Positions 1-64,000 of a stretch of 64,000 bases of DNA are shown here, in pieces. The notes beneath the pieces were generated by a model. That model was not told the origin of the DNA. It ran no database searches and saw nothing but the letters and a program-made list of their open reading frames with translations. Position 1 is the first letter of the stretch. Each line of letters starts with the position of its first letter. A program made the position numbers and the translations under genes. Origin of the DNA: an uncultured Clostridia bacterium (GTDB lineage Bacteria > Bacillota > Clostridia > Christensenellales > Borkfalkiaceae); NCBI GenBank assembly GCA_944341075.1, contig CALVLV010000004.1, positions 3,829 to 67,828 on the forward strand. The letters are read 5' to 3'.

Positions 1-6
1 CAGGAG

Positions 7-3000
7 ATGGGTTACCTTGCCCTTCAGTGCGAAAATGTGTTCAACCGCCTTTCGGGCATGATAAGCGCTCTTGAAGAAAAAGTCGAAGCTAATGCCGTCG
101 ACTACGAAAAGCTCGCCGATATGCTGCGCGAGCAGTTCGCTTCCGCGGAAGAGCCCGAAGAAGAGATCACGTTCGACGACGAGGTGGCTCCCGCAGCCGT
201 CACCGAAGAGGCCGACGACGAGCAGCTGACCATAGAAGACGGTTACATAGACTACGACCTCATAGCCGAAAAGCTTGCCGACAAGCTCGAAGAGCGCGGC
301 ACGCTCCGCACGGCAGAGATCGACTGCGACGAGCTGGCAAAGAAGGTTGCCGACAGCCTTCCTCCCCAGGAAGTCATTTCGCCCGACTATATTGCATCCA
401 AGGTCGCCGAGCAGATCGTCGTTCCCCAGGTTGTGGTGGGCGAAAGCGGCGAAGCTCAGCCCATAGAAGTGCACGCCACCGCCGAAGTAGACTACGAGGC
501 GCTCGCCGATAAGATAGCCGAAAGGCTTGTTCCCCTTGAAGACGAGGAAGATTACGAAGAATATGAAGACGCCGAGGCAGAGGACGAAGAGACTGCCGAA
601 GGCGAAGAGATAACCGAAGCCGCCGCAGAGAGCACCGTGGCCGATACCGATGCGCTCGCCGACGAAATAGCACGCAAGGTCAGCGCGCTTTCGCCCAACG
701 ACTTCGACATAATTGTAGACGACGAGGGCTGCCGTTCGCTTGCCGAAGCAGTTATAGACAGCCTCGACTACGACCTTATAATTCAGAAGATAGCCGAAAA
801 GAGCGCCGAAAAGGCAGCGGAAGAGACGGCTGCAGAAGAAGTTGCCGTTGCCGACGCCGCCGCCGAAGAGACAGAGGGTGCAGACAGCGAGGAGCTTGCT
901 CAGCTCATCTCCGAAAAGCTTGCCGTCAACGAAGACGCCATTGCCGATAAGACGGCCGCCGCCGTTTCCAACTACCTGCCCGACATTGACGCCGAAGATA
1001 TCGCAGACAAGGTGGCAGCGGCAGTGCTCGCCTCAATACCCGCTACGGAGATCGACTACGACGCCATAATCAACGGCGTAGTTGAAAAGCTCCGCGGCGA
1101 AGAGGCCGGGGAAGAGAGCGCCGAAGAGGTTGCTCCCGCCGCCGCAGAGGAGACTGCAGAAGAACCTGTTGAAGACGATTACGACATAGTTATCGACGAA
1201 GAGGGGCTTCAGAAGATAACCGAAAGCGTTTCGTGGAAGGTCACCGCCTCTACCAACGCAATGTTCGAAAGCGTGAACGACAAGCTTGCAGCCCTCAAGG
1301 GCGAGCTTGAAGAGCTCAAGGAACAGCTCAAAGAGGAGCAGCCCGCCGAAGAGGCCGCCGAAGTAATAGACGAAAGCGCCGAGGCCGTTGAAGAAGAGAC
1401 TGCCGCGGAAGAGGCCGCAGAGACCAACGAAGAGATAGCCGAACTCGGCCGCAAGATAGACGAGCTTGCCGCCAAGTTCGAAGAGCTGCTCACCCCCGAC
1501 GAAGAGGAGCTTGCCGAAGGCGAGGACGAGGCTGAAGCAGCCGAAGAGCAGAAGCCGCTTGCCACGGCGGAGGAAGTGGACGCCCTTGCCCGCAAGATAG
1601 ACGAACTCACCGCCAAACTCGAAGAACTTCTCACTCCCGATGAAGAGCTTGAAGAGGCATCTTCCGAGGAAGAGACCGAAGAGGAAGACCAGGCTGCGGT
1701 AACTGCAGAAGAGGTTGCCGAGATCAACCGCAAGATAGACGAACTCACCGCCAAGATAGAGGAACTTCTCACGCCCGACGAGGAGCTTGAAGAGGTTGAA
1801 GAGAGCGCCGAAGAGGCTGCTCCCTCCGCCGAAGACGAACTCAGGGCAGAGCTTGAAAACATCAAGACAACGCTCGAAGAGATAAAGCACGATCCCGCAA
1901 TACAGGATCTCAAGGGCGAAGTCGCCGAGCTCACCTCAAGGATAGACGAACTGTTCGCTCCCGAAGAAGAGGAAGGCGAAGAGGGCGAAACCGTATACGA
2001 AGAGCCCGATCCCGTCCAGGCCGAATTCGACGACATCAAGCAGAAGCTTGAGGATATGAAGAACGACCCTGCAATACAGGATCTCAAGGGCGAAGTTGCC
2101 GAACTCACCTCAAGGATAGACGAGCTTATGGCCCGCTCGGCAAGCGCCGAAGAACAGCCCGAGGCCGCCGCAGAAGAAGATAAGTCGGCGGAAGACATCG
2201 CCGAGATCAGGCAGGATATAGCCGAAATCAACAGGCAGCTCGACCAGATAAAGGCAATGATAGTTGCCGGCGCCGTAGTCACCACGGTGGCAGCGGCAAG
2301 CGACGGCGATTCAAATGAAGAGCCCGAACCCGTTGAAGAAACTGCCGCCGAGGAGGCCCCTGCAGAGGAAGAACCCGCAGAGGAACCTTCGGAAGAGGCT
2401 GAAGAAGTTGCCGAAGAGCCCGTTGAAGAGCAGCTTGCCGAGGAACAGCCCGAAGAAGCAGCCGAAGAGGCTGTTGAAGAGGCTGCGGAAGAACCCGTAG
2501 CAGAAGTTGAAGAGATTGCCGAAGAGCCCGTTGAAGAGCCCGCTGAAGAAGTTGAAGAGGCTGCGGAGGAGGCCCCCGCGGAAGAACCCGCTGAGGAGCC
2601 CGCAGAGGAACCTTCGGAAGAGGCTGAAGAGGCCGAAGAGGAAGGCGAGCTTGTTACCGTAAGCGACATAGTGGACGAAAGCGAGGTGGACGACGAACCT
2701 GTAGACGAGGTTATGGAGAACATCTTCGACGACGTAGACGAAGAGACGGCGGAAGGCGAGGCCCAGCCCGACGGAATACCCGGCATAAGCAACGGCGGCG
2801 TAGACTTCGCCAACATGATGAAGTATAACCGCAGCTTTATTGCAAGGATAATCCAGAGCAGCGACGACGTAAAGCGCTACTATGGCCAGATAAAGAACGC
2901 CATGCTTGCATACAGAAAGGTCAACTCGTCCATAGCATGGGGTGCCGAGCGCTTCAACAAGGGCAGGGAGACCATTGCAAAGCTGAAGATACGCGGCAAG

Positions 3001-3288
3001 ACGCTGTGCCTGTACCTCAACCTCGACCCTAACGAATTCAAGACTTCCGTTTACCACCAGGTGGACGTATCCGACAACAAGTCGATGCACGGCACGCCCA
3101 TGATGGTCAAGATCAAGAGCCCTCTCGGCGTTAAAAAGGCCATCCGCCTTATAGACGAAATGTTAAGGCGCCGCAACGGCGAAAAGCGCCCCATACAGGA
3201 AAGGGACTACGCCGCCATGTATCCTTACGAAACGATAGAAGAGCTTATCGAAGACGGACTTGTTAAGGACGTGAGGAAGATAAAGTAA
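7..3288 (+). CDS. Hyper-acidic (Glu/Ala/Asp-rich) repeat protein with a basic non-repetitive C-terminal domain; function unknown
   Basis: Uninterrupted 1093-codon ORF. The 5' end may lie upstream of the window, since there is no in-frame stop before nt 7. The translation shows about 10 copies of an amphipathic D-Y-D/E-x-L/I-A-x-K-I/V-A motif (nt ~90-1120). It also shows three ~47-aa repeats RKIDEL(T/A)AK(L/I/F)EELLTPDEE (nt 1431-1790) and two repeats DPAIQDLKGEVAELTSRIDEL (1890-2135). These are followed by EEPAEEPSEEAEE low complexity (2340-2640) and a Lys/Arg-rich ~160-aa tail (2800-3288). I do not recognise the tail family. Confidence 0.75.
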   Translation: MGYLALQCENVFNRLSGMISALEEKVEANAVDYEKLADMLREQFASAEEPEEEITFDDEVAPAAVTEEADDEQLTIEDGYIDYDLIAEKLADKLEERGTLRTAEIDCDELAKKVADSLPPQEVISPDYIASKVAEQIVVPQVVVGESGEAQPIEVHATAEVDYEALADKIAERLVPLEDEEDYEEYEDAEAEDEETAEGEEITEAAAESTVADTDALADEIARKVSALSPNDFDIIVDDEGCRSLAEAVIDSLDYDLIIQKIAEKSAEKAAEETAAEEVAVADAAAEETEGADSEELAQLISEKLAVNEDAIADKTAAAVSNYLPDIDAEDIADKVAAAVLASIPATEIDYDAIINGVVEKLRGEEAGEESAEEVAPAAAEETAEEPVEDDYDIVIDEEGLQKITESVSWKVTASTNAMFESVNDKLAALKGELEELKEQLKEEQPAEEAAEVIDESAEAVEEETAAEEAAETNEEIAELGRKIDELAAKFEELLTPDEEELAEGEDEAEAAEEQKPLATAEEVDALARKIDELTAKLEELLTPDEELEEASSEEETEEEDQAAVTAEEVAEINRKIDELTAKIEELLTPDEELEEVEESAEEAAPSAEDELRAELENIKTTLEEIKHDPAIQDLKGEVAELTSRIDELFAPEEEEGEEGETVYEEPDPVQAEFDDIKQKLEDMKNDPAIQDLKGEVAELTSRIDELMARSASAEEQPEAAAEEDKSAEDIAEIRQDIAEINRQLDQIKAMIVAGAVVTTVAAASDGDSNEEPEPVEETAAEEAPAEEEPAEEPSEEAEEVAEEPVEEQLAEEQPEEAAEEAVEEAAEEPVAEVEEIAEEPVEEPAEEVEEAAEEAPAEEPAEEPAEEPSEEAEEAEEEGELVTVSDIVDESEVDDEPVDEVMENIFDDVDEETAEGEAQPDGIPGISNGGVDFANMMKYNRSFIARIIQSSDDVKRYYGQIKNAMLAYRKVNSSIAWGAERFNKGRETIAKLKIRGKTLCLYLNLDPNEFKTSVYHQVDVSDNKSMHGTPMMVKIKSPLGVKKAIRLIDEMLRRRNGEKRPIQERDYAAMYPYETIEELIEDGLVKDVRKIK

Positions 3289-3334
3289 CTTCAGCCGCGG
3301 CATAACGCACGGCGTTAAAACAACATTTACTTAA

Positions 3335-3365
3335 GGGGGTTGATAAGGTGTTTTTATCAACCCCC
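3335..3365 (+). terminator. Stem-loop after the acidic-protein gene
   Basis: GGGGGTTGATAA (3335-3346) pairs perfectly with TTATCAACCCCC (3354-3365), a 12-bp stem with a 7-nt loop, 47 nt after the stop. There is no U-tract after it, so intrinsic termination is uncertain. Confidence 0.5.
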
Positions 3366-3430
3366 GAATTATACTGTAAGGGATCAAAACGGGGATATCA
3401 TGGTTCAACTACGTTAAGCCCTTTGCAGTA
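3361..3430 (+). promoter_or_regulatory. Structured rnj leader containing a solo L-type hairpin
   Basis: CCCCG (3362-3366) and CGGGG (3390-3394) enclose AATTATACTGTAAGGGATCAAAA, the same stem/TATA-loop layout as the L repeat module. A longer stem can form between TACTGTAAGGG (3372-3382) and CCCTTTGCAGTA (3419-3430). The 13-mer TATACTGTAAGGG and GGGATATCAyGG recur at 28043-28092. Confidence 0.4.
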
Positions 3431-3539
3431 TCGGCTGCGGGAACGCGTGCGCAGCATGCGGCTGCCTGCGGTAAGCATATTTTTAGCGCCGGTGCGGGCA
3501 CAATACGCCGGCCCGCCCGCGGCGCATGGGAGAAGTAAT

Positions 3540-5717
3540 TTGGACAAAGAAAACAAACCTAAAACAACTAAAAGACTGAGGATCGGCCGCGTGGGCAAGC
3601 CTTCGCAGGGCACGCCCATGGGCGGCAGCATGGGGCTTTCAAACTTTTTATACCTTGGCAACTCGGCCTCGGCAAACCGCTCCGCCGAAGAGGGGAACGA
3701 TCGGGATCCTGCAGAAAAAAAGGCGGCAAAGCCCCGCAAAACGGCGGGCAAGGGCGACGGCACAGTATTTTCTGCCGCCCCGCTGGATGAAAAGTATCAC
3801 GTAGACCCCGCCGAACAGGAGGAGCGCAAAAAGAAGGCCGCTGCAGATTCAAAAAAGAAGACTGCCGCCCAGATAATGGATGAAATAAAAAAGTCCGCCG
3901 CAGAGAGCGTACAGGGCAAGGAGCGCGCCAAAAAGTCGGGCGGGCAGTCCGCGGAAAATAAGGGCAAAAAGGCGCGCTCTTCAAAGGGTACGCCCGGTGA
4001 AAGGGGCGCCGAAGATGCCCGCACGCCCGTTCAGGCAGAAAAGCCCGCAAAAAAATCGCGCTCCAAAAAGGAAAAGCAGGTAAAGATAATATTCCTCGGC
4101 GGCGTGGGCGAGATAGGCAAGAACATGACCGCCATAGAGTACGGCGACGACATAATTATAATAGACGCCGGCATAATCTTCCCCTCGGAGGAGTTGCCCG
4201 GCATAGACCTTGTTGCGCCCGACATCTCTTACCTTGTGGCAAATAAGCAAAAGGTGCGCGGCCTGCTTTTAACGCACGGGCACGAAGACCATATAGGCGG
4301 CGTTCCCTACTTTCTGCGCGAAATCAAGGCGCCCGTAATAGGCACCCGCCTGACGCTGGCGCTCGTAGACAACAAGCTGCGCGAACACCGCATAAACGAC
4401 GCGGAGGAGATACTCGTAAAACCGGGCGACAAAATAAAGCTCGGCTGTTTCAGCGTACAGTTTGTAAACGTAAACCACTCCATAGCGGGCGCGCTGGCGC
4501 TTGCCATAGATACGCCGCAGGGCCTTATATTCCACAGCGGCGACTTTAAAATAGACCTCACCCCTGTTGCGGGCGAGCCCATAGATTTAAAGACGATAGC
4601 CGACATCGGCGAGCGGGGCGTGCTCTGTTACCTTGGCGAAAGCACCAACATAGAGCGCCCCGGCTACACCATGAGCGAAAAGACTGTGGGTATTACCTTA
4701 GACAGGCTTTTCAACGAAAACCGCACCCGCAGGCTTATAATAGCCACGTTCGCCTCCAACGTGCACAGGCTGCAGCAGATAGTCGACCTTGCGGTAAAAT
4801 ACGGCCGCAAGGTGGCGCTTTCGGGCAGGAGCATGCTCAACGTTGTAGACGCCGCCGAAAAGCTTGGCGACCTTAAGATACCCGAAGGCACCCTTGTCGA
4901 CGTAGCCAAGACCAAAAAACTTGCCGATAAGGAGCTTGTAATAGTTTCAACGGGCAGCCAGGGCGAGCCGATGAGCGCGCTCACCCGCATGGCCAACGGC
5001 GAAAACCCCTCTGTCACCGTCGGCGAAAACGACACCATAATCATATCCGCCTCGCCCATACCTGGCAACGAGCGCGATATATACCGCGTAATAGACAACC
5101 TCTACCGCAAGGGCGCATATGTGGTATACAAGAGCCTGGAAAACATTCACGTTTCCGGCCACGCCTGCCGCGAAGAGCACAAAATAATGCACAGGCTTTT
5201 AAAGCCTAAATTCTTTATACCGGTGCACGGCGAATACCGCCACTTAAAGGAGCACGCCGAACTCGCGCATGAACTCGGCATGAACGAAAGCAACATCTTC
5301 CTGCCCGATATAGGCAACTGCGTGATGCTCACGTCAAGCACCATGCGCCGCGGCGACAACGTGCCCGCAGGTTCGCGCCTTATAGACGGAGAGGGCATCG
5401 AGGACGAAAAGGCCAGCACGGTAATGCAGGACAGGCGCCAGCTGGCGGCCGACGGGTTGTTTATAGTGTCTGTAGTCGTCTCTGGCGGCGAAGTTATAGG
5501 CGAGCCCGCCGTAAACAGCCGCGGCTTTATATTCGGTTTCCACAAGGACTATATCGCCGAGGTTCGCGAGGTCATCAAAAACGCCATCGAAGGTTACGAC
5601 CTCTCCGTCGGCAGCGTAGACGAGCTCAAGCGCGCCATCAAGCGCACGCTCAAAAATTATCTGCTTAAAAAGACAAAGCAGTCGCCTATGATAGTGCCCG
5701 TGGTGGTGGAGCTATAA
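3540..5717 (+). CDS. rnj: Ribonuclease J with a Lys/Ala/Glu-rich N-terminal extension
   Basis: The last ~545 aa are a clear metallo-beta-lactamase/beta-CASP RNase J (KIIFLGGVGEIGKNMT, LLLTHGHEDHIGG). The ORF is open from 3348, but 3348-3539 overlaps the upstream stem-loop and leader structure. TTG 3540 has GGGAGA 6 nt upstream. Alternative starts are ATG 3618 and ATG 3876. The stop is firm. Confidence 0.9.
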   Translation: MDKENKPKTTKRLRIGRVGKPSQGTPMGGSMGLSNFLYLGNSASANRSAEEGNDRDPAEKKAAKPRKTAGKGDGTVFSAAPLDEKYHVDPAEQEERKKKAAADSKKKTAAQIMDEIKKSAAESVQGKERAKKSGGQSAENKGKKARSSKGTPGERGAEDARTPVQAEKPAKKSRSKKEKQVKIIFLGGVGEIGKNMTAIEYGDDIIIIDAGIIFPSEELPGIDLVAPDISYLVANKQKVRGLLLTHGHEDHIGGVPYFLREIKAPVIGTRLTLALVDNKLREHRINDAEEILVKPGDKIKLGCFSVQFVNVNHSIAGALALAIDTPQGLIFHSGDFKIDLTPVAGEPIDLKTIADIGERGVLCYLGESTNIERPGYTMSEKTVGITLDRLFNENRTRRLIIATFASNVHRLQQIVDLAVKYGRKVALSGRSMLNVVDAAEKLGDLKIPEGTLVDVAKTKKLADKELVIVSTGSQGEPMSALTRMANGENPSVTVGENDTIIISASPIPGNERDIYRVIDNLYRKGAYVVYKSLENIHVSGHACREEHKIMHRLLKPKFFIPVHGEYRHLKEHAELAHELGMNESNIFLPDIGNCVMLTSSTMRRGDNVPAGSRLIDGEGIEDEKASTVMQDRRQLAADGLFIVSVVVSGGEVIGEPAVNSRGFIFGFHKDYIAEVREVIKNAIEGYDLSVGSVDELKRAIKRTLKNYLLKKTKQSPMIVPVVVEL

Positions 5718-5721
5718 GTGT

Positions 5722-5763
5722 TCACGAAATTTTAGTTTTGGCCGAAAACTAAAATTTCCGTGA
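5722..5763. repeat. H hairpin copy 1 (42-nt palindrome)
   Basis: TCACGAAATTTTAGTTTTGGCCGAAAACTAAAATTTCCGTGA. Begins 4 nt after the rnj stop. Confidence 0.9.
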
Positions 5764-6086
5764 GCTTGAGAAACCAGGGTCTCGTGCGGCGTGCGGTAAA
5801 TTACCGCCGCACTCGGTCACCGCTCGCACTTTGCACTTTGTGCTCGCTCATTTCACAACACGCAAACAGCGCGTATGTGCTGTTTGCAGAAATGTGTTGT
5901 TCAACTCTTCGCGCGACTTTTAAGGGCCCACGAATATATAGTCGCGCGAATTCCCTTCCGGTGCGCGAGGGCTTTTGCCCGCTGCCCTGCCGAGGGTTCC
6001 CTTCGGGAAACGGCAGAACTCGCTTGCGCGACAAATTGGGTCGCGCTGGCGCAGGGGAACCCTGCTTGCGCCGTAATTTATTTAAT
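5764..6086 (-). repeat. Composite interspersed repeat, type I long form (H-proximal end on the left)
   Basis: Order on the + strand: M2 GAGAAACCAGGGTCTC (5768-5783), then core hairpins (5784-5905). The core hairpins are GTGCGGCG..CGCCGCAC and GCAAACAGC-GCGTATGT-GCTGTTTGC. Next come the L hairpin (5908-5952), GC-rich stems (5953-6072) and the AT-rich terminus GTAATTTATTTAAT (6073-6086). Positions 5768-6040 match the reverse complement of 40961-41233 with only 6 mismatches by my hand alignment. Confidence 0.9.
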
Positions 6087-6107
6087 ATAATTTCACACTT
6101 TCCGCAC

Positions 6108-6176
6108 GCGCCCTTGCCTCCCTTGCCAAAGGAAGGTGGCTTAACTGAACAAAGTGAAGTTAAGTCGGTGGGATTT
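6108..6176 (+). repeat. X module copy 1
   Basis: GCCTCCCTTGCCAAAGGAAGGTG, then the hairpin GCTTAAC..GTTAAGT, then CGGTGGGATTT. Same architecture as 24097-24173, and in reverse at 40827-40909, 54484-54552 and 59108-59188. Confidence 0.7.
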
Positions 6177-6220
6177 TTTGTGTTGCTATGTTTTTCAAAC
6201 TATTGTTCATATAATAATAT

Positions 6221-6868
6221 ATGGAAAATTTTTCTTACGCGCACCGCGATACTTCGGGCATGGCAAGGTGGAACACGCCGCGCATACCCGAAAGCCTTCA
6301 GGCCGTGCGCCAAAGCGCTTTCGGGCGCGAGATACCCATATCGGGCGATGAAACGCTGTCGTTTTTAATGGCTCAGGCGGCGGCGATAAAGCCTGATAGC
6401 ATACTCGAACTTGGCACGGCGGTGGGCGTAACTTCTGCCGCAATGCTGCTTGCATGCCCTGCGGCGCAGCTTACCACCGTAGAGCGCGACCATGCATTTT
6501 TTGAAGAGGCAAAAAATACCTACCATATGTGCGGCCTGCAGAGCAGGGTGCGCGCAATAGAGGGCGACGCGGGCGAAGTTATATATGCGCTCAGCGGCCC
6601 CTTCGATATGATATTTTTAGACTGCGCCAAGGTGCAGTACGTAAAGTACCTGCCCCGCTTAAAGCAGCTGTTAAGTGCTGGCGGCGTGCTGATCGCAGAC
6701 GACGTGCTGCTGTACGGCTGGGCGAGCGGCGAGGCCGAAGTGCCCAAAAAGCGCCGCATGCTGGCAAAGCACATAGAGGAGTACCTTGTTGCAGTCACGT
6801 CCGATCCCGAACTTTTCACCTCGGTGATAAAGGTGGGCGACGGCATTGCCCTTTCGGTAAAGCGCTGA
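6221..6868 (+). CDS. Class I SAM-dependent O-methyltransferase, YrrM/TrmR-like
   Basis: 215 aa with ILELGTAVGVTS (SAM motif I), DMIFLDCAK and GGVLIADDVLLYGW. The size and motifs fit family-3 O-methyltransferases. A U32 peptidase gene follows, as in B. subtilis yrrM-yrrNO. Confidence 0.8.
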   Translation: MENFSYAHRDTSGMARWNTPRIPESLQAVRQSAFGREIPISGDETLSFLMAQAAAIKPDSILELGTAVGVTSAAMLLACPAAQLTTVERDHAFFEEAKNTYHMCGLQSRVRAIEGDAGEVIYALSGPFDMIFLDCAKVQYVKYLPRLKQLLSAGGVLIADDVLLYGWASGEAEVPKKRRMLAKHIEEYLVAVTSDPELFTSVIKVGDGIALSVKR

Positions 6869-6940
6869 GCGCATATTATTTTGTATGTGGCGCATGCGCC
6901 TGCCTTTCGCGGCTTTGCCTATACAACTGTATTTTTGAAC

Positions 6941-8143
6941 ATGAAGAACGTTGAACTACTTGCCCCCGCGGGCAACTTTTCAAAACTTAAAACTGCCGTA
7001 TATTTCGGCGCGGACGCCGTATACTTAGGAGGAAAAGACTTTTCCCTTCGCTCGTTTGCCGACAACTTTTCGCGCGAGGAGCTTGTGCAGGCGGTAGAGT
7101 ACGCGCATGCGCTGGGCAAAAAGGTGTATGTCACCGTGAACATATACGCCCGCAACGCCGACCTTGCAAATATGGAGGACTATTTTGCCTTTCTGCAGTC
7201 GGCGGGGGCAGACGCGGCGCTCATCTCCGACCCCGGCGTGCTGTATGCCGCAAAAAAGGCGGCGCCCGAACTTGCCGTGCATATCTCCACCCAGGCCAAC
7301 GTAACCAACAAGTACGCCGTAAAATTCTGGCATGAACAGGGCGCAGAGCGCGCCGTGCTCGCCCGCGAACTTTCGCTTGCAGAGATTGCAGAAATACACG
7401 ACTTTGTGCCCGAAATGCAGCTTGAGGCCTTTGTTCACGGCGCAATGTGCATATCTTATTCGGGCAGGTGCCTGCTTTCCGACTATCTTGCGGGCAGGCC
7501 CTCCAACCGCGGCGAGTGTGCGCAGGCGTGCCGCTGGAACTATGCCGTGAGAAAGAGCGACGATAAGAGCGACAGCGGCTGGCTGCCGCTGGAAGAGGAC
7601 GAAAGGGGCGCATATATATTCAATTCAAAGGATCTGAATATGTCTGCCCACCTTGAAGATATGGCCGCCGCGGGCGTGTGCTCCTTCAAGATAGAGGGGC
7701 GCATGAAGAGCGAATATTACCTTGCCACCGTTATAAACGCCTACCGCAGGTGCATAGACGGCGGCTTTACGTCCGAGGTCGAGCGCGAGCTTTTGACCGC
7801 CGCCCACCGCGACTATACCACGGCCTACGCCCTCGGCGAAAATCATGCCACGGTAAACTATTCCAACAGCCAGACCAAGGGCGACTGCGACTACATAGGC
7901 AACGTTCTCGGCTATAAAGGCGGCTTTGCAAAGATAGAGATGCGCGGCCGCTTCTATGCGGGCGATACGCTGGAAGTGCTCTCCCCTACAGATAACTTTG
8001 GCAAGAGCTTTAAGGTGGAGGAGGTGTACGACTCGGAGGGAGTGCCCGTTTCCGACTGCAAGCGCGTGCAGGAGATATACTCAGTGCGCTGTCCCTATGC
8101 GCTTTCGGCAGGCGATATCGTCCGCCGAAGAAAACAGGCGTAA
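6941..8143 (+). CDS. Peptidase U32 family protein (TrhP/YrrO-like)
   Basis: MKNVELLAPAGNFSKLKTAVYFGADAVYLGG is the canonical U32 N-terminus, and the Cys-containing segment GECAQACRW is present. The ORF is open from 6881, but U32 proteins start at the M-x-x-ELLAPAG position, so ATG 6941 is preferred. Confidence 0.85.
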   Translation: MKNVELLAPAGNFSKLKTAVYFGADAVYLGGKDFSLRSFADNFSREELVQAVEYAHALGKKVYVTVNIYARNADLANMEDYFAFLQSAGADAALISDPGVLYAAKKAAPELAVHISTQANVTNKYAVKFWHEQGAERAVLARELSLAEIAEIHDFVPEMQLEAFVHGAMCISYSGRCLLSDYLAGRPSNRGECAQACRWNYAVRKSDDKSDSGWLPLEEDERGAYIFNSKDLNMSAHLEDMAAAGVCSFKIEGRMKSEYYLATVINAYRRCIDGGFTSEVERELLTAAHRDYTTAYALGENHATVNYSNSQTKGDCDYIGNVLGYKGGFAKIEMRGRFYAGDTLEVLSPTDNFGKSFKVEEVYDSEGVPVSDCKRVQEIYSVRCPYALSAGDIVRRRKQA

Positions 8144-8271
8144 GCTTTGGCAATTTTTTAATCGGGTGTGCGCGCACACATGTGCACGCATGCGCATTTA
8201 TGCAAAAGGGCGGCACATATGCCGCAAATAACGTTGGTTTATGCCGCGTTCAGACCAATAAAAGGTGTGTT

Positions 8272-9492
8272 ATGGACTATGCCGTACCCTGCATTTACAA
8301 CAAAATAAGGCACAGGTCGGCGCGCGTTAAGGTGCCCGGCTCCAAGAGCATAACTGCGCGCGCCCTGTTTATGGCGGCGCTTGCAAGGGGCACTTCGGTG
8401 CTGTATGGCGCGGGGCTTTCAGATGACTGCCTCACCTTTATAGATTGCCTTAAAAGCCTTAAAATAGGCGTCTTTGTAAGCGGCACGACTGTCACAGTCG
8501 AAGGCTGCGGCGGCAGGCTGCCCGTAACCGAAGGCGATGTGTACGTGGGCAGCGCGGGCACGGCGGCGCGCTTTATCACCGCACTGCTGGCGCTTTCGCC
8601 CGGCAAGTTCATCGTGCGCTCCTCCGCACAGATGGAGCGGCGGCCCATGGGCGCGCTTATCTCGGCGCTCAGGTCGGCGGGCGCGCAGTTTACGTTTGAA
8701 GGGCGGCAGGACTGCTTTCCGTTCATCGTGTGCGGCGCGGCACATCCCGCGGGCAGATTGTGCGTAGATATTGGCAGCAGCAGCCAGTTCCTTTCGGCCC
8801 TGCTCATGGTGGGCGCGTGCCTGCCGGGCGGGCTTGAGGTGGCCGTTCGGGGCAGCCACGGCATGAAGTACGTGGAAATGACTGCCGACATGATGTGGTC
8901 GTTCGGCGCCTCGGCGGAAAAAAGAGATGACGTTTACTATGTGGGCGGCGGCTACTCCGCGCGCAGGTACGATATAGAGCCCGATGTATCCGCGGCGTGC
9001 TATTTTTATGCCATGAACAGGGTGCTCGGCACAGATATCGCCGTAAACGGGCTTATGCCCCGCTCTTTACAGAGCGACATGCAGTTCATAGAGTTGATGA
9101 GGGCGGGGTTCGACGGCGGCGAAACAGATATGGGCGCCTTTTCCGACCAGGCCCTTACCATGGCGGCCATAGCCCCCTATTTTTCAAAACCCACGCGCAT
9201 ATGCGGCGTTGAACACATACGCGGGCAGGAGTGCGACAGGATTTATGCCATGGTAAAAAATCTTGCCGCCATGGGCGTCAGGTGCGAAGAGCACGCCGAC
9301 GGAATCACAATATACCCCTCGCAGCCGCGCCCCGCTATTATAGATACCTTTGGCGACCACCGCGTTGCCATGAGCTTTGCCGTAACGGGACTGCGCGCGG
9401 AGGGCATAGTGATACAGCACGCGGAGGTGTGCTCTAAAACGTTCGCCGAATACTTCGGCGTGCTGACTGAGCTTGTAAAACAGCTCATCTAA
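8272..9492 (+). CDS. aroA: 3-phosphoshikimate 1-carboxyvinyltransferase (EPSP synthase)
   Basis: KVPGSKSITARALFMAALA and the ERPM-like RRPMGALISAL are present, and the ~406 aa length fits. ATG 8272 is preceded by AAAGGTG. The ORF is open from 8182. Confidence 0.9.
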   Translation: MDYAVPCIYNKIRHRSARVKVPGSKSITARALFMAALARGTSVLYGAGLSDDCLTFIDCLKSLKIGVFVSGTTVTVEGCGGRLPVTEGDVYVGSAGTAARFITALLALSPGKFIVRSSAQMERRPMGALISALRSAGAQFTFEGRQDCFPFIVCGAAHPAGRLCVDIGSSSQFLSALLMVGACLPGGLEVAVRGSHGMKYVEMTADMMWSFGASAEKRDDVYYVGGGYSARRYDIEPDVSAACYFYAMNRVLGTDIAVNGLMPRSLQSDMQFIELMRAGFDGGETDMGAFSDQALTMAAIAPYFSKPTRICGVEHIRGQECDRIYAMVKNLAAMGVRCEEHADGITIYPSQPRPAIIDTFGDHRVAMSFAVTGLRAEGIVIQHAEVCSKTFAEYFGVLTELVKQLI

Positions 9493-9537
9493 TAGTTCGG
9501 GCATATTGCGCCCCATTTTACTGCAATCATCATACAC

Positions 9538-9562
9538 GGCGCCGCTTTTGCGGCGCCTTTTT
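9538..9562 (+). terminator. Rho-independent terminator of aroA
   Basis: GGCGCCGC-TTTT-GCGGCGCC followed by TTTTT. Confidence 0.85.
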
Positions 9563-9605
9563 ATGTTGCGCCCGGTTCATAAACAGGCAATTTTTTAAAA
9601 CGCCC

Positions 9606-9634
9606 TTGCGCGGCGCGGCGTAAAGTGGTATACT
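9606..9634 (+). promoter_or_regulatory. Sigma-A-type promoter
   Basis: TTGCGC, a 17-nt spacer, then TATACT with an upstream TGg (extended -10). It lies 120 nt upstream of the 9756 CDS. Confidence 0.6.
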
Positions 9635-9755
9635 ATAGGGGTAAAATTGTGCGCGTGGGCACGGCACAGGCGATCCCCGCCTGTATATGCAAAAATTAAC
9701 GCCTGTATATGCCTGAAACGGCGCAGATATATGACCTGATTAACAAGGTGAAGAT

Positions 9756-10685
9756 ATGACGGTAGATTTTAAAGACCCGTATTATTACCTCTTCCCGCTT
9801 ATGGGGGCGGCGGTATTTATAATTCTGTATTTCCTGCTGCGCAAAAGAAGCGCCCGCACGCAGAGCGTAGTGCTGTTTTTGCTGCTTGCGGCCAACTTTG
9901 CGCTGCACTTTTTAAAGTTGCTGTTCCCGCCCTATTCCACGCAGGAATTTGCAGACGCCATTCAGACTATAACGCCCGAAAACGTGTGCGCAATAAACAC
10001 CATGCTGTTCCCCTTCCTGTTTTTAAAGCGGGGCGGCGCGGCGCGCGACTACATGTTCTATATAGGCGCAATAAGCGGCATAGCCGCGTGCTGGCTGCCC
10101 ATGAGCATAGAGGAGGCGCAGCCCTTCGACTTCGACTGCATGCGCTATTACTTCTGCCACACCGTGCTGTGGGTGGTGCCTGTGCTCATGGTGGTGCTGC
10201 GACTGCATCGCCTTGACTACCGCCGCATAATATTCACTCCGCTGATATATATCCTCGACCTGGTGGTCATAGTATTCAACGAGGTAATGCTCGTCGCCCT
10301 CGGCTTTGAAGAGGCGCGCTACATTCTTTCGGTCAACAGAGGCAACGGCGGGCTGGCGTTCGGCCCGTACACCGACCTTGAGGGAACGGGCGCGCTCAAC
10401 TTTCTGCTTACATTCGTGCCGCCCTTCTTCAAGCCCACGGCAGAAAACCCCTACTATGCGCCCGCGCTGTGGCAGCTGTTCCCCGCCGTAATTCTCGGCT
10501 GCCCGCTCGGCTTTTTAATGTGCCTGTACTGGGAGCACAGGCACTTCATATCCGACTGCAAACGGCTTTTTGGCCGCGTAAAATGCCTCTTTACAAAATA
10601 CCGCTTCGGCCGCGGCCGCATAAAGTTCAACGGCGCACGGCGCTTCTGCGTGCGCGGCGTGCGCTACGGCGCGCGCAGGCGGTGA
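9756..10685 (+). CDS. Polytopic integral membrane protein (possibly YwaF/TIGR02206-like), Arg-rich C-terminal tail
   Basis: 309 aa with about 7 hydrophobic segments. AAGGTGA lies 5 nt upstream of the ATG. The family assignment is from memory only. Confidence 0.7.
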   Translation: MTVDFKDPYYYLFPLMGAAVFIILYFLLRKRSARTQSVVLFLLLAANFALHFLKLLFPPYSTQEFADAIQTITPENVCAINTMLFPFLFLKRGGAARDYMFYIGAISGIAACWLPMSIEEAQPFDFDCMRYYFCHTVLWVVPVLMVVLRLHRLDYRRIIFTPLIYILDLVVIVFNEVMLVALGFEEARYILSVNRGNGGLAFGPYTDLEGTGALNFLLTFVPPFFKPTAENPYYAPALWQLFPAVILGCPLGFLMCLYWEHRHFISDCKRLFGRVKCLFTKYRFGRGRIKFNGARRFCVRGVRYGARRR

Positions 10686-10689
10686 CGGC

Positions 10690-11982
10690 ATGGACAGAAT
10701 AGTCATACACTCCGACCTGAATAACTTCTTTGCCTCGGTAGAGCGCAAACTGCACCCCGAACTTGTCGGCGTGCCCCTCGCCGTGGGCGGCAACAGCGAG
10801 GAGCGCAAGGGCATAGTGCTGGCAAAGAGCGAAGAGGCCAAACGCTTCGGCGTAAAGACGGGCGAAACGCTGTGGCAGGCAAAGCGCAAGTGCCCCGGCC
10901 TTGTGGTGGTGCCCACGTCCTTCCCCGAATACACAAAATATTCGCGCATGGCGCGCGCAATATATGCCGAATATACCGACCTTCTGGAACCGTTCGGCAT
11001 AGACGAATGTTGGCTGGACGTAACGCACAGCACCAAAATATTCCCCGCATATGCGGGCGAAATGTACAGCGGCAAGGGGGAACAAACCTATTCGGAAGGC
11101 TTTCTGCGCTTTCTCGGCGACACTTTGCGCGAGCGGGTCAAGCGCGAGCTCGGCCTCACCGTGTCGGTGGGCGTGTCCTTCAACAAGGTGTTCGCAAAGC
11201 TCGGCTCCGACCTCAAAAAGCCTGACGGCACCACGGTGATATCGCGCGCGGGGTATAAAAAGATAGTGTGGCCGCTGCCCGTGGACGACCTGCTGTTCGT
11301 AGGCAGCGCCACCGCACAAAAGCTTAAACGCAGCGGAATAAGCACCATAGGCGCGCTGGCGGCGCTGGACGGCGACCACGCCCGCCGTCTGCTGGGCAAA
11401 ACCGGCGCAACGCTTTTAAAGTACGCCCGCGGGGAGGACGACGATCCCGTGCGCGGCATAGGCGAGCGGGAGGAGCTTAAGTCTGTGGGCAATTCGCTTA
11501 CATACGCGCACGACCTTGTCACGCCCGAAGAGGTAAAGACCAACATATACGTATTGTGCGAAAGCGTGGCGTCAAGGCTGCGCGAGGCCGAAGTCGGCAG
11601 GGCGGATACCGTGCACCTGTGGGTGCGTTCAAACGACATGACCACCGTCAGCATGCAAAAAAAGGTGCGCCCCACCGTGCTGTGCGGCGAAATAGCCGAA
11701 CACGCCTTTGCGCTGTTCTGCGAAAAGATAAAGCCGCCATTTAAGGTGCGCGCCATGGGCGTCACTGTTTCGGGCTTTGATAAAAACCTTTCTCAGCTTA
11801 CAATGGATCAGCTTGACGGCAGGTACGAAAAGCGCGAGCGCGCCGAGCGGGCGGTGGACGAAATACGCAAAAAATACGGCTACAGTTTTGTGCAACGCGG
11901 CATAACCGCTGCCGACCCGGAGGCGGCGCACACCGATATAAAGGGCGCCCGCCTTAAAAAGCCCGGAGATACAGATAAGTAA
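10690..11982 (+). CDS. dinB: DNA polymerase IV (Y-family)
   Basis: MDRIVIHSDLNNFFASVE, GIDECWLDVT and SVGVSFNKVFAKLGSDLKKPDG are typical DinB motifs. Confidence 0.9.
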   Translation: MDRIVIHSDLNNFFASVERKLHPELVGVPLAVGGNSEERKGIVLAKSEEAKRFGVKTGETLWQAKRKCPGLVVVPTSFPEYTKYSRMARAIYAEYTDLLEPFGIDECWLDVTHSTKIFPAYAGEMYSGKGEQTYSEGFLRFLGDTLRERVKRELGLTVSVGVSFNKVFAKLGSDLKKPDGTTVISRAGYKKIVWPLPVDDLLFVGSATAQKLKRSGISTIGALAALDGDHARRLLGKTGATLLKYARGEDDDPVRGIGEREELKSVGNSLTYAHDLVTPEEVKTNIYVLCESVASRLREAEVGRADTVHLWVRSNDMTTVSMQKKVRPTVLCGEIAEHAFALFCEKIKPPFKVRAMGVTVSGFDKNLSQLTMDQLDGRYEKRERAERAVDEIRKKYGYSFVQRGITAADPEAAHTDIKGARLKKPGDTDK

Positions 11983-12046
11983 ACATTGTCTTCAGCCGAG
12001 CTTAAAACCGCCGCGCGTATAAATATGCATTTGTGTAAAAAACTCA

Positions 12047-12238
12047 GTAAAATTAAATTAATAAAAGTCGCAAGGCGGGTTTCCCGCCGCAGCAGGCCCC
12101 CATTTGCGCATACCTGCGCCTCAGCAGGGTGAATGGCGAAGATTATATAATCGTAGGCCCTTAAGTATCTTCGCCAGAGGGGCTGGCCCTTAAAAGTCAC
12201 GAAATTTTTCGTTTTCGGCCAAAACGAAAAATTTGTGA
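12047..12238 (+). repeat. Composite interspersed repeat, type I short form
   Basis: AT-rich terminus AAAATTAAATTAAT (12049-), stem GGCGGG-TTT-CCCGCC (12075-12089) and L hairpin (12131-12175; stem GGCGAAGAT/ATCTTCGCC, loop TATATAATCGTAGGCCCTTAAGT). These are followed by the G palindrome (12177-12191) and H (12197-12238). It is the mirror image of 21628-21815. Confidence 0.9.
12197..12238. repeat. H hairpin copy 2
   Basis: TCACGAAATTTTTCGTTTTCGGCCAAAACGAAAAATTTGTGA. Confidence 0.9.
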
Positions 12239-12344
12239 ATAATATTAAATGGTCGCGCGCGAGTGCAAACAAAGGGCGGAATATGTATAACTTCTGCTTA
12301 TACCAAGCATAAAAAGTTGCTAAATTCAATGGTGTTCATATCGT

Positions 12345-12373
12345 TTGACAGGCACGGTTATTTATTTTATAAT
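12345..12373 (+). promoter_or_regulatory. Consensus sigma-A promoter of the glutamine synthetase gene
   Basis: TTGACA (12345-12350), a 17-nt spacer, then TATAAT (12368-12373). A ~105-nt leader follows with small hairpins (GCGGCA-ACAG-TGCCGC). Confidence 0.8.
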
Positions 12374-12483
12374 TTCAATATAAATTAAATACGGGCGCGG
12401 CAACAGTGCCGCAGTCCCTACGGGGGAGAATGTGAGAGAGCCCCGCAAAAAGAAAAATCTGATTTTGCAAAGGAGATAAAGTT

Positions 12484-14565
12484 ATGAATCTGCCCGAAAA
12501 GTTCGGCGAAAACGTATTCAACGACGCCGTCCAGAAGGAAAGGCTCCCCAAGGAAGTTTACAAGTCGCTCCGCGCCACCATAGAGGCGGGCACGCAGCTG
12601 GATGTTTCCATTGCAGGCGCGGTTGCCGCCGCAATGAAGGACTGGGCGGTTTCAAAGGGCGCCACGCACTACACCCACTGGTTCCAGCCGCTCACCGGCC
12701 TGACTGCGGAAAAGCACGACAGCTTTATAGAGCCTGAAGGCGACAAGGTAATAATGCGCCTCACCGGCAAGAGCCTTATAGTGGGCGAACCCGACGCGTC
12801 CAGCTTCCCCTCGGGCGGTTCAAGGGCAACCTACATGGCGCGCGGCTACACCGCGTGGGATCCAACTTCTCCCGCATTCGTAAAGGGCACCACGCTGTAC
12901 ATACCCTCTATATTCGTATCGTACACGGGCGAAACGCTCGATAAAAAGTCGCCCGTTTTAAAATCAATGAAGGCGCTGGATATGCAGGCCAAGAGGATAC
13001 TCAAACTCTTCGGCATAGAGTGTAAAAAGGTGACCACCACCGTCGGCCCCGAGCAGGAGTACTTCCTTATCTCCGAAGAGGAGTACTTCAAGCGCATAGA
13101 CCTGAGAATGACGGGCAGAACGCTTTACGGCGCGCCCGTGCTGCGCGGGCAGGAGCTTGAAGACCATTACTTCGGCACCATAAAGCCCGCCATTGCAGAG
13201 TTCATGGCCGACCTGGACGAAACGCTGTGGTCGTTCGGCATCCCCTCAAAGACCAGGCACAACGAGGTTGCCCCCGCCCAGCACGAAATGGCCCCCGTAT
13301 ATGCCACAACCAACGTGGCTATAGACGAAAATATGCTCACCATGGAGCTGATGAAAAAGGTCGCCCAGAAGCACGGCCTCATCTGCCTCCTTCACGAAAA
13401 ACCCTTCGAGGGAATAAACGGCTCGGGCAAGCACAACAACTGGTCTATGTCTACAGATACCGGCCTCAACCTGCTCGACCCCGGGCCCAACCCCGAAAAG
13501 AACACCTTGTTCATGCTCGTGCTCGCCGCAGTAATTCAGGCTGTGGATGAGTATCAGGGCATACTGCGCGGCGCCGTGGCCTCGGCAGGCAACGACCACC
13601 GCCTTGGCGCAAACGAAGCTCCTCCCGCGATCATCTCGGTATACCTCGGCGACCAGCTCGGCGCGCTGGTAGACAGCATAGCAAACGGCAAGGACTACGT
13701 TCCCTTCAGGGCGCAGGAAGGTTCTATCGGCGTTCCCGAATCGCCCATCTTCCCCAAGGACGCGTCCGACCGCAACAGGACTTCGCCCTTTGCGTTCACG
13801 GGCAACAAGTTCGAGTTCCGCATGCTCGGTTCGCAGGCAAACGTGGCCGACGCAAACATAGTGCTCAACACCATAATAGCAAAGACGTTCGCCGAATTTG
13901 CCGATAAGCTGGAGGGTGTAAAAGACATCGAAGCTGCCGCCCGCGAGCTTATAACCTCTACCATAAAGGCGCATAAGCGCATAATATTCAATCTGGACGG
14001 CTACGGCCCCGCATGGGAGCCCGAGGCCGCAAGAAGGGGCCTTTTGAACAATAAGGACACGGCGGACGCCACCGAAGTATTCTTTGAAAAGAAGAATATA
14101 GACGTGTTCGTAAGCCAGGGCGTGTACACAGAGGAAGAGGCCGTTGCCCGCGCAATGGTAAGGCTGGAAAACTATGTAAAGATAATCAATATAGAGGCGC
14201 TTACCATGCTTAAAATGGCAAAGCAGGATATCATCCCCGCCGTTTCAGACTACGTTGCCGAGTTGTGCTCTAACGTGGCAGCCAAAAAGGCTATATCGGA
14301 GAACATCCCCTGCGAAACGGAAAAGGGCCTTATCACCCGCCTTTCCGCCCTCAACGACAGCTTTGCCAAGGAAGTCGCCAAGCTCGAAAGCCTGCTTGCA
14401 GGCATAGACAAGGAGGATGTGCGCCCCGCTTCAAAGGCTATGGCCCATGAAGTACTGCCCCGGATGCAGGCCATGAGGAGGATAGCCGACGAAATGGAGA
14501 CGCTCACCGCCGAAGATTACTGGCCCTATCCTTCGTATACCGAGCTGCTTTACAGCGTAAAGTAA
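12484..14565 (+). CDS. glnN: Glutamine synthetase, type III
   Basis: 693 aa, which is the GSIII size class. The N-terminus [23 protein letters not shown] and the catalytic region [10 protein letters not shown] are present. AAAGGAG lies 8 nt upstream of the ATG. Confidence 0.9.
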
Positions 14566-14656
14566 GTCGGGCAACGTAGGTTCGGTCATGGCTTTGCGGG
14601 CGCTTGCCGCCCGCCCCGCCGCTGCCTGCAGGGGCAGGTAAAAACGCAATAATATC

Positions 14657-14686
14657 CCGCGGTGCGCGGCAAAAAGCGCGCCGCGG
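14657..14686 (+). terminator. Stem-loop after the GS gene
   Basis: CCGCGGTGCGC-GGCAAAAA-GCGCGCCGCGG (one mismatch). The 3' flank is A/T-rich but has no clean U-run. Confidence 0.45.
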
Positions 14687-14848
14687 TATTAAATCAACAT
14701 ATATTACAACAAAAACTAATTATTTACAACAATAAAATATAATTTTCTAACTTTATATTCAATGTCGGAAGAGAGAGCGAATAGGTGACAGAAGATATAA
14801 AGCATCAACCATCGGCTGACAAAAATTTTCCATGGAGGAATAAATTTT

Positions 14849-16645
14849 ATGGAGTTAACATGGACTACATGGCTGCTGATCGGCGCGGCGTTCGTATTCT
14901 TCATGCAGTGCGGCTTTGCAATGGTGGAAACCGGCTTTACGCGCGCAAAGAACACGGGCAACATTCTGTTCAAAAACTTCGTCGATTTCTGCATCGGCTG
15001 CGTATGCTTTCTCTTTCTGGGCTTCGGCCTGATGATGGGTACCGACTACGTTGCCGGATTTATCGGGGCGCCCAACCTTGACATCTTCGGGTGCTTCAAC
15101 ACACTGTTTTCCGGCGCCGAGGCTGCGGGGCAGGAGGCGTACGACGCTGCAATAAACACTGCGGCGAGCTTCACCTTCAACCTGGTGTTCTGCGCCACGG
15201 CGGCGACTATAGTTTCGGGCGCCATGGCAGAGCGCACCCGTTTTATGGCCTACTGCATCTATTCGGCAATGATCTCGCTGATAGTGTATCCGATAGAGGC
15301 CGGCTGGGTATGGAATCCCGAAGGCTGGCTTGCAAACCTGGGCGTAGGGTTTGTCGACTTTGCTGGCTCGGGCGCCATTCATTCGGTGGGCGGCACTGCA
15401 TCGCTGATAGGCATAATGTTCGTGGGCGCGCGCATCGGCAAATTCGAGCGCGACGAAAGCGGCAAAGTAATAAAGGTGAACGCCATTCAGGGCCACAACA
15501 TGACGATAGGCGCGCTGGGCGTGCTTATACTGTGGTTCGGCTGGTACGGATTCAACGGCGCCGCCGCTACCGAAACGGGCCAGCTTGCCCGCATATTCGT
15601 CACCACAACTATCGCCCCCTCGGTTGCATTGCTCGTGGCAATGATATACACGTGGATACGCAACAAAAAGCCCGACCTTGTGATGAGCATGAACGCCTCG
15701 CTTGCAGGCCTTGTGGGCGTAACGGCGGGTTGCTCTAACGTAGATATAATCGGTTCGCTGTGCATAGGCATAGTATCGGGCTTCCTTGTAATGGGCGCAA
15801 CATGGCTTTTAGAGCACGTTCTGCACCTCGATGACTGCGTGGGCGCCGTTCCCGTGCACTTTGCAAACGGCGTATGGGGCATAATCGCAGTCGGTCTGTT
15901 CGATGTGGAAAACGGCCTGTTCTACACAGGCAGGTTCGAACTGCTCGGCATACAGCTGCTCGGCATACTTACAATAGTTGCATGGACGACCGTATGGATG
16001 ACCATCTTCTTTGCAGCTATAAAGTACATACCCGTAATGGTAAAGTACAAGACGGTAAAGCCTGCCGAAGTATTTGCCTATGCCAAAACGTGGAACGGCC
16101 TGCGCGCCAACGTGGAGGAGGAGCTGATCGGTCTGGATATATCCGAACACGGCCTTACCTCTTCCTACCCCGACTTTGTGGCATCCGTACCCTCGTACGA
16201 CGGCGAGGGTGAGGACATTGATATTTCGGGTGTGGCTCCCGCAGATATCGACCTCGCTCCCGCACATGCGGGCAGGTATACCAAAATTACCATAGTCACC
16301 GGCCAGGATAAGTTCCTCACGTTAAAGGACGCAATGGCCAAGATAGGCGTTACCGGCATGACCGTTACCAACGTAATGGGCTGCGGCACGCAGGCGGGCA
16401 AGACCGGCCAGTACAGGGGCGTTAAAACTACCATGCACCTCATCCCTAAGGTTCAGGTGGATATAGTGGTCAGCACGGTAGATCCCAAGCTGGTGGTTGC
16501 CGTTGCACAGCATGTGCTTGACGACGGCAAGTACGGCGCGGGCAAGATATTCGTTGCCGACGTTGAAAACGTCATGCGCGTGCGCACCGGCGAAACGGGC
16601 GTGAGCGCGCTCACCAACGAGCCCGAACCTTCACCCGCCAAATAA
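14849..16645 (+). CDS. amt: Ammonium transporter (Amt) fused to a C-terminal P-II (GlnB/GlnK) domain
   Basis: The N-terminal ~430 aa are Amt-like (AMVETGFTRAKN, DFAGSGAIHSVGG). After an acidic linker, nt ~16300-16620 encode a P-II fold (KITIVTGQDKF.., T-loop GTQAGKTGQYRGVK, GKIFVADVENVMRVRTGE). GGAGGA lies 9 nt upstream of the ATG. Confidence 0.9.
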   Translation: MELTWTTWLLIGAAFVFFMQCGFAMVETGFTRAKNTGNILFKNFVDFCIGCVCFLFLGFGLMMGTDYVAGFIGAPNLDIFGCFNTLFSGAEAAGQEAYDAAINTAASFTFNLVFCATAATIVSGAMAERTRFMAYCIYSAMISLIVYPIEAGWVWNPEGWLANLGVGFVDFAGSGAIHSVGGTASLIGIMFVGARIGKFERDESGKVIKVNAIQGHNMTIGALGVLILWFGWYGFNGAAATETGQLARIFVTTTIAPSVALLVAMIYTWIRNKKPDLVMSMNASLAGLVGVTAGCSNVDIIGSLCIGIVSGFLVMGATWLLEHVLHLDDCVGAVPVHFANGVWGIIAVGLFDVENGLFYTGRFELLGIQLLGILTIVAWTTVWMTIFFAAIKYIPVMVKYKTVKPAEVFAYAKTWNGLRANVEEELIGLDISEHGLTSSYPDFVASVPSYDGEGEDIDISGVAPADIDLAPAHAGRYTKITIVTGQDKFLTLKDAMAKIGVTGMTVTNVMGCGTQAGKTGQYRGVKTTMHLIPKVQVDIVVSTVDPKLVVAVAQHVLDDGKYGAGKIFVADVENVMRVRTGETGVSALTNEPEPSPAK

Positions 16646-16691
16646 AATGTTTTTAATACTTGTTCACACCGCTCTCTCATAGATACCGAAG

Positions 16692-16726
16692 GGCCCCGCG
16701 CGCTTTACAGTGCGCGGGGCCTTTCG
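16692..16726 (+). terminator. Rho-independent terminator of amt
   Basis: GGCCCCGCGC..GCGCGGGGCC, a 10-bp stem, followed by TTTCGCGC. Confidence 0.7.
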
Positions 16727-16813
16727 CGCTTATATTGCGCGTTTCTCTCAGGCCGCCCGCGCGCCGCGCGCTTAAATTGCTCATTTTTTATATGCCGTTT
16801 TGCGGACACTTTT

Positions 16814-16842
16814 TTGACATAACCCTTTAAATGGGGTATAAT
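16814..16842 (+). promoter_or_regulatory. Consensus sigma-A promoter
   Basis: TTGACA, a 17-nt spacer, then TATAAT. The leader contains an 11-bp hairpin GTAGCCGAGTG..CACTCGGCTAC (16850-16885). Confidence 0.75.
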
Positions 16843-16971
16843 TTACCTGTAGCCGAGTGCTAATAGCTTTAACACTCGGCTACCGTCGGGCGCATGCAAA
16901 ATGCGCGTAATAGCGGCGGCATTAACCTGCGGCGGGGCGCTGCCGCAAGGGCAATTTTCAGGGGAATTTTT

Positions 16972-18579
16972 ATGGCTGAAAAACACGGCGGCAGGGGCCG
17001 CCTGCGCGCCCTGCGCGAATACGGCTTGAACCTTATTGTTTTAAGCATACTCACGGGCCTTTTTTCGGGCACGGTGGTAACTTTATACAACATTGTCACC
17101 TATTACGGGGAGCATCTTTCGGTAAAATTATATGCGCTGGTGCGCGATAACCCCGCGTTTGTTCCGCTGCTGTTTTCAGGGCTTGCGGCGGGCGCAATAG
17201 TTATCGGCACGTTCACGCGGCTGGTACCCATGATACGCGGCAGCGGCGTTCCGCAGACCGAGGGCGCGGCGCGCGGGCTACTGCGCTTCAAATGGTATAC
17301 GGTAATGTGCTCCATGTTCGCCGCCTCGGTGGCGTGCGTGTTCATGGGGCTGCCCGCCGGCAGCGAGGGGCCTTCCCTGCAGATAGGCGGGTGCGCGGGC
17401 GACGGCGTGGCGTCTGTCTTCAGGCGTTCGCTCATGGTGCGCAGGCTTCAGACGGCCGCGGGCGCCTCGGCAGGCCTTGCGGCGGCATTCAACGCCCCCG
17501 TCACCGGCCTTGTGTTCGCCATGGAGGAGGCCTTCCGCTCGTTTTCGGCGCAGGTGTTCACCTGCTCGGCGGTCAGCGTGCTCATATCGCTCACGGTGCG
17601 CAACCTCATGCGCACTGCCATGGGCTTTTCCACGGGCTTTACGTTCACAACGTTCACGTTTGCCGATATGCCCGCCATGGGCTATCTGTATACCGCCATA
17701 GCCGCGCTTGTTGCGGCGCTGCTGGGCGTGGCGTTCTACCATCTCATGCTGCTGTGCAGAAGGGGCTTTTCAAAGCTCACCTTTTTAAAGGGCGCGGGCA
17801 GGTATATAATACCCTTCCTTGTTGCGGGCGCATTCGGGCTGGTTTCGGCGTACTCCATGGGCGGCGGGCACGAGTTTATTCAGTCGCTCGGCTCGGGCAG
17901 CGAAGGGCTGCAGACGATATTCGGCATATCCGTTGCCGCCACGCTTGCAATAGTGGTGATATTCCGCTTTATTTCCTGCATACTCGCCGTGGGATGCGGC
18001 ATGCCGTACGGCATATTCGTGCCGCTGCTCGCCACGGGCGCGGGGCTGGGCGCACTGCTGTGCGTCGGCTTCGAAGGGCTGGGAATGGAGGCTGCCGCCG
18101 CCGACTATATAATAATCATAACCATGGCGGCGTATTTTGCCACCGTGGTGCGCGCGCCCATAACTTCGCTTGTGCTCGTGTTTGAATTTACCGGGCAGTT
18201 TGCTAACCTTCTGCCCGCCCTGCTCGGCGTGGGCATAGGTTTTATAGTCGGCGAGCTGTTCCGCACGCAGTCTGTATTTGAAAAGTGCCTCGACCTTATG
18301 GTGGAGGAGGGCAACATAAATACGGGCGCAACAAAGCGCCGCGTCACGCTTGAGGTAGAGCGGCACAGCTACGCCGCGGGCAGGGCCATCCGCTCGGTGC
18401 TGTGGCCGGCGGGCGGCATGGTAACGCAGGTGCTCCCCTCGGGCGGGCAGGCGTTCGTGCCGGACGGCAAAACGGTGCTCTCCGCGGGCGATAGAATAAC
18501 CTTTGAATGTGTGGCCGCCTCTGAAGAGGACGTGAAAAAATACCTTGCGGACATAGTCTGCGCGCCCGACGGCAAATGA
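16972..18579 (+). CDS. ClC-family chloride channel/antiporter with a C-terminal TrkA-C (RCK_C) domain
   Basis: ClC signatures GSGVPQ and GSEGPSLQIGG are present, with multiple TM segments and a C-terminal ~80-aa soluble domain. The ORF is open from 16894. ATG 16972 lies downstream of the promoter and leader. Confidence 0.8.
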   Translation: MAEKHGGRGRLRALREYGLNLIVLSILTGLFSGTVVTLYNIVTYYGEHLSVKLYALVRDNPAFVPLLFSGLAAGAIVIGTFTRLVPMIRGSGVPQTEGAARGLLRFKWYTVMCSMFAASVACVFMGLPAGSEGPSLQIGGCAGDGVASVFRRSLMVRRLQTAAGASAGLAAAFNAPVTGLVFAMEEAFRSFSAQVFTCSAVSVLISLTVRNLMRTAMGFSTGFTFTTFTFADMPAMGYLYTAIAALVAALLGVAFYHLMLLCRRGFSKLTFLKGAGRYIIPFLVAGAFGLVSAYSMGGGHEFIQSLGSGSEGLQTIFGISVAATLAIVVIFRFISCILAVGCGMPYGIFVPLLATGAGLGALLCVGFEGLGMEAAAADYIIIITMAAYFATVVRAPITSLVLVFEFTGQFANLLPALLGVGIGFIVGELFRTQSVFEKCLDLMVEEGNINTGATKRRVTLEVERHSYAAGRAIRSVLWPAGGMVTQVLPSGGQAFVPDGKTVLSAGDRITFECVAASEEDVKKYLADIVCAPDGK

Positions 18580-18850
18580 CGGGCCGCCGCGCATATATGC
18601 GTTGATCGGGGCATATATGCCGCCCTTTTGCAAGGGATGCAAGTGCTCTTAAGCGCTTTATACGGCAGTGCGTAATGTTTATCTGTCGTTCCGTGCGGAG
18701 AAATCTCATTGCGCCGTGGCGTGTTCAGCGGCCAATTTTTTTTGGTTAATTATGCATTGCGGCTTATAATTATAAGCTCAGGTTATATTCACTATTAATA
18801 ATAGCAAATGCCGCGCAGGCGCATAATTGCCTTATGGCAAATTTAACCGC

Positions 18851-18879
18851 TTGACTTAAAAGGGCGTTTTTTATATAAT
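18851..18879 (+). promoter_or_regulatory. Consensus sigma-A promoter of the glutamate-synthase cluster
   Basis: TTGACT, a 17-nt spacer, then TATAAT. A ~115-nt leader follows with three short GC hairpins. Confidence 0.75.
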
Positions 18880-18997
18880 ATCATAGAACTGTAATTTTTC
18901 CCGTTTGAGGCGTGTCGGGGCGCCGACGGCCTGAACGGGCCGCAAATTGCGGCTACTCGATCAATTTTGGCGGAGCTTCCGCCACGGAACAAAAGTT

Positions 18998-20116
18998 ATG
19001 TTTACTGATACCAACAATTTTCCCCTTGAAGGGGAGGTGCGCATACCTTCGGGCTGCGCCGTAAGCGCCATTATAGACCGCAGCGGCGGCAGAATGACGG
19101 GCGAAAAGATAATACGCTCCATCGCCACCATGCACGACAGGTCAAACGGCCTGGGCGGCGGCTTTGCAGGCTACGGCATATACCCCGACTATAAGGACTA
19201 TTACGCCTTTCACTTGTTCTTCGACGACCGCATTGCGCGCAAGGAGACGGAAGATTACCTTGCCGCCCACTTCGAGGTGGTGTATTCCTCGGAGATGAAG
19301 ACCAGAAAGGTGGCGGGCATAAAGGGCGAACCGCTTATATTCCGTTACTTTTTATACCCTCTTTCAAAGCGCCTTGCCAACTCCCTGCTCGATGAAGAGC
19401 AGTATGTGGTGCGCTGCGTAAACAGAATAAATACCGACATAAAGGGTGCCTTTGTATTTTCCAGCGGCAAAAACATGGGCATATTCAAGGGCGTGGGCTA
19501 CCCGGAAGATATAGGCAGGTTTTACCTTTTGGACGAGGAGTACGAAGGTTACATGTGGACTGCCCACGGCAGGTACCCCACAAACACCCCCGGCTGGTGG
19601 GGCGGCGCGCACCCCTTCGGGCTTTTAAGCTATTCGGTGGTGCACAACGGCGAGATCTCCTCTTACGACGCCAACAGGCGCTATATAGAGATGTTCGGCT
19701 ACAAGTGCAACCTGCAGACCGATACCGAGGTAATAACCTACATAATCGACTTTTTGCTGCGCGTTAAAAAGCTGACGCTGGAAGAGGTGGCAAAGGTGAT
19801 TTCCGCCTCGTTCTGGTCTACCATAGAGGACAAGAGCGAAGACGACAGGCGGCAGGAGACATTCCTGCGCAAGGCCTTCCCTTCGCTGCTCATAAACGGC
19901 CCGTTCTCCATAATCTTCGGGTACGAAGGCGGCATGATGGCGCTCAACGACAGGCTCAAGCTGCGCTCTATGGTGTGCGCCGAAAAGGGCGACCTTGCCT
20001 TTGTATCTTCTGAAGAGTGCGGCATAAGGGTGATCCAGCCCGAACTTGACAGCATTTTTGCGCCTGCGGGCGGGCAGCCCGTAATATATACCCTGCGGGA
20101 GGGCGCCGAAATATGA
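18998..20116 (+). CDS. Class II glutamine amidotransferase domain protein (stand-alone glutamate synthase domain 1)
   Basis: RIPSGCAVSAI (candidate nucleophile Cys), HDRSNGLGGGFAGYG, WTAHGRYPTNTPGWWGGAHPF and VVHNGEISSY. The start is uncertain: ATG 18998, ORF open from 18947, or a GTG just before RIPSGC. Confidence 0.8.
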   Translation: MFTDTNNFPLEGEVRIPSGCAVSAIIDRSGGRMTGEKIIRSIATMHDRSNGLGGGFAGYGIYPDYKDYYAFHLFFDDRIARKETEDYLAAHFEVVYSSEMKTRKVAGIKGEPLIFRYFLYPLSKRLANSLLDEEQYVVRCVNRINTDIKGAFVFSSGKNMGIFKGVGYPEDIGRFYLLDEEYEGYMWTAHGRYPTNTPGWWGGAHPFGLLSYSVVHNGEISSYDANRRYIEMFGYKCNLQTDTEVITYIIDFLLRVKKLTLEEVAKVISASFWSTIEDKSEDDRRQETFLRKAFPSLLINGPFSIIFGYEGGMMALNDRLKLRSMVCAEKGDLAFVSSEECGIRVIQPELDSIFAPAGGQPVIYTLREGAEI

Positions 20117-21618
20117 AAGATATGTTTATACCCGCCGAGTACGAGGTGGTGCGCAACCCCGACCTGTGCATAGCGTGCAGGGTATGCGAAAGGCAGTGCG
20201 CCAACGAGGTGCATAAGTTCGACAGCGACCTCGGCAAGATGATAGCCGACAGCACAAAGTGCGTAAACTGCCACAGGTGCGTATGCATGTGTCCCACGCA
20301 CGCTTTAAAGATAGTCAAGAGCGACGATACCTACAAACTCAACGGCAACTGGCCGATGAGGACTATGAACGAGGTATACAGGCAGGCCGCAACGGGCGGC
20401 GTGCTGCTCTCGTCCATGGGCAACCCCACCGAAAACCCCATATATTTCAGCAAGATACTTTTAAATGCCTCGCAGGTGACCAACCCGCCCATAGACCCGC
20501 TGCGCGAGCCCATGGAAACGGCGGTATACCTGGGCAAAAAGGACGTGGAGATAAAGAGGGACGCCCGCGGCATGCTGGTGGATAACCTTCCCCCTCAGCT
20601 CAAGCTTACCACGCCCATAATGTTCTCCGCCATGAGCTACGGCTCCATATCCTACAACGCGCACGAATCTCTCGCCCGCGCCGCGGAGGAGCTGGGCATA
20701 TACTACAACACGGGCGAAGGCGGACTGCACAGCGACTTTTATAAATACGGCAAAAACACCATAGTTCAGGTGGCATCGGGCAGGTTCGGCGTGCACGAAC
20801 AGTATTTAAAGACCGCCGCCGCCATAGAAATAAAGATGGGCCAGGGCGCCAAGCCCGGCATAGGCGGGCACCTGCCCGGAATGAAGATCTCGGACGACGT
20901 TTCAAAGACGCGCATGATCCCCAAGGGCGTAGACGCCATTTCACCCGCGCCCCATCACGACATATATTCCATAGAAGACCTCCGCCAGCTTATATACAGC
21001 CTTAAGGAGGCAACGGCATATACAAAGCCCGTAATAGTAAAGGTTGCCGCCGTTCATAACGTTGCGGCCATCGCCTCGGGCATAGCGCGCAGCGGCGCCG
21101 ATATCATCGCCATAGACGGCTACCGCGGCGGCACGGGCGCGGCTCCCACGCGCATACGCGACAACGTGGGCATTCCCATAGAGCTTGCGCTCGCCCAGGT
21201 AGATGAACGCCTCCGCCAGGAGGGCATACGCGACAACGTCTCCGTGGTGGTGGGCGGCTCTATACACTCCAGCGCAGATGTGGTAAAGGCAATAGCGCTC
21301 GGCGCCGACGCCTGCTACATAGCCACAGCGGCAGTGCTTGCACTCGGCTGCCACCTCTGCCGCAGCTGCCATTCGGGCAAGTGCAACTGGGGCATAGCAA
21401 CCCAGCGCCCCGACCTTGTAAAAAGGCTCAACCCCGACGTGGGCAAACAGCGCCTTGTAAACCTCGTCCACGCCTGGACGCACGAGATCCAGGAGATGAT
21501 GGGCGGCATGGGCATCAACTCTATAGAGGCCCTTCGCGGCAACAGGCTCATGCTCCGCGGCGTCGGCCTGAACGAGACGGAGTTGAGGATACTCGGCATC
21601 AAGCACGCCGGCGAATAA
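20113..21618 (+). CDS. Glutamate synthase FMN-binding domain protein with an N-terminal 2x[4Fe-4S] ferredoxin module
   Basis: CIACRVCERQC and CVNCHRCVCMCP, followed by the GltB domain-2 motifs GEGG, KMGQGAKPGIGGHLPG and IAIDGYRGGTGAAP. There is a 4-nt ATGA overlap with the preceding CDS. Confidence 0.9.
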   Translation: MKDMFIPAEYEVVRNPDLCIACRVCERQCANEVHKFDSDLGKMIADSTKCVNCHRCVCMCPTHALKIVKSDDTYKLNGNWPMRTMNEVYRQAATGGVLLSSMGNPTENPIYFSKILLNASQVTNPPIDPLREPMETAVYLGKKDVEIKRDARGMLVDNLPPQLKLTTPIMFSAMSYGSISYNAHESLARAAEELGIYYNTGEGGLHSDFYKYGKNTIVQVASGRFGVHEQYLKTAAAIEIKMGQGAKPGIGGHLPGMKISDDVSKTRMIPKGVDAISPAPHHDIYSIEDLRQLIYSLKEATAYTKPVIVKVAAVHNVAAIASGIARSGADIIAIDGYRGGTGAAPTRIRDNVGIPIELALAQVDERLRQEGIRDNVSVVVGGSIHSSADVVKAIALGADACYIATAAVLALGCHLCRSCHSGKCNWGIATQRPDLVKRLNPDVGKQRLVNLVHAWTHEIQEMMGGMGINSIEALRGNRLMLRGVGLNETELRILGIKHAGE

Positions 21619-21627
21619 AAAAAGTTT

Positions 21628-21669
21628 TCACAAATTTTTCGTGCGGGCCGCGCCCGAAAAATTTCGTGA
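21628..21669. repeat. H hairpin copy 3
   Basis: TCACAAATTTTTCGTGCGGGCCGCGCCCGAAAAATTTCGTGA. Begins 9 nt after the stop at 21618. Confidence 0.9.
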
Positions 21670-21815
21670 GTTTGGGAGAGCCAGCTCTCCCTTGCCACGA
21701 TTTTTTAAGGGCCCCCGATAATATAATCGGGGCAATTCCCTCTTTGGTGAGCCTGCTGACCGCAGCAAATTGGGTCTTGCGGCGGCGGGAAACCCGCCTT
21801 GCAAACGTAAATTGT
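21670..21815 (-). repeat. Composite repeat, type I short form (mirror of 12047-12196)
   Basis: G palindrome GGGAGAGCCAGCTCTCCC (21674-21691), reversed L hairpin (21692-21738), the GCGGCGGGAAACCCGCC stem, and the terminus ..GTAAATTG. Confidence 0.85.
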
Positions 21816-21827
21816 TCTATGTAATAA

Positions 21828-21865
21828 TTGTCATTTCGACCGAGCGACAGCGAGTGGAGAAATCT
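21828..21865 (+). repeat. S module copy (TTGTCATTTCGACCGAGCG..GGAGAAATCT)
   Basis: TTGTCATTTCGACCGAGCGACAGCGAGTGGAGAAATCT. The same module occurs at 26810, 35969, 40717, 49917, 54261 and in reverse elsewhere. Confidence 0.85.
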
Positions 21866-21877
21866 ATTCCGCAATAC

Positions 21878-21950
21878 AGTCTCCTCTGATAGGAGAGGTG
21901 GGTAGCACGAACTTTAGCGAGGGCTACCTGGTGGGATTTGTGCTCGCATC
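21878..21950 (+). repeat. X module copy 2
   Basis: CTCCTCTGATAGGAGAGGTGGGTAGCACGAACTTTAGCGAGGGCTACCTGGTGGGATTT. It is nearly identical to the reverse complement of 59120-59175. Confidence 0.8.
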
Positions 21951-22080
21951 TCCAAATTTTTTGCGCCGTGTTTTCATTGTTGCAAAAATACAAACGGTTA
22001 CGGCTTATTGCCGCGTAAATTGCAATCAAACCCTCGTTAGAGAGCCGAGGGGAAAAATATAATCATAAGGATTTTTAACT

Positions 22081-23361
22081 ATGCTTACAAGTATCTGTGG
22101 TATCAACTGGGGCGACGAAGGCAAGGGCAGAATGGTTGACCTGCTTTCGCGCGATTTCGACATAGTCTGCCGCTATCAGGGCGGCAACAACGCCGGGCAC
22201 ACCGTAATCAACGAAAGGGGTAAGTTTATTTTAAATCTGCTCCCTTCGGGCATCCTGCGCGAAGAGGTGGTAAACATTCTCGGCTGCGGCATGGTCATCG
22301 ACCTCAAGCACCTGTGCGGCGAAATTGAAAAGCTGCGCAGCGCAGGCATAAAGATCACGCCCGAAAATCTGAAGATAAGCGACAAGGCTGTAATCACCAT
22401 GCCCTACAACGTGCTGCAGGACGTTATGGAAGAAGACAGGCTTTCAAAGGCGACGGGCAAGCCCTACGGTTCTACGCGCCGCGGCATTGCGCCCGTATAT
22501 GCCGATAAGTACATGAAAAAGGCCTTCCGCATGGGCGAACTTTTAAACACCAAGCTCATGTTCAGGCGTCTGCCCGATATAGTCGCATGGAAAAACCTCA
22601 CCGTCACCGCATACGGCTACGACCCCGTAAAGGTGGAGGACATGGAGGACTATTTCCGCACCTACGGCGAACCTTTAAAGGAATTTATAACAGATACGGG
22701 CGTATACCTCAACGAGGCGCACAAGGCGGGCAAAAAGATAATGTTCGAAGCCCAGCTGGGTGCCCTGCGCGATATCGACTACGGCATCGTTCCCTATACT
22801 TCAAGCTCCTCTACCATAGCCGCTTACGCGCCCATAGGCGCGGGCGTGCCCAACTTAAAGCTGGATAAGTCCATAGGCATAATGAAGGCTTATTCAAGCT
22901 GCGTGGGCGCCGGCCCCTTCACATGCGAATACTTCGGCGAGCAGGCCGAAAGGCTGCGCGAACTGGGCGGAGAATATGGCGCCGCTACGGGCAGGCCCCG
23001 CAGGGTGGGCCCCTTCGACGTAGTTGCCTCGCGCTACGGCATACGCTGCCAGGGAGCGGACGAGATAGCGCTCACCAAGCTGGACGTGCTCGACGACTAT
23101 GAAGAGATAGAGATCTGCACGCACTACGAGCTGGACGGCAAAAGGCTGGACGAGTTCCCCTTCACCGATGTGCTCGACTACTGCAAGCCCGTGTTTGAAA
23201 AGGTCAAGGGCTGGCACTGCGACATAAGCAAGTGCAGAAAGCCCGAAGACCTTCCCAAAGAGGCGCTCGACTACATAAAACTGCTTGAAAAGCTGTGCGA
23301 TTGCCGCATACGCTATGTTTCGGTGGGCGCCGAACGCGAAGCGTGCATAAAGATGTATTGA
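22081..23361 (+). CDS. purA: Adenylosuccinate synthetase
   Basis: NWGDEGKGRMVDLL, YQGGNNAGHTV and TGRPRRVGPFD are present, and 426 aa fits. Confidence 0.95.
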   Translation: MLTSICGINWGDEGKGRMVDLLSRDFDIVCRYQGGNNAGHTVINERGKFILNLLPSGILREEVVNILGCGMVIDLKHLCGEIEKLRSAGIKITPENLKISDKAVITMPYNVLQDVMEEDRLSKATGKPYGSTRRGIAPVYADKYMKKAFRMGELLNTKLMFRRLPDIVAWKNLTVTAYGYDPVKVEDMEDYFRTYGEPLKEFITDTGVYLNEAHKAGKKIMFEAQLGALRDIDYGIVPYTSSSSTIAAYAPIGAGVPNLKLDKSIGIMKAYSSCVGAGPFTCEYFGEQAERLRELGGEYGAATGRPRRVGPFDVVASRYGIRCQGADEIALTKLDVLDDYEEIEICTHYELDGKRLDEFPFTDVLDYCKPVFEKVKGWHCDISKCRKPEDLPKEALDYIKLLEKLCDCRIRYVSVGAEREACIKMY

Positions 23362-23442
23362 TAAATCAGCGCGGCACTTATGCGCCGCGCTGAGCGTAAT
23401 AACTTTGGCGCGTGCGCCGCGGCGGCGCGCAAGGACTTTTTA

Positions 23443-23886
23443 ATGAAAAGGATCTATGTCAACGAAGAATGGTGCCTCGGCTGCCACCTGTGCGAATACG
23501 AGTGCATGTATGCCAACTCCGGGCTGGACGCAATGTTCAAGCTCAAGGGCAGGCTGGGCGAGTTTATCCCCCGCATAAAGGTGGAGGGAGAGGACGGCGC
23601 CGATGTACATTTTGCCGTCAACTGCCGCCAGTGCTCAGACCCCGTATGCGTTAAAAGCTGCATAGCGGGCGCCCTTTCAAAGGACGAAGGCGGCATTGTG
23701 CGCATAGATAAAAACAAGTGCGTGGGCTGCTATACCTGCGTGCTCGTCTGCCCCTACGGCGCAATAATGCCCGCGCCCGACGGCAAGGCCGCGCAAAAGT
23801 GCGCCCTGTGCACGGATAATATGATGGGCGAGCCCAACTGCGTAAAAAACTGCCCCAACAACGCCATCGTCTTTGAAGAGAGGTGA
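23443..23886 (+). CDS. 4Fe-4S dicluster (ferredoxin-like) protein
   Basis: CLGCHLCEYEC, CRQCSDPVCVKSC, CVGCYTCVLVCP and CALCTD..CVKNCP cysteine clusters. AAGGA lies 7 nt upstream of ATG 23443. The ORF is open from 23380. Confidence 0.85.
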   Translation: MKRIYVNEEWCLGCHLCEYECMYANSGLDAMFKLKGRLGEFIPRIKVEGEDGADVHFAVNCRQCSDPVCVKSCIAGALSKDEGGIVRIDKNKCVGCYTCVLVCPYGAIMPAPDGKAAQKCALCTDNMMGEPNCVKNCPNNAIVFEER

Positions 23887-23896
23887 AAATATATGT

Positions 23897-23938
23897 TCAC
23901 AATTTTTTCGGTCGGGCCGCGGCCGAAAAAATTCGTGA
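23897..23938. repeat. H hairpin copy 4
   Basis: TCACAATTTTTTCGGTCGGGCCGCGGCCGAAAAAATTCGTGA. Begins 10 nt after the stop at 23886. Confidence 0.9.
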
Positions 23939-24084
23939 GTTTAAGAAACCAAGTTTCTCTTCGCGCGACCTCTAAGTGCCCACGATTGTATAGTCGCGCG
24001 AATTCACTTCCGGTGAGCCCGCTTGCGCGGCAAATTGTGTCGCGCTGGCGCAGGGGAACCCTGCTTGCGCACATAATTTATTTG
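23939..24084 (-). repeat. Composite repeat, type I without the core insert
   Basis: M2 AAGAAACCAAGTTTCTC is followed directly by the reversed L hairpin (23960-24004). Next come GC stems GCGCGGCAAATTGTGTCGCGC and GCGCAGGGGAACCCTGCTTGCGC, then the terminus ACATAATTTATTTG. Compared with 5764-6086, the 122-nt core is absent exactly at the M2/L junction. Confidence 0.85.
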
Positions 24085-24096
24085 AAAAATCTATTC

Positions 24097-24173
24097 CTTA
24101 ATCGTGCCTCCCTTAATAAGGGAGGTGCCTTAAGTGAATAAAATGAAGTTAAGGCGGTGGGATTTAAATCCCC
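24097..24173 (+). repeat. X module copy 3
   Basis: TTAATCGTGCCTCCCTTAATAAGGGAGGTGCCTTAAGTGAATAAAATGAAGTTAAGGCGGTGGGATTT. Confidence 0.8.
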
Positions 24174-24175
24174 CT

Positions 24176-24360
24176 TTGTCATTTCCCCCTTAGTAAGGGG
24201 GACTTGACCGCGTCTTTGGCGCCCTTGTGTAAAGACGAACAAGCCATTTCATAGCACAGCGGACACCCGCTGTTCGTGTGCCGTGGAGACACCTTGCTTG
24301 AAACGTTATTTATTTGAGAATAGTGGCTGCGGGGGGGGTGCGGTAAATTGCCGCCGCGCG
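24176..24360. repeat. Further repeat modules (S-like stub, M5 hairpin, terminus, M3 fragment)
   Basis: TGTCATTTC plus CCCCCTTAGTAAGGGGG. Then GACGAACAAGCCATTTCATAGCACAGCGGACACCCGCTGTTCGTG, which matches the reverse complement of 54715-54760. Then a second ..GTTATTTATTTG terminus and GTGCGGTAAATTGCCGCCGCGC, which resembles the M3 stem of 5784-5812. Confidence 0.7.
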
Positions 24361-24383
24361 CAACTAAATAAAGGTAACAGACC

Positions 24384-25616
24384 ATGAAATACGTGATAAT
24401 AGGCAATTCAATAGCCGCCACCGCTTGCATAGAGGGCATACGCTGTGCAGATAAAAAGGGTGAAATAACGGTAATTTCGGCAGAAGACCACCCGGTATAC
24501 GGTAGGCCGCTCATATCATATTGCCTGCTCGGCAGGGTAAAGCGGGAGAACATGAACTACCGCCCCGCAGACTTTTACCAAAAGAACGGCGTAAATGTGC
24601 TGTACGGCGTGCGCGCCGAAAAGATAGACGCCGCCGCAAAGACAGTTTTTCTGGGCAGCGGCGAAAAGGTGCCCTACGACAGGTTGCTCGTGGCAACTGG
24701 TTCCAGGCCGTTCGTGCCGCCCATGCAGGGGCTTGAAGGCGTAAAGGACTGTTTTTCGTTCATGACCATGGACGACATGCTCGCCCTCGAAGGCGCGCTT
24801 TCGCCCGAAAAGAATGTGCTGGTGATAGGCGCGGGCCTGATCGGGCTCAAGTGCGTTGAGGGAATACTTGCAAGGGTAAAGTCTGTCACCGTGGTAGACA
24901 TGGCGGACAGGATATTGCCCTCTATACTCGATAAGGAGGGCGCCGCCCTCGTTCAGCGCGGGCTGGAGGCAAAGGGCGTAAAGTTCGTGCTTGCAGACAG
25001 CGCCGCCCGCTTTGAAGGCAACACTGCCTATCTTAAAAACAGCGGCGCGGCAATAAATTTCGATATTCTGGTAGTGGCGGTGGGCGTGCGCGCCAACACC
25101 GAACTCGTCAAGGAGGCGGGCGGCGAAGTAAACCGCGGAATAGTGGTGGATAAGGGCATGCATACCACGCTTGCAGACGTGTATGCCGCGGGCGACTGCG
25201 CAGAGGGGTACGATAGCTCCATAGGCGCCAACCGCGTGCTGGCACTGCTGCCCAACGCATATTTCCAGGGATATACCGCCGGCGTGAACATGGCGGGCGG
25301 CATGGCCGTCCACGACGACGCCATACCCATGAACGCCATAGGCTTTTTTGAAACGCATGTGCTTACGGCGGGGACGTATGAGGGCGAAGTCATCGCCGAA
25401 ATAACCCCCGATAAATACAAAAAATTATTTATAAAGGACGGCAGGCTGGCAGGATTTATTCTTATAAACGACTTTTTGCGCGCGGGGATATACACCTCGC
25501 TCGTCAGGGAAAAGACCCCGCTTGAAGAGGTCGATCTTGAACTGCTTGAACACTGCCCGCAGCTGCTTGCATTCGGCAAGGACGCGCGCAAACACAAGCT
25601 TGCGCGAAGGGTGTAA
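24384..25616 (+). CDS. FAD/NAD(P)-dependent pyridine nucleotide-disulfide family oxidoreductase (likely electron-input subunit of the split glutamate synthase)
   Basis: MKYVIIGNSIAATACIEGIR (FAD fold), VLVIGAGLIGLKCVE (NAD fold) and VYAAGDCAE. The role in glutamate synthase is inferred from gene context. Confidence 0.8.
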   Translation: MKYVIIGNSIAATACIEGIRCADKKGEITVISAEDHPVYGRPLISYCLLGRVKRENMNYRPADFYQKNGVNVLYGVRAEKIDAAAKTVFLGSGEKVPYDRLLVATGSRPFVPPMQGLEGVKDCFSFMTMDDMLALEGALSPEKNVLVIGAGLIGLKCVEGILARVKSVTVVDMADRILPSILDKEGAALVQRGLEAKGVKFVLADSAARFEGNTAYLKNSGAAINFDILVVAVGVRANTELVKEAGGEVNRGIVVDKGMHTTLADVYAAGDCAEGYDSSIGANRVLALLPNAYFQGYTAGVNMAGGMAVHDDAIPMNAIGFFETHVLTAGTYEGEVIAEITPDKYKKLFIKDGRLAGFILINDFLRAGIYTSLVREKTPLEEVDLELLEHCPQLLAFGKDARKHKLARRV

Positions 25617-25708
25617 GTTTGTTGTTGCATAAGGGGCAGACTTTTCCCCTTACCTTACAAAATTTTACGGCGATACCTGCCCGCAGAATTTTGTGAAAGG
25701 AGTTTTAT

Positions 25709-26437
25709 ATGGAAATAAAGGTAGACGAAAACGTCCACTTTCAGGCGCTCAACCGCATTGTGCGCGAAAGTAAGGATGCCGATATAACCCTGAACGGGGT
25801 GGTGGGCCAGCGCTATATAGCCGACGGGCTTTCGGGCAAGCGCATAGTAATAAACGGCGTGCCCGGCAACGCGCTGGGAGCGTATATGAACGGCTGCGAG
25901 GTGATAGTGCACGGCAACGTGCAGGAGGCCACGGGCGACACAATGAACAGCGGCAAAATAGTCGTCTACGGCAACGCAGGCGACGCCACGGGGTACGCCA
26001 TGCGCGGCGGAAGAATATATATCCGCGACAACACAGGCTACCGCGCGGGCATCCACATGAAGGCGTATATGGACTTCAAGCCCGCAATCGTGATAGGCGG
26101 CAGGGCGGGGTCATTCCTCGGCGAATACCAGGCGGGCGGCACGATCGTCGTGCTCGGCCAGAACAAGGACGGGCTGCCCATAATAAACAACTTCTGCGGC
26201 ACGGGCATGCACGGCGGAACTATATATCTCCGCTGCAACAAGATCCCCCGCTCGCTGCCCGCACAGGTGGCTGCCGAAGGCAAATGGGGCGCAGATATGC
26301 CCGAATTATGCGAGCTGGTGCGCGACTGGTGCAACTTCTTCCCCGAATACAATGCCGACGAATTGCTTGGGCATAACTTCTTTGTGCTTACCCCCAACAG
26401 CGCCAATCCGTATAAGCAGATGTATACGAATAACTGA
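25709..26437 (+). CDS. GXGXG-motif protein (stand-alone glutamate synthase domain 3)
   Basis: Repeated beta-helix motifs GQRYIADGLSG, VHGNVQEATGDTMNSGKIVVYGNAGDATGYAMRGGRIYIRDNTGYRAG. GAAAGGAG lies upstream of the ATG. Confidence 0.9.
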   Translation: MEIKVDENVHFQALNRIVRESKDADITLNGVVGQRYIADGLSGKRIVINGVPGNALGAYMNGCEVIVHGNVQEATGDTMNSGKIVVYGNAGDATGYAMRGGRIYIRDNTGYRAGIHMKAYMDFKPAIVIGGRAGSFLGEYQAGGTIVVLGQNKDGLPIINNFCGTGMHGGTIYLRCNKIPRSLPAQVAAEGKWGADMPELCELVRDWCNFFPEYNADELLGHNFFVLTPNSANPYKQMYTNN

Positions 26438-26444
26438 AAGAGGT

Positions 26445-26486
26445 TCACGAAATTTTACGCCTGGCCGAGTCGTAAAATTTCCGTGA
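26445..26486. repeat. H hairpin copy 5
   Basis: TCACGAAATTTTACGCCTGGCCGAGTCGTAAAATTTCCGTGA. Begins 7 nt after the stop at 26437. Confidence 0.9.
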
Positions 26487-26810
26487 TTTGAGGGGCCTTC
26501 TCGCGCGGCGTGCGGTAAATTACCGCCGCGCTCGGTCACCGCAAATGCCTTGAATATGCATTTGCTCATCTCGCACCACGCAAACAGCGCGTATGTGCTG
26601 TTTGCAGAAATGTGTTGCGTCCCTCTTTGCGCAATCTTTAGTGCCCACGAAGTGTATAATTGCGCAAATTCACCCTGCTGCGCGAGGGCTTTGCCCGCTG
26701 CCCTGCCGAGGGTTCCCTTTGGGAAACGGCAGATGCGCAGGTATGCGCAAATTGTGTCCTGCTGCGGCGGCATAGCCGCCTTGCGACATTATTTATTTCA
26801 GAAAAATAAT
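26487..26810 (-). repeat. Composite repeat, type I long form (diverged paralogue of 5764-6086)
   Basis: Same module order as 5764-6086: M3 GCGCGGCG..CGCCGCGC (26503-26531), GCAAATGC..GCATTTGC, GCAAACAGC..GCTGTTTGC (26580-26605) and reversed L (26627-26670; stem TTGCGCAAT/ATTGCGCAA). These are followed by the CTGCCGAGGGTTCCC..GGGAAACGGCAG stem and the terminus ATTATTTATTT. Several stems differ from the 5.8-kb copy by paired (compensatory) changes. Confidence 0.85.
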
Positions 26811-26900
26811 TGTCATTTCGAGCGGAGCGAAGCGTAGTCGAGAAATCTCATCCGCATTTGGAGCGCCTTTAATGCGACAAGCATCAAGGGGCCTGGCTGC
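26810..26900 (+). repeat. S module plus M6 hairpin
   Basis: TTGTCATTTCGAGCGGAGCGAAGCGTAGTCGAGAAATCTC, followed by GGAGCGCCTTTAATGC-GACAA-GCATCAAGGG. The latter matches the reverse complement of 59239-59267. Confidence 0.75.
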
Positions 26901-26985
26901 GCTCAATTGCTTTAAAATACAACAAAAATTCAAAAGGGCGGCATATATGCCGCTATTGCTTTAATAAAATAAGGGCGGTGTATCT

Positions 26986-27825
26986 ATGCTGAGAAAATTT
27001 TATAAGATGCAGGGAATAGGCAACGACTATATCTATTTCGACTGCATGCACGAGGACTTACCCAACCCGGGAGAGCTGTCTATAAGGCTTTCAGACAGGC
27101 ACTTCGGCATAGGCGGCGACGGCGTTATTCTGCTGCGCCCCTCGCAGGTTGCCGACTGCCGCATGAGCATGTTCAACCGCGACGGCTCCGAAGGCAAAAT
27201 GTGCGGCAACGGAATAAGGTGCGTGGGCAAGCTTGCGCACGATTTGGGCTACGTAAAGGGCGACAGCGTGTGCATTGAAACGCTGTCGGGCATAAAGATG
27301 CTGGCGCTCAACAAGGACGCAAGCGGCAAGGTGTGCTCTGCAAAGGTGGATATGGGCGCGCCCGTGCTTGAAGGCAGCGCCATTCCCAGCCTTATTCAGG
27401 GCAAAACGGTGGTAAACGTTCCCGTGGAGGCGGACGGGAGGACTTTTGGCGCCACCCTCGTTTCCATGGGCAACCCGCACTGCGTCATATTCGAAAACCC
27501 CGACTCGGTGGGGCTTGAGCACTACGGCCCGCTCCTTGAAAATCACAAGATCTTCCCGGAGCGCATAAACGTTGAATTTGTGCGCGTTATCGACCGCTAC
27601 AGGCTTAAAATGCGCGTGTGGGAGCGCGGCAGCGGCGAAACGCTCGCCTGCGGCACGGGCGCGTGCGCCTCGGCGGTGGCGGCCGTACTCAACGGCTTCT
27701 GCGATAAGAATACCGAAATTTCGGTATACCTCCTCGGCGGCGAACTGCGCATAACATATACCGACCAGACTGTGTATATGGAGGGCCCCGCAACGCTTGT
27801 ATTCACGGGCGAAGTGGAAATTTAG
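26986..27825 (+). CDS. dapF: Diaminopimelate epimerase
   Basis: F(Y)KMQGIGNDYIYFD, MCGNGIRCV and ETLACGTGACA (the two catalytic Cys motifs). 279 aa. Confidence 0.95.
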   Translation: MLRKFYKMQGIGNDYIYFDCMHEDLPNPGELSIRLSDRHFGIGGDGVILLRPSQVADCRMSMFNRDGSEGKMCGNGIRCVGKLAHDLGYVKGDSVCIETLSGIKMLALNKDASGKVCSAKVDMGAPVLEGSAIPSLIQGKTVVNVPVEADGRTFGATLVSMGNPHCVIFENPDSVGLEHYGPLLENHKIFPERINVEFVRVIDRYRLKMRVWERGSGETLACGTGACASAVAAVLNGFCDKNTEISVYLLGGELRITYTDQTVYMEGPATLVFTGEVEI

Positions 27826-27923
27826 CCTGCAGTATAGCGCAGACAGGCAGGCTGAATTTTGGCTTGATAGGCGCATATGTGCGCCTCAATTAATTGCCGA
27901 GCACTGAAATTAATTTATATTTA

Positions 27924-27962
27924 AAGCGCGCCGCGCGGGGCAACAGCCCGCGCGGCGCGCTT
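27924..27962. terminator. Bidirectional terminator between convergent dapF and gltS
   Basis: AAGCGCGCCGCGCGGG-GCAACA-GCCCGCGCGGCGCGCTT, a 16-bp stem with T-rich flanks on both strands. Confidence 0.8.
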
Positions 27963-28032
27963 GCTTTTATATATCTGCAAACAATTGATATTCAGGCTTT
28001 GATTGAATATAAATATCGTTTTAACGGTAAAA

Positions 28033-28092
28033 TTATTCCCGCTATACTGTAAGGGCTCAATGAGAACCCGGTTTAAAACAGGGATATCACGG
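28033..28092 (+). repeat. Solo L-like hairpin, twin of the rnj leader element
   Basis: TATACTGTAAGGG (28043-28055) and GGGATATCACGG (28081-28092) match 3370-3382 and 3392-3403. An extra near-palindrome AACCCGGTT is inserted in the loop. It lies between the gltS stop (28109) and the terminator, so it sits in the gltS 3' UTR or is read antisense. Confidence 0.45.
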
Positions 28093-28108
28093 CACCAACT
28101 GCAAAAAG

Positions 28109-29653
28109 TCAGCTCTCGGCAACATCGCCGCCTTCGGCAGGCCCTGCGTCGCAACCGTCGTCGCCGCCTTCGGCTGCACATGGCCCGTCGGTTCCTTCGG
28201 CCGCGCCGGCTGTTTCCGCGCCTTCGCCCCCGTGCTTTGCAAGATAGCGAGTGTACGTCTTTTTAAATATTGTCCGCCTGAACAGCAGAATGTTCAGCAC
28301 AACAAAGCATACGCCCACGACTATACACGTTATAAGCGCCGCAAGGTTGCTCGTCGCCGCATACGGCGCAAGGAACATGAGCGGGAAGCCGAACACTATT
28401 GCGGGCAGGCTTTGGTAAACAAGGTTTTCGCTGGCGGGCGTGCGGTAACTGCCGTCTACCTCGCGCAGCAGTATCATGCCCGTGCTCGCCGTGCCCGTAA
28501 GCATGCCGAAGAATGCAAGGAACTGCTCGTGCCTGTACGAAGGGAACAGCTTTTTGCTTACAAAGTTTACGTACACAAAGGTGACTATTGTGCCATATAC
28601 GGCCATTATCAGCAGCACCGCCCAATACTCTGCAATTAGTGGAAGTTTAATTGCGGCAACGCCCGCAACTATCATTATGTCGAAGGCAAGGCCGCTTATC
28701 CTGTCCATCATGTAGTTGTTTATTATGCGCTTTTTAACTATTCCCTTGTCGTACAGCTTGTTGAGTATGGCCTTTGCGGGCACCGTAAGCAGTACGCCTA
28801 TAAGGAAGTTGAAGCCGAACAGCGTGTCTGCAAGCGAGGGTATCAGCGCCGAAAGCCCGTACATTATGCCGAAGGATATGGCGTATACGACCAGCACTAT
28901 GGCAAACTGAACGGTCATTTTGTCTATGGAAGAAACGGATGGCAGCTCGTTTTCGTCCTCGTAGTCGGCAAGGGTGTTGCGGCGCTGGGTGGTATCTATC
29001 TTTATAAGCCCCTTGCGGCGCATTACGTTTATGTATATAACGCCGCCTATGCAGGCTACCAGAAAGCCGAGTGCGGCTATCGTCAGGCCGAAGTGGTCGC
29101 CGCCTTCAAAACCATAGGTTTCTTTGTATATATTGCCGTAGTTGAGCGCCTGTCCCGTGCCCTGGCCGAAGCCGAAGGCGAGCAGTATGCCCGCGGCCGA
29201 AATCATTCCGTCGGTGTGCAGCGCCCACACGGCTATTATCGTTATAATAAGCCCGCCGAACGCCTGTATCAGGTAGCCGTTAACCGTCACCACGCCCGAA
29301 TCGAATATCTCGGCGGCGCGCTTTTTGGTGAACTTCTTTTTTGAATTGCGCATGCCGGACGCCACAAAGCCAAGTCCCAGGCAGTGGTAGGTTATCATCT
29401 CCAGCATATCCATGCCAGAGACGCCTTCGGAACCGTCGCCGAACACCGGCAGTTCAAACAGATAATTTCCCGCGGCAAAGTAAACAATGGTAGAAATAAT
29501 AAGCAGCAGTATGCCGCCGAGCACCGAAACGGGTATAAGCGTCTTTTGTAAAAAGGGTATAAAGTGTTTCAGCGCGGCGGCCACAAGCATGCTTGCAAGC
29601 AGTGCGGCGAACACCATTATGAACGTCCACACTCCAAGCTCGGCAAAACTCAT
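28109..29653 (-). CDS. gltS: Sodium/glutamate symporter family (GltS/ESS) protein with an acidic Gly/Ala/Glu C-terminal tail
   Basis: Polytopic membrane protein. FIPFLQKTLIPVSVLGG, GFGQGTGQA and MLTGTASTG resemble E. coli GltS segments as I recall them. ATG 29653 is preceded by GGAGGA at 6 nt. The track start at 29671 is a TTG. Confidence 0.65.
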   Translation of the reverse strand: MSFAELGVWTFIMVFAALLASMLVAAALKHFIPFLQKTLIPVSVLGGILLLIISTIVYFAAGNYLFELPVFGDGSEGVSGMDMLEMITYHCLGLGFVASGMRNSKKKFTKKRAAEIFDSGVVTVNGYLIQAFGGLIITIIAVWALHTDGMISAAGILLAFGFGQGTGQALNYGNIYKETYGFEGGDHFGLTIAALGFLVACIGGVIYINVMRRKGLIKIDTTQRRNTLADYEDENELPSVSSIDKMTVQFAIVLVVYAISFGIMYGLSALIPSLADTLFGFNFLIGVLLTVPAKAILNKLYDKGIVKKRIINNYMMDRISGLAFDIMIVAGVAAIKLPLIAEYWAVLLIMAVYGTIVTFVYVNFVSKKLFPSYRHEQFLAFFGMLTGTASTGMILLREVDGSYRTPASENLVYQSLPAIVFGFPLMFLAPYAATSNLAALITCIVVGVCFVVLNILLFRRTIFKKTYTRYLAKHGGEGAETAGAAEGTDGPCAAEGGDDGCDAGPAEGGDVAES

Positions 29654-29728
29654 AGCTTGTCCTCCATACAAAATTATTTGGTTTTAATCTATATATTCGT
29701 CATCAGGCGTTGTTTTCCTGCGCCTGTG

Positions 29729-30970
29729 CTACGGCGTTGCCGCTTCGCAATTTTCTTCGGCTGCAGTATGTTCTGCCGCCCTCTCTGCGGCGCGCAGCCC
29801 GTCAAAGGCGTGCACATACTTTATCGCGCAGAAGCGCTCGTCTCCCTTGACCTGCAATATCTTGCCGTTGCAGTAAAAATTGAACTTCTTTTTGCCTACC
29901 GCGGTGATCGCGTCTATATCTTCAAGCGGGTAAACGTATTCCGTCCCGCCGCCGCTTATCTTCAGTTCGCGGGCGTTCATCTCCACGCGGTCGCCGCCAA
30001 GCTTTATTTTGTTTTTCAGCTTTACGCTCTCGCGGAAGAGTATGCCGTCGTCGGCTATCGTTTCGCCTGCGGCAACGCGGCGGACTATCTCTTTCCGCTC
30101 CCATTCAAACCAGCCGTAAACTTCGTCGTAGCCGCATATGGGCGGGTCAATTTTAAGTTTTTCGGTATATTCGGCCTCGGCGCCGCACTTGGTGCAGCCG
30201 AAATTTGCCCCGTGCGAACGTATGGTGCCTATGGCCCCGCATTTGGGGCACATGTAAAGGGCGCGCTCTATGTATTCCGCCCTGCGCGGGCTGAAGTAGC
30301 TTTCGCCCGAGGCGACGTCGTTCACGTCAAGCTCGCGCTTTATAATTTCAAACAGCTCGGCAACGGACATGTTTTTGTATTCGTCGGGGTATATTATGCG
30401 CTTAACGTGCCCCACATATTTTGTGCCTTTGCGTATTTTGGCGCCCCACCTGGGGTCGGTGCCGTAGCCGCCGCACAGGTTGTATAAAACAAGCGGCACC
30501 TTAGAAAGTTTTACAAGCTTTGCTGCGGAATCTGCCATTTCCCACTGCCTGCCGCTCAAAGTGCGGTTGCCTTCGGGCGCTATGCACACCGCGCCGCCCT
30601 CTTTGAATACGCGCAGCGCTATTCTCACGGCCTCCATGTCTGAAACCGATTTGCTCTTGGGTATGGGGTTCACAAGGTAGCGTATCAGCGGCGATACCTT
30701 AAGGTTGAACAGGTCGTCTGAGGCAAAAAAGTACAGGGGGAATTTAAAGGAATCTGCCACAAAGAAGGGATCCATCGTCGCCTGATGGTTGTGCAGTATC
30801 AGGCAGGGGCCGCTTTTTATGGGTGCGGGTTCTGCCACATAGTTGTAGCGCAGTTTAAAAAAGGGTGTCATTACGGCGCGCAGAAAGGCAAATACCCTTC
30901 TGTGTCTGCCGCAAGTCCACCCTTTGCGTTTCTTTTCAGTTTTTTGTTTTCCGTCATCCGTCTGTTTCAT
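29729..30970 (-). CDS. Lysophospholipid/glycerol-3-phosphate acyltransferase family (PlsC-like) protein with a C-terminal Cys4 zinc-ribbon region
   Basis: HX4D motif (HNHQATMD), the PEGNRT motif and CPKCG..CTKCG. GGAGA lies 6 nt upstream of the ATG. Confidence 0.75.
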   Translation of the reverse strand: MKQTDDGKQKTEKKRKGWTCGRHRRVFAFLRAVMTPFFKLRYNYVAEPAPIKSGPCLILHNHQATMDPFFVADSFKFPLYFFASDDLFNLKVSPLIRYLVNPIPKSKSVSDMEAVRIALRVFKEGGAVCIAPEGNRTLSGRQWEMADSAAKLVKLSKVPLVLYNLCGGYGTDPRWGAKIRKGTKYVGHVKRIIYPDEYKNMSVAELFEIIKRELDVNDVASGESYFSPRRAEYIERALYMCPKCGAIGTIRSHGANFGCTKCGAEAEYTEKLKIDPPICGYDEVYGWFEWERKEIVRRVAAGETIADDGILFRESVKLKNKIKLGGDRVEMNARELKISGGGTEYVYPLEDIDAITAVGKKKFNFYCNGKILQVKGDERFCAIKYVHAFDGLRAAERAAEHTAAEENCEAATP

Positions 30971-31218
30971 TTATTTCTCCGATCACCTCACGGGCACATG
31001 CTCCCGCGCCCTTATATGTTATAACAGAATTATTATAGCAAAAATTTTGCGCAATGTCAACGGCGGCGGGGCATACACGCGCCGCAGGGGCGCCTGCGCG
31101 TGTATTTTTTTGCATGTTGAACAAGCCGTCCGCGCTTTCGTCCGCAGTACCTTCTCGCCGCGGCGGGCGACGCGGGCGGCAATGTAAAAAATAAGTAAAA
31201 ATTAATGTCGATTTGCGG

Positions 31219-31247
31219 TTGCCTTAAGGCAAGGCGTGTGGTATAAT
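31219..31247 (+). promoter_or_regulatory. Sigma-A promoter of pyrG
   Basis: TTGCCT, a 17-nt spacer, then TATAAT with TGg (extended -10). The leader carries a tandem GCAGATTATACA x2 (31252-31276) and the CCCGCG-GGT-CGCGGG hairpin. Confidence 0.7.
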
Positions 31248-31319
31248 GTACGCAGATTATACAAGCAGATTATACATACAGCGCGCAGGCCCGCGGGTCG
31301 CGGGCGGGGAGAAAGGTTT

Positions 31320-32924
31320 ATGACAAAGTACATTTTCGTTACGGGCGGCGTAGTTTCCGGCCTCGGCAAGGGCATCACGGCGGCATCACTCGGCAGGCTT
31401 TTAAAGTGCAGGGGGTATAAGGTGGCTTCGCAGAAGCTCGACCCCTACATAAACATAGACCCCGGCACGATGAGCCCCTATCAGCACGGCGAGGTGTTCG
31501 TAACCGACGACGGCGCCGAAACCGACCTCGACCTCGGCCACTACGAAAGGTTCATAGACGAAAATCTGAATAAATACTCCAACCTTACCACGGGCAAGGT
31601 GTATTGGAACGTTCTCAACAAGGAGCGCAACGGCGAATACCTCGGCCAGACGGTGCAGGTAATTCCCCACATAACCGACGAAATAAAGACCTTTATATAC
31701 AACGTTGGCAAGACCACGGGCGCAGACGTGGTGATAACCGAAATAGGCGGCACCATCGGCGACATCGAAAGCCAGCCCTTCATAGAGGCGATAAGGCAGG
31801 TCGCGCGCGAAGTAGGCAGGGACAACTGCTGCTTTATACACGTAACGCTGGTGCCCTATATATCGGGCTCGGAAGAGTTCAAGTCCAAGCCCACCCAGCA
31901 CTCGGTAAAGGAGCTGCAGGGCATGGGCATCTCGCCCGACATAATAATCGCGCGCGTAGACAAGCACCTGCCCAAGGACGTGCGCGCAAAGATTTCAATG
32001 TTCTGCAACGTCGCCCCCGAGTGCTGCATAGAAAACCTCACCCTTCCCGTGCTCTACCAGGCGCCCATAATGCTGGAAAAGAGCAACTTTTCAAAGATAG
32101 TCTGCCAGCGGCTGAAGCTTGACCCCAGGGTGATAGATCTTACCGAATGGAACAAGATGCTCGCCCGCATAGACGCGCGCGACAAGACTGTTAAAATAGC
32201 GCTGTGCGGCAAGTATGTGCAGCTGCACGACGCATACCTCTCCGTGGCGGAAGCGCTGGCGCACGCCGGCTACGAAAACGCCGCCAAGGTGCAGATAAAG
32301 TGGGTGGACAGCGAAACCGTCACCGAAGATAACGCCGCCGAAGTGCTCGGCGACTGCGACGGCGTGCTCGTCCCCGGCGGGTTCGGCAACCGCGGCATAG
32401 AGGGCAAAATAGCGTGCGCAAAGTACGCGCGCGAAAACAACGTGCCCTACCTCGGCATCTGTCTGGGCATGCAGACGGCGGTGGTGGAATTTGCCCGCAA
32501 CGTGCTCGGTTATAATGACGCAAACTCTTCGGAGTTCGACCCCGAAAGCGCGCACTGCGTTATAGACCTGATGCCCGACCAGCACGGGGTCAAGATGGGC
32601 GGCACCATGCGCCTGGGCGCATATCCCTGCAAGGTGCTGGGCGAAAAGATGAAAAAGGCGTACGGCAAGGACGAAATTTCCGAACGCCACCGCCACAGAT
32701 ACGAATTCAACAACGAATACCGCGAACAGGTGGAAAAGGCCGGCATGAAGATTGCCGGCACTTCCCCTTCGGGCCTTCTGGTGGAGGCGGTGGAGATACC
32801 CGCAAACGACTTTTATGTGGGCGTGCAGTTCCACCCCGAATTCAAGTCGCGCCCCCAGTCGGCGCACCCGCTGTTCCGCGACTTTATAGCCGCGGCGGTA
32901 AAGTACAATAAAAAGAAGCGCTGA
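31320..32924 (+). CDS. pyrG: CTP synthase
   Basis: [18 protein letters not shown] and the GATase domain GICLGMQ..HRHRYE. GGGAGAAAGG lies upstream of the ATG. The ORF track start at 31236 overlaps the promoter. Confidence 0.95.
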
Positions 32925-33026
32925 AAAGATCCATGCGGTGAAGTTGTATGTTTAAAACCCGTGGTTTTACAACCTGACATCTTTGCCTGTATAACGGAAT
33001 AAAATGATAGTACCAAAGGGTACGTT

Positions 33027-33058
33027 GCGGCGCGAAACACCTTCGCGCCGCCTTTTTT
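33027..33058 (+). terminator. Rho-independent terminator of pyrG
   Basis: GCGGCGCGAA-ACACC-TTCGCGCCGC followed by C and TTTTTT. Confidence 0.85.
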
Positions 33059-33140
33059 AAATATGCGCGCACGCGGTGTAAAATAAAAATTGCCCCGCAC
33101 ATATGCCGCAAACAACGCAATAAATTTTAAAGGTGTACAT

Positions 33141-34325
33141 ATGAAGCTGAACACAAATTATTCAAACGTAAGCGACAGCTACCTCTTTTCCACGATAGCA
33201 AAAAAGGTTGCGGCATATCAGGCCGCCAACCCGGGTAAAAAGGTGTTGCGCCTGGGCATAGGCGACGTAACGTTGCCGCTCGCGCCCGCGGTCATCTCTG
33301 CAATGCATGCCGCCGTAGACGAAATGGCATCTGCCGCCACGTTCCGCGGCTACGGCCCCGAACAGGGCTACGGCTTTTTAAAGGACGCCATCGCGGCGTA
33401 CTATTTAGAGCGCGGAGTAAAGCTTGACAGCGAGGAGATTTTCATCTCCGACGGCGCCAAGTCCGACCTCGGCAACATACTCGACATCTTCTCGCAGGAC
33501 AACACGGTGCTCATTCCCGACCCGGTATATCCCGTATATGTGGACACCAACGTGATGGCGGGCAGAAAGATAGTGTACATGAACGCCACGGCTGAAAACG
33601 GTTTTTTGCCCATGCCCGACTATTCGGTGGATGCAGACATAATCTACCTGTGCTCGCCCAACAACCCCACGGGCGCGGCGTACACCGTGGCACAGCTTGA
33701 AGAGTGGGTGAAGTACGCGCTTGAAAAGGACGCGGTCATCTTGTACGACGCCGCCTACGAATGTTTTATAGAGGGAAACTCCGCCGCCCGCTCGATATAC
33801 CTTGTAAAGGGGGCGGAAAAGTGCGCAATAGAGTTCTGCTCGTTTTCAAAAATGGCGGGCTTTACGGGAACGCGCTGCGGCTGGACGGTAGTCCCCGCGC
33901 AGCTTGTAAGCGGCGGCCTTTCGGCGCACAAAATGTGGCTCAGGCGCCAGACCACCAAGTTCAACGGCGTGCCCTATATAGTACAGCGGGGCGCGGCGGC
34001 CGTGTTCACGCCCGAAGGGCGCGCGCAGACAGCCGAAAACCTGAACTATTACAAACAGAATGCAAAGATTATAGCCGAAGGCCTCAAACAGCTGGGCATA
34101 ACCTTTTTCGGCGGCGAAAGTTCGCCCTATATCTGGATGCAGTGCCCGCACGGCATGACCAGCTGGCAGTTCTTCGACTACCTGCTTGAAAACGCTCAGG
34201 TGGTGGGAACGCCCGGCGCGGGCTTCGGCGTAAACGGCGAGGGCTTTTTCCGCCTTACGGCGTTCGGCAGCAGGCAGACCACGCAGGAAGCCGTGGAGAG
34301 GATCAAGGCCCTGCTCGGCAAATAA
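33141..34325 (+). CDS. dapL: LL-diaminopimelate aminotransferase
   Basis: MKLNTNYSNVSDSYLFSTIAKKV.., a fold-type I aminotransferase with SFSKMAGFTGTRCGW (PLP lysine). This N-terminal pattern and the ~394 aa length are typical of DapL. AAAGGTG lies upstream of the ATG. Confidence 0.85.
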   Translation: MKLNTNYSNVSDSYLFSTIAKKVAAYQAANPGKKVLRLGIGDVTLPLAPAVISAMHAAVDEMASAATFRGYGPEQGYGFLKDAIAAYYLERGVKLDSEEIFISDGAKSDLGNILDIFSQDNTVLIPDPVYPVYVDTNVMAGRKIVYMNATAENGFLPMPDYSVDADIIYLCSPNNPTGAAYTVAQLEEWVKYALEKDAVILYDAAYECFIEGNSAARSIYLVKGAEKCAIEFCSFSKMAGFTGTRCGWTVVPAQLVSGGLSAHKMWLRRQTTKFNGVPYIVQRGAAAVFTPEGRAQTAENLNYYKQNAKIIAEGLKQLGITFFGGESSPYIWMQCPHGMTSWQFFDYLLENAQVVGTPGAGFGVNGEGFFRLTAFGSRQTTQEAVERIKALLGK

Positions 34326-34354
34326 TGCCCGCATCTACTCTCAGGGAGAAAATA

Positions 34355-35863
34355 ATGGATAAACGCAGGTTTAAGCGCGGCGCAGGCGTGCTGTGCCACA
34401 TATCGTCGCTGCCCGGCCCCTACGGCATAGGTTCGCTCGGCAGCGCGGCTTATAAATTTGTCGATTTCCTTGCAAAAAGCAGGGTAAAGTATTGGCAGAT
34501 ACTTCCGCTCGTGCAGACGGGCTACGGCGATTCGCCCTACCAGTCGGTGTGCTGCAATTCTGGCAACCCCTATTTTATCGACCTTGAAAGGCTGGCAAGG
34601 GAGGGGCTGCTCACCGAAGAGGAGCTTGAAGGCGCCCGCATGCCCGCGGGCAGGGTAAATTACGGTGAGCTGTATAAAAGCAGGTACGCCACCCTGCGCA
34701 CGGCCTTTTCGCGCTTCGATATCTCAACGCCCGAATTCAAAGAGTTTGTAAACAGCGGGCTGTTTGACGACTACGCGCTGTTCATGTCGCTCAAAACGCG
34801 CTACGGCGGCACCTTCAGGGACTTCCCCAGGGCATACAAGCACAGGGAGGGGCTTGCCGTATCGGAGTTCAGGCGCAACAACTATGCAAACGAATACTGC
34901 TTCTGGCAGTTTTTGCAGTTTGAATTTATGCGGCAGTGGAAGGCGCTCAAAACATACGCAAACGCCAACGGCATACAGCTTATAGGCGATATTCCGCTGT
35001 ATGTGGCCGCCGATTCGTCGGACGTATGGGCGCACCCCGAGCTGTTCTTAGTGGATGAAGACCTGAACCCCACCGCCGTTGCGGGCGTGCCGCCCGACTA
35101 TTTTTCCGCCACGGGCCAGCTGTGGGGCAACCCGCTCTATGATTGGGACTATGCCAAAAGTACGGGCTACAGGTGGTGGATAGACCGCTTTGCGCACGCC
35201 TACGAACTTTACGATATTGTCCGCTTAGACCATTTCCGCGGATTCGACAGGTACTATGCCGTGCCTGCGGGCGCGCCCACGGCCGAAAGCGGCGAGTGGC
35301 GCAACGGCCCCGGGCTTGAGTTGTTCGAGGCCGCCGAACGCGCGCTCGGCCACCTGAACATAATTGCCGAAGACCTCGGCGTGATAGACGACGGCGTTGT
35401 GGCGCTGCGTTCGGCAACGGGCTTCCCCGGCATGAAGATAATGCTGTTCGCCTTCGACGGAAACGAGGGCAACGACTACCTGCCGCAGCACATAACCGAA
35501 AATTCGGTTACATATACGGGCACGCACGATAACGACACCGCCTACGGCTTTGTAAAGGATATGCCGCACGAACGGTTCGAACACTTTAAAAAGCTGGTGC
35601 GCGCCGCGCTCAGGTACGAAGGGGTCAGCTATCCGCTCGTCACCCGTACAGAGGCCGCCCGCGCCCTGGTAAAGTGCGCTTTGGGCTCGCGGTCAGATAT
35701 ATGCATAATTCCCATACAGGATGTGCTGGGGCTTGATAATTCCGCCCGCATGAATGTGCCCTCGGTGCCCTCGGGCAACTGGCAGTTCAGGCTGGAAGAA
35801 GTCCCCGGCAGGCAGGTTGCCGCATGGCTGCGCAACGCCGTAAAATCAAGCGCCAGGCTTTAA
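34355..35863 (+). CDS. malQ: 4-alpha-glucanotransferase (amylomaltase)
   Basis: RGAGVLCHISSLPGPYGIGSLG, WQILPL, LIGDIPLYVA, RLDHFRGF and YTGTHDNDT are GH77 signatures. AGGGAGA lies upstream of ATG 34355. Confidence 0.9.
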   Translation: MDKRRFKRGAGVLCHISSLPGPYGIGSLGSAAYKFVDFLAKSRVKYWQILPLVQTGYGDSPYQSVCCNSGNPYFIDLERLAREGLLTEEELEGARMPAGRVNYGELYKSRYATLRTAFSRFDISTPEFKEFVNSGLFDDYALFMSLKTRYGGTFRDFPRAYKHREGLAVSEFRRNNYANEYCFWQFLQFEFMRQWKALKTYANANGIQLIGDIPLYVAADSSDVWAHPELFLVDEDLNPTAVAGVPPDYFSATGQLWGNPLYDWDYAKSTGYRWWIDRFAHAYELYDIVRLDHFRGFDRYYAVPAGAPTAESGEWRNGPGLELFEAAERALGHLNIIAEDLGVIDDGVVALRSATGFPGMKIMLFAFDGNEGNDYLPQHITENSVTYTGTHDNDTAYGFVKDMPHERFEHFKKLVRAALRYEGVSYPLVTRTEAARALVKCALGSRSDICIIPIQDVLGLDNSARMNVPSVPSGNWQFRLEEVPGRQVAAWLRNAVKSSARL

Positions 35864-35914
35864 TATAATTCGTAAACCCTTTTTATTGAAATAATATTGT
35901 GAAATATATAATCG

Positions 35915-35942
35915 GCCGCCGCGGAAAATTTTCCGCGGCGGC
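35915..35942 (+). terminator. Perfect 28-nt palindrome after malQ
   Basis: GCCGCCGCGGAAAATTTTCCGCGGCGGC. There is no strong U-run after it. Confidence 0.55.
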
Positions 35943-35968
35943 ACTTATTGCGTTTAGTTGCCTTTCTT

Positions 35969-36200
35969 TTGTCATTTCGACCGAGCGATAGCGAGCGGAG
36001 AAATCTCTGCCCAATTCTTGTCCCCCTTGTGTAAAGGGGGAATTGAAGGGGGATTGTGCCTTGTTTTGAGATTTCTCCGCAGTTTCCACGCTATGCGGGA
36101 ATCATCTGCCGTTTCCCATATGGAACCCCACGGCAGGGCAGCGGCTACGCCTCGCGCGGCAGGGGGCGTCGGCTATATCTCCTCGCGCGTGTAAATGACA
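35969..36200. mobile_element. MITE-like composite bounded by inverted TTGTCATTT termini
   Basis: The left end is TTGTCATTTCGACCGAGCGATAGCGAGCGGAGAAATCTC (an S module). The right end is ..ATATCTCCTCGCGCGTGTAAATGACAA, the inverse. Inside are the TCCCCCTT-GTGTAA-AGGGGGA hairpin, a reversed S stub GAGATTTCTCCGC (36068-) and CTGCCGTTTCCCATATGGAACCCCACGGCAGGGCAGCGG. The last of these is a variant of the stem in the type I elements. Confidence 0.6.
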
Positions 36201-36220
36201 ATATGCCAATAAAAAACTTG

Positions 36221-38527
36221 TTAAGCGGTGGCAGCCCTGCTATCTGCCTGCAGGCGGGCGTCCGTGGCAAAAATACGCGTGCACAGAACGGTCATGTCGT
36301 CCTCGGCCCTGCCGCCCGTGCGGGCAAGCGCCGCCGCAAGCAGTTTTTCGGCAAGCTCCTGCGGGTTCAGTGGCTTTATCGGCTGCAGGTAGGCAAGCAG
36401 TTCGGGCGTGGAGCTGAAGGCCGAGGTTATGCCGTCGCTCATGAACACCAGCATGTCGCCGTCCTCAAGCCTCTCCTGCATCACGGTGGGGCGCAGGCTG
36501 TCGAGTATGCCCAGCGGCAGGCTTTGGCTTTCAAGCACCTTCACCTTGCCGCCGCGCAGAATGGCCGCCACGGGCGAACCTATCTTAACAAATTCCGCGC
36601 CGCCCGTGTTCAGATTTACCGAGCATATGTCTATGCATGCAAACCGCTCCTCCTGCGAAAATGCGAGCAGTTTGTTTATTGTTTCAAGCACCGTTGCTTC
36701 GGGCATATCCGCGCGGTAAAAGGCCTCTATCAGCGATATCGCCGTGCGCGAGACTTTGCGCGCGTATTCGCCGCTGCCCATTCCGTCTGAAAGCGCCATT
36801 AAAAAGCGGTGTTCGTTTATGCGTATCACCGAGTGGGTGTCGCCCGAGGCCCTTTCGCCCGCTTTTTTTGCACTTGCCACCCCGAAAACGGCGTCGAACC
36901 TGGGCGGGCGGCAGAATGTGTAGCACGCCTTTTCGCCGCCGTAGTCTGTCTTTTCGCGCAGGCTGAATTTTTCGCCGGTGGCGCGCTCGAGCGCGGCGGA
37001 TATGGTATGCGCGTCCGCCCTGCCCACGGTGACTGTGCTTATCTCTTCGCCGTCCTCGCCGCTTGTGCAAACCTCGGGGCAGGCTATGCCGCAATCTGCC
37101 AGCGTGCGCACTATTTCGCGGCCCTCTTCGCCGCTGTCCCTGCGCTGCCTGCACAGCTCCGCGGCGTTGTTTTTCAGCACGGCGGCAATGCCGTGCGCCT
37201 GGTCGGCAAGCATGCTCCTGCCCGCGCGCACGTTCTCCGATTCGGTCATGAACCGCCTGTAGTCGCCCAGCAGCGCGTTCAGCTCCTTTATCACCTCGGC
37301 GGGGCGGGTGCAGTTCTGCGTTATGGCGGGCGGCAGGTCGATAAGGTTAACTTTTCCCTTCACGGTGCCCGTCTCCGTAAGCGCGTTGAATCCTACATAT
37401 ACCACGCTCTTTTCGCATTTTTGCCTGCGTTCGCAGTTTGAACACAACCGCTCCTTCAGCTCGGCGGCAACGCGCTTTTTTGCGCCCTTTTCGTCGGCGG
37501 CGTCGTCCATTTCGCGGAAGGCGCACTCAACCTCGCGGAACACCTCGCTCACTCTGAACAGCTTTTCCGCCGCCCGTTCGCGCTCGCGGTTTATGGCGGT
37601 GTTTTCAAGCACGCCGCGCACGGCTAACCTGTCGCACACGCCCGCAAGCTGTTTTGCCGAGGGGATCATGGCTATGGCGCAGCAGATGGCCGCAGCGCAT
37701 ACCCGCACGGCTATAACTGCCGCGCCCGAAAAGTACCAGCCCTCAAAGTAGCCGTATACGCAGAAGGCCGCAAATACCGCCGCGGGCGCCGCCCTGCCCG
37801 TCCGCGCGAACAACAGCCCGAATATGGCGGTGAGCACAAACGCCGTTACGGGGGTGAGTTCAAACCGCATGATGGCGGAGGGAGCTGCGCATGCTACCGC
37901 AACGGCAATGGCGGCGGGGCTCTTCAGCGCGCGCACGGCAAGCGAAATTATAAGCGCGCCTACGGCGCACAGCGCAAAGTCGCCCGCAAGGTCGTATATG
38001 CCCGCGCCCGCGCCTGCGTACAGCACGGCAAGGCTGAACAGCTCGTCTTCGGCAAGCCTGCACCGCCCAAGGCGGAATATGCAGGCGTATACGCTTTTAT
38101 AGCAGAAGATGAAGAACAGCAGCACGGCCGCGGCGGCAATTGCCCGCACTATATAGCCGTTTTGTATAAAGTATATCGCCCCGCCCGCGTCCCAGCCCGA
38201 AAAGGCTATAAACGGCGCCAGCGCCACGGCTGCAAACGCCGCGCTTTCAAGCTTCATCTTCCTCTCCGTGCGGCGGTATATCGCCGTTATTCCCAATAGG
38301 AAGGCGGCCTCGAACAGTGCGCACAGAAAGGCCGTCAGGCTGACATGCACCGCCGAGCTGGCTATGTATATCAGCGGTGAGGCTATCATGCTGCCGCCGC
38401 ATATAAGCAGTGCAAAGTACAGCCCCAGCGAAAGGGGTACGCCCGCCGTGGCGCGGTTCAAAAATATGCACAGCGCCGCATAGCCGAGGTACAAAAGGGC
38501 GCTTTTTATGTTTATTCTCATAGGCAT
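36221..38527 (-). CDS. spoIIE: Stage II sporulation protein E (membrane PP2C phosphatase)
   Basis: About 10 N-terminal TM segments and a C-terminal PP2C domain (GDTHSV.., MALSDGMGSG, VFMSDG.., EDDMTV). 768 aa. Confidence 0.85.
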   Translation of the reverse strand: MPMRINIKSALLYLGYAALCIFLNRATAGVPLSLGLYFALLICGGSMIASPLIYIASSAVHVSLTAFLCALFEAAFLLGITAIYRRTERKMKLESAAFAAVALAPFIAFSGWDAGGAIYFIQNGYIVRAIAAAAVLLFFIFCYKSVYACIFRLGRCRLAEDELFSLAVLYAGAGAGIYDLAGDFALCAVGALIISLAVRALKSPAAIAVAVACAAPSAIMRFELTPVTAFVLTAIFGLLFARTGRAAPAAVFAAFCVYGYFEGWYFSGAAVIAVRVCAAAICCAIAMIPSAKQLAGVCDRLAVRGVLENTAINRERERAAEKLFRVSEVFREVECAFREMDDAADEKGAKKRVAAELKERLCSNCERRQKCEKSVVYVGFNALTETGTVKGKVNLIDLPPAITQNCTRPAEVIKELNALLGDYRRFMTESENVRAGRSMLADQAHGIAAVLKNNAAELCRQRRDSGEEGREIVRTLADCGIACPEVCTSGEDGEEISTVTVGRADAHTISAALERATGEKFSLREKTDYGGEKACYTFCRPPRFDAVFGVASAKKAGERASGDTHSVIRINEHRFLMALSDGMGSGEYARKVSRTAISLIEAFYRADMPEATVLETINKLLAFSQEERFACIDICSVNLNTGGAEFVKIGSPVAAILRGGKVKVLESQSLPLGILDSLRPTVMQERLEDGDMLVFMSDGITSAFSSTPELLAYLQPIKPLNPQELAEKLLAAALARTGGRAEDDMTVLCTRIFATDARLQADSRAATA

Positions 38528-38644
38528 ACAGCCATTTTAATGCCTGCCGCCGCGCGTTATTTTGGTGTTCGGGTCGTTTATTCGCATGTTCTGCCGCATG
38601 CCGCCGCGCGCATATGTTTTGCGGTCGAGCGGAATAAACGGGCG

Positions 38645-38689
38645 TCAAAAAACATGCGGGCGGCGCACATAGAAATGTGCGCCGCCCGC
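38645..38689 (-). terminator. Rho-independent terminator of mnmG
   Basis: GCGGGCGGCGCACAT-AGAA-ATGTGCGCCGCCCGC, followed on the minus strand by a T-run (A-run 38647-38652 on the + strand). Confidence 0.85.
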
Positions 38690-38711
38690 AAACCGCATAT
38701 AAAAATCTATG

Positions 38712-40565
38712 TCATTTTAAATAGAGTATGAGAACGGCTATGTCCGCGGGGTTCACCCCGGGTATGCGCGAAGCCTGCCCCAGCGAGGCGGGGCGCACCT
38801 TGTTCAGCTTTTCGCGCGCCTCCAGCCTCAGTCCGCCTATCTGCATGTAGTCCAAGTCCTGCGGCAGCTTGCGTTCCTCCAGCTTGCGCGCCCGCGCTAT
38901 CTGCTCCAGCCCCTTCTTTAAATAACCCTCGTACTTTACGTATATCTCTGCCGACTGTGCCGCGCTCTCGTCGCCCGCGCACACCTCACCAAAGGCGCCG
39001 CGTATCTGTTTCAAGGTCGCCCCGCGGCGAATAAAATCGGCATATGTTAGGGGCTTTTCCGTTCCGTCCATGCCAAGGCCACTTAAAAATTCGTCCGCCT
39101 CGCCCTGCGGAACGCGCGTTTCAAGCTCGCTTAAAAAGCCCTCGTAGTGCGCCTTCCTCTCAAGGTAGCGGGCGTATCTTTCCTCCGTCACCAGCCCGCA
39201 GTCGTAGCCCTTCTGCGTAAGGCGGAAGTCGGCGTTATCCTGCCGTATCTCCAGCCTGTGTTCCGCGCGCGAGGTCATCATGCGGTACGGCTCGTCCGTG
39301 CCCTTGGTCACAAGGTCGTCTATCAGCACGCCTATATACGCCTCTTCGCGGCCGAGTATCAGCGGCGGCATACCGCGCAGCTTAAGGCTTGCGTTCAGCC
39401 CCGCCATCAGCCCCTGCGCCGCGGCCTCTTCGTAGCCCGAAGTGCCGTTTATCTGCCCCGCCGTGTACAGCCCTTCCACCTTTTTAAACTCAAGGGTGGG
39501 GTAAACGTCAAGCGTGTCTATGCAATCGTACTCTATTGCATAGGCATAGCGCATTATTTCGCACTCCTCCAGCCCCGCAACGGTGCGGTACATTTCCCTC
39601 TGTACGTCGTGGGGGAGGGAGGACGACATGCCCTGCACATACACCTCAAGCGTGTCCCTTCCCTCGGGTTCAAGGAACAGCTGGTGGCGCTCCTTGTCGG
39701 CAAAGCGCACCACCTTGGTCTCTATCGAAGGGCAGTAGCGCGGCCCCGTGGAGAGTATGGTACCGTTGTACAGCGGCGAACGGTCAAGGTTGGAAAGTAT
39801 CACCTCGTGGGTGGCTGCGTTTGTATAGGTCAGGTAGCAGGGCAGCTCGTTCTTAACAGGCCCCCCTGCCATGTACGAAAAGGGCAGCACATCGTCGTCG
39901 CCGCGCTGCTCTTCGCAGCGCTCAAAGTGCACGGTGCGCCCGTCCAGCCTTGCGGGCGTGCCCGTCTTGAAGCGGCGCACGCTGTAGCCCAGCCCGATAA
40001 GGTTTTTGGTAAGGGCGGTGGCGGGGGCAAATCCGCTCGGGCCGCTGCTCTGCTTAACGTCGCCCGTTATCGTTTCGGCGTTCAGGTATACGCCCGTGCA
40101 AAGTATCGCCGCCCTGCACCCCAGCACGCCGCCATACGTAGTTTTAACGCCGCATACTTTGCCGTCTTTTGTAAGTATTTCGGCCGCTTCGCCCTGCAAT
40201 ATGCGCAGGTTATCGGTGTGCTCAAGCGTGCGCTTCATCTCGGTGTGGTAGGCGTGTTTGTCGCTCTGGCAGCGTAGTGACTGCACCGCAGCGCCCTTTC
40301 CTACGTTAAGCATGCGCATCTGCAGGGCGGTCTTATCGGCGTTTATTCCCATCTCGCCGCCCAAAGCGTCTATCTCGCGCACAAGCTGACCCTTTGCCGT
40401 GCCGCCCACCGAGGGGTTGCACGCCATAAAGGCTATGCTGTCTAAGTTCAGCGTAAGCATGCACGTCTTAAGCCCGGTGCGCGCGCAGGCAAGCGCGGCC
40501 TCGCACCCGGCGTGACCCGCGCCCACGACTACTGCGTCGAATTGTCCTTCAAAAAATTCAGTCAT
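38712..40565 (-). CDS. mnmG: tRNA uridine 5-carboxymethylaminomethyl modification enzyme MnmG (GidA)
   Basis: FDAVVVGAGHAGCEAALA, NPSVGGTAKG, YAIEYD and GQINGTSGYEEAAAQG. GAGGTGA lies upstream of the ATG. Confidence 0.95.
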   Translation of the reverse strand: MTEFFEGQFDAVVVGAGHAGCEAALACARTGLKTCMLTLNLDSIAFMACNPSVGGTAKGQLVREIDALGGEMGINADKTALQMRMLNVGKGAAVQSLRCQSDKHAYHTEMKRTLEHTDNLRILQGEAAEILTKDGKVCGVKTTYGGVLGCRAAILCTGVYLNAETITGDVKQSSGPSGFAPATALTKNLIGLGYSVRRFKTGTPARLDGRTVHFERCEEQRGDDDVLPFSYMAGGPVKNELPCYLTYTNAATHEVILSNLDRSPLYNGTILSTGPRYCPSIETKVVRFADKERHQLFLEPEGRDTLEVYVQGMSSSLPHDVQREMYRTVAGLEECEIMRYAYAIEYDCIDTLDVYPTLEFKKVEGLYTAGQINGTSGYEEAAAQGLMAGLNASLKLRGMPPLILGREEAYIGVLIDDLVTKGTDEPYRMMTSRAEHRLEIRQDNADFRLTQKGYDCGLVTEERYARYLERKAHYEGFLSELETRVPQGEADEFLSGLGMDGTEKPLTYADFIRRGATLKQIRGAFGEVCAGDESAAQSAEIYVKYEGYLKKGLEQIARARKLEERKLPQDLDYMQIGGLRLEAREKLNKVRPASLGQASRIPGVNPADIAVLILYLK

Positions 40566-40609
40566 ATTTCACCTCACAAAAATTCCCGCCTTGTGTGACG
40601 GGAATTGTT

Positions 40610-40618
40610 TGTGGATAA
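40610..40618 (-). promoter_or_regulatory. Perfect DnaA box (TTATCCACA on the minus strand)
   Basis: TGTGGATAA on the + strand. Next to it lie the tandem ATGTTGTTTTAT x2 (40627-40650) and the AT-rich tract 40619-40660. It is the only perfect box I found in 40566-42935. Confidence 0.5.
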
Positions 40619-40660
40619 CTTTTTTAAATGTTGTTTTATATGTTGTTTTATGTATTATTT

Positions 40661-40706
40661 AAGGCATATATGCGGGGCAATTTTAAAAGTGATGAGTGAT
40701 GAGCGG
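40661..40706 (+). repeat. Q module (GCATATATGC palindrome + CAATTTTAAAAGT + GATGAGTGATGAG)
   Basis: AAGGCATATATGCGGGGCAATTTTAAAAGTGATGAGTGATGAGCGGG. A longer version lies at 49783-49890. Confidence 0.75.
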
Positions 40707-40716
40707 GCTGCGTCCG

Positions 40717-40820
40717 TTGTCATTTCGACTAAGCGAATGTAATGAGCGCATGGAGAAATCTCTTTGCTTTGCCGCATTTCTTGAGATTTCTCCACTCGCT
40801 GATGCTCGGTCGAAATGACA
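40717..40820. mobile_element. Inverted pair of S modules (104-bp hairpin / MITE-like unit)
   Basis: TTGTCATTTCGACTAAGCGAATGTAATGAGCGCATGGAGAAATCTC, a 20-nt centre, then GAGATTTCTCCACTCGCTGATGCTCGGTCGAAATGACA. The termini are perfect inverted repeats (GTCATTTCGAC/GTCGAAATGAC). Confidence 0.75.
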
Positions 40821-40826
40821 GTGAAA

Positions 40827-40909
40827 GAGATTTTTGTAAATCCCACCGACACGCCCTCGCTACGCTCGTGCGTATCACCTCCCTTAATAAGGGAGGCACG
40901 ATTAAGGAA
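40827..40909 (-). repeat. X module copy 4
   Basis: GAGATTTTTGTAAATCCCACCGACACGCCCTCGCTACGCTCGTGCGTATCACCTCCCTTAATAAGGGAGGCACGATTAAGGAA. Confidence 0.8.
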
Positions 40910-40914
40910 AAATT

Positions 40915-41279
40915 TTTTAAATAATCAATGTTTCAAGCAAGGTTTCCTTGCGCAGAAAGACACAATTTGTCGCGTGAGCGAGTTCTGCCGTTTCCCGAAG
41001 GGAACCCTCGGCAGGGCAGCGGGCAAAAGCCCTCGCGCACCGGAAGTGAATTCGCGCGACTATATATTCGTGGGCTCTTAAAAGTCGCGCGAAGAGTTGA
41101 ACAACACATTTCTGCAAACAGCACATACGCGCTGTTTGCGTGTTGTGAAATGAGCGAGCACAAAGTGCAAAGTGCGAGCGGTGACCGAGTGCGGCGGTAA
41201 TTTACCGCACGCCGCACGAGACCTTGGTTTCTCAAAATCACGAATTTTTTCGGGCGCGGCCCGAACGAAAAAATTGTGA
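40915..41279 (+). repeat. Composite repeat, type I long form, including H copy 6 (41238-41279)
   Basis: Terminus TTTTAAATAATCAATGTT, GC stems, L hairpin (41048-41093), core (41097-41217), M2 GAGACCTTGGTTTCTC and H TCACGAATTTTTTCGGGCGCGGCCCGAACGAAAAAATTGTGA. Positions 40961-41233 are the inverted near-identical twin of 5768-6040. Confidence 0.9.
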
Positions 41280-41282
41280 AAA

Positions 41283-41404
41283 ATTTTAAAATAATTAATG
41301 CCGAAAAAATGCAAAGCGGAATTTACTTCCGCTGTTAAGCATTTTTACGACTTACCTAAACCTCACGGCGGAAGATTTTTGCATCGCAAAAAGATTTCGC
41401 GTGA
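41283..41404 (+). repeat. T module plus H copy 13 (41363-41404)
   Basis: TTTTAAAATAATTAATGCCGAAAAAATGCAAAGCGGAATTTACTTCCGCTGTTAAGCATTTTTACGACTTACC, then TCACGGCGGAAGATTTTTGCATCGCAAAAAGATTTCGCGTGA. The same T sequence occurs at 54383-54463. H ends 2 nt from the dnaA stop codon. Confidence 0.85.
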
Positions 41405-41406
41405 AC

Positions 41407-42759
41407 TCACTTCTTCAGTATTATATTCTTTATATCGTCCACGTCCTTGGCTATGCGGTCGTTTATGCGGCACATCTCTTCAACCTTGTCGCGCGAATAC
41501 AGCACGGTGGTGTGGTCTCTGCCGCCCAGCTCCTTGCCTATGGAAACAAGGGGGAGGGATAGCAGTTCGCACATAAGGTAGCAGCATATCTGGCGGGGTA
41601 TGACAACTTCCTTCTTCTTGCTCTTGCCGGTAATGTCTGCCTTGTTTATGTGGTAAAAGGACGTAACTGCCGAAATCACCGTTTCGGGCGTTATCTCTTC
41701 CTTGCCGCCTTCGGACACGGCCTCGTTCAGCGCGCTGCGCGCAAGGGCTATGGTTATGGGCTCTTCGTGCAGGCGCGAGGCGAATATCACCTTTGTCAGC
41801 CTGCCCTCAAGCGTGCGCACGTCGTCGCCGCTGTCCTTTGCCAAAAAGGCCAGCACCTCTTCGGGCACGGCGCACTTCTTTTCAAACGCCTTGCGCTTTA
41901 AAATGGCTATCTTCGTGTCGTAGTCGGGCGGAAGTATGTCAAACAGCAGCCCGCCCGAAAAGCGCGTGCGCAGCCTCTCTTCAAGCGCCGCAAGCTCCCT
42001 GGGGGAGTGGTCGGAGGAGATGACTATCTGCTTGCCCTTGGAGACAAGCTCGTTGAAGGTGTGGAAAAATTCCTCCTGCACGGCCTTTTTGTTCTCTATA
42101 AACTGTATGTCGTCTATAATAAGCACGTCGGCGGTGCGGTAGTGCTGCCTCAGCTTGTTGCTCTTGTCGCGAGTGTCCGCCCCGCGCGTTGCAAACATTG
42201 TGTCTATTATTTCGTTTACAAACTTCTCGCAGGTGATGTATATTACCTTTAAATAGGGCTTTTCGCGCACTATTTTATTTGCAATGGCCTGCATAAGGTG
42301 GGTCTTGCCCAGGCCTGTGCCGCCGTATATAAACAGCGGGTTGTATGTGCCCGCGGGGTCTGCCGCAACCGACTGCGCCGCGGCGTACACGTATTCGTTG
42401 TTGGGGCCTACCACAAAACTTTCAAAGGTGTATTTGGGGTCAAGATTTTCCGGCGCGGAAAAAGCGGCCTCCTCGCCGGGGGCGTTGTATGCGTAGCCGT
42501 CCGCCCCCTCTATCTTTAAGCGGAAGTCGGTTATGCCCGTGCCCGTTTCGGCTATGGCCTCGCGCATTTTGTCGGCTATTTTGCCCGTTATCATCTTGGC
42601 AAAGCTCTCCGTGGGCGCTTCAAGCACAATATACCTTCCGTCCACGTCAACGGGCACCAGCCTCTCTATAAAGGTGGTGTAGGTTATCGGCGAAACAAGT
42701 TCGCGCAGCTTTTCCTTTATCGGGTTGTACAAAAAGTCGAAGTTTCCGTTAGATGCCAT
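41407..42759 (-). CDS. dnaA: Chromosomal replication initiator protein DnaA
   Basis: LFIYGGTGLGKTHLMQAI (Walker A), IDDIQF, the sensor motifs, and the C-terminal DNA-binding helix GGRDHTTVLYS. The ORF is open to 42828, but that extension overlaps a divergent promoter. MASNGNFDF at ATG 42759 gives a normal 450-aa DnaA. Confidence 0.93.
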   Translation of the reverse strand: MASNGNFDFLYNPIKEKLRELVSPITYTTFIERLVPVDVDGRYIVLEAPTESFAKMITGKIADKMREAIAETGTGITDFRLKIEGADGYAYNAPGEEAAFSAPENLDPKYTFESFVVGPNNEYVYAAAQSVAADPAGTYNPLFIYGGTGLGKTHLMQAIANKIVREKPYLKVIYITCEKFVNEIIDTMFATRGADTRDKSNKLRQHYRTADVLIIDDIQFIENKKAVQEEFFHTFNELVSKGKQIVISSDHSPRELAALEERLRTRFSGGLLFDILPPDYDTKIAILKRKAFEKKCAVPEEVLAFLAKDSGDDVRTLEGRLTKVIFASRLHEEPITIALARSALNEAVSEGGKEEITPETVISAVTSFYHINKADITGKSKKKEVVIPRQICCYLMCELLSLPLVSIGKELGGRDHTTVLYSRDKVEEMCRINDRIAKDVDDIKNIILKK

Positions 42760-42779
42760 AAGTTTTGCAAAAAGTTCCT

Positions 42780-42807
42780 TTGTAATTAAAAAATATTGTG
42801 GTATAAT
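42780..42807 (+). promoter_or_regulatory. Sigma-A promoter directed toward recF
   Basis: TTGTAA, a 16-nt spacer, then TATAAT with TGg (extended -10), in the 176-bp dnaA-recF spacer. Confidence 0.6.
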
Positions 42808-42935
42808 GCGTATAAAATAAAAAGTCAACGCAGATAGTATGCGGTAAGCCTCTGCGCAACTGTGGTAAAATCAACTGCCTTTGTTTTTCAATTATACTAC
42901 AACGCGCGGCAAAATGAAAGAGTTTTTACAAAAAA

Positions 42936-44021
42936 ATGCAGATAAAAAATTTGACGCTTAAAAATTTCAGAAACTACGCCGATGAAAATTTTGAGTTTAC
43001 CGAAGGGCTCAACGTGCTCTACGGCAAAAACGCGCAGGGCAAAACCAACTGTGCGGAGGCGGTGTTTTACCTCTGCACGGGCGTTTCTCCGCGCGCCCGC
43101 CGCGAAAAACAGCTGATAATGCACGGCAAGCAGCGCGCCGACATATCTGCCACCGCCTGCGGCAGGTACGGCGACGTGAACATTGCCGCCACCATCTTTG
43201 AAAACGGGCGCGAGATCCGCATAAACGGCAACCGCATAGCGCGCAACGCCGACCTTTTGGGCAACATATTCAGCATCTTTTTTTCGCCTTCGGAACTGCG
43301 CCTTATCCAGGACGGGCCCGACGAGCGCAGGCGGTTTTTGAACATATCCATATCGCAGCTGTCAAAGCCATACTACACGGCGCTGTTGCGCTATAACAAG
43401 ATACTGGAACAGCGCAACAACCTGTTAAAGGACAGGGATACCGGCCTCATCTACGACACCCTGCCCGTGTGGGACGAACAGCTTGCAAAGTATGCCGCCA
43501 TAGTCGTGCGCCACCGCGCCGACTATATCGCCCGCCTGGCGCCCGTTGCGGAGGAGGAGCACTACCGCCTTACCGACGGCGCCGAAAAACTTGTCGTCCG
43601 CCCAGAAAAGAGGTACGATGGCGACGACGAGGAGCTTAAGGAGCAGCTGTTTGAAGAGCTGCGGCGCAATTACGAGCGCGACGTGCGGCTGGGCTACACG
43701 AGCATCGGCCCCCACCGCGACGACCTCGACTTTCTCATCAACGGGCAAGACGCCAAAAATTTTGCCTCGCAGGGGCAGACGCGCACGGCCGCCCTTTCGG
43801 TAAAGCTTGCCGAAATGGAGATATTCAAACAGCTTTCGGGCGAATATCCCGTGCTCATCCTCGACGACGTGATGAGCGAGCTCGACCTTCCCCGCCGCAA
43901 AAAGCTGGTGGAGCGCGCCCAGGGCATGCAGACCATACTCACCTGCACGCACGCCGAGCGCGTGCTGTACGGCAGGCAGACCAACAAAATACGCATAGAG
44001 GGGGGTGCCATAAAGCGATGA
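42936..44021 (+). CDS. recF: DNA replication and repair protein RecF
   Basis: LTLKNFRNY, GKNAQGKTNCAEA (Walker A), the SMC-like signature SQGQTRTAALS and ILDDVMSELD (Walker B). Confidence 0.9.
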   Translation: MQIKNLTLKNFRNYADENFEFTEGLNVLYGKNAQGKTNCAEAVFYLCTGVSPRARREKQLIMHGKQRADISATACGRYGDVNIAATIFENGREIRINGNRIARNADLLGNIFSIFFSPSELRLIQDGPDERRRFLNISISQLSKPYYTALLRYNKILEQRNNLLKDRDTGLIYDTLPVWDEQLAKYAAIVVRHRADYIARLAPVAEEEHYRLTDGAEKLVVRPEKRYDGDDEELKEQLFEELRRNYERDVRLGYTSIGPHRDDLDFLINGQDAKNFASQGQTRTAALSVKLAEMEIFKQLSGEYPVLILDDVMSELDLPRRKKLVERAQGMQTILTCTHAERVLYGRQTNKIRIEGGAIKR

Positions 44022-44845
44022 AGGCAGACATGCACATACATTCATATTATTCCGACGGCGTAATGTCGCCCGCTGAGATTGCCGCCCTCTGCATGCGCAA
44101 CGGGCTGGGATTTGCCGTGCTCACCGACCACGACAACATGAACGGCAGCGCGCAGTTTGCCGCCGAGTGCAAAAAAGCGGGCATAAAATGCGTAAGCGGC
44201 ATGGAAATTTCGGCCTACACGCAGGTAAAGGTGCACATTTTGGGCTACGGCATGAACGCTGCCTGCGATGCATATAAAAAATTTCTCTCCTTCGTGTGCG
44301 AAGGCGCCGTGGCGCGCACTGCAGACATACTTTCAAAACTTAAAAAGCGCGGCCTTGCCCTCAGCTTTGAAGAGGTCATGCGCGAACGCCGCTGCGCGGC
44401 TTCGCCCCTGCACACCATGTATATAGCCCGCGCCGCCGCCCGCAAGGGCTTTGCACCCTCCCCCGGTGCGTTCTATATTGATATGCTCGCGCCCGGCAGG
44501 CCCGCATATTCCGACGTCGGCCGCCCCTCTCCCGAACACGCGCTTGAGGTGATAGCCGCGTGCGGCGGAATATCGTCGCTCGCCCACCCCGGCAGGATAA
44601 CTCTGCCCGCCGATGAAGAATATGCCCTCATAGAGCGGTTGCGCTCGTGCGGGCTTGCGGGAATAGAGGCGGTGTATTCGGGGCATACTGAGGAAGAGAC
44701 GGCTTACTTTAAGGGGGTCGCCGCAAAGCTTTCGCTGTTGGTCACGGGCGGTTCCGATACTCACTACCCCGAAGGTTCGCGCGCCATAGGCACGCCCGAC
44801 TTTCATCCCTCGGCGCAGCTGTTGTCGGCGCTTGGAATAAATTGA
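44018..44845 (+). CDS. PHP-domain metal-dependent phosphoesterase (TrpH/YciV-like)
   Basis: ADMHIHSYYSDG, AVLTDHDNMNG, SLAHPGR and GGSDTH. There is a 4-nt ATGA overlap with recF. Confidence 0.8.
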   Translation: MKADMHIHSYYSDGVMSPAEIAALCMRNGLGFAVLTDHDNMNGSAQFAAECKKAGIKCVSGMEISAYTQVKVHILGYGMNAACDAYKKFLSFVCEGAVARTADILSKLKKRGLALSFEEVMRERRCAASPLHTMYIARAAARKGFAPSPGAFYIDMLAPGRPAYSDVGRPSPEHALEVIAACGGISSLAHPGRITLPADEEYALIERLRSCGLAGIEAVYSGHTEEETAYFKGVAAKLSLLVTGGSDTHYPEGSRAIGTPDFHPSAQLLSALGIN

Positions 44846-46047
44846 AAAATTGCCTTAAAAAAATACTGTATGTATCTATTGCAGTGCCCGCTCTCATGGC
44901 GGGCACTTTTGCTTGCGGCGGCGCGGGACGCCTTCCGCGCGGCACTCTCATCCAAGGGGTCAATGTGGGCGGCCTGCTGCCCGCGCAGGCCGTGCAGGTC
45001 GTGCGCGAGGCCATCAGGGCCGACCTCAGGCCCCGCAGCCTGAACATTTCGGCGCCGTGCGGGGACTATTGTTTCCGCTACCCCGAAATATCTTTCAGGG
45101 ATGACCTTAATTCTGTGGTCGGCGGCATAAAAAGGGCGGGGGAATACGGCTGCGCGGTGCAGTACTACCTCAACGGCTTTAACGACGTTGTTTCGGGCAT
45201 ATGTGACGCCCAATTCAGGCAGGCGCAGCCGCCTTACGCGCAATTCAACGGGGGAGAAGGCGAGGCGTTTGAATATTTTGAAGGCGTTTCGGGCGCCGTT
45301 GCCGACGAGGGCGCTTTGCGGCAGGATATCCTCGCTTCGCTCTCTTCGCGGACTTTCGGCGGAGAGTTCGAGCCCGTCGCGGTCAATGTTAAAAAGGTGC
45401 CCGCTGAAATATCTATGGAACAGGTCAGGGAGAACACTGCGCGGCTTTCGGCGTTCACCACCTATTTCGACTGCGAAAATTCTCCCCGCGTTTCAAACAT
45501 AAGGCTTGCAGGCGACAAGATCAGCGGCACAGTGATTGAGCCGGGCGAAAGCTTTTCCTTCAATGGCACCGTAGGGCCGCGCACCGTTAAAAACGGGTTC
45601 AAAAATGCAAAAGTGATCGAAAACGGCCGCTTTGTTTGCGGCATAGGCGGCGGGGTATGCCAGGTATCCACCACGCTTTACAACGCCGCGCTGCTCGCCG
45701 GACTCAAGGTCACCGAATATCACCCGCACAGCCTTGCGGTGAGCTACGTAAAACCTTCGCGCGATGCAATGGTAAGCGGCGAATACTGCGACCTGAAATT
45801 CTGCAACACTACTGATTGCCCCGTATATATACGCGTTTTAACAGGCCTGTATTACACCCGCTGCGAAATTTACGGCAAGAGCGACGGGGTGGAATATTCG
45901 CTGGAATCGGTGCTGCTCGGCGAAGAGAACGGCGGAGTGCAGAGCGAGTGTTACATGCTTGCCTCGTCTGACAGGGGCACCAGCCGCACCCTTCTGCGCA
46001 GGGACAGGTACAAGCCCGCCGCCGCGGAGGTTCCGCCCGAACAGTAG
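44842..46047 (+). CDS. VanW family protein (N-terminal signal/anchor)
   Basis: GGGVCQVSTTLYNAALLAGLKVTEYHPHS is the VanW core. The N-terminus is hydrophobic. There is a 4-nt overlap with the PHP gene. Confidence 0.8.
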   Translation: MKNCLKKILYVSIAVPALMAGTFACGGAGRLPRGTLIQGVNVGGLLPAQAVQVVREAIRADLRPRSLNISAPCGDYCFRYPEISFRDDLNSVVGGIKRAGEYGCAVQYYLNGFNDVVSGICDAQFRQAQPPYAQFNGGEGEAFEYFEGVSGAVADEGALRQDILASLSSRTFGGEFEPVAVNVKKVPAEISMEQVRENTARLSAFTTYFDCENSPRVSNIRLAGDKISGTVIEPGESFSFNGTVGPRTVKNGFKNAKVIENGRFVCGIGGGVCQVSTTLYNAALLAGLKVTEYHPHSLAVSYVKPSRDAMVSGEYCDLKFCNTTDCPVYIRVLTGLYYTRCEIYGKSDGVEYSLESVLLGEENGGVQSECYMLASSDRGTSRTLLRRDRYKPAAAEVPPEQ

Positions 46048-46064
46048 TATGTATGTGTTTTTAA

Positions 46065-46110
46065 GGCCGCGGGGCGCGCCTGCATTGTTGCAGGCGCGCC
46101 CCGCGGCTTT
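46065..46110 (+). terminator. Rho-independent terminator of the recF-PHP-vanW operon
   Basis: GCCGCGGGGCGCGCCTGCA-TTGT-TGCAGGCGCGCCCCGCGGC followed by TTTG. Confidence 0.8.
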
Positions 46111-46190
46111 GTGCCGCCTTTGCCTGTATACGCGCCTGCAAGGGCGTATACAGGCGCATATAAATGTATAAAATTTGTCGGGCTTTTTTA

Positions 46191-46219
46191 TTGAAATTTT
46201 GGTAAAAATATGTTACAAT
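46191..46219 (+). promoter_or_regulatory. Sigma-A promoter of asnS
   Basis: TTGAAA, a 17-nt spacer, then TACAAT. The ~110-nt leader has no T-box signature. Confidence 0.7.
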
Positions 46220-46333
46220 TTAACGTGGACATATAATTTAAAATTTTCGGGGCGCCGCCGCAGAAGTTTTTCGCGCGGCAACGGCGCGGCAAAATACCGC
46301 CGTTTCCGTCGGCCCGCCCCGCAAAGAGGCTTT

Positions 46334-47713
46334 ATGGAAAGAACTTACGTAAAAAGCATGTATGCCGACCCTTCGGCTTTCGGCGAAAAAAAGGTGACCG
46401 TCCGCGGCTGGGCGCGCACCGTGCGCGACGGCAAAAACTTCGGCTTTATAGAGCTGAACGACGGCACCTGCCAAAAGAACTGCCAGGTCGTGCTGGAAAG
46501 GGAAAAACTTTCCGACTACGAGCAGATAGTGCACTGCGGCGTAGGCGCCGCGCTCACCGTTACGGGCACGGTGGTGCTCACGCCCGAAATGCGCCAGCCC
46601 TTTGAACTGCACGCCGAGGAGGTGGTTGTAGACGGCGCGTCGCTGCCTTCGTACCCCCTGCAAAAAAAGCGCCATTCGCCCGAATTTTTGCGTGAAATTG
46701 CCCACCTGCGCCCCAGGACAAACCTGTTCGGCGCGGTGTTCCGCATACGCTCGCAGGCGGCGTTCGCCATTCATAAATTTTTCAACGACCGCGGCTTTGT
46801 CTACGTTCACACACCCATAATCACCGGTTCGGACTGCGAGGGCGCTGGCGCAATGTTCAGGGTGACCACGCTGGAGCCGGGCGAAACCGACCTTTCAAAG
46901 GACTTCTTCGGCAAGCGCGCCGCGCTCACCGTATCCGGCCAGCTCGACGTGGAAACGTTCGCCATGGCATTTTCGAACGTATATACCTTCGGCCCCACGT
47001 TCCGCGCCGAAAACTCCAACACCGCGCGCCACGCCGCCGAATTCTGGATGATAGAGCCTGAAATGGCCTTCTGCGACCTCTCGGGCGATATGGACGTCGC
47101 CGAGGCCATGGTAAAATCCGTTGCCGAATATGTGCACGAAACGTGCGCGTTCGAGGTGGAGTTCCTCGCAGAGAGGGTGTGCCCCGAGCTCGTGTCGCGC
47201 TATGAAGCGCTCAAGGGCGGCGACTTTGTCCGCCTGCCATACACTCAGGCCATAGACATACTCAAAAAGGCGGCAGAGGGCGGCCACAAGTTCGAATATC
47301 CCGTAGAGTGGGGGTGCGACCTGCAGAGCGAGCACGAGCGCTACCTCACCGAAACGGTGTATAAAAAGCCGGTGTTCCTTACCGACTACCCCAAGGAGAT
47401 CAAGGCCTTCTATATGCGCCTCAACGACGATAAAAAGACGGTCGCCGCGGCAGACCTGCTCGTGCCCGGCATAGGCGAACTCGTCGGCGGCAGCCAGAGG
47501 GAGGAGAGGCTTGAAGTGCTTGAACAGCGCATGGCCGAGTGCGGCCTTAAAGCCGAAGACTACGAATTCTACACCGATTTAAGGCGGTACGGCGGCTGCG
47601 TTCACTCCGGCTTCGGCCTGGGCTTTGAAAGGCTTATCATGTACCTGACGGGCGTGGCGAATATAAGGGATGTAATACCCTTCCCCCGCACAGTGGGCCA
47701 CCTGGAGTACTGA
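46334..47713 (+). CDS. asnS: Asparagine--tRNA ligase
   Basis: [24 protein letters not shown] and [17 protein letters not shown] are class IIb AsnRS motifs. AAAGAGG lies upstream of ATG 46334. The track start at 46175 overlaps the promoter. Confidence 0.93.
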
Positions 47714-47721
47714 TTACTTAC

Positions 47722-47846
47722 AAACGCTTTTGATAAGCGGCGCAATACTGTGTCGCGTTTACGGGTATGTTCGGTCACTTACCTCAAAGTAAGCTTCCTC
47801 ACATCTTCCGCACGCTCCTTGTCTTGCTTGCTTCTGAAAAGCGTAT
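47722..47846. repeat. Long imperfect hairpin related to the core module
   Basis: AAACGCTTTTGATAAGC (47722-47738) pairs with GCTTCTGAAAAGCGTAT (47830-47846). The interior TCGGTCACTTACCTCAAAGTAAGCTTCCTCAC resembles the TCGGTCACCGC-hairpin-CTCATCTCAC segment of the type I core. Confidence 0.45.
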
Positions 47847-47924
47847 ATTTGTGTGTGTGGTGGTTTTGTGTACTGCTCGCATCTCCAAGGTCATTATGTT
47901 CGTAGGCGTTGCGGTATATAAGCA

Positions 47925-48076
47925 AAAATTAATAAAATTAAATTAATCTAATTTGCGCAAGCAGGGTGAATTTGCCCCAATTATACTATATGAGAGCCCT
48001 TAAGATTGGGGCAAGGGGGAGCTGGCTCCCCAAAATCACGAAGATTTTACGGCGGCACCAGCCGCAAAATCTGTGA
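47925..48076 (+). repeat. Composite repeat, type I short form, including H copy 7 (48036-48076)
   Basis: AT-rich terminus AAAATTAATAAAATTAAATTAATCTAATT, GCGCAAGCAGGGTGAAT, and the L hairpin (47968-48014; stem GCCCCAATT/GATTGGGGC). These are followed by G GGGGAGCTGGCTCCCC (48016-48031) and H TCACGAAGATTTTACGGCGGCACCAGCCGCAAAATCTGTGA. H ends 9 nt before the plsX ATG. Confidence 0.9.
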
Positions 48077-48085
48077 GGTATTTTG

Positions 48086-49117
48086 ATGATTAAAATTTTA
48101 GTTGACGCAATGGGCGGCGACAATGCGCCCGCCGCGCCTGTAGAGGGCGCCGTAAAGGCCCTTGAGGCCGATAATGAAGTTTACCTCATTCTTGCAGGAA
48201 AGCAGGAAGTAATTGAGGAAGAGCTGAAAAAATACACGTACGATAAGTCCCGCATAGAGATAATGGACTGCCGCGACGTGATAGACATGAACGATATCCC
48301 CACCGAGGCCATACGCAAGAGCGAATCGTCGCTCGTAAAGGCTTTCCGTGCGCTCAAGGCGCAGGAAGATATCGCAGGCCTGGTCACGGCAGGTTCCACG
48401 GGTGCCACAATAGCCGCAGGCCAGCTGCTTCTGGGCAGAATACGCGGCATAAAGCGCCCCGCGCTCTGCCCCGCCATACCAAACATACGCGGCGGGTATA
48501 CTCTGCTGTGCGACTGCGGCGCCAATGCCGAGTGCAAGCCCTCTATGCTCTGCCAGTTTGCAGTGCTCGCCTCTGCCTATGCCGAGGCAGGTTTCGGCAT
48601 AAAGAACGCCAAAGTGGGCCTTTTGAATAACGGCACCGAAGAGCACAAGGGCGACCCCCTGCACCAGCAGACATACCAGCTGTTGAAGAAGATGGACGTT
48701 ATAAACTTCGGCGGCAACATCGAAGGGCGCGACATAATGATAGGCGACTGCGACGTTGCCGTGGCCGACGGCTTTTCGGGCAATATCGCCCTCAAGTCTA
48801 TCGAGGGGTGCGGCAAGCTGATACTCTCCGTGCTCAAAAAGGAGGCTACAAGTTCGCTCTCCTCAAAGATAGGCAGCCTGTTTTTAATGAAGGGCTTCAA
48901 GCGCATGCGCTCCCGCCTCGATTTCGAGGCCGTGGGCGGCGCCCTTCTCCTCGGCGTAAAAAAGGTGGTAATAAAGAGCCACGGCTCCTCAAAGGCGCGC
49001 ACTATAACCGCCGCCGTGCAGAATGCCGCCGCCATATACCGCGGCAACCTTATAGGCAAGGTGGAAAGCATGCTCGCCTCTGTCGACTGGAACAACCTCA
49101 TACCCAAAGATGAGTGA
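48086..49117 (+). CDS. plsX: Phosphate acyltransferase PlsX
   Basis: MIKILVDAMGGDNAP and the conserved GFSGNIALKS. The start is ATG 48086, since 48083 is a TTG one codon upstream. Confidence 0.93.
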   Translation: MIKILVDAMGGDNAPAAPVEGAVKALEADNEVYLILAGKQEVIEEELKKYTYDKSRIEIMDCRDVIDMNDIPTEAIRKSESSLVKAFRALKAQEDIAGLVTAGSTGATIAAGQLLLGRIRGIKRPALCPAIPNIRGGYTLLCDCGANAECKPSMLCQFAVLASAYAEAGFGIKNAKVGLLNNGTEEHKGDPLHQQTYQLLKKMDVINFGGNIEGRDIMIGDCDVAVADGFSGNIALKSIEGCGKLILSVLKKEATSSLSSKIGSLFLMKGFKRMRSRLDFEAVGGALLLGVKKVVIKSHGSSKARTITAAVQNAAAIYRGNLIGKVESMLASVDWNNLIPKDE

Positions 49118-49754
49118 AATAAGCGCAAAAGAGCTTGCCATTATCGAAAGGGAGCTCGGCTACAAATTTAAAGACAGGCAGCTTCTGGCGCTTGCGCTCA
49201 CCCATTCGTCGGCGTCCCATTCGCGCAACTACGAGCAGCTGGAGTTTTTGGGCGACTCGGTAATTCAGCTTATAGTCACGCACTTTTTATACAAAAAGGG
49301 CGGCAGCGAGGGCGAAATGACGGCGCAGCGGCAAAAACTTGTGTCGCACGCTCCGCTCAAGTGCGCGTCGGAAGAACTGCACCTGCCCGAACACATAGTA
49401 AAGGGCGTGCCCGACGTGGGCGAAAAGGCGCTGTCTTCTGTATACGAGGCGGTGTGCGGCGCGGTGTTTTCAGATGGCGGCTATGCCGCCGCAGAGCAGT
49501 TCGTTACGCGTACGCTGCTCGCCGCGCACATCTCTGCGCCCCGCAACTACAAGGGCGACCTGCAGGAGTATGTGCAGGGCAAGGGAGAGGATCTGCCCGA
49601 ATACAACACAGGCCGCAGCGGCGGCACTTCAAACAAGCCCGAATTTGTGTGTAACGTAATAGTGTGCGGCAAGAGCTTTACGGGCACGGGAGGAAGCAAG
49701 GCCGAGGCCGAGCGCAACGCCGCTAAAAGCGCCCTAAAAAGCCTTAAAAAGTGA
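49110..49754 (+). CDS. rnc: Ribonuclease III
   Basis: LALTHSSA, the NYEQLEFLGDSV signature, and the C-terminal dsRBD (KAEAERNAAKSAL). There is an 8-nt overlap with plsX. Confidence 0.93.
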   Translation: MSEISAKELAIIERELGYKFKDRQLLALALTHSSASHSRNYEQLEFLGDSVIQLIVTHFLYKKGGSEGEMTAQRQKLVSHAPLKCASEELHLPEHIVKGVPDVGEKALSSVYEAVCGAVFSDGGYAAAEQFVTRTLLAAHISAPRNYKGDLQEYVQGKGEDLPEYNTGRSGGTSNKPEFVCNVIVCGKSFTGTGGSKAEAERNAAKSALKSLKK

Positions 49755-49782
49755 TAATTTTCGCGGCGCGTACCGCGTTATT

Positions 49783-49890
49783 TGCCGCATATATGCGTGG
49801 CAATTTTAAAAGTTACGGGTTTGCCGTCCGGCAAACGTGATAAGTGATGAGTGATAAGTTTGCCCTGTCGGGCAAACGTGGTGGGGGGGA
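49783..49890 (+). repeat. Q module, long version
   Basis: TGCCGCATATATGCGTGGCAATTTTAAAAGT plus two hairpins, GTTTGCC-GTCC-GGCAAAC and GTTTGCCC-TGTC-GGGCAAAC, interleaved with GATAAGTGATGAGTGATAAG. Confidence 0.75.
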
Positions 49891-49916
49891 TTTGCCCTAT
49901 GTGGAGCAATGTGCTT

Positions 49917-50085
49917 TTGTCATTTCAGCTTGGCGCATTTATATGTCATTGACGCTATTGCGCCTACGGCGAACAATAGCTATTCCGTCGCTTCGCTCCT
50001 TACGACCGAGCGGCAGCGAGTGGAGAAATCTCAAAATAAGAGATCTCTCCATGCGCTCATTACATTCGCTTAGTCGAGATGATAG
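49917..50085. mobile_element. Inverted S-long / S pair (MITE-like)
   Basis: The left part contains TGTCATTGACGCTATTGCGCCTACGGCGAACAATAGCTATTCCGTCGCTTCGCTCCTTACGACCGAGCGGCAGCGAGTGGAGAAATCTC, which matches the reverse complement of 59276-59370. The right part, AGATCTCTCCATGCGCTCATTACATTCGCTTAGTCGAGATGA, matches the reverse complement of the S copy at 40722-40762. Confidence 0.7.
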
Positions 50086-50122
50086 GGGTCATTTTTTTAA
50101 TAATCTACGTACGCGCGAATAG

Positions 50123-50205
50123 TTTCCCGCAGTAAAGTTCAGCGAGCCGGCGCGAGCGCCCGGAACTTTACAAGAAATAACTTTTTTGCGACAACGAATT
50201 TAAAA
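50123..50205 (+). repeat. U module copy 1
   Basis: TTTCCCGCAGTAAAGTTC..GGAACTTTACAAGAAATAACTTTTTTGCGACAACGAATTTAAAA, a long hairpin GTAAAGTTC/GAACTTTAC. The second copy is at 56819-56901. Confidence 0.75.
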
Positions 50206-50509
50206 TTACTTATGTGCGCAAGGCGAATTTAGTTCGCCGTTAAGCGGTCGCCTCGTGCCTCGTTGGTCGGCTCCGCAACGCCTCACGCTTTGCTCGGCAT
50301 GTTGCGGTTTCTCCGCGGCACACGAACAGCGGGTATCCGCTGTTCTACAGAACGTGCCGCTCGTCCCTATTTGCTGCGGTCAGCAGGCTCACCAAATGGG
50401 GAATTGCCCCAATTATAATATAAGAGAGCCCCTGAAATTGGGGCAAGGGGGAGCTGGCTCCCCTAAATCACGGAAAAAGATTTGCGTCACCAGCAAAGAT
50501 TTTTCGTGA
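50199..50509 (+). repeat. Composite repeat, type II, including H copy 8 (50468-50509)
   Basis: Terminus TTTAAAATTACTTATGT, V module (50250-50400, ~90% identical to 54777-54927), L hairpin (50401-50446), G (50447-50463) and H TCACGGAAAAAGATTTGCGTCACCAGCAAAGATTTTTCGTGA. H ends 13 nt before the smc ATG. Confidence 0.9.
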
Positions 50510-50522
50510 ACAAGGTCATTTT

Positions 50523-53500
50523 ATGGTTACATTCAAACAAATCGAACTCGTCGGGTTCAAGTCCTTTGCGGACAAAACGGTGATCCCCTTTACAGACGGC
50601 GTCACCTGCATAGTCGGCCCCAACGGGTGCGGCAAGTCAAACGTTGCCGACGCCATCCGCTGGGTTCTGGGCGAACAGTCCGCCAAGATGATGCGCGGCT
50701 CCCAGATGCTCGACGTCATCTTCAATGGCACCGAAAAGCGCCGTCCCACAGGCTTTTGCGAGGTAACTCTGTCGTTCGACAACACCTCGCGCATATTCAA
50801 CATAGACTGCGACGAGGTAGAGATGACCCGCCGCCTGTACCGCAACGGCGACAGCGAATATCTTCTGAACCGCCAGCCTTCGAGGATGAAGGTGCTGACG
50901 GGCCTTTTGCATGGCGCGGGCGCCGCGAAAGAGGGCTACTCCATAATCGGCCAGGGCCGTATAGAGATGATAATGAACGCCAAGCCCGAGGACAGGCGCT
51001 CTATATTTGAAGAGGCTACGGGCATTTCGGTGTTCAAGGAGCGCAAGGCCGACGCCGAACGCAAGCTTGCCGCCGCGCGCGACAACCTGTATGTGTTCCT
51101 GCAGCGCATGCACGAGGTAGAGCGCCAGCTCGCCCCTGCCGAAAAGGCTGCAGAGAGCGCCATAAAGTACGAAGAACTGTACGCAAAACTGCGCACGTCA
51201 GAAATAAACACCTACATATACCAGCACGACACCAGCGCCGAGCGCAAGCAGAAGATAAACGACAAGATAGAGGCGTTTTCCGCCGAGCTTGAAAAACTTG
51301 CCGCCCGCCTTGAAGAGGTGCAGAGCGAATACGAGCGCTGCCGCGACGAGCTGAACGGCGCCGACGCCGAGCTTGCCGAACTCAACGAAAGGCGCCTGCG
51401 CTACACGGTGGGCATACAGCAGAAGACGGGCGAAGGCAAGGTGTTGCAGGAAAAGGCCAATTCGGTAAAGGAAAAACTGCGCGCCGCGCACGAGGACGTG
51501 GCCTTTTCTACCCAGCGCATAGACGAGATAGAAAAGGAGATACGCCGCACCGAGGCGTACGCCGCCAAAAACACCGAGCGCGCCGAAAAACTCGCCGCAC
51601 AGTGCGCCGCCGCTGAGACCGAACTTTCGGAACTCTCCCGCGAGATAGGCCAGTTCGAGGCCATGAACGACGAGAACAGAAAGAAGGTGATGGATACCTT
51701 CCGCGACCTTTCCGACCTGAACAAAAACATGGGCTCTATAGAGGCCCAGCGCGAACTTTTAAACGAGCGCCTTGCCGAAGTGCAGGCCACGCTTGCCGAA
51801 ATACGCGCCCTGCGCGAAGGTTACAAGGCCGACTACGACGCCAGCTTGCAAAAGCACGGCGAAATTTCCGACTTCATCGCCTCGGAAAACGAGACCATGG
51901 AGCGCGCGCAAAAGGCCGTGCACGAGGCCGAGGAGGCCGTGCAGAACTATACCCGCCGCGCCTACGACGCACGCTCGCAGATAGCCAGCTTGAACGACAG
52001 CCTCTCCACCGTAAAGGCGCTGCGCGACAGGTTCGACGGCTACATATATTCCGTAAAACGCCTTATGACCGACGCCAAGGCGTACCCGGAAATTTCCTCA
52101 AAGATACAGGGCCTCATCGCCGACATAGTTTCAACTTCCGGCGATTATGAGGTAGCCATAGAGACGGCGTTCGGCGGCGCCATGCAGAACGTAGTCACCC
52201 GCACGCGCGAGGACGCGAAGTTCCTCATCGAACACTTAAAGCGCACGCGCGGCGGCCAGGTCACCTTCCTGCCAGTGGAGGCGCTCGCTCCCCGCACCGA
52301 GGGGCCCAGTATACGCTCCGCCATAAAGGAAAAGGGCGCCATAGGCTTTGCCGTGGAGCTTGTGGAATACGATAAAAAGTACGATAATGTAATAAGATAC
52401 CTCTTGGGCAACACGCTCGTCTGCGACAATATAGAGAGCGCCACAATAATCTCCCGCAGGTATCCCCGCGCGTTCAAAATAGTTACGCTTGACGGCGACG
52501 TTATAAACAGCTCTGGCTCTATGACGGGCGGCTCGCGCAAGGACAACGCGGGCAACCTGCTTGCAAACGAGCGCAGGATAAAGGAGATAGAGGAGAACAT
52601 CTCCGAAAAGAAGGGCGCGCTCACCCGCGCCGAAAACATGCGCGAAAAGTCGCAGCGCGAACTTGAAGAGCGCACCGCCGAGCTTGACAGCCTGCGCGAA
52701 CGCTTCCATAACTCGCGCGCAGAACTCGCCGCCAACGAGCAGCTGTCCGACAGCCTGTTAAAGCAGCTCTCTTCTGAAGAGAGCAGGCTTTCGGTATTTT
52801 CGCAGACCGAACAGATGATAACCTCAAGGCTTGCCGCGCTCGATGACAAGTACAGCGAAACCACCCGCGGCGCAAGCGACCTGAACGAGCGCTCTACCGA
52901 GGCTTCCACCGCCATAGAGAGCATTTCCACCCAGTACGACGTGTTGGTAAAACAGCGCAACGACAAGCTTGAGGCGCTGAATGCCGCCCGCGTGGAAAAG
53001 GCGTCTTTGGACGCGGCAGTCAAGTCGAATAAGGAGAACACCGAAAGGCTGAGCGCCGAAAAGGAAGACCTGATCAAAAAGATAGCGCGCATCCGCGCAA
53101 GCATACCCGACATAGAGCGCGAGCTGGAGGAACTCAACCGCCAGGCGGAAAATTCCGTGCTCACCGCCGAGGAACAGGCCGTGGTGGACGACATCCGCGA
53201 CCGCATAACCAAGGTAACGGAGAGCAAAACGGCGCTCAACGAGCGCATCAAGCAGCTGGATATAGAGCGCTTCGACATAGGCAAGCGCACGCAGGAGCTC
53301 ACCGACAGGCGCAACGGCCAGCAGATAGCGCTCACAAAGCTGGAGGCCGACCTCGAAAATATGCAGCAGCGCATACTTGAGGAGTACGGCGAGGAGTACG
53401 AAGGCTGCCTCAAGTACAAGGTGGACGACTTCGACATAGCCTCCGCGCCCGCGCAGACTGCCTCGTTAAAGCGCCAGATAACCATGCTCGGCTCAATAAA

Positions 53501-54122
53501 CCCCAACGCTGTTGCCGAATACAGGGAGATAAAGGAGCGCTACGACAAGATGGCCGAGGACAAGGCCGATATGGAAAAGGCCATAGACGACCTCAACAAG
53601 GCGCTTGACGAAATAAGGCAGGAGATGCTGCGCATCTTCAACGAGGGCTTCGATAAAATAAACGAAAACTTCAAGCTCACCTTCAAGGAGCTGTTCGGCG
53701 GCGGCAGGGCAGAACTTCAGCTCGACTACACCGACTGCGAAGATCCCCTTGACGCGGGCGTTGAAATAGTTGCCTGCCCGCCCGGCAAAAAGCTTACCAA
53801 AATTTCCCTTCTTTCGGGCGGCGAACGCGCGCTCACGGCAATTGCCATTCTGTTTGCAATAATAGGCATGCGCCCCATGCCCTTCTGCGTGCTGGACGAA
53901 ATTGAGGCCGCGCTCGACGAGGCAAACGTAGGCAGGTATGCAAAGTACCTTAAAAAGTTCTCGTCGGAAACGCAGTTCATAGTAATTACCCACCGCAAGC
54001 CCACAATGGAAAATGCCGACAACCTGTTCGGCGTAACCATGGAGGAAAAGGGCGTTTCAAAGATAGTATCTGTAAAACTTTCCGAGGTTGAAAGCAGGCT
54101 CGGCGGCGACACTGTTATGTAA
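50523..54122 (+). CDS. smc: Chromosome segregation protein SMC
   Basis: FKSFADKTVIPFTDGVTCIVGPNGCGKSN (Walker A), long coiled coils, a hinge (~52100-52500), LSGGERALTAIA (signature) and FCVLDEIEAALD (Walker B). 1199 aa. Confidence 0.95.
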   Translation: MVTFKQIELVGFKSFADKTVIPFTDGVTCIVGPNGCGKSNVADAIRWVLGEQSAKMMRGSQMLDVIFNGTEKRRPTGFCEVTLSFDNTSRIFNIDCDEVEMTRRLYRNGDSEYLLNRQPSRMKVLTGLLHGAGAAKEGYSIIGQGRIEMIMNAKPEDRRSIFEEATGISVFKERKADAERKLAAARDNLYVFLQRMHEVERQLAPAEKAAESAIKYEELYAKLRTSEINTYIYQHDTSAERKQKINDKIEAFSAELEKLAARLEEVQSEYERCRDELNGADAELAELNERRLRYTVGIQQKTGEGKVLQEKANSVKEKLRAAHEDVAFSTQRIDEIEKEIRRTEAYAAKNTERAEKLAAQCAAAETELSELSREIGQFEAMNDENRKKVMDTFRDLSDLNKNMGSIEAQRELLNERLAEVQATLAEIRALREGYKADYDASLQKHGEISDFIASENETMERAQKAVHEAEEAVQNYTRRAYDARSQIASLNDSLSTVKALRDRFDGYIYSVKRLMTDAKAYPEISSKIQGLIADIVSTSGDYEVAIETAFGGAMQNVVTRTREDAKFLIEHLKRTRGGQVTFLPVEALAPRTEGPSIRSAIKEKGAIGFAVELVEYDKKYDNVIRYLLGNTLVCDNIESATIISRRYPRAFKIVTLDGDVINSSGSMTGGSRKDNAGNLLANERRIKEIEENISEKKGALTRAENMREKSQRELEERTAELDSLRERFHNSRAELAANEQLSDSLLKQLSSEESRLSVFSQTEQMITSRLAALDDKYSETTRGASDLNERSTEASTAIESISTQYDVLVKQRNDKLEALNAARVEKASLDAAVKSNKENTERLSAEKEDLIKKIARIRASIPDIERELEELNRQAENSVLTAEEQAVVDDIRDRITKVTESKTALNERIKQLDIERFDIGKRTQELTDRRNGQQIALTKLEADLENMQQRILEEYGEEYEGCLKYKVDDFDIASAPAQTASLKRQITMLGSINPNAVAEYREIKERYDKMAEDKADMEKAIDDLNKALDEIRQEMLRIFNEGFDKINENFKLTFKELFGGGRAELQLDYTDCEDPLDAGVEIVACPPGKKLTKISLLSGGERALTAIAILFAIIGMRPMPFCVLDEIEAALDEANVGRYAKYLKKFSSETQFIVITHRKPTMENADNLFGVTMEEKGVSKIVSVKLSEVESRLGGDTVM

Positions 54123-54128
54123 AATGGT

Positions 54129-54150
54129 GCGCACCTTGATTGCGGTGCGC
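54129..54150 (+). terminator. Short stem-loop after smc
   Basis: GCGCACC-TTGATTGC-GGTGCGC, with no U-run. Confidence 0.35.
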
Positions 54151-54172
54151 TGCCTTCCCCAGCCAAGGGGAG

Positions 54173-54227
54173 GCTTCCGTCGCCTGCGGCTCCTTACGAC
54201 CGAGCGATAGCGAGTGGAGAAATCTTG
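54173..54227 (+). repeat. S-long module, 3' part
   Basis: CCGTCGCCTGCGGCTCCTTACGACCGAGCGATAGCGAGTGGAGAAATCTTG. It is preceded by the X-like CCTTCCCC-AGCCAA-GGGGAGG hairpin (54153-54172). Confidence 0.7.
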
Positions 54228-54260
54228 AAAAATCCCTCAGTCAGGCTGTTGCCTGTCAGT

Positions 54261-54361
54261 CGTCATTTCGACTGTAGCGAACGAAGTGAGCGGAATGGAG
54301 AAATCTCGTTGTTTTTTATTGAGATTTCTCCGCGCGGGCTTTGCCCTTGGTCGAAATGACA
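54261..54361. mobile_element. Inverted pair of S modules (101-bp hairpin / MITE-like unit)
   Basis: CGTCATTTCGACTGTAGCGAACGAAGTGAGCGGAATGGAGAAATCTC-GTTGTTTTTTATT-GAGATTTCTCCGCGCGGGCTTTGCCCTTGGTCGAAATGACA. Confidence 0.75.
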
Positions 54362-54382
54362 GGTAATATAACCGGTACGAAA

Positions 54383-54486
54383 AAATTTTAAAACAAATAA
54401 TGCTGAAAATTGCAAAGCGGAATTTACTTCCGTTGTTAAGCAATTTTACGGCTTACCGTAAAATCACGGCGGAAGATTTTTGCAAA
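54383..54486 (+). repeat. T module plus truncated H (copy 14, left arm only)
   Basis: AAAATTTTAAAACAAATAATGCTGAAAATTGCAAAGCGGAATTTACTTCCGTTGTTAAGCAATTTTACGGCTTACCGTAAAA, then TCACGGCGGAAGATTTTTGCA. This runs directly into the AAATCCCACC end of an X module, the same junction as at 40827 and 59108. Confidence 0.8.
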
Positions 54487-54552
54487 TCCCACCGCCGCGG
54501 CCTGCGGTCGCGTCACCTCCCTTTGACAAGGGAGGCACGAATAAGGAAAGAT
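54484..54552 (-). repeat. X module copy 5
   Basis: CAAATCCCACCGCCGCGGCCTGCGGTCGCGTCACCTCCCTTTGACAAGGGAGGCACGAATAAGGAAAG. Confidence 0.8.
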
Positions 54553-55034
54553 TTAAAATAATTTATGTTTGCAAGGCGGGGTCTTGCCGCCATCAAGGTA
54601 AAACATGGCGGTTTTGCGGTTTCCCAAAGGGAACCCTCCGCAAAGTAGCGTCGCTTGCGCTCCTCACGCGGTCACCGCAAACGCAAGTCATATGCGTTTG
54701 CTCATCTCACTTCACCACGCACAACGGGTGTCCGTTGTGCTATGAAATGGCTCGTTCGTCCCGCCGCCGCAAGTTCGCCTCGTATCCTCGTTGGTCGGCT
54801 CCGCAACGCCTCACGCTTTGCTCGGCATGTTGCGGTCTCTCCGCGGCACACGAACAGCGGGTGTCCGCTGTTCTATTGGGCGTGCCGCTCGTCTCAATTT
54901 GCTGCGGCCAGCAGGCTCACCAAGGGTGAATTTGCGCAATTATATAACCGAGGGCATTTAAGATTGCGCAAAGAGGGGCTGGCCCCTTAACATCACGAAA
55001 TTTTTCGCGCTCGGCCAGCACGAAAAAATTGTGA
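54551..55034 (+). repeat. Composite repeat, type II long form, including H copy 9 (54993-55034)
   Basis: Terminus ATTTAAAATAATTTATGTT, GC stems, and a core variant (54655-54760; GCAAACGCA..TGCGTTTGC and GCACAACGG-GTGT-CCGTTGTGC). These are followed by V (54777-54927), L (54928-54971; stem GCGCAAT/ATTGCGC), G (54975-54986) and H TCACGAAATTTTTCGCGCTCGGCCAGCACGAAAAAATTGTGA. H ends 14 nt before the ftsY ATG. Confidence 0.9.
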
Positions 55035-55048
55035 AAAAGGTATATTGT

Positions 55049-55945
55049 ATGGGTTTCTTTTCAAAAATCGCAAATGCTTTAAAAAAGACTAAAGAAAAGC
55101 TTGGCGGGGCTATAAAATCGCTGTTTTCGCGCGGCAAGCTCGGCGACGACTTCTACGAAGATCTTGAAGAAATTCTCATCTCCGCAGATATCTCGGTGAC
55201 CACCGCAGAGGAGACGGTAGACCAGCTGCGCGCCGAGGTCAAAAAGGAAAAACTTAAGGATGAGGAGTATGTTGTGGGCCTTTTAAAGGACATTCTCGAA
55301 GATACCCTCACCCGCGCGGAGGTGCCCGAGATAGAGTACCCCGCCGTTATAATGCTGATAGGCGTAAACGGCGTGGGCAAGACCACCACGGTGGGCAAGC
55401 TTGCCGATTACTTTTTGCGCAACAAAAAGACGGTCACCGTTGCGGCGGCCGATACATTCCGTGCGGCGGCCGCAGACCAGCTTACCATCTGGGCGGAGCG
55501 CGCGGGCGTGCGCATAGTCAAGCACGAAGAGGGCAGCGACCCCTCTGCCGTGGTGTTCGACGCCATATCTTCGGTAAAGGCAAAGGGCACCGACGTGTTG
55601 CTTGTGGATACCGCAGGCCGCCTGCACGTAAAGGCCAACCTGATGGAGGAGCTAAAAAAGATATCCCGCGTTATATCGCGCGAATATCCCCGGGCGCACG
55701 TGTATAAACTGCTCGTGCTCGACGCAACCACGGGCAACAATGCCGTAAACCAGGCGCGCCTCTTCGACGAGGCCGTGGAGCTCGACGGCATAGTGCTCAC
55801 CAAGCTCGATTCCACCGCAAAGGGCGGGTTTGTAATATCGCTGTGCGGCGAGCTTGAAATACCCGTCATCTACGTGGGCACGGGCGAAAAGATAGGCGAC
55901 CTTGAAAAATTCGACCCCGAAGAATTTATAGATAACATTCTGTGA
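55049..55945 (+). CDS. ftsY: Signal recognition particle receptor FtsY (short form, NG domain)
   Basis: GVNGVGKTTTVGKLA, DTAGRL and TKLDSTAKGG are SRP GTPase motifs. ATG 55049 has AAAAGG upstream. The track start GTG 55031 lies inside the H hairpin. Confidence 0.93.
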   Translation: MGFFSKIANALKKTKEKLGGAIKSLFSRGKLGDDFYEDLEEILISADISVTTAEETVDQLRAEVKKEKLKDEEYVVGLLKDILEDTLTRAEVPEIEYPAVIMLIGVNGVGKTTTVGKLADYFLRNKKTVTVAAADTFRAAAADQLTIWAERAGVRIVKHEEGSDPSAVVFDAISSVKAKGTDVLLVDTAGRLHVKANLMEELKKISRVISREYPRAHVYKLLVLDATTGNNAVNQARLFDEAVELDGIVLTKLDSTAKGGFVISLCGELEIPVIYVGTGEKIGDLEKFDPEEFIDNIL

Positions 55946-55978
55946 CTGTAAAACAGTAGCTTAAAGGAATTACATTGC

Positions 55979-56527
55979 ATGACTGAAAAGCAAAAAATGC
56001 TGGCGGGCGAACTTTATATAGCCGAAGAACCCGAACTTGCCGCGGCGCACGCCCGCGCAATAGCGCTGTGCGAAAAGCTCAACTACGGCGGGCTTGACGA
56101 AAAGGAGCGCGACGAGGTAACCAGGCAGCTTTTAGGCAGGTGCGGCAAAAGGGTGGTGCTCGGCCGCAACTTCTGGTGCGACTATGGCGAAAATATCGAA
56201 GTGGGCGAAAATTTTTATGTGAACTACGGCGTGGTAATACTCGATGTCTGCAAGGTGAAAATAGGCGATAACTGCCTTATCGCGCCGCAGGCGGGCATAT
56301 ATACCGCCGCGCACCCGCTGGACGCCGGAGTAAGGCGCTCGGGGCTGGAATACGGCAAGCCGATAACTATAGGCAACGATGTGTGGATAGGCGGAGGGGC
56401 AAGGATCCTCCCCGGCGTTAACCTCGGCAACAATGTGGTGGTCGGCGCGGGCGCGGTAGTCACCAAAAGCTTTGGCGACAACGTTGTCATCGCTGGCAAC
56501 CCCGCCGTTATAATAAAAAGACTGTGA
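55979..56527 (+). CDS. maa: Maltose/galactoside O-acetyltransferase (left-handed beta-helix)
   Basis: MTEKQKMLAGELY.., hexapeptide repeats, and IGNDVWIGGGARILPGVNLGNNVVVGAGAVV. 182 aa. Confidence 0.85.
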   Translation: MTEKQKMLAGELYIAEEPELAAAHARAIALCEKLNYGGLDEKERDEVTRQLLGRCGKRVVLGRNFWCDYGENIEVGENFYVNYGVVILDVCKVKIGDNCLIAPQAGIYTAAHPLDAGVRRSGLEYGKPITIGNDVWIGGGARILPGVNLGNNVVVGAGAVVTKSFGDNVVIAGNPAVIIKRL

Positions 56528-56590
56528 TTTTTATTTGAAATTTGTTTTGTTGCAGTTAAAGTATATGGCTGTATAGATTATAAAAAGTGA

Positions 56591-56624
56591 GTGCGGGCGG
56601 CGCAGTTGCGCCGCCCGCACTTTT
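56591..56624 (+). terminator. Rho-independent terminator of maa
   Basis: GTGCGGGCGGCGCA-GT-TGCGCCGCCCGCAC followed by TTTT. Confidence 0.85.
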
Positions 56625-56766
56625 CGGACATATCAAACCCTTTAACGGCAATAGTTTTTTCTGTTTTAACTAAATAAAACATAAGTGTTATCGCCAAAGT
56701 TTGCATGTCCTTCGGTAAATGATTGGTTTTTTACAACTTTGCTGCCCCGTTGCAGAAACAGTTTCA

Positions 56767-57340
56767 CAAACTCACGAAATTTTTCGGGCGCGGCCCGCAC
56801 GAAAAATTTGTGAACCCTTTTTCCCGCCGTAAAGTTCAGCGCGGCAGCCCGCGCATAAAGAACTTTACAAGGAATAACTTTTCGCAACAGCAAGTTTAAA
56901 ACAAATTGTGCCGAAAAAGTGCAAGGACGAGCAACACATTTCTGCAAACAGCACATACGCGCTGTTTGCGTGTTGCGAGATGAGCAAAAGCATATTAAAA
57001 GCTTTTGCGGTGACCGAATGCGGCGGCAATATACCGCATGCCGCATGAGAAGATTTAGTTCAACCGTTAAGCACTTTTACGACTTACCGTAAAATCACGG
57101 AAAAAGATTTTTGCGTAGCAAAAAGATTTTTCGTGAACGTTTAAAATAATTAATGTGCGCAAGCAGGGTTTCCCTGCGATAGCGCGACTACATTTGCGGC
57201 GAAAGCCGGCTCACCGGAAGTGAATTCGCGCGACTGCATAATCGTGGGCCCTTAAAGGTCGCGCGAAGAGAAACTTGGTTTCTCAAACTCACGAAATTTT
57301 TCGGGCGCGGCCCGCACGAAAAATTTGTGAACCCTTTTTT
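56767..57340. repeat. 574-bp composite of repeat modules flanked by 56-nt perfect direct repeats
   Basis: Order: H copy 10 (56772-56813), U (56819-56901), reversed core (56926-57047, with M3 stem ATGCGGC../..GCCGCAT at 57018-57046) and a T tail (57053-57094). Next come H copy 12 (57095-57136, TCACGGAAAAAGATTTTTGCGTAGCAAAAAGATTTTTCGTGA) and a type I element (terminus 57139-, L 57222-57267, M2 GAGAAACTTGGTTTCTC). H copy 11 (57289-57330) closes the unit. CAAACTCACGAAATTTTTCGGGCGCGGCCCGCACGAAAAATTTGTGAACCCTTTTT occurs identically at 56767-56822 and 57285-57340. Confidence 0.85.
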
Positions 57341-57432
57341 ACAAATCATCCGCATCTTGCCGGGGCATTCCGCCGTCTGCCGCTACACCCGTGTAGCTGC
57401 CGTCGGGGTCTGATTTGCTGAAAAAGTCCGGC

Positions 57433-57516
57433 TTACTTGCAGTTTTTGGGCTGCTTGTTGTTGCCGCAGTTTTTCTGCTTGTTGTTTTCACCTGAATTAC
57501 CATTAGTCTTTTTCAT
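57433..57516 (-). CDS. Candidate 27-aa Lys/Asn-rich peptide with two Cys (MKKTNGNSGENNKQKNCGNNKQPKNCK)
   Basis: Its ATG overlaps the rubrerythrin TGA (ATGA), and AAGGAG lies 8 nt upstream. There is an internal duplication NNKQ(K/P)KNC. It is not in the supplied ORF track because it is too short. It could be a chance ORF. Confidence 0.35.
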   Translation of the reverse strand: MKKTNGNSGENNKQKNCGNNKQPKNCK

Positions 57517-58109
57517 ATTTTCTCCTTTTCAAAGGGCAAATGCAGCTCAACATAGCCCTGCGAACTCTTGCACAACGGGCATACGTCCCATGCCTTTGTG
57601 CCCGTGTGCATATAGCCGCATTCGCTGCAGATATACACCATGGGCGACTCGTTTGAAAACAGTGTGCCCGTCTTAAACGCTTCGTACAGATAGTTGAAGA
57701 TCATTTCGTGCCGCTTTTCAACATTGGCTATCATTCTGAACAGTGCCGCAACGTCGGCATAGCCTTCGGCTTCGGCCTCATCCGCAAATGCGGGATATAT
57801 TCTGCTGTGTTCGGCGTGCTCGTCTAAAGCCGCCACCCGCAGACATTCCTGCAGGTCGCCGCCGTGAAAGGGGTAGCCTGCGTCCAGCACTATGTTGTCA
57901 AGCTGTTTTCCGCGCTTTGAAAGTTCTTCAAAAAATCGGCGCGCGTGCACCGTTTCGTTCTTTGCAAGCGTGCGTATGGTCTCTGCCAGCGTGGCGTAGC
58001 CCTGCTGAGTGGCAAGCCTTGCCGCCAGCTGATACCTCATGCCCGCCTGCGATTCGCCTGCAAAGCTTCTTGCAAGGTTCACATAAGTCTTTGTTTCGTC
58101 AAATTGCAT
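57513..58109 (-). CDS. rbr: Rubrerythrin (ferritin-like diiron domain + C-terminal rubredoxin-like CxxC..CxxC)
   Basis: MQFDETKTYVNLARSFAGESQAGMRYQ.., EHA..H diiron ligand motifs, and CSECGY..CPLCKS. GGAGGG lies 5 nt upstream of ATG 58109. The ORF is open to 58151. Confidence 0.9.
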   Translation of the reverse strand: MQFDETKTYVNLARSFAGESQAGMRYQLAARLATQQGYATLAETIRTLAKNETVHARRFFEELSKRGKQLDNIVLDAGYPFHGGDLQECLRVAALDEHAEHSRIYPAFADEAEAEGYADVAALFRMIANVEKRHEMIFNYLYEAFKTGTLFSNESPMVYICSECGYMHTGTKAWDVCPLCKSSQGYVELHLPFEKEKI

Positions 58110-58197
58110 ATCTGCCCTCCGTAAAAGTATTTTGGGCAGCTTTGCGTGCATTATTCGGTCTAACAGTGCCTTATTTTTCCTTTTTTGGCGTCCGTGC

Positions 58198-58226
58198 TTG
58201 CCCGTCGGCGTGCAGTGTGGTATAAT
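58198..58226 (+). promoter_or_regulatory. Sigma-A promoter
   Basis: TTGCCC, a 17-nt spacer, then TATAAT with TGg (extended -10). It lies 24 nt upstream of the 58250 CDS. Confidence 0.65.
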
Positions 58227-58249
58227 GGCGGTAAGGGAGGGGATGTGTC

Positions 58250-58636
58250 ATGGATAAAAGGGGCTTTAAGGGCGCTTCGATATTCCAGACGGCGTGCTTT
58301 TTTATCGTTGCGCTCGTGTGGTCGATAGCCGAAAACCGGGCAGACGTAGTCGCGTTCATCGTCATCGGCTGGCTGCTGTTCGCGCTCGGCGCAATACAGA
58401 CGGTGCTGTGTTTTGCAATGCCCGAGGCAAAGAATACGGCGGCCGTTTGCGGGCTGGCCGTGGCGGCGGACATGGCGCTCGGCGGCGCGCTCATCGCGCT
58501 GTTCGTAACGCAGATAGGCTTTTCTCAGGGCGGCGTTTCGCTTTTCAACGATGTGTTCACTATCGTCCTGTTTGTCGTGATTTTAGTGGCCGTTGCGGCC
58601 ACCTATGTGTGCGGCGTGACCGACCGCAAGGGGTGA
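58250..58636 (+). CDS. Small 4-TM membrane protein, unknown function
   Basis: 128 aa with four hydrophobic helices. AGGGAGGGG lies upstream of the ATG. Confidence 0.7.
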   Translation: MDKRGFKGASIFQTACFFIVALVWSIAENRADVVAFIVIGWLLFALGAIQTVLCFAMPEAKNTAAVCGLAVAADMALGGALIALFVTQIGFSQGGVSLFNDVFTIVLFVVILVAVAATYVCGVTDRKG

Positions 58637-58687
58637 TTGCCCCGCACATATGCCTTAAATAATGTACATTTTTTATAATATAGAAAT

Positions 58688-58720
58688 GCGCGCAGTGCGG
58701 CATTTTGCCGCGCTGCGCGC
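58688..58720. terminator. Bidirectional terminator between convergent genes
   Basis: GCGCGCAGTGCGGC-ATTTT-GCCGCGCTGCGCGC, with A/T-rich flanks. Confidence 0.7.
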
Positions 58721-58775
58721 ACTTTAAAAGATTATTGTTTTTTAAAGAGCGGCACATATGCCGCAACGATTCGTT

Positions 58776-59057
58776 TTATGCGGCAAGATACAGGTAGGCA
58801 AGCACCAGTGCAAAGCCCTGCCATGCCAGGCCGGCTACGTTGGCGGCGATAAACGCGGGCTTGCGGAATTTGTGATGGAATATCATCATGCCGAGTATTC
58901 CGCCCACAGCCCCGCCGAGCAAGGAGAGGAGTATCAGCGTTATTTCGGGCACGCGCCATGTGCCCTTTATTGCGGCAAACTTGTCTTTGCCGTACAGTAT
59001 AAAGTTTATAAGCGATATGGCGCCCGCTATGGCGCAGATAATTATAAATGCAGTCAT
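58776..59057 (-). CDS. DUF1294-family small membrane protein
   Basis: MTAFIIICAIAG..YGKDKFAAIKGTWRVPEITLILLSLLGGAVGGILGMMIFHHKFRK matches the DUF1294 pattern as I recall it. The upstream part of the track ORF (to 59198) runs through repeat module X. Confidence 0.7.
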   Translation of the reverse strand: MTAFIIICAIAGAISLINFILYGKDKFAAIKGTWRVPEITLILLSLLGGAVGGILGMMIFHHKFRKPAFIAANVAGLAWQGFALVLAYLYLAA

Positions 59058-59107
59058 CGGATTCTGCCCCCCTGTCCGGCTGAAATAACAAAGGCGCTCA
59101 AAATGCG

Positions 59108-59188
59108 GAAAGATTTTCGCAAATCCCACCGGGTAGCCCTCGCTAAAGTTCGTGCTACCCACCTCCCTTTGGCAAGGGAGGCACGATT
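59108..59188 (-). repeat. X module copy 6
   Basis: GAAAGATTTTCGCAAATCCCACCGGGTAGCCCTCGCTAAAGTTCGTGCTACCCACCTCCCTTTGGCAAGGGAGGCACGATTGCGG. Confidence 0.8.
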
Positions 59189-59238
59189 GCGGTGACAATT
59201 CCTCAGTCTTGCTGTCGCTTACGCTTTCGCAAGATAGC

Positions 59239-59370
59239 TCCCTTAATGCTCGCGCATTAAAGGAGCCTTTAGTGTGGAATAGATTTCTCCGTTCGCTTCG
59301 CTCGGTCGTAAGGAGCGAAGCGACGGAATAGCGATTGTTCGCACGAAGTGCGCAATCGCGTCAATGACAA
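59239..59370 (-). repeat. M6 hairpin and S-long module (reverse orientation)
   Basis: TCCCTTAATGC-TCGC-GCATTAAAGGAGCC, then GGAATAGATTTCTCCGTTCGCTTCGCTCGGTCGTAAGGAGCGAAGCGACGGAATAGCGATTGTTCGCACGAAGTGCGCAATCGCGTCAATGACA. The internal stem is CGCTTCGCTC/GAGCGAAGCG. Confidence 0.8.
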
Positions 59371-59565
59371 ATTTTTTTAAATAATGAACGTTTCAAGCAG
59401 GGTTCCCCTGCGCAGAAAGACCCAATTTGTCGCGTAAGCGAGCTCACCAAAGGGGGAATGACTGCAATTGTATAATAAGTGAGCACTTAAAAATTGCAGT
59501 CAGGGGGAGCTGGCTCCCCCAAAGTCACGAAGATTTTACGGCGGCACCAGCCGTAAAATCTGTGA
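59371..59565 (+). repeat. Composite repeat, type I short form, including H copy 15 (59525-59565)
   Basis: Terminus ATTTTTTTAAATAATGAACGTT, CAAGCAGGGTTCCCCTGCG and the L hairpin (59456-59501; stem GACTGCAATT/AATTGCAGTC). These are followed by G GGGGGAGCTGGCTCCCCC (59503-59520) and H TCACGAAGATTTTACGGCGGCACCAGCCGTAAAATCTGTGA. H ends 4 nt from the radA stop codon. Confidence 0.9.
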
Positions 59566-59569
59566 GACC

Positions 59570-60931
59570 CTATTTGAACAGGCTCTTTATCATAGTGCCC
59601 ACGTACAGCACGGGCACTATGTCTATTTTATCCATGAATTTTGTCATCGACTTCATGTTCTTTGCGGGCACAAGCACCTTTTTAAAGCCCATTTTAACGC
59701 ACTCGGCAACGCGCTTTTCGGCGTAGGATACGGCGCGCACCTCGCCCGTAAGGCCCACTTCGCCGAAGGCGGCGGTGAATTTGTCCACGGGCCTGTCGTA
59801 AAAGGAGGAGGCCAGCGCCGCGCACACGGCAAGGTCGGCGGCAGGTTCGTTCAGGCGTATGCCGCCCATCACGTTCACATACACGTCAAAGCCGCCAAGG
59901 TTCACGCCGCAGCGCTTTTCAAGCACTGCCAAAAGCAGCACCAGCTTGTTGTAGTCCACCCCCAGCGGCATCCTGCGCGGCTGGCCGAAACTCGTCTTGG
60001 ATATCAGCGTCTGCACCTCAACGTTCATGCAGCGGTTGCCCGTGCGCGCGGGGGTGACTATCGCGCCCGCCTCTTCGCCGCGGCTTTCGGATAGGAATAT
60101 GCCCGAATAATCGGTGACGGGTATAATTCCGCGGTCGGTCATCTCGAACACGCCCACTTCGGAAACGTTGCCGAACCTGTTCTTCACCGAGCGCAGTATG
60201 CGGTAATTTTCCTGGTTTTCGCCCTCAAAGTACAACACGGTGTCCATTATGTGTTCAAGCACCTTGGGGCCTGCCAGCGCGCCCTCCTTTGTTACGTGGC
60301 CGATTATAAAAAAGGTTATGCCGCGGCTCTTGGCTATGCGCATAAGTCGGGAGGCGCACTCGCGCACCTGCCCCACAGACCCCGCGGAGGAGGTAAGCTC
60401 TTCGGTATATACCGCCTGAATGGAGTCTATCACGCAGAACTCCACGCCGTCCAGCTCGGCCTCAAGCCCGTCTATGCACGTCTCGTTTATAAGCAGAAGG
60501 TTGTCGGAAGACAGCCCCAGCCTCTCGGTGCGCAGCTTTACCTGCGAACAGCTCTCCTCGGCCGAAAAGTAAAGCACCCTGTGCTCCTGCGAAAGGTGCG
60601 CGGCTATCTGGGTGAGCAACGTAGATTTGCCTATGCCCGGGTCGCCGCCCAGAAGTATCAGCGAGCCCTTTACTATGCCGCCGCCTATCACGTTGTCGAA
60701 TTCGGAGATGCCCGAAGGGGTGCGCTCGTATGTGCGGTATTCCACCTGCGAAAGGGGAGTGGCGCGGGGCGCGGAATATGCCGGCTTTTTTGCCTGTTTT
60801 GCCGCGGGCGCGGGGGCAACCGGTTCCTCCGCCATGGTATTGAATTTTCCGCACGAAGGGCACCTGCCCAGCCAGCGCGGGCTGGTGGCGCCACATTCGC
60901 TGCATACAAAAACTGTAGTCTGTTTAGCCAT
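59570..60931 (-). CDS. radA: DNA repair protein RadA (Sms)
   Basis: Zinc finger CSECGATSPRWLGRCPSCG, Walker A GGDPGIGKSTLL, KNRFG, and a Lon-like C-terminal domain. MAKQTT at ATG 60931. The track start at 60976 lies in a palindrome. Confidence 0.93.
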   Translation of the reverse strand: MAKQTTVFVCSECGATSPRWLGRCPSCGKFNTMAEEPVAPAPAAKQAKKPAYSAPRATPLSQVEYRTYERTPSGISEFDNVIGGGIVKGSLILLGGDPGIGKSTLLTQIAAHLSQEHRVLYFSAEESCSQVKLRTERLGLSSDNLLLINETCIDGLEAELDGVEFCVIDSIQAVYTEELTSSAGSVGQVRECASRLMRIAKSRGITFFIIGHVTKEGALAGPKVLEHIMDTVLYFEGENQENYRILRSVKNRFGNVSEVGVFEMTDRGIIPVTDYSGIFLSESRGEEAGAIVTPARTGNRCMNVEVQTLISKTSFGQPRRMPLGVDYNKLVLLLAVLEKRCGVNLGGFDVYVNVMGGIRLNEPAADLAVCAALASSFYDRPVDKFTAAFGEVGLTGEVRAVSYAEKRVAECVKMGFKKVLVPAKNMKSMTKFMDKIDIVPVLYVGTMIKSLFK

Positions 60932-61038
60932 GATAATAAGCCTTAAAAGTATAATTGCCCCGCATATATGGGGCAATCAATGTATTTTTATGTTTTTGCG
61001 GCAAGGCTTTTAAAGTCTTTGCCGCTTTTAACACTCGG

Positions 61039-62178
61039 TTAAATTTCCTTCATCATAACGGCGGAATAGGCCGTTATTCCCAGCCCCTCGCCCACAAAGC
61101 CGAGGCGTTCGCACGTGCCCGCGGCTATCGCCACGCGGCTTTCGTCCAGCCCGCATAATTTAGCGAGAGTGGCTACCATTTCGTCTATGTAAGGGGCAAG
61201 CTTCGGCTTTTCGGCCTGTATCGTCACCGAAACGTTCACGGGGGCAAGGCCCTTTCCGCGCACCAGGGCAAGCACCTCTTCAAGCAGCTTTGCGCTGTTT
61301 GCGCCCTTGTAGCGCCTGTCGCTGTCGGGGAAGTAGTGGCCTATGTCCTTGAGCCCCGCCGCCGAGAGCATGGCGTCCATAACGGCGTGCAGCACCACGT
61401 CGCCGTCGCTGTGCGCAACAAGCGAACTGTCGCACGGTATCTTCACGCCCGAAAGCACCACAAAGTCGTTCAGCCCGCCGAATGCGTGCGTGTCGGCGCC
61501 TATGCCTGTGCGGCAGCCGTCAACGGGCGCCGGCGCGGGCAGATCCTTCAAAAAGTCCTCGCGGTAGGTTAGCTTTAAATTGTGCCTGTCGCCTTCAAAA
61601 ATGTGCGGCAGGCCTATGTAGTTTGCGTATACCGCGCTGTCGTCGGTGTAGGCGATGCCGTCGTCGCTGGCAAGCTCATATGCCTTTTTCAGGTCGTCGG
61701 TGCGGAAGCCCTGCGGGGTCTGCACGGCATACACCGTCTCGCGCTTGGGTACGTCGGTTATCACGCCGTAATACACGGTTGCCATAGTGTCGGTAACGGG
61801 GGTGGCGCACACGGCGCTGCCGTAGGTGTTTACCGTATCTATGCAGTCGCGTATTATCTTTTCGGTAACATAGGGGCGCGCGCCGTCGTGAATGAGCACT
61901 ATGTCGCCCGTCACCTTGGCAAGTGCCTTGCGCACGCCAAGGTAGCGCGTCTTTCCGCCCAGCACCACCTCGTAGCCCAAGGGGGCGCACAGCGCCTTTA
62001 TCTCCTTATAGTCGGCGGCGGAGGAGGTGACTATCACCTCGTCTATGCCCGAAATATCAAATTTTTTCAGCGTGTGATATAGCGCGGGGGCGCCGCCTAG
62101 CGGGGCAAGCAGCTTGTTTATGCCGAAGCCGGCGCGCTCGCCTGTGCCCGCTGCGCAGATTATAACGCTAACTTTCAT
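61039..62178 (-). CDS. ispDF: Bifunctional IspD/IspF (MEP cytidylyltransferase / MEcPP synthase)
   Basis: The N-terminus VIICAAGTGERAG is IspD-like. The C-terminus GIGADTHAF..HSDGDVVLHAVMDA is IspF-like. It is a single 379-aa ORF, with AAAGGGG upstream of the ATG. Confidence 0.9.
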   Translation of the reverse strand: MKVSVIICAAGTGERAGFGINKLLAPLGGAPALYHTLKKFDISGIDEVIVTSSAADYKEIKALCAPLGYEVVLGGKTRYLGVRKALAKVTGDIVLIHDGARPYVTEKIIRDCIDTVNTYGSAVCATPVTDTMATVYYGVITDVPKRETVYAVQTPQGFRTDDLKKAYELASDDGIAYTDDSAVYANYIGLPHIFEGDRHNLKLTYREDFLKDLPAPAPVDGCRTGIGADTHAFGGLNDFVVLSGVKIPCDSSLVAHSDGDVVLHAVMDAMLSAAGLKDIGHYFPDSDRRYKGANSAKLLEEVLALVRGKGLAPVNVSVTIQAEKPKLAPYIDEMVATLAKLCGLDESRVAIAAGTCERLGFVGEGLGITAYSAVMMKEI

Positions 62179-62200
62179 ATCGTGTACCCCTTTCGCGCCG

Positions 62201-62443
62201 TCAGGAGATCACTTCGTAAAGCCCCTGGGCGTCGTCCTTTTTAACAACTTCCTTTACGGCCAGCACCCTGAATTTAAGTGTGCCGCTGCTGTAGAGCACC
62301 TCTACAACGTCGCCCTCCTTCACCTCGTGCGAGGGCTTTGCCTCTTTTCCGTTTATAACAACTTTGCCCGCCGCGCATGCCTCCTGCGCCACGGTGCGCC
62401 TTTTAAGTATGCGCGAAACCTTTAAAAATTTGTCTATCCTCAT
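62201..62443 (-). CDS. rqcP: S4-domain RNA-binding protein, YabO/RqcP-like
   Basis: MRIDKFLKVSRILKRRTVAQEACAAGKVVINGK closely parallels the B. subtilis YabO N-terminus as I remember it. 80 aa. The ORF is open to 62479. Confidence 0.75.
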   Translation of the reverse strand: MRIDKFLKVSRILKRRTVAQEACAAGKVVINGKEAKPSHEVKEGDVVEVLYSSGTLKFRVLAVKEVVKKDDAQGLYEVIS

Positions 62444-62526
62444 GTCTTTTAAGGCGGCTTTTTTACGCATGGCGGGCAAAAAAGCCTGTGTTTATAATAA
62501 AATTGAATAAAAAACCGCGAAAATGC

Positions 62527-62555
62527 TTGACTTGCGCGCGTTTAACTTCTATAAT
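62527..62555 (+). promoter_or_regulatory. Consensus sigma-A promoter ~420 nt upstream of rpoB
   Basis: TTGACT, a 17-nt spacer, then TATAAT. The long leader has several GC hairpins and no credible ORF. Confidence 0.7.
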
Positions 62556-62975
62556 GTTAGAATGTATTAAAATGCGGTAATTGCCACATTTTGCTTTTTC
62601 CGATGTTTTTTCCGCACAAAATCTGCCGCAAAACGCGCGCTTTTTTGCGCCTTTTCTGCGGCCGACAAAGCAATTATATACCAAACCCGTGCGTTTGTAA
62701 AGTATGGCAGCGGAAAAATAATCATTTTTAAAAAATTTTTTTAGGGGCGCGGCCCCCGCGTGCGTGTGTGCATGCGGGCGTGTTTTACCCTTAATAAACA
62801 ATCCGCACGCCTTTGACTTTATCTGTGCGGACTTGAAAAAATTTTAAAGCGGCGGCGCCCGCCGCAGGCACAAAAAAGATGCAAACCGATTTTTTCCGGT
62901 GAAAAGATATATACGGATAATCGCTCATGTATAGACCAATAAAACGGCTGCAGCCAAAGGAGTAATTATCTTTCA

Positions 62976-64000
62976 ATGAATTTACCTGTTCACAAGTACG
63001 GCAAAACGGAAAGAAGAAAATTCGGCAAGATAAACGAAGTCATAGACATACCCGACCTCGTTGAGATCCAGAAAGCCAGCTATGCCTCGTTTATAAACGA
63101 GGGCATATCGGAGGTGTTCGAAGATTTCTCGCCCATTACCGACTATTCCGACCACTATGAGCTCTATTTCCTCAATCACTGGTTCGACGAAAAGCCCAAG
63201 TACGACGAAAAGGAGTGCCGCAACCGCGACGCAACTTACGCGCTTCCGCTGCACGTCACCGTGAGGCTGGTCAACAAGGTAAAGGACGAAGTTATCGACC
63301 AGCCCGTGTTCATGGGCGAATTCCCGCTGATGACCGACAGCGGTTCCTTCATCATAAACGGCGCCGAGCGCGTAATAGTTTCGCAGCTGGTGCGCTCGCC
63401 CGGCGTATACAACGCCTCCACGCGCGACAAGACGGGCAAGGAGATGTTCGGCACCACCGTCATCCCCAACCGCGGCGCATGGCTGGAGTTTGAACAGGAC
63501 GCCCAGGGCGTTTTATGGGTACACGTGGACAGGAAGCGCAAGATATGCGCCACCGTGCTTCTGCGCGCCCTCGGCTTCGGCTCCGACAGGGCAATACTCG
63601 ACCTGTTCGACGACGACAAGATGATAAAGGACACCATCGAAAGGGATACCACCAAGTCGGAATCGGACGGCCTTATAGAGCTGTACCGCAGGCTGCGTCC
63701 CGGCGAGATACCCACCGAGGCCTCCGTGCGCCAGCACCTCAACAACCTTTTCTTCGACCCCAGAAGGTACGACGTGGTAAAGGTGGGCAGGTATAAGTTC
63801 AATAAAAAGCTCAACCTTGCGTACCGCCTTCCCGGCTGCAAGCTTGCCGACGACATATTCAACCCCGAAACGGGCGAAATAATGGCAAAGGCGGGCGAAG
63901 TTGTCACCGAAGAGCAGGCCGTGGCCATTCAGGACGCTGGCGTGAACGAGGTGTTCGTGCTCGTCTCCGACCCCGAGCGCGGCGAGATAAGGCACAAGAT
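62976..64000 (+). CDS. rpoB: DNA-directed RNA polymerase subunit beta (5' part, runs off the window)
   Basis: My own translation from ATG 62976 reads MNLPVHKYGKTERRKFGKINEVIDIPDLVEIQKASYASFI..FPLMTDSGSFIINGAERVIVSQLVRSPGVY, the canonical RpoB N-terminus. AAGGAG lies 13 nt upstream. It is absent from the ORF track because there is no stop within the window. Confidence 0.93.
   Translation, partial: MNLPVHKYGKTERRKFGKINEVIDIPDLVEIQKASYASFINEGISEVFEDFSPITDYSDHYELYFLNHWFDEKPKYDEKECRNRDATYALPLHVTVRLVNKVKDEVIDQPVFMGEFPLMTDSGSFIINGAERVIVSQLVRSPGVYNASTRDKTGKEMFGTTVIPNRGAWLEFEQDAQGVLWVHVDRKRKICATVLLRALGFGSDRAILDLFDDDKMIKDTIERDTTKSESDGLIELYRRLRPGEIPTEASVRQHLNNLFFDPRRYDVVKVGRYKFNKKLNLAYRLPGCKLADDIFNPETGEIMAKAGEVVTEEQAVAIQDAGVNEVFVLVSDPERGEIRHK

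Follow-up and report, generated by a model that had tools for sequence, protein, structure and literature searches.

The DNA upstream of plsX in this uncultured Clostridia bacterium carries an inverted repeat, here called the L hairpin, in which a stem of changing sequence encloses a conserved TATAAT-like loop, and the question is what kind of element such a hairpin belongs to and what preserves it. A first-pass annotation of the window (the whole stretch of 64,000 nucleotides that was analysed; window coordinates equal those of contig C4 minus 3828) had proposed that L is a structure-specific ligand site. The analysis described here suggests that L may indeed be such a site, with the ligand being a candidate only. 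The explanation that fits best, and to which we give about an even chance, is that a non-autonomous interspersed repeat, similar to REP, BIME and BOX elements, has multiplied in intergenic DNA, and that L is the third of the five hairpins from which this repeat is built.

A covariance model (R1) was built from 51 genome-wide L copies. In the 64-kb window it matched exactly the eleven copies that had been listed beforehand (E 2e-8 to 2e-13), all of which were also confirmed by reading of the sequence, and no further copy was found with it (Table 1). Common to all eleven sites are GAA-T, a 10-bp stem and a loop of 22-25 nt. As R1 matches favour paired copies, a structure-blind search with the loop consensus was also made; this returned 27 copies in GAAT context, with both arms present in 27/27, the arms of two being kept apart by an insert within the loop. 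These two split copies lie outside the window in the same genome (G000:C1:27143-27540 and G000:C11:4878-5400). In both, the split point is inside the loop, after ..GGGC(A/G)CTA, and the insert of 320-430 nt possesses 17-bp terminal inverted repeats (AAGCCGAGTGCYAATAG / CTATTWGCACWCGGCTT), with both L arms left intact. The insert looks like a MITE of the terminal inverted repeat type that has inserted on two occasions into the AT-rich 3' portion of an L loop.

Table 1. L hairpins of the window and parts of the repeat unit upstream of plsX (window coordinates).
Feature	Position	Strand	Details
L hairpin upstream of plsX	47964..48017	+	R1 match; 51.8 bits, E 2.4e-8
GAAT of this L copy	47968-47971	+	
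5' arm of this L copy	47972-47981	+	TTGCCCCAAT
Loop of this L copy, 23 nt	47982-48004	+	TATACTATATGAGAGCCCTTAAG
3' arm of this L copy	48005-48014	+	ATTGGGGCAA
5' part of the same unit, incomplete	47924..47966	+	AT-rich leader and 5' half of hairpin A (GCGCAAGCAGGG)
G hairpin of the same unit	48015..48031	+	GGGGGAG-CTGG-CTCCCC; covarying stem, purine-rich 5' arm; alignment pairs 218-233
H hairpin of the same unit	48036..48076	+	4-bp foot TCAC/GTGA, bulged G, long A/T-rich covarying stem
L copy, long-form unit	5905..5957	-	R1; stem TTCGCGCGAC
L copy	12127..12179	+	R1; stem TGGCGAAGAT
L copy	21689..21742	-	R1; stem TTGCCCCGAT, one C.T mismatch
L copy	23957..24009	-	R1; stem TTCGCGCGAC
L copy, long-form unit	26623..26675	-	R1; stem TTTGCGCAAT
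L copy, long-form unit	41044..41096	+	R1; stem TTCGCGCGAC
L copy upstream of smc	50397..50449	+	R1; stem TTGCCCCAAT
L copy, final unit of the stacked repeats (926 nt) before ftsY	54924..54975	+	R1; stem TTTGCGCAAT
L copy in complete A-B-L-G-H unit (about 57140-57340)	57218..57270	+	R1; stem TTCGCGCGAC
L copy in complete unit (about 59375-59565)	59452..59505	+	R1; stem TGACTGCAAT

L never occurs alone: oriented flanks and a 61-sequence alignment show that it takes the third place in a unit of about 205 nt, A-B-L-G-H, which runs from TTAAAATAAT to GTGAAC. The unit consists of an AT-rich leader (TTAAAATAATTAACG), hairpin A, the invariant linker CAATTTG, hairpin B, the linker CTCAsC..G-GAAT, L, hairpin G, the linker AAA and hairpin H, with the last bases A-C completing the terminal ...GTGAAC. 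Throughout the genome almost all B modules have L downstream, at a distance of 29-32 nt or, in long forms with extra hairpins on either side of L, of 81-85 nt; almost all H modules have G before them, and head-to-tail tandem units are common. RNAalifold, applied to the unit alignment, recovers B, L, G and H, with compensated changes in 22/28 predicted pairs. What the first-pass annotation had called the G palindrome has no fixed sequence, G itself being a covarying hairpin. The unit upstream of plsX is an incomplete example, in which half of A is fused directly to GTGAAT, with the rest of A and hairpin B missing; the end of its H overlaps the plsX Shine-Dalgarno sequence GAGG (48075-48078), the ATG of plsX being located at 48086. 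In all H copies the 4-bp foot (TCAC/GTGA) is invariant and TCAC is followed immediately by a bulged G, which gives a fixed polarity to this otherwise near-palindromic hairpin.

Pairing of the L stem is kept almost without exception. In the bacterium's own genome 97.8% of stem cells pair (controls: 35-47% when the 3' partner was slid, 67% when it was shuffled), as do 99.7% of cells in 103 copies from other species. Covariation, which the first-pass annotation had asked to be checked on aligned copies, is present, with nine of the ten L pairs changing on both sides. Across 154 copies 32 stem types were counted, and all ten positions are paired in 142 copies. The own genome holds 12 of these types (for example TTCGCGCGAC in twelve copies, TGGCGGCATT in nine and TTTGCGCAAT in eight), several of which are found again in species with no more than 70-84% identity in coding DNA. 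The stem had also been said to differ in almost every copy. This is too strong: the eleven window copies show just five types, namely TCGCGCGAC (four copies), TTGCCCCRAT (three), TTGCGCAAT (two), GGCGAAGAT and GACTGCAAT (one each). Within groups that have a common 5' arm, differences affect 0.8-4.6% of sites in the 3' arm and 15-20% in the loop; between stem groups they affect 36-45% of sites in the 5' arm and 26-34% in the loop. The picture of a free stem around a conserved loop thus holds between lineages and is reversed within them, the stem there being better preserved than any other part. Stem types mark lineages and change very little within any one of them.

The loop is conserved on top of this variety. 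With the 32 stem types weighted equally, its consensus reads TATATaaT-n-G-t-G-n-GC-c-C-t-TAA-a-a, and the form TATATaaT-n-GtGnGC-cCtTAA is kept across the genus, in loops of 22-24 nt; loops in the window start with TATA(T/C)A, followed by G-G-GC-C-TTAA. At least 1.3 bits are carried by 11 of the 23 loop positions under the same weighting, with values near 2 bits at T1, T3, A4, the three G's and the C. The mean pairwise difference per site is 0.30 for the L loop and 0.50-0.54 for the loops of B, G and H, while CAATTTG and the foot of H are nearly invariant (about 0.02 differences per site). Recent common ancestry of all copies had been named as a possible cause of this conservation, but does not account for it, because one consensus sits on 32 different stems, in species that are 70-84% identical in coding DNA, and because the L loop differs so much less than its neighbours. 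Conserved single-stranded motifs of the unit are shown to be CAATTTG, G-GAAT, the L loop and the TCAC-G...GTGAA foot.

Strict Watson-Crick pairing is shown to be kept, and equally so on both strands. Among 4647 stem pairs of B, L, G and H in 160 copies, 29 G.T and 25 A.C were counted (p = 0.68), and no wobble asymmetry that would point to one RNA strand was seen. Wobble in the unit stems amounts to 0.6%, compared with 8.9% G.U in the tRNA stems of the same genome, being about 15-fold rarer. Several differences between stem types are transversion swaps (C-G to G-C, C-G to A-T) without a wobble intermediate, and a C.T mismatched intermediate was observed in one copy (window 21692). The near-absence of wobble, the strand symmetry, the transversion swaps and the lack of a preferred orientation suggest that the constraint acts on a DNA palindrome, through a folded single strand, through arm-to-arm correction, or both, and argue against selection on one transcribed RNA strand.

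The repeat is widespread among close relatives. Relatives of its PlsX protein place the bacterium as a Candidatus Coproplasma / Christensenellales MAG. Searches with R1 found 57 L copies in the own genome, which comprises 44 contigs and 1.87 Mb. Among 36 further species assigned by GTDB to this genus the count ranges from 0 to 70, seven of them having no copy, and none was found in 24 genomes representing other families of the order (one per family). A mouse-gut MAG carries a unit before plsX, and a pattern scan of GTDB representatives, which evidently omits near relatives, added two further MAGs (one from rabbit, one from a gut sample), each with complete units. Since the mouse-gut and rabbit MAGs carry units, the repeat is genus-wide (Candidatus Coproplasma-level genus) and is not limited to chicken strains.

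Comparison of orthologous spacers shows that the element has copy-number dynamics, a site being occupied in one species and empty in another. The asnS-plsX spacer contains a plus-oriented unit in the window and in two other species, a minus-oriented unit in one, and none in most. Between smc and ftsY (window 54123-55048), 926 nt of stacked repeats are present here, whereas six congeners have 8-171 nt of unrelated sequence; the terminal GTGAA of the last unit lies directly on the native AAAGG Shine-Dalgarno sequence. The closest genome compared is only about 84% identical in coding DNA, and exact-protein look-ups for PlsX and PurA, made for strain-level empty sites, returned no match. Position-wise end logos revealed neither terminal inverted repeats, the ends TTTTAAAATAAT... 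and ...TTTTGTGAAC not being inverted copies of each other, nor a consistent flanking target-site duplication.

Several known repeat families resemble this unit in part. REP/BIME sequences of enterobacteria and REPINs of Pseudomonas have been described as extragenic high-copy hairpins with a GTAG tetranucleotide 5' of the stem (PMC3116915, PMC3337134, PMC8266576). The unit shares with REP/BIME a conserved tetranucleotide at the 5' foot (GAAT here, invariant together with the 10-bp stem in 57 own and 103 genus copies), the occurrence of mosaic clusters with other motifs, compensated stem changes, a location near gene ends and a copy number that varies greatly among related genomes. It is unlike them in that high-copy genomes lack RAYT/Y1, with which REP/BIME are associated, in that its loop is sequence-conserved and 22-24 nt long compared with about 5 nt in REP, and in forming a head-to-tail chain of five different hairpins in a Clostridia lineage. 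Unlike REPINs, the units form no inverted doublet, being single or head-to-tail with L flanked by B and G, and unlike MITEs they have neither terminal inverted repeats nor a consistent target duplication.

BOX of Streptococcus pneumoniae (boxA-boxB-boxC; PMC3049150) is similar in its Firmicute host and modular make-up with optional extra modules, to which the short and long forms seen here correspond when compared by architecture only. It is likewise strongly folded, intergenic and often clustered with other repeats, and its mobilising enzyme is not established (PMC3049150). The present unit differs from BOX in lacking a terminal inverted repeat and in that its modules are separate covarying hairpins joined by invariant linkers. 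Well-described interspersed hairpin repeats come from proteobacteria (REP/REPIN with RAYT) and streptococci (BOX, RUP); for Christensenellales-type gut Clostridia no description was found in the literature and databases searched.

Hairpins are also recognised in rolling-circle and HUH systems, such as the geminivirus-type nonanucleotide loop, the pT181-type dso and the subterminal hairpin of Helitrons and IS91, the tetranucleotide GAAC being the target of IS91. The L hairpin may be likened to these in its workings only, as a stem that is free provided it pairs and an AT-rich conserved sequence in the loop, and the GTGAAC end of the unit contains GAAC. Its loop is, however, twice as long, high-copy genomes have no Y1 and no Y2 match was obtained; unlike IS608, the units show no lagging-strand-type orientation bias (27/57).

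A mobilising enzyme was sought among these families. Y1 transposases (PF01797) had no match in the own genome and none in the high-copy genomes as a group (G000, G004, G010, G020 and G024). Searches for TnpB-type proteins gave no match, nor did a search for IS91 Y2, to which control genomes were equally silent; the HUH search covered Y1 and Y2 in MAGs, which can lose plasmids and phages. When a full unit was compared by blastn with 50,697 phage and 72,556 plasmid records, nothing similar was found. Genes for Y1 (IS200/IS605-type) were observed in 11 of 41 congeners (G002, G005, G006, G017, G021, G023, G025, G029-G031 and G062), mostly species with few or no L copies, and no L copies flank the four Y1 genes that were examined. 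RAYT/IS200-IS605 was rejected as the mobiliser, being absent from high-copy genomes and uncorrelated with copy number. A pattern scan of IMG/VR returned a single match, which is attributed to chance since there is no hairpin at that site and no model score.

On the preferred reading, L would be constrained as DNA, by folding of the single strand or by arm-to-arm correction. Its recognition surface would comprise GAAT, the closed 10-bp stem and loop positions T1, T3, A4, G, G, GC and A. A putative trans-acting protein may read this surface and copy, move or maintain the element, so that L would be comparable with a REP hairpin and the tetranucleotide on its 5' side, or with the hairpin of a rolling-circle origin, whose loop is conserved. 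Against the interspersed-repeat explanation stand the size of the loop, which is much larger than in REP or IS200/IS605 hairpins, the lack of terminal inverted repeats and of a clear target duplication by which a transposition chemistry could be defined, and the fact that no mobilising enzyme was found.

The placement of the units raises the question of a role for the host. Among 37 clean H copies in the own genome, the H end is located 2-11 nt from a convergent stop codon in 15, and a start codon lies within 30 nt of it in nine more; the proximity to stop codons could reflect a host-level function rather than selfish spread. Of the 57 copies, 35 have the H end and L directed at the 3' end of a convergent gene and 22 have them directed at a gene start, and unit orientation shows no preference relative to the local gene-majority strand (27/57).

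These positions would suit units that are host-useful RNA structures, co-transcribed with the neighbouring gene as 3'-end stabilisers or attenuators behind stop codons, or as structured 5' leaders ahead of Shine-Dalgarno sequences, with L as a stem-loop that binds protein or RNA, as would the direct continuation of H into the Shine-Dalgarno sequences of plsX, smc and ftsY. Every copy has retained its stems, suggesting that the constraint persists once a unit has inserted, and published accounts describe effects of REP and BOX on co-transcribed genes (PMC3049150; bioRxiv 10.64898/2026.03.23.713779). Such a role is nevertheless rather unlikely: wobble is about 15-fold rarer than in tRNAs and without strand asymmetry, the orientation of units is not tied to that of genes, there are sister species that possess the same genes but no units, and no hairpin is followed by a U-tract. 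The strict Watson-Crick pairs and transversion-type swaps between stem types, together with the C.T mismatch at window 21692 and a binding protein that was not identified, would be expected if there were no ligand at all, the arms being matched by template switching at replication and the loop being uniform through a few master copies or interspecies transfer. We consider this distinctly improbable, given that the invariant loop positions occur on 32 stem types in species with saturated synonymous sites and that the loops of B, G and H in the same units are far freer. Moreover, arm correction cannot keep GAAT, CAATTTG and the bulged G of H, since these are non-palindromic.

The resemblance of the loop to TATAAT also invites a reading as a promoter -10 box that drives the G-H leader and the next gene. 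TATAWT is indeed the best-conserved block of the loop and is followed by a GC-rich, discriminator-like tract, and in the 22 copies mentioned above a gene start lies downstream in the same orientation. A promoter scan flagged only two copies, both on the minus strand (TTGCCC-18-TATAGT/TATATT, 9/12 matches). In the consensus copy, however, no -35-like hexamer is present 16-18 nt upstream on either strand: the spacing of TTG-type hexamers is 3-5 nt (plus strand) or 20-21 nt (minus strand), and a TG extension is lacking. A normal TTGNNN-17-TATAAT promoter at window 58198-58226 shows that the spacing used by this organism is the usual one, and the majority of L copies (35/57) point into the 3' end of a convergent gene. 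The -10 box that had been suggested from the loop is thus very hard to sustain, and we give it hardly any probability.

L had further been said not to be a plain terminator, and this is borne out by the lack of a U-tract after it on either strand. An intrinsic terminator was rejected, the loop, at 22-24 nt, being too large and the stem being followed by GAG/GGG on the plus strand or ATTCAC on the minus strand. Rfam returned no window match at the gathering score, and for the full unit only a spurious miRNA match (E = 1.2). A pseudoknot between upstream GCTCAC and loop GTGAGC was rejected as well, as it is perfect only in the 'caaagggg' subfamily and fails in ctgagcg/agcagggt.

Returning to the interspersed repeat, a more specific and speculative version, which we think has only a small chance of being correct, is that the unit is the folded single-strand substrate of an undescribed mobilisation or maintenance system that is neither RAYT/Y1 nor of IS91 type. 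Such a system would read the 23-nt L loop on its free stem, CAATTTG and the footed, bulged H, and would place H so that it ends only a few bases from a stop codon or Shine-Dalgarno sequence. If so, the units would be REP-like replicators of a new class, with a targeting rule of their own, and the finding of its enzyme would extend the REP/RAYT paradigm. The traits that make the element unusual are its clean structure of five covarying hairpins with invariant single-stranded motifs and almost no wobble, its abundance (up to 70 copies in genomes of less than 2 Mb), the lack of a known transposase alongside it and the location of one end within a few bases of gene boundaries. In practice, such repeats cause breaks in MAG assemblies and enlarge the 'intergenic' fraction of the DNA; they could serve as strain markers, and R1 would let annotators mask or count them.

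A number of additional features were observed. The spacer between stop codon and H is purine-rich and Shine-Dalgarno-like (AAGGGG, GAGGG), for example at window 21620-21670, 23890-23940 and 26445-26490; in the opposite orientation H abuts real Shine-Dalgarno sequences (plsX, smc, ftsY). Adjacent L copies on a contig have a common orientation in 29 of 42 neighbouring pairs, and within the window L is mostly on the minus strand to the left of dnaA and always on the plus strand to its right; no replication-strand bias was established, GC skew being too weak to place the origin and tracking gene strand. A second repeat family, the 'S module' of the first-pass annotation (TTGTCATTTCGACCGAGCG..AGCGAGTGGAGAAATC), occurs at window 21828-21870, 35969-36011, 49994-50036 and 54188-54230. 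A motif similar to this repeat is found in intergenic DNA of many unrelated bacteria. Finally, the window contains an ORF of 1093 amino acids (7-3288) that consists largely of Glu/Ala/Pro-rich tandem repeats.
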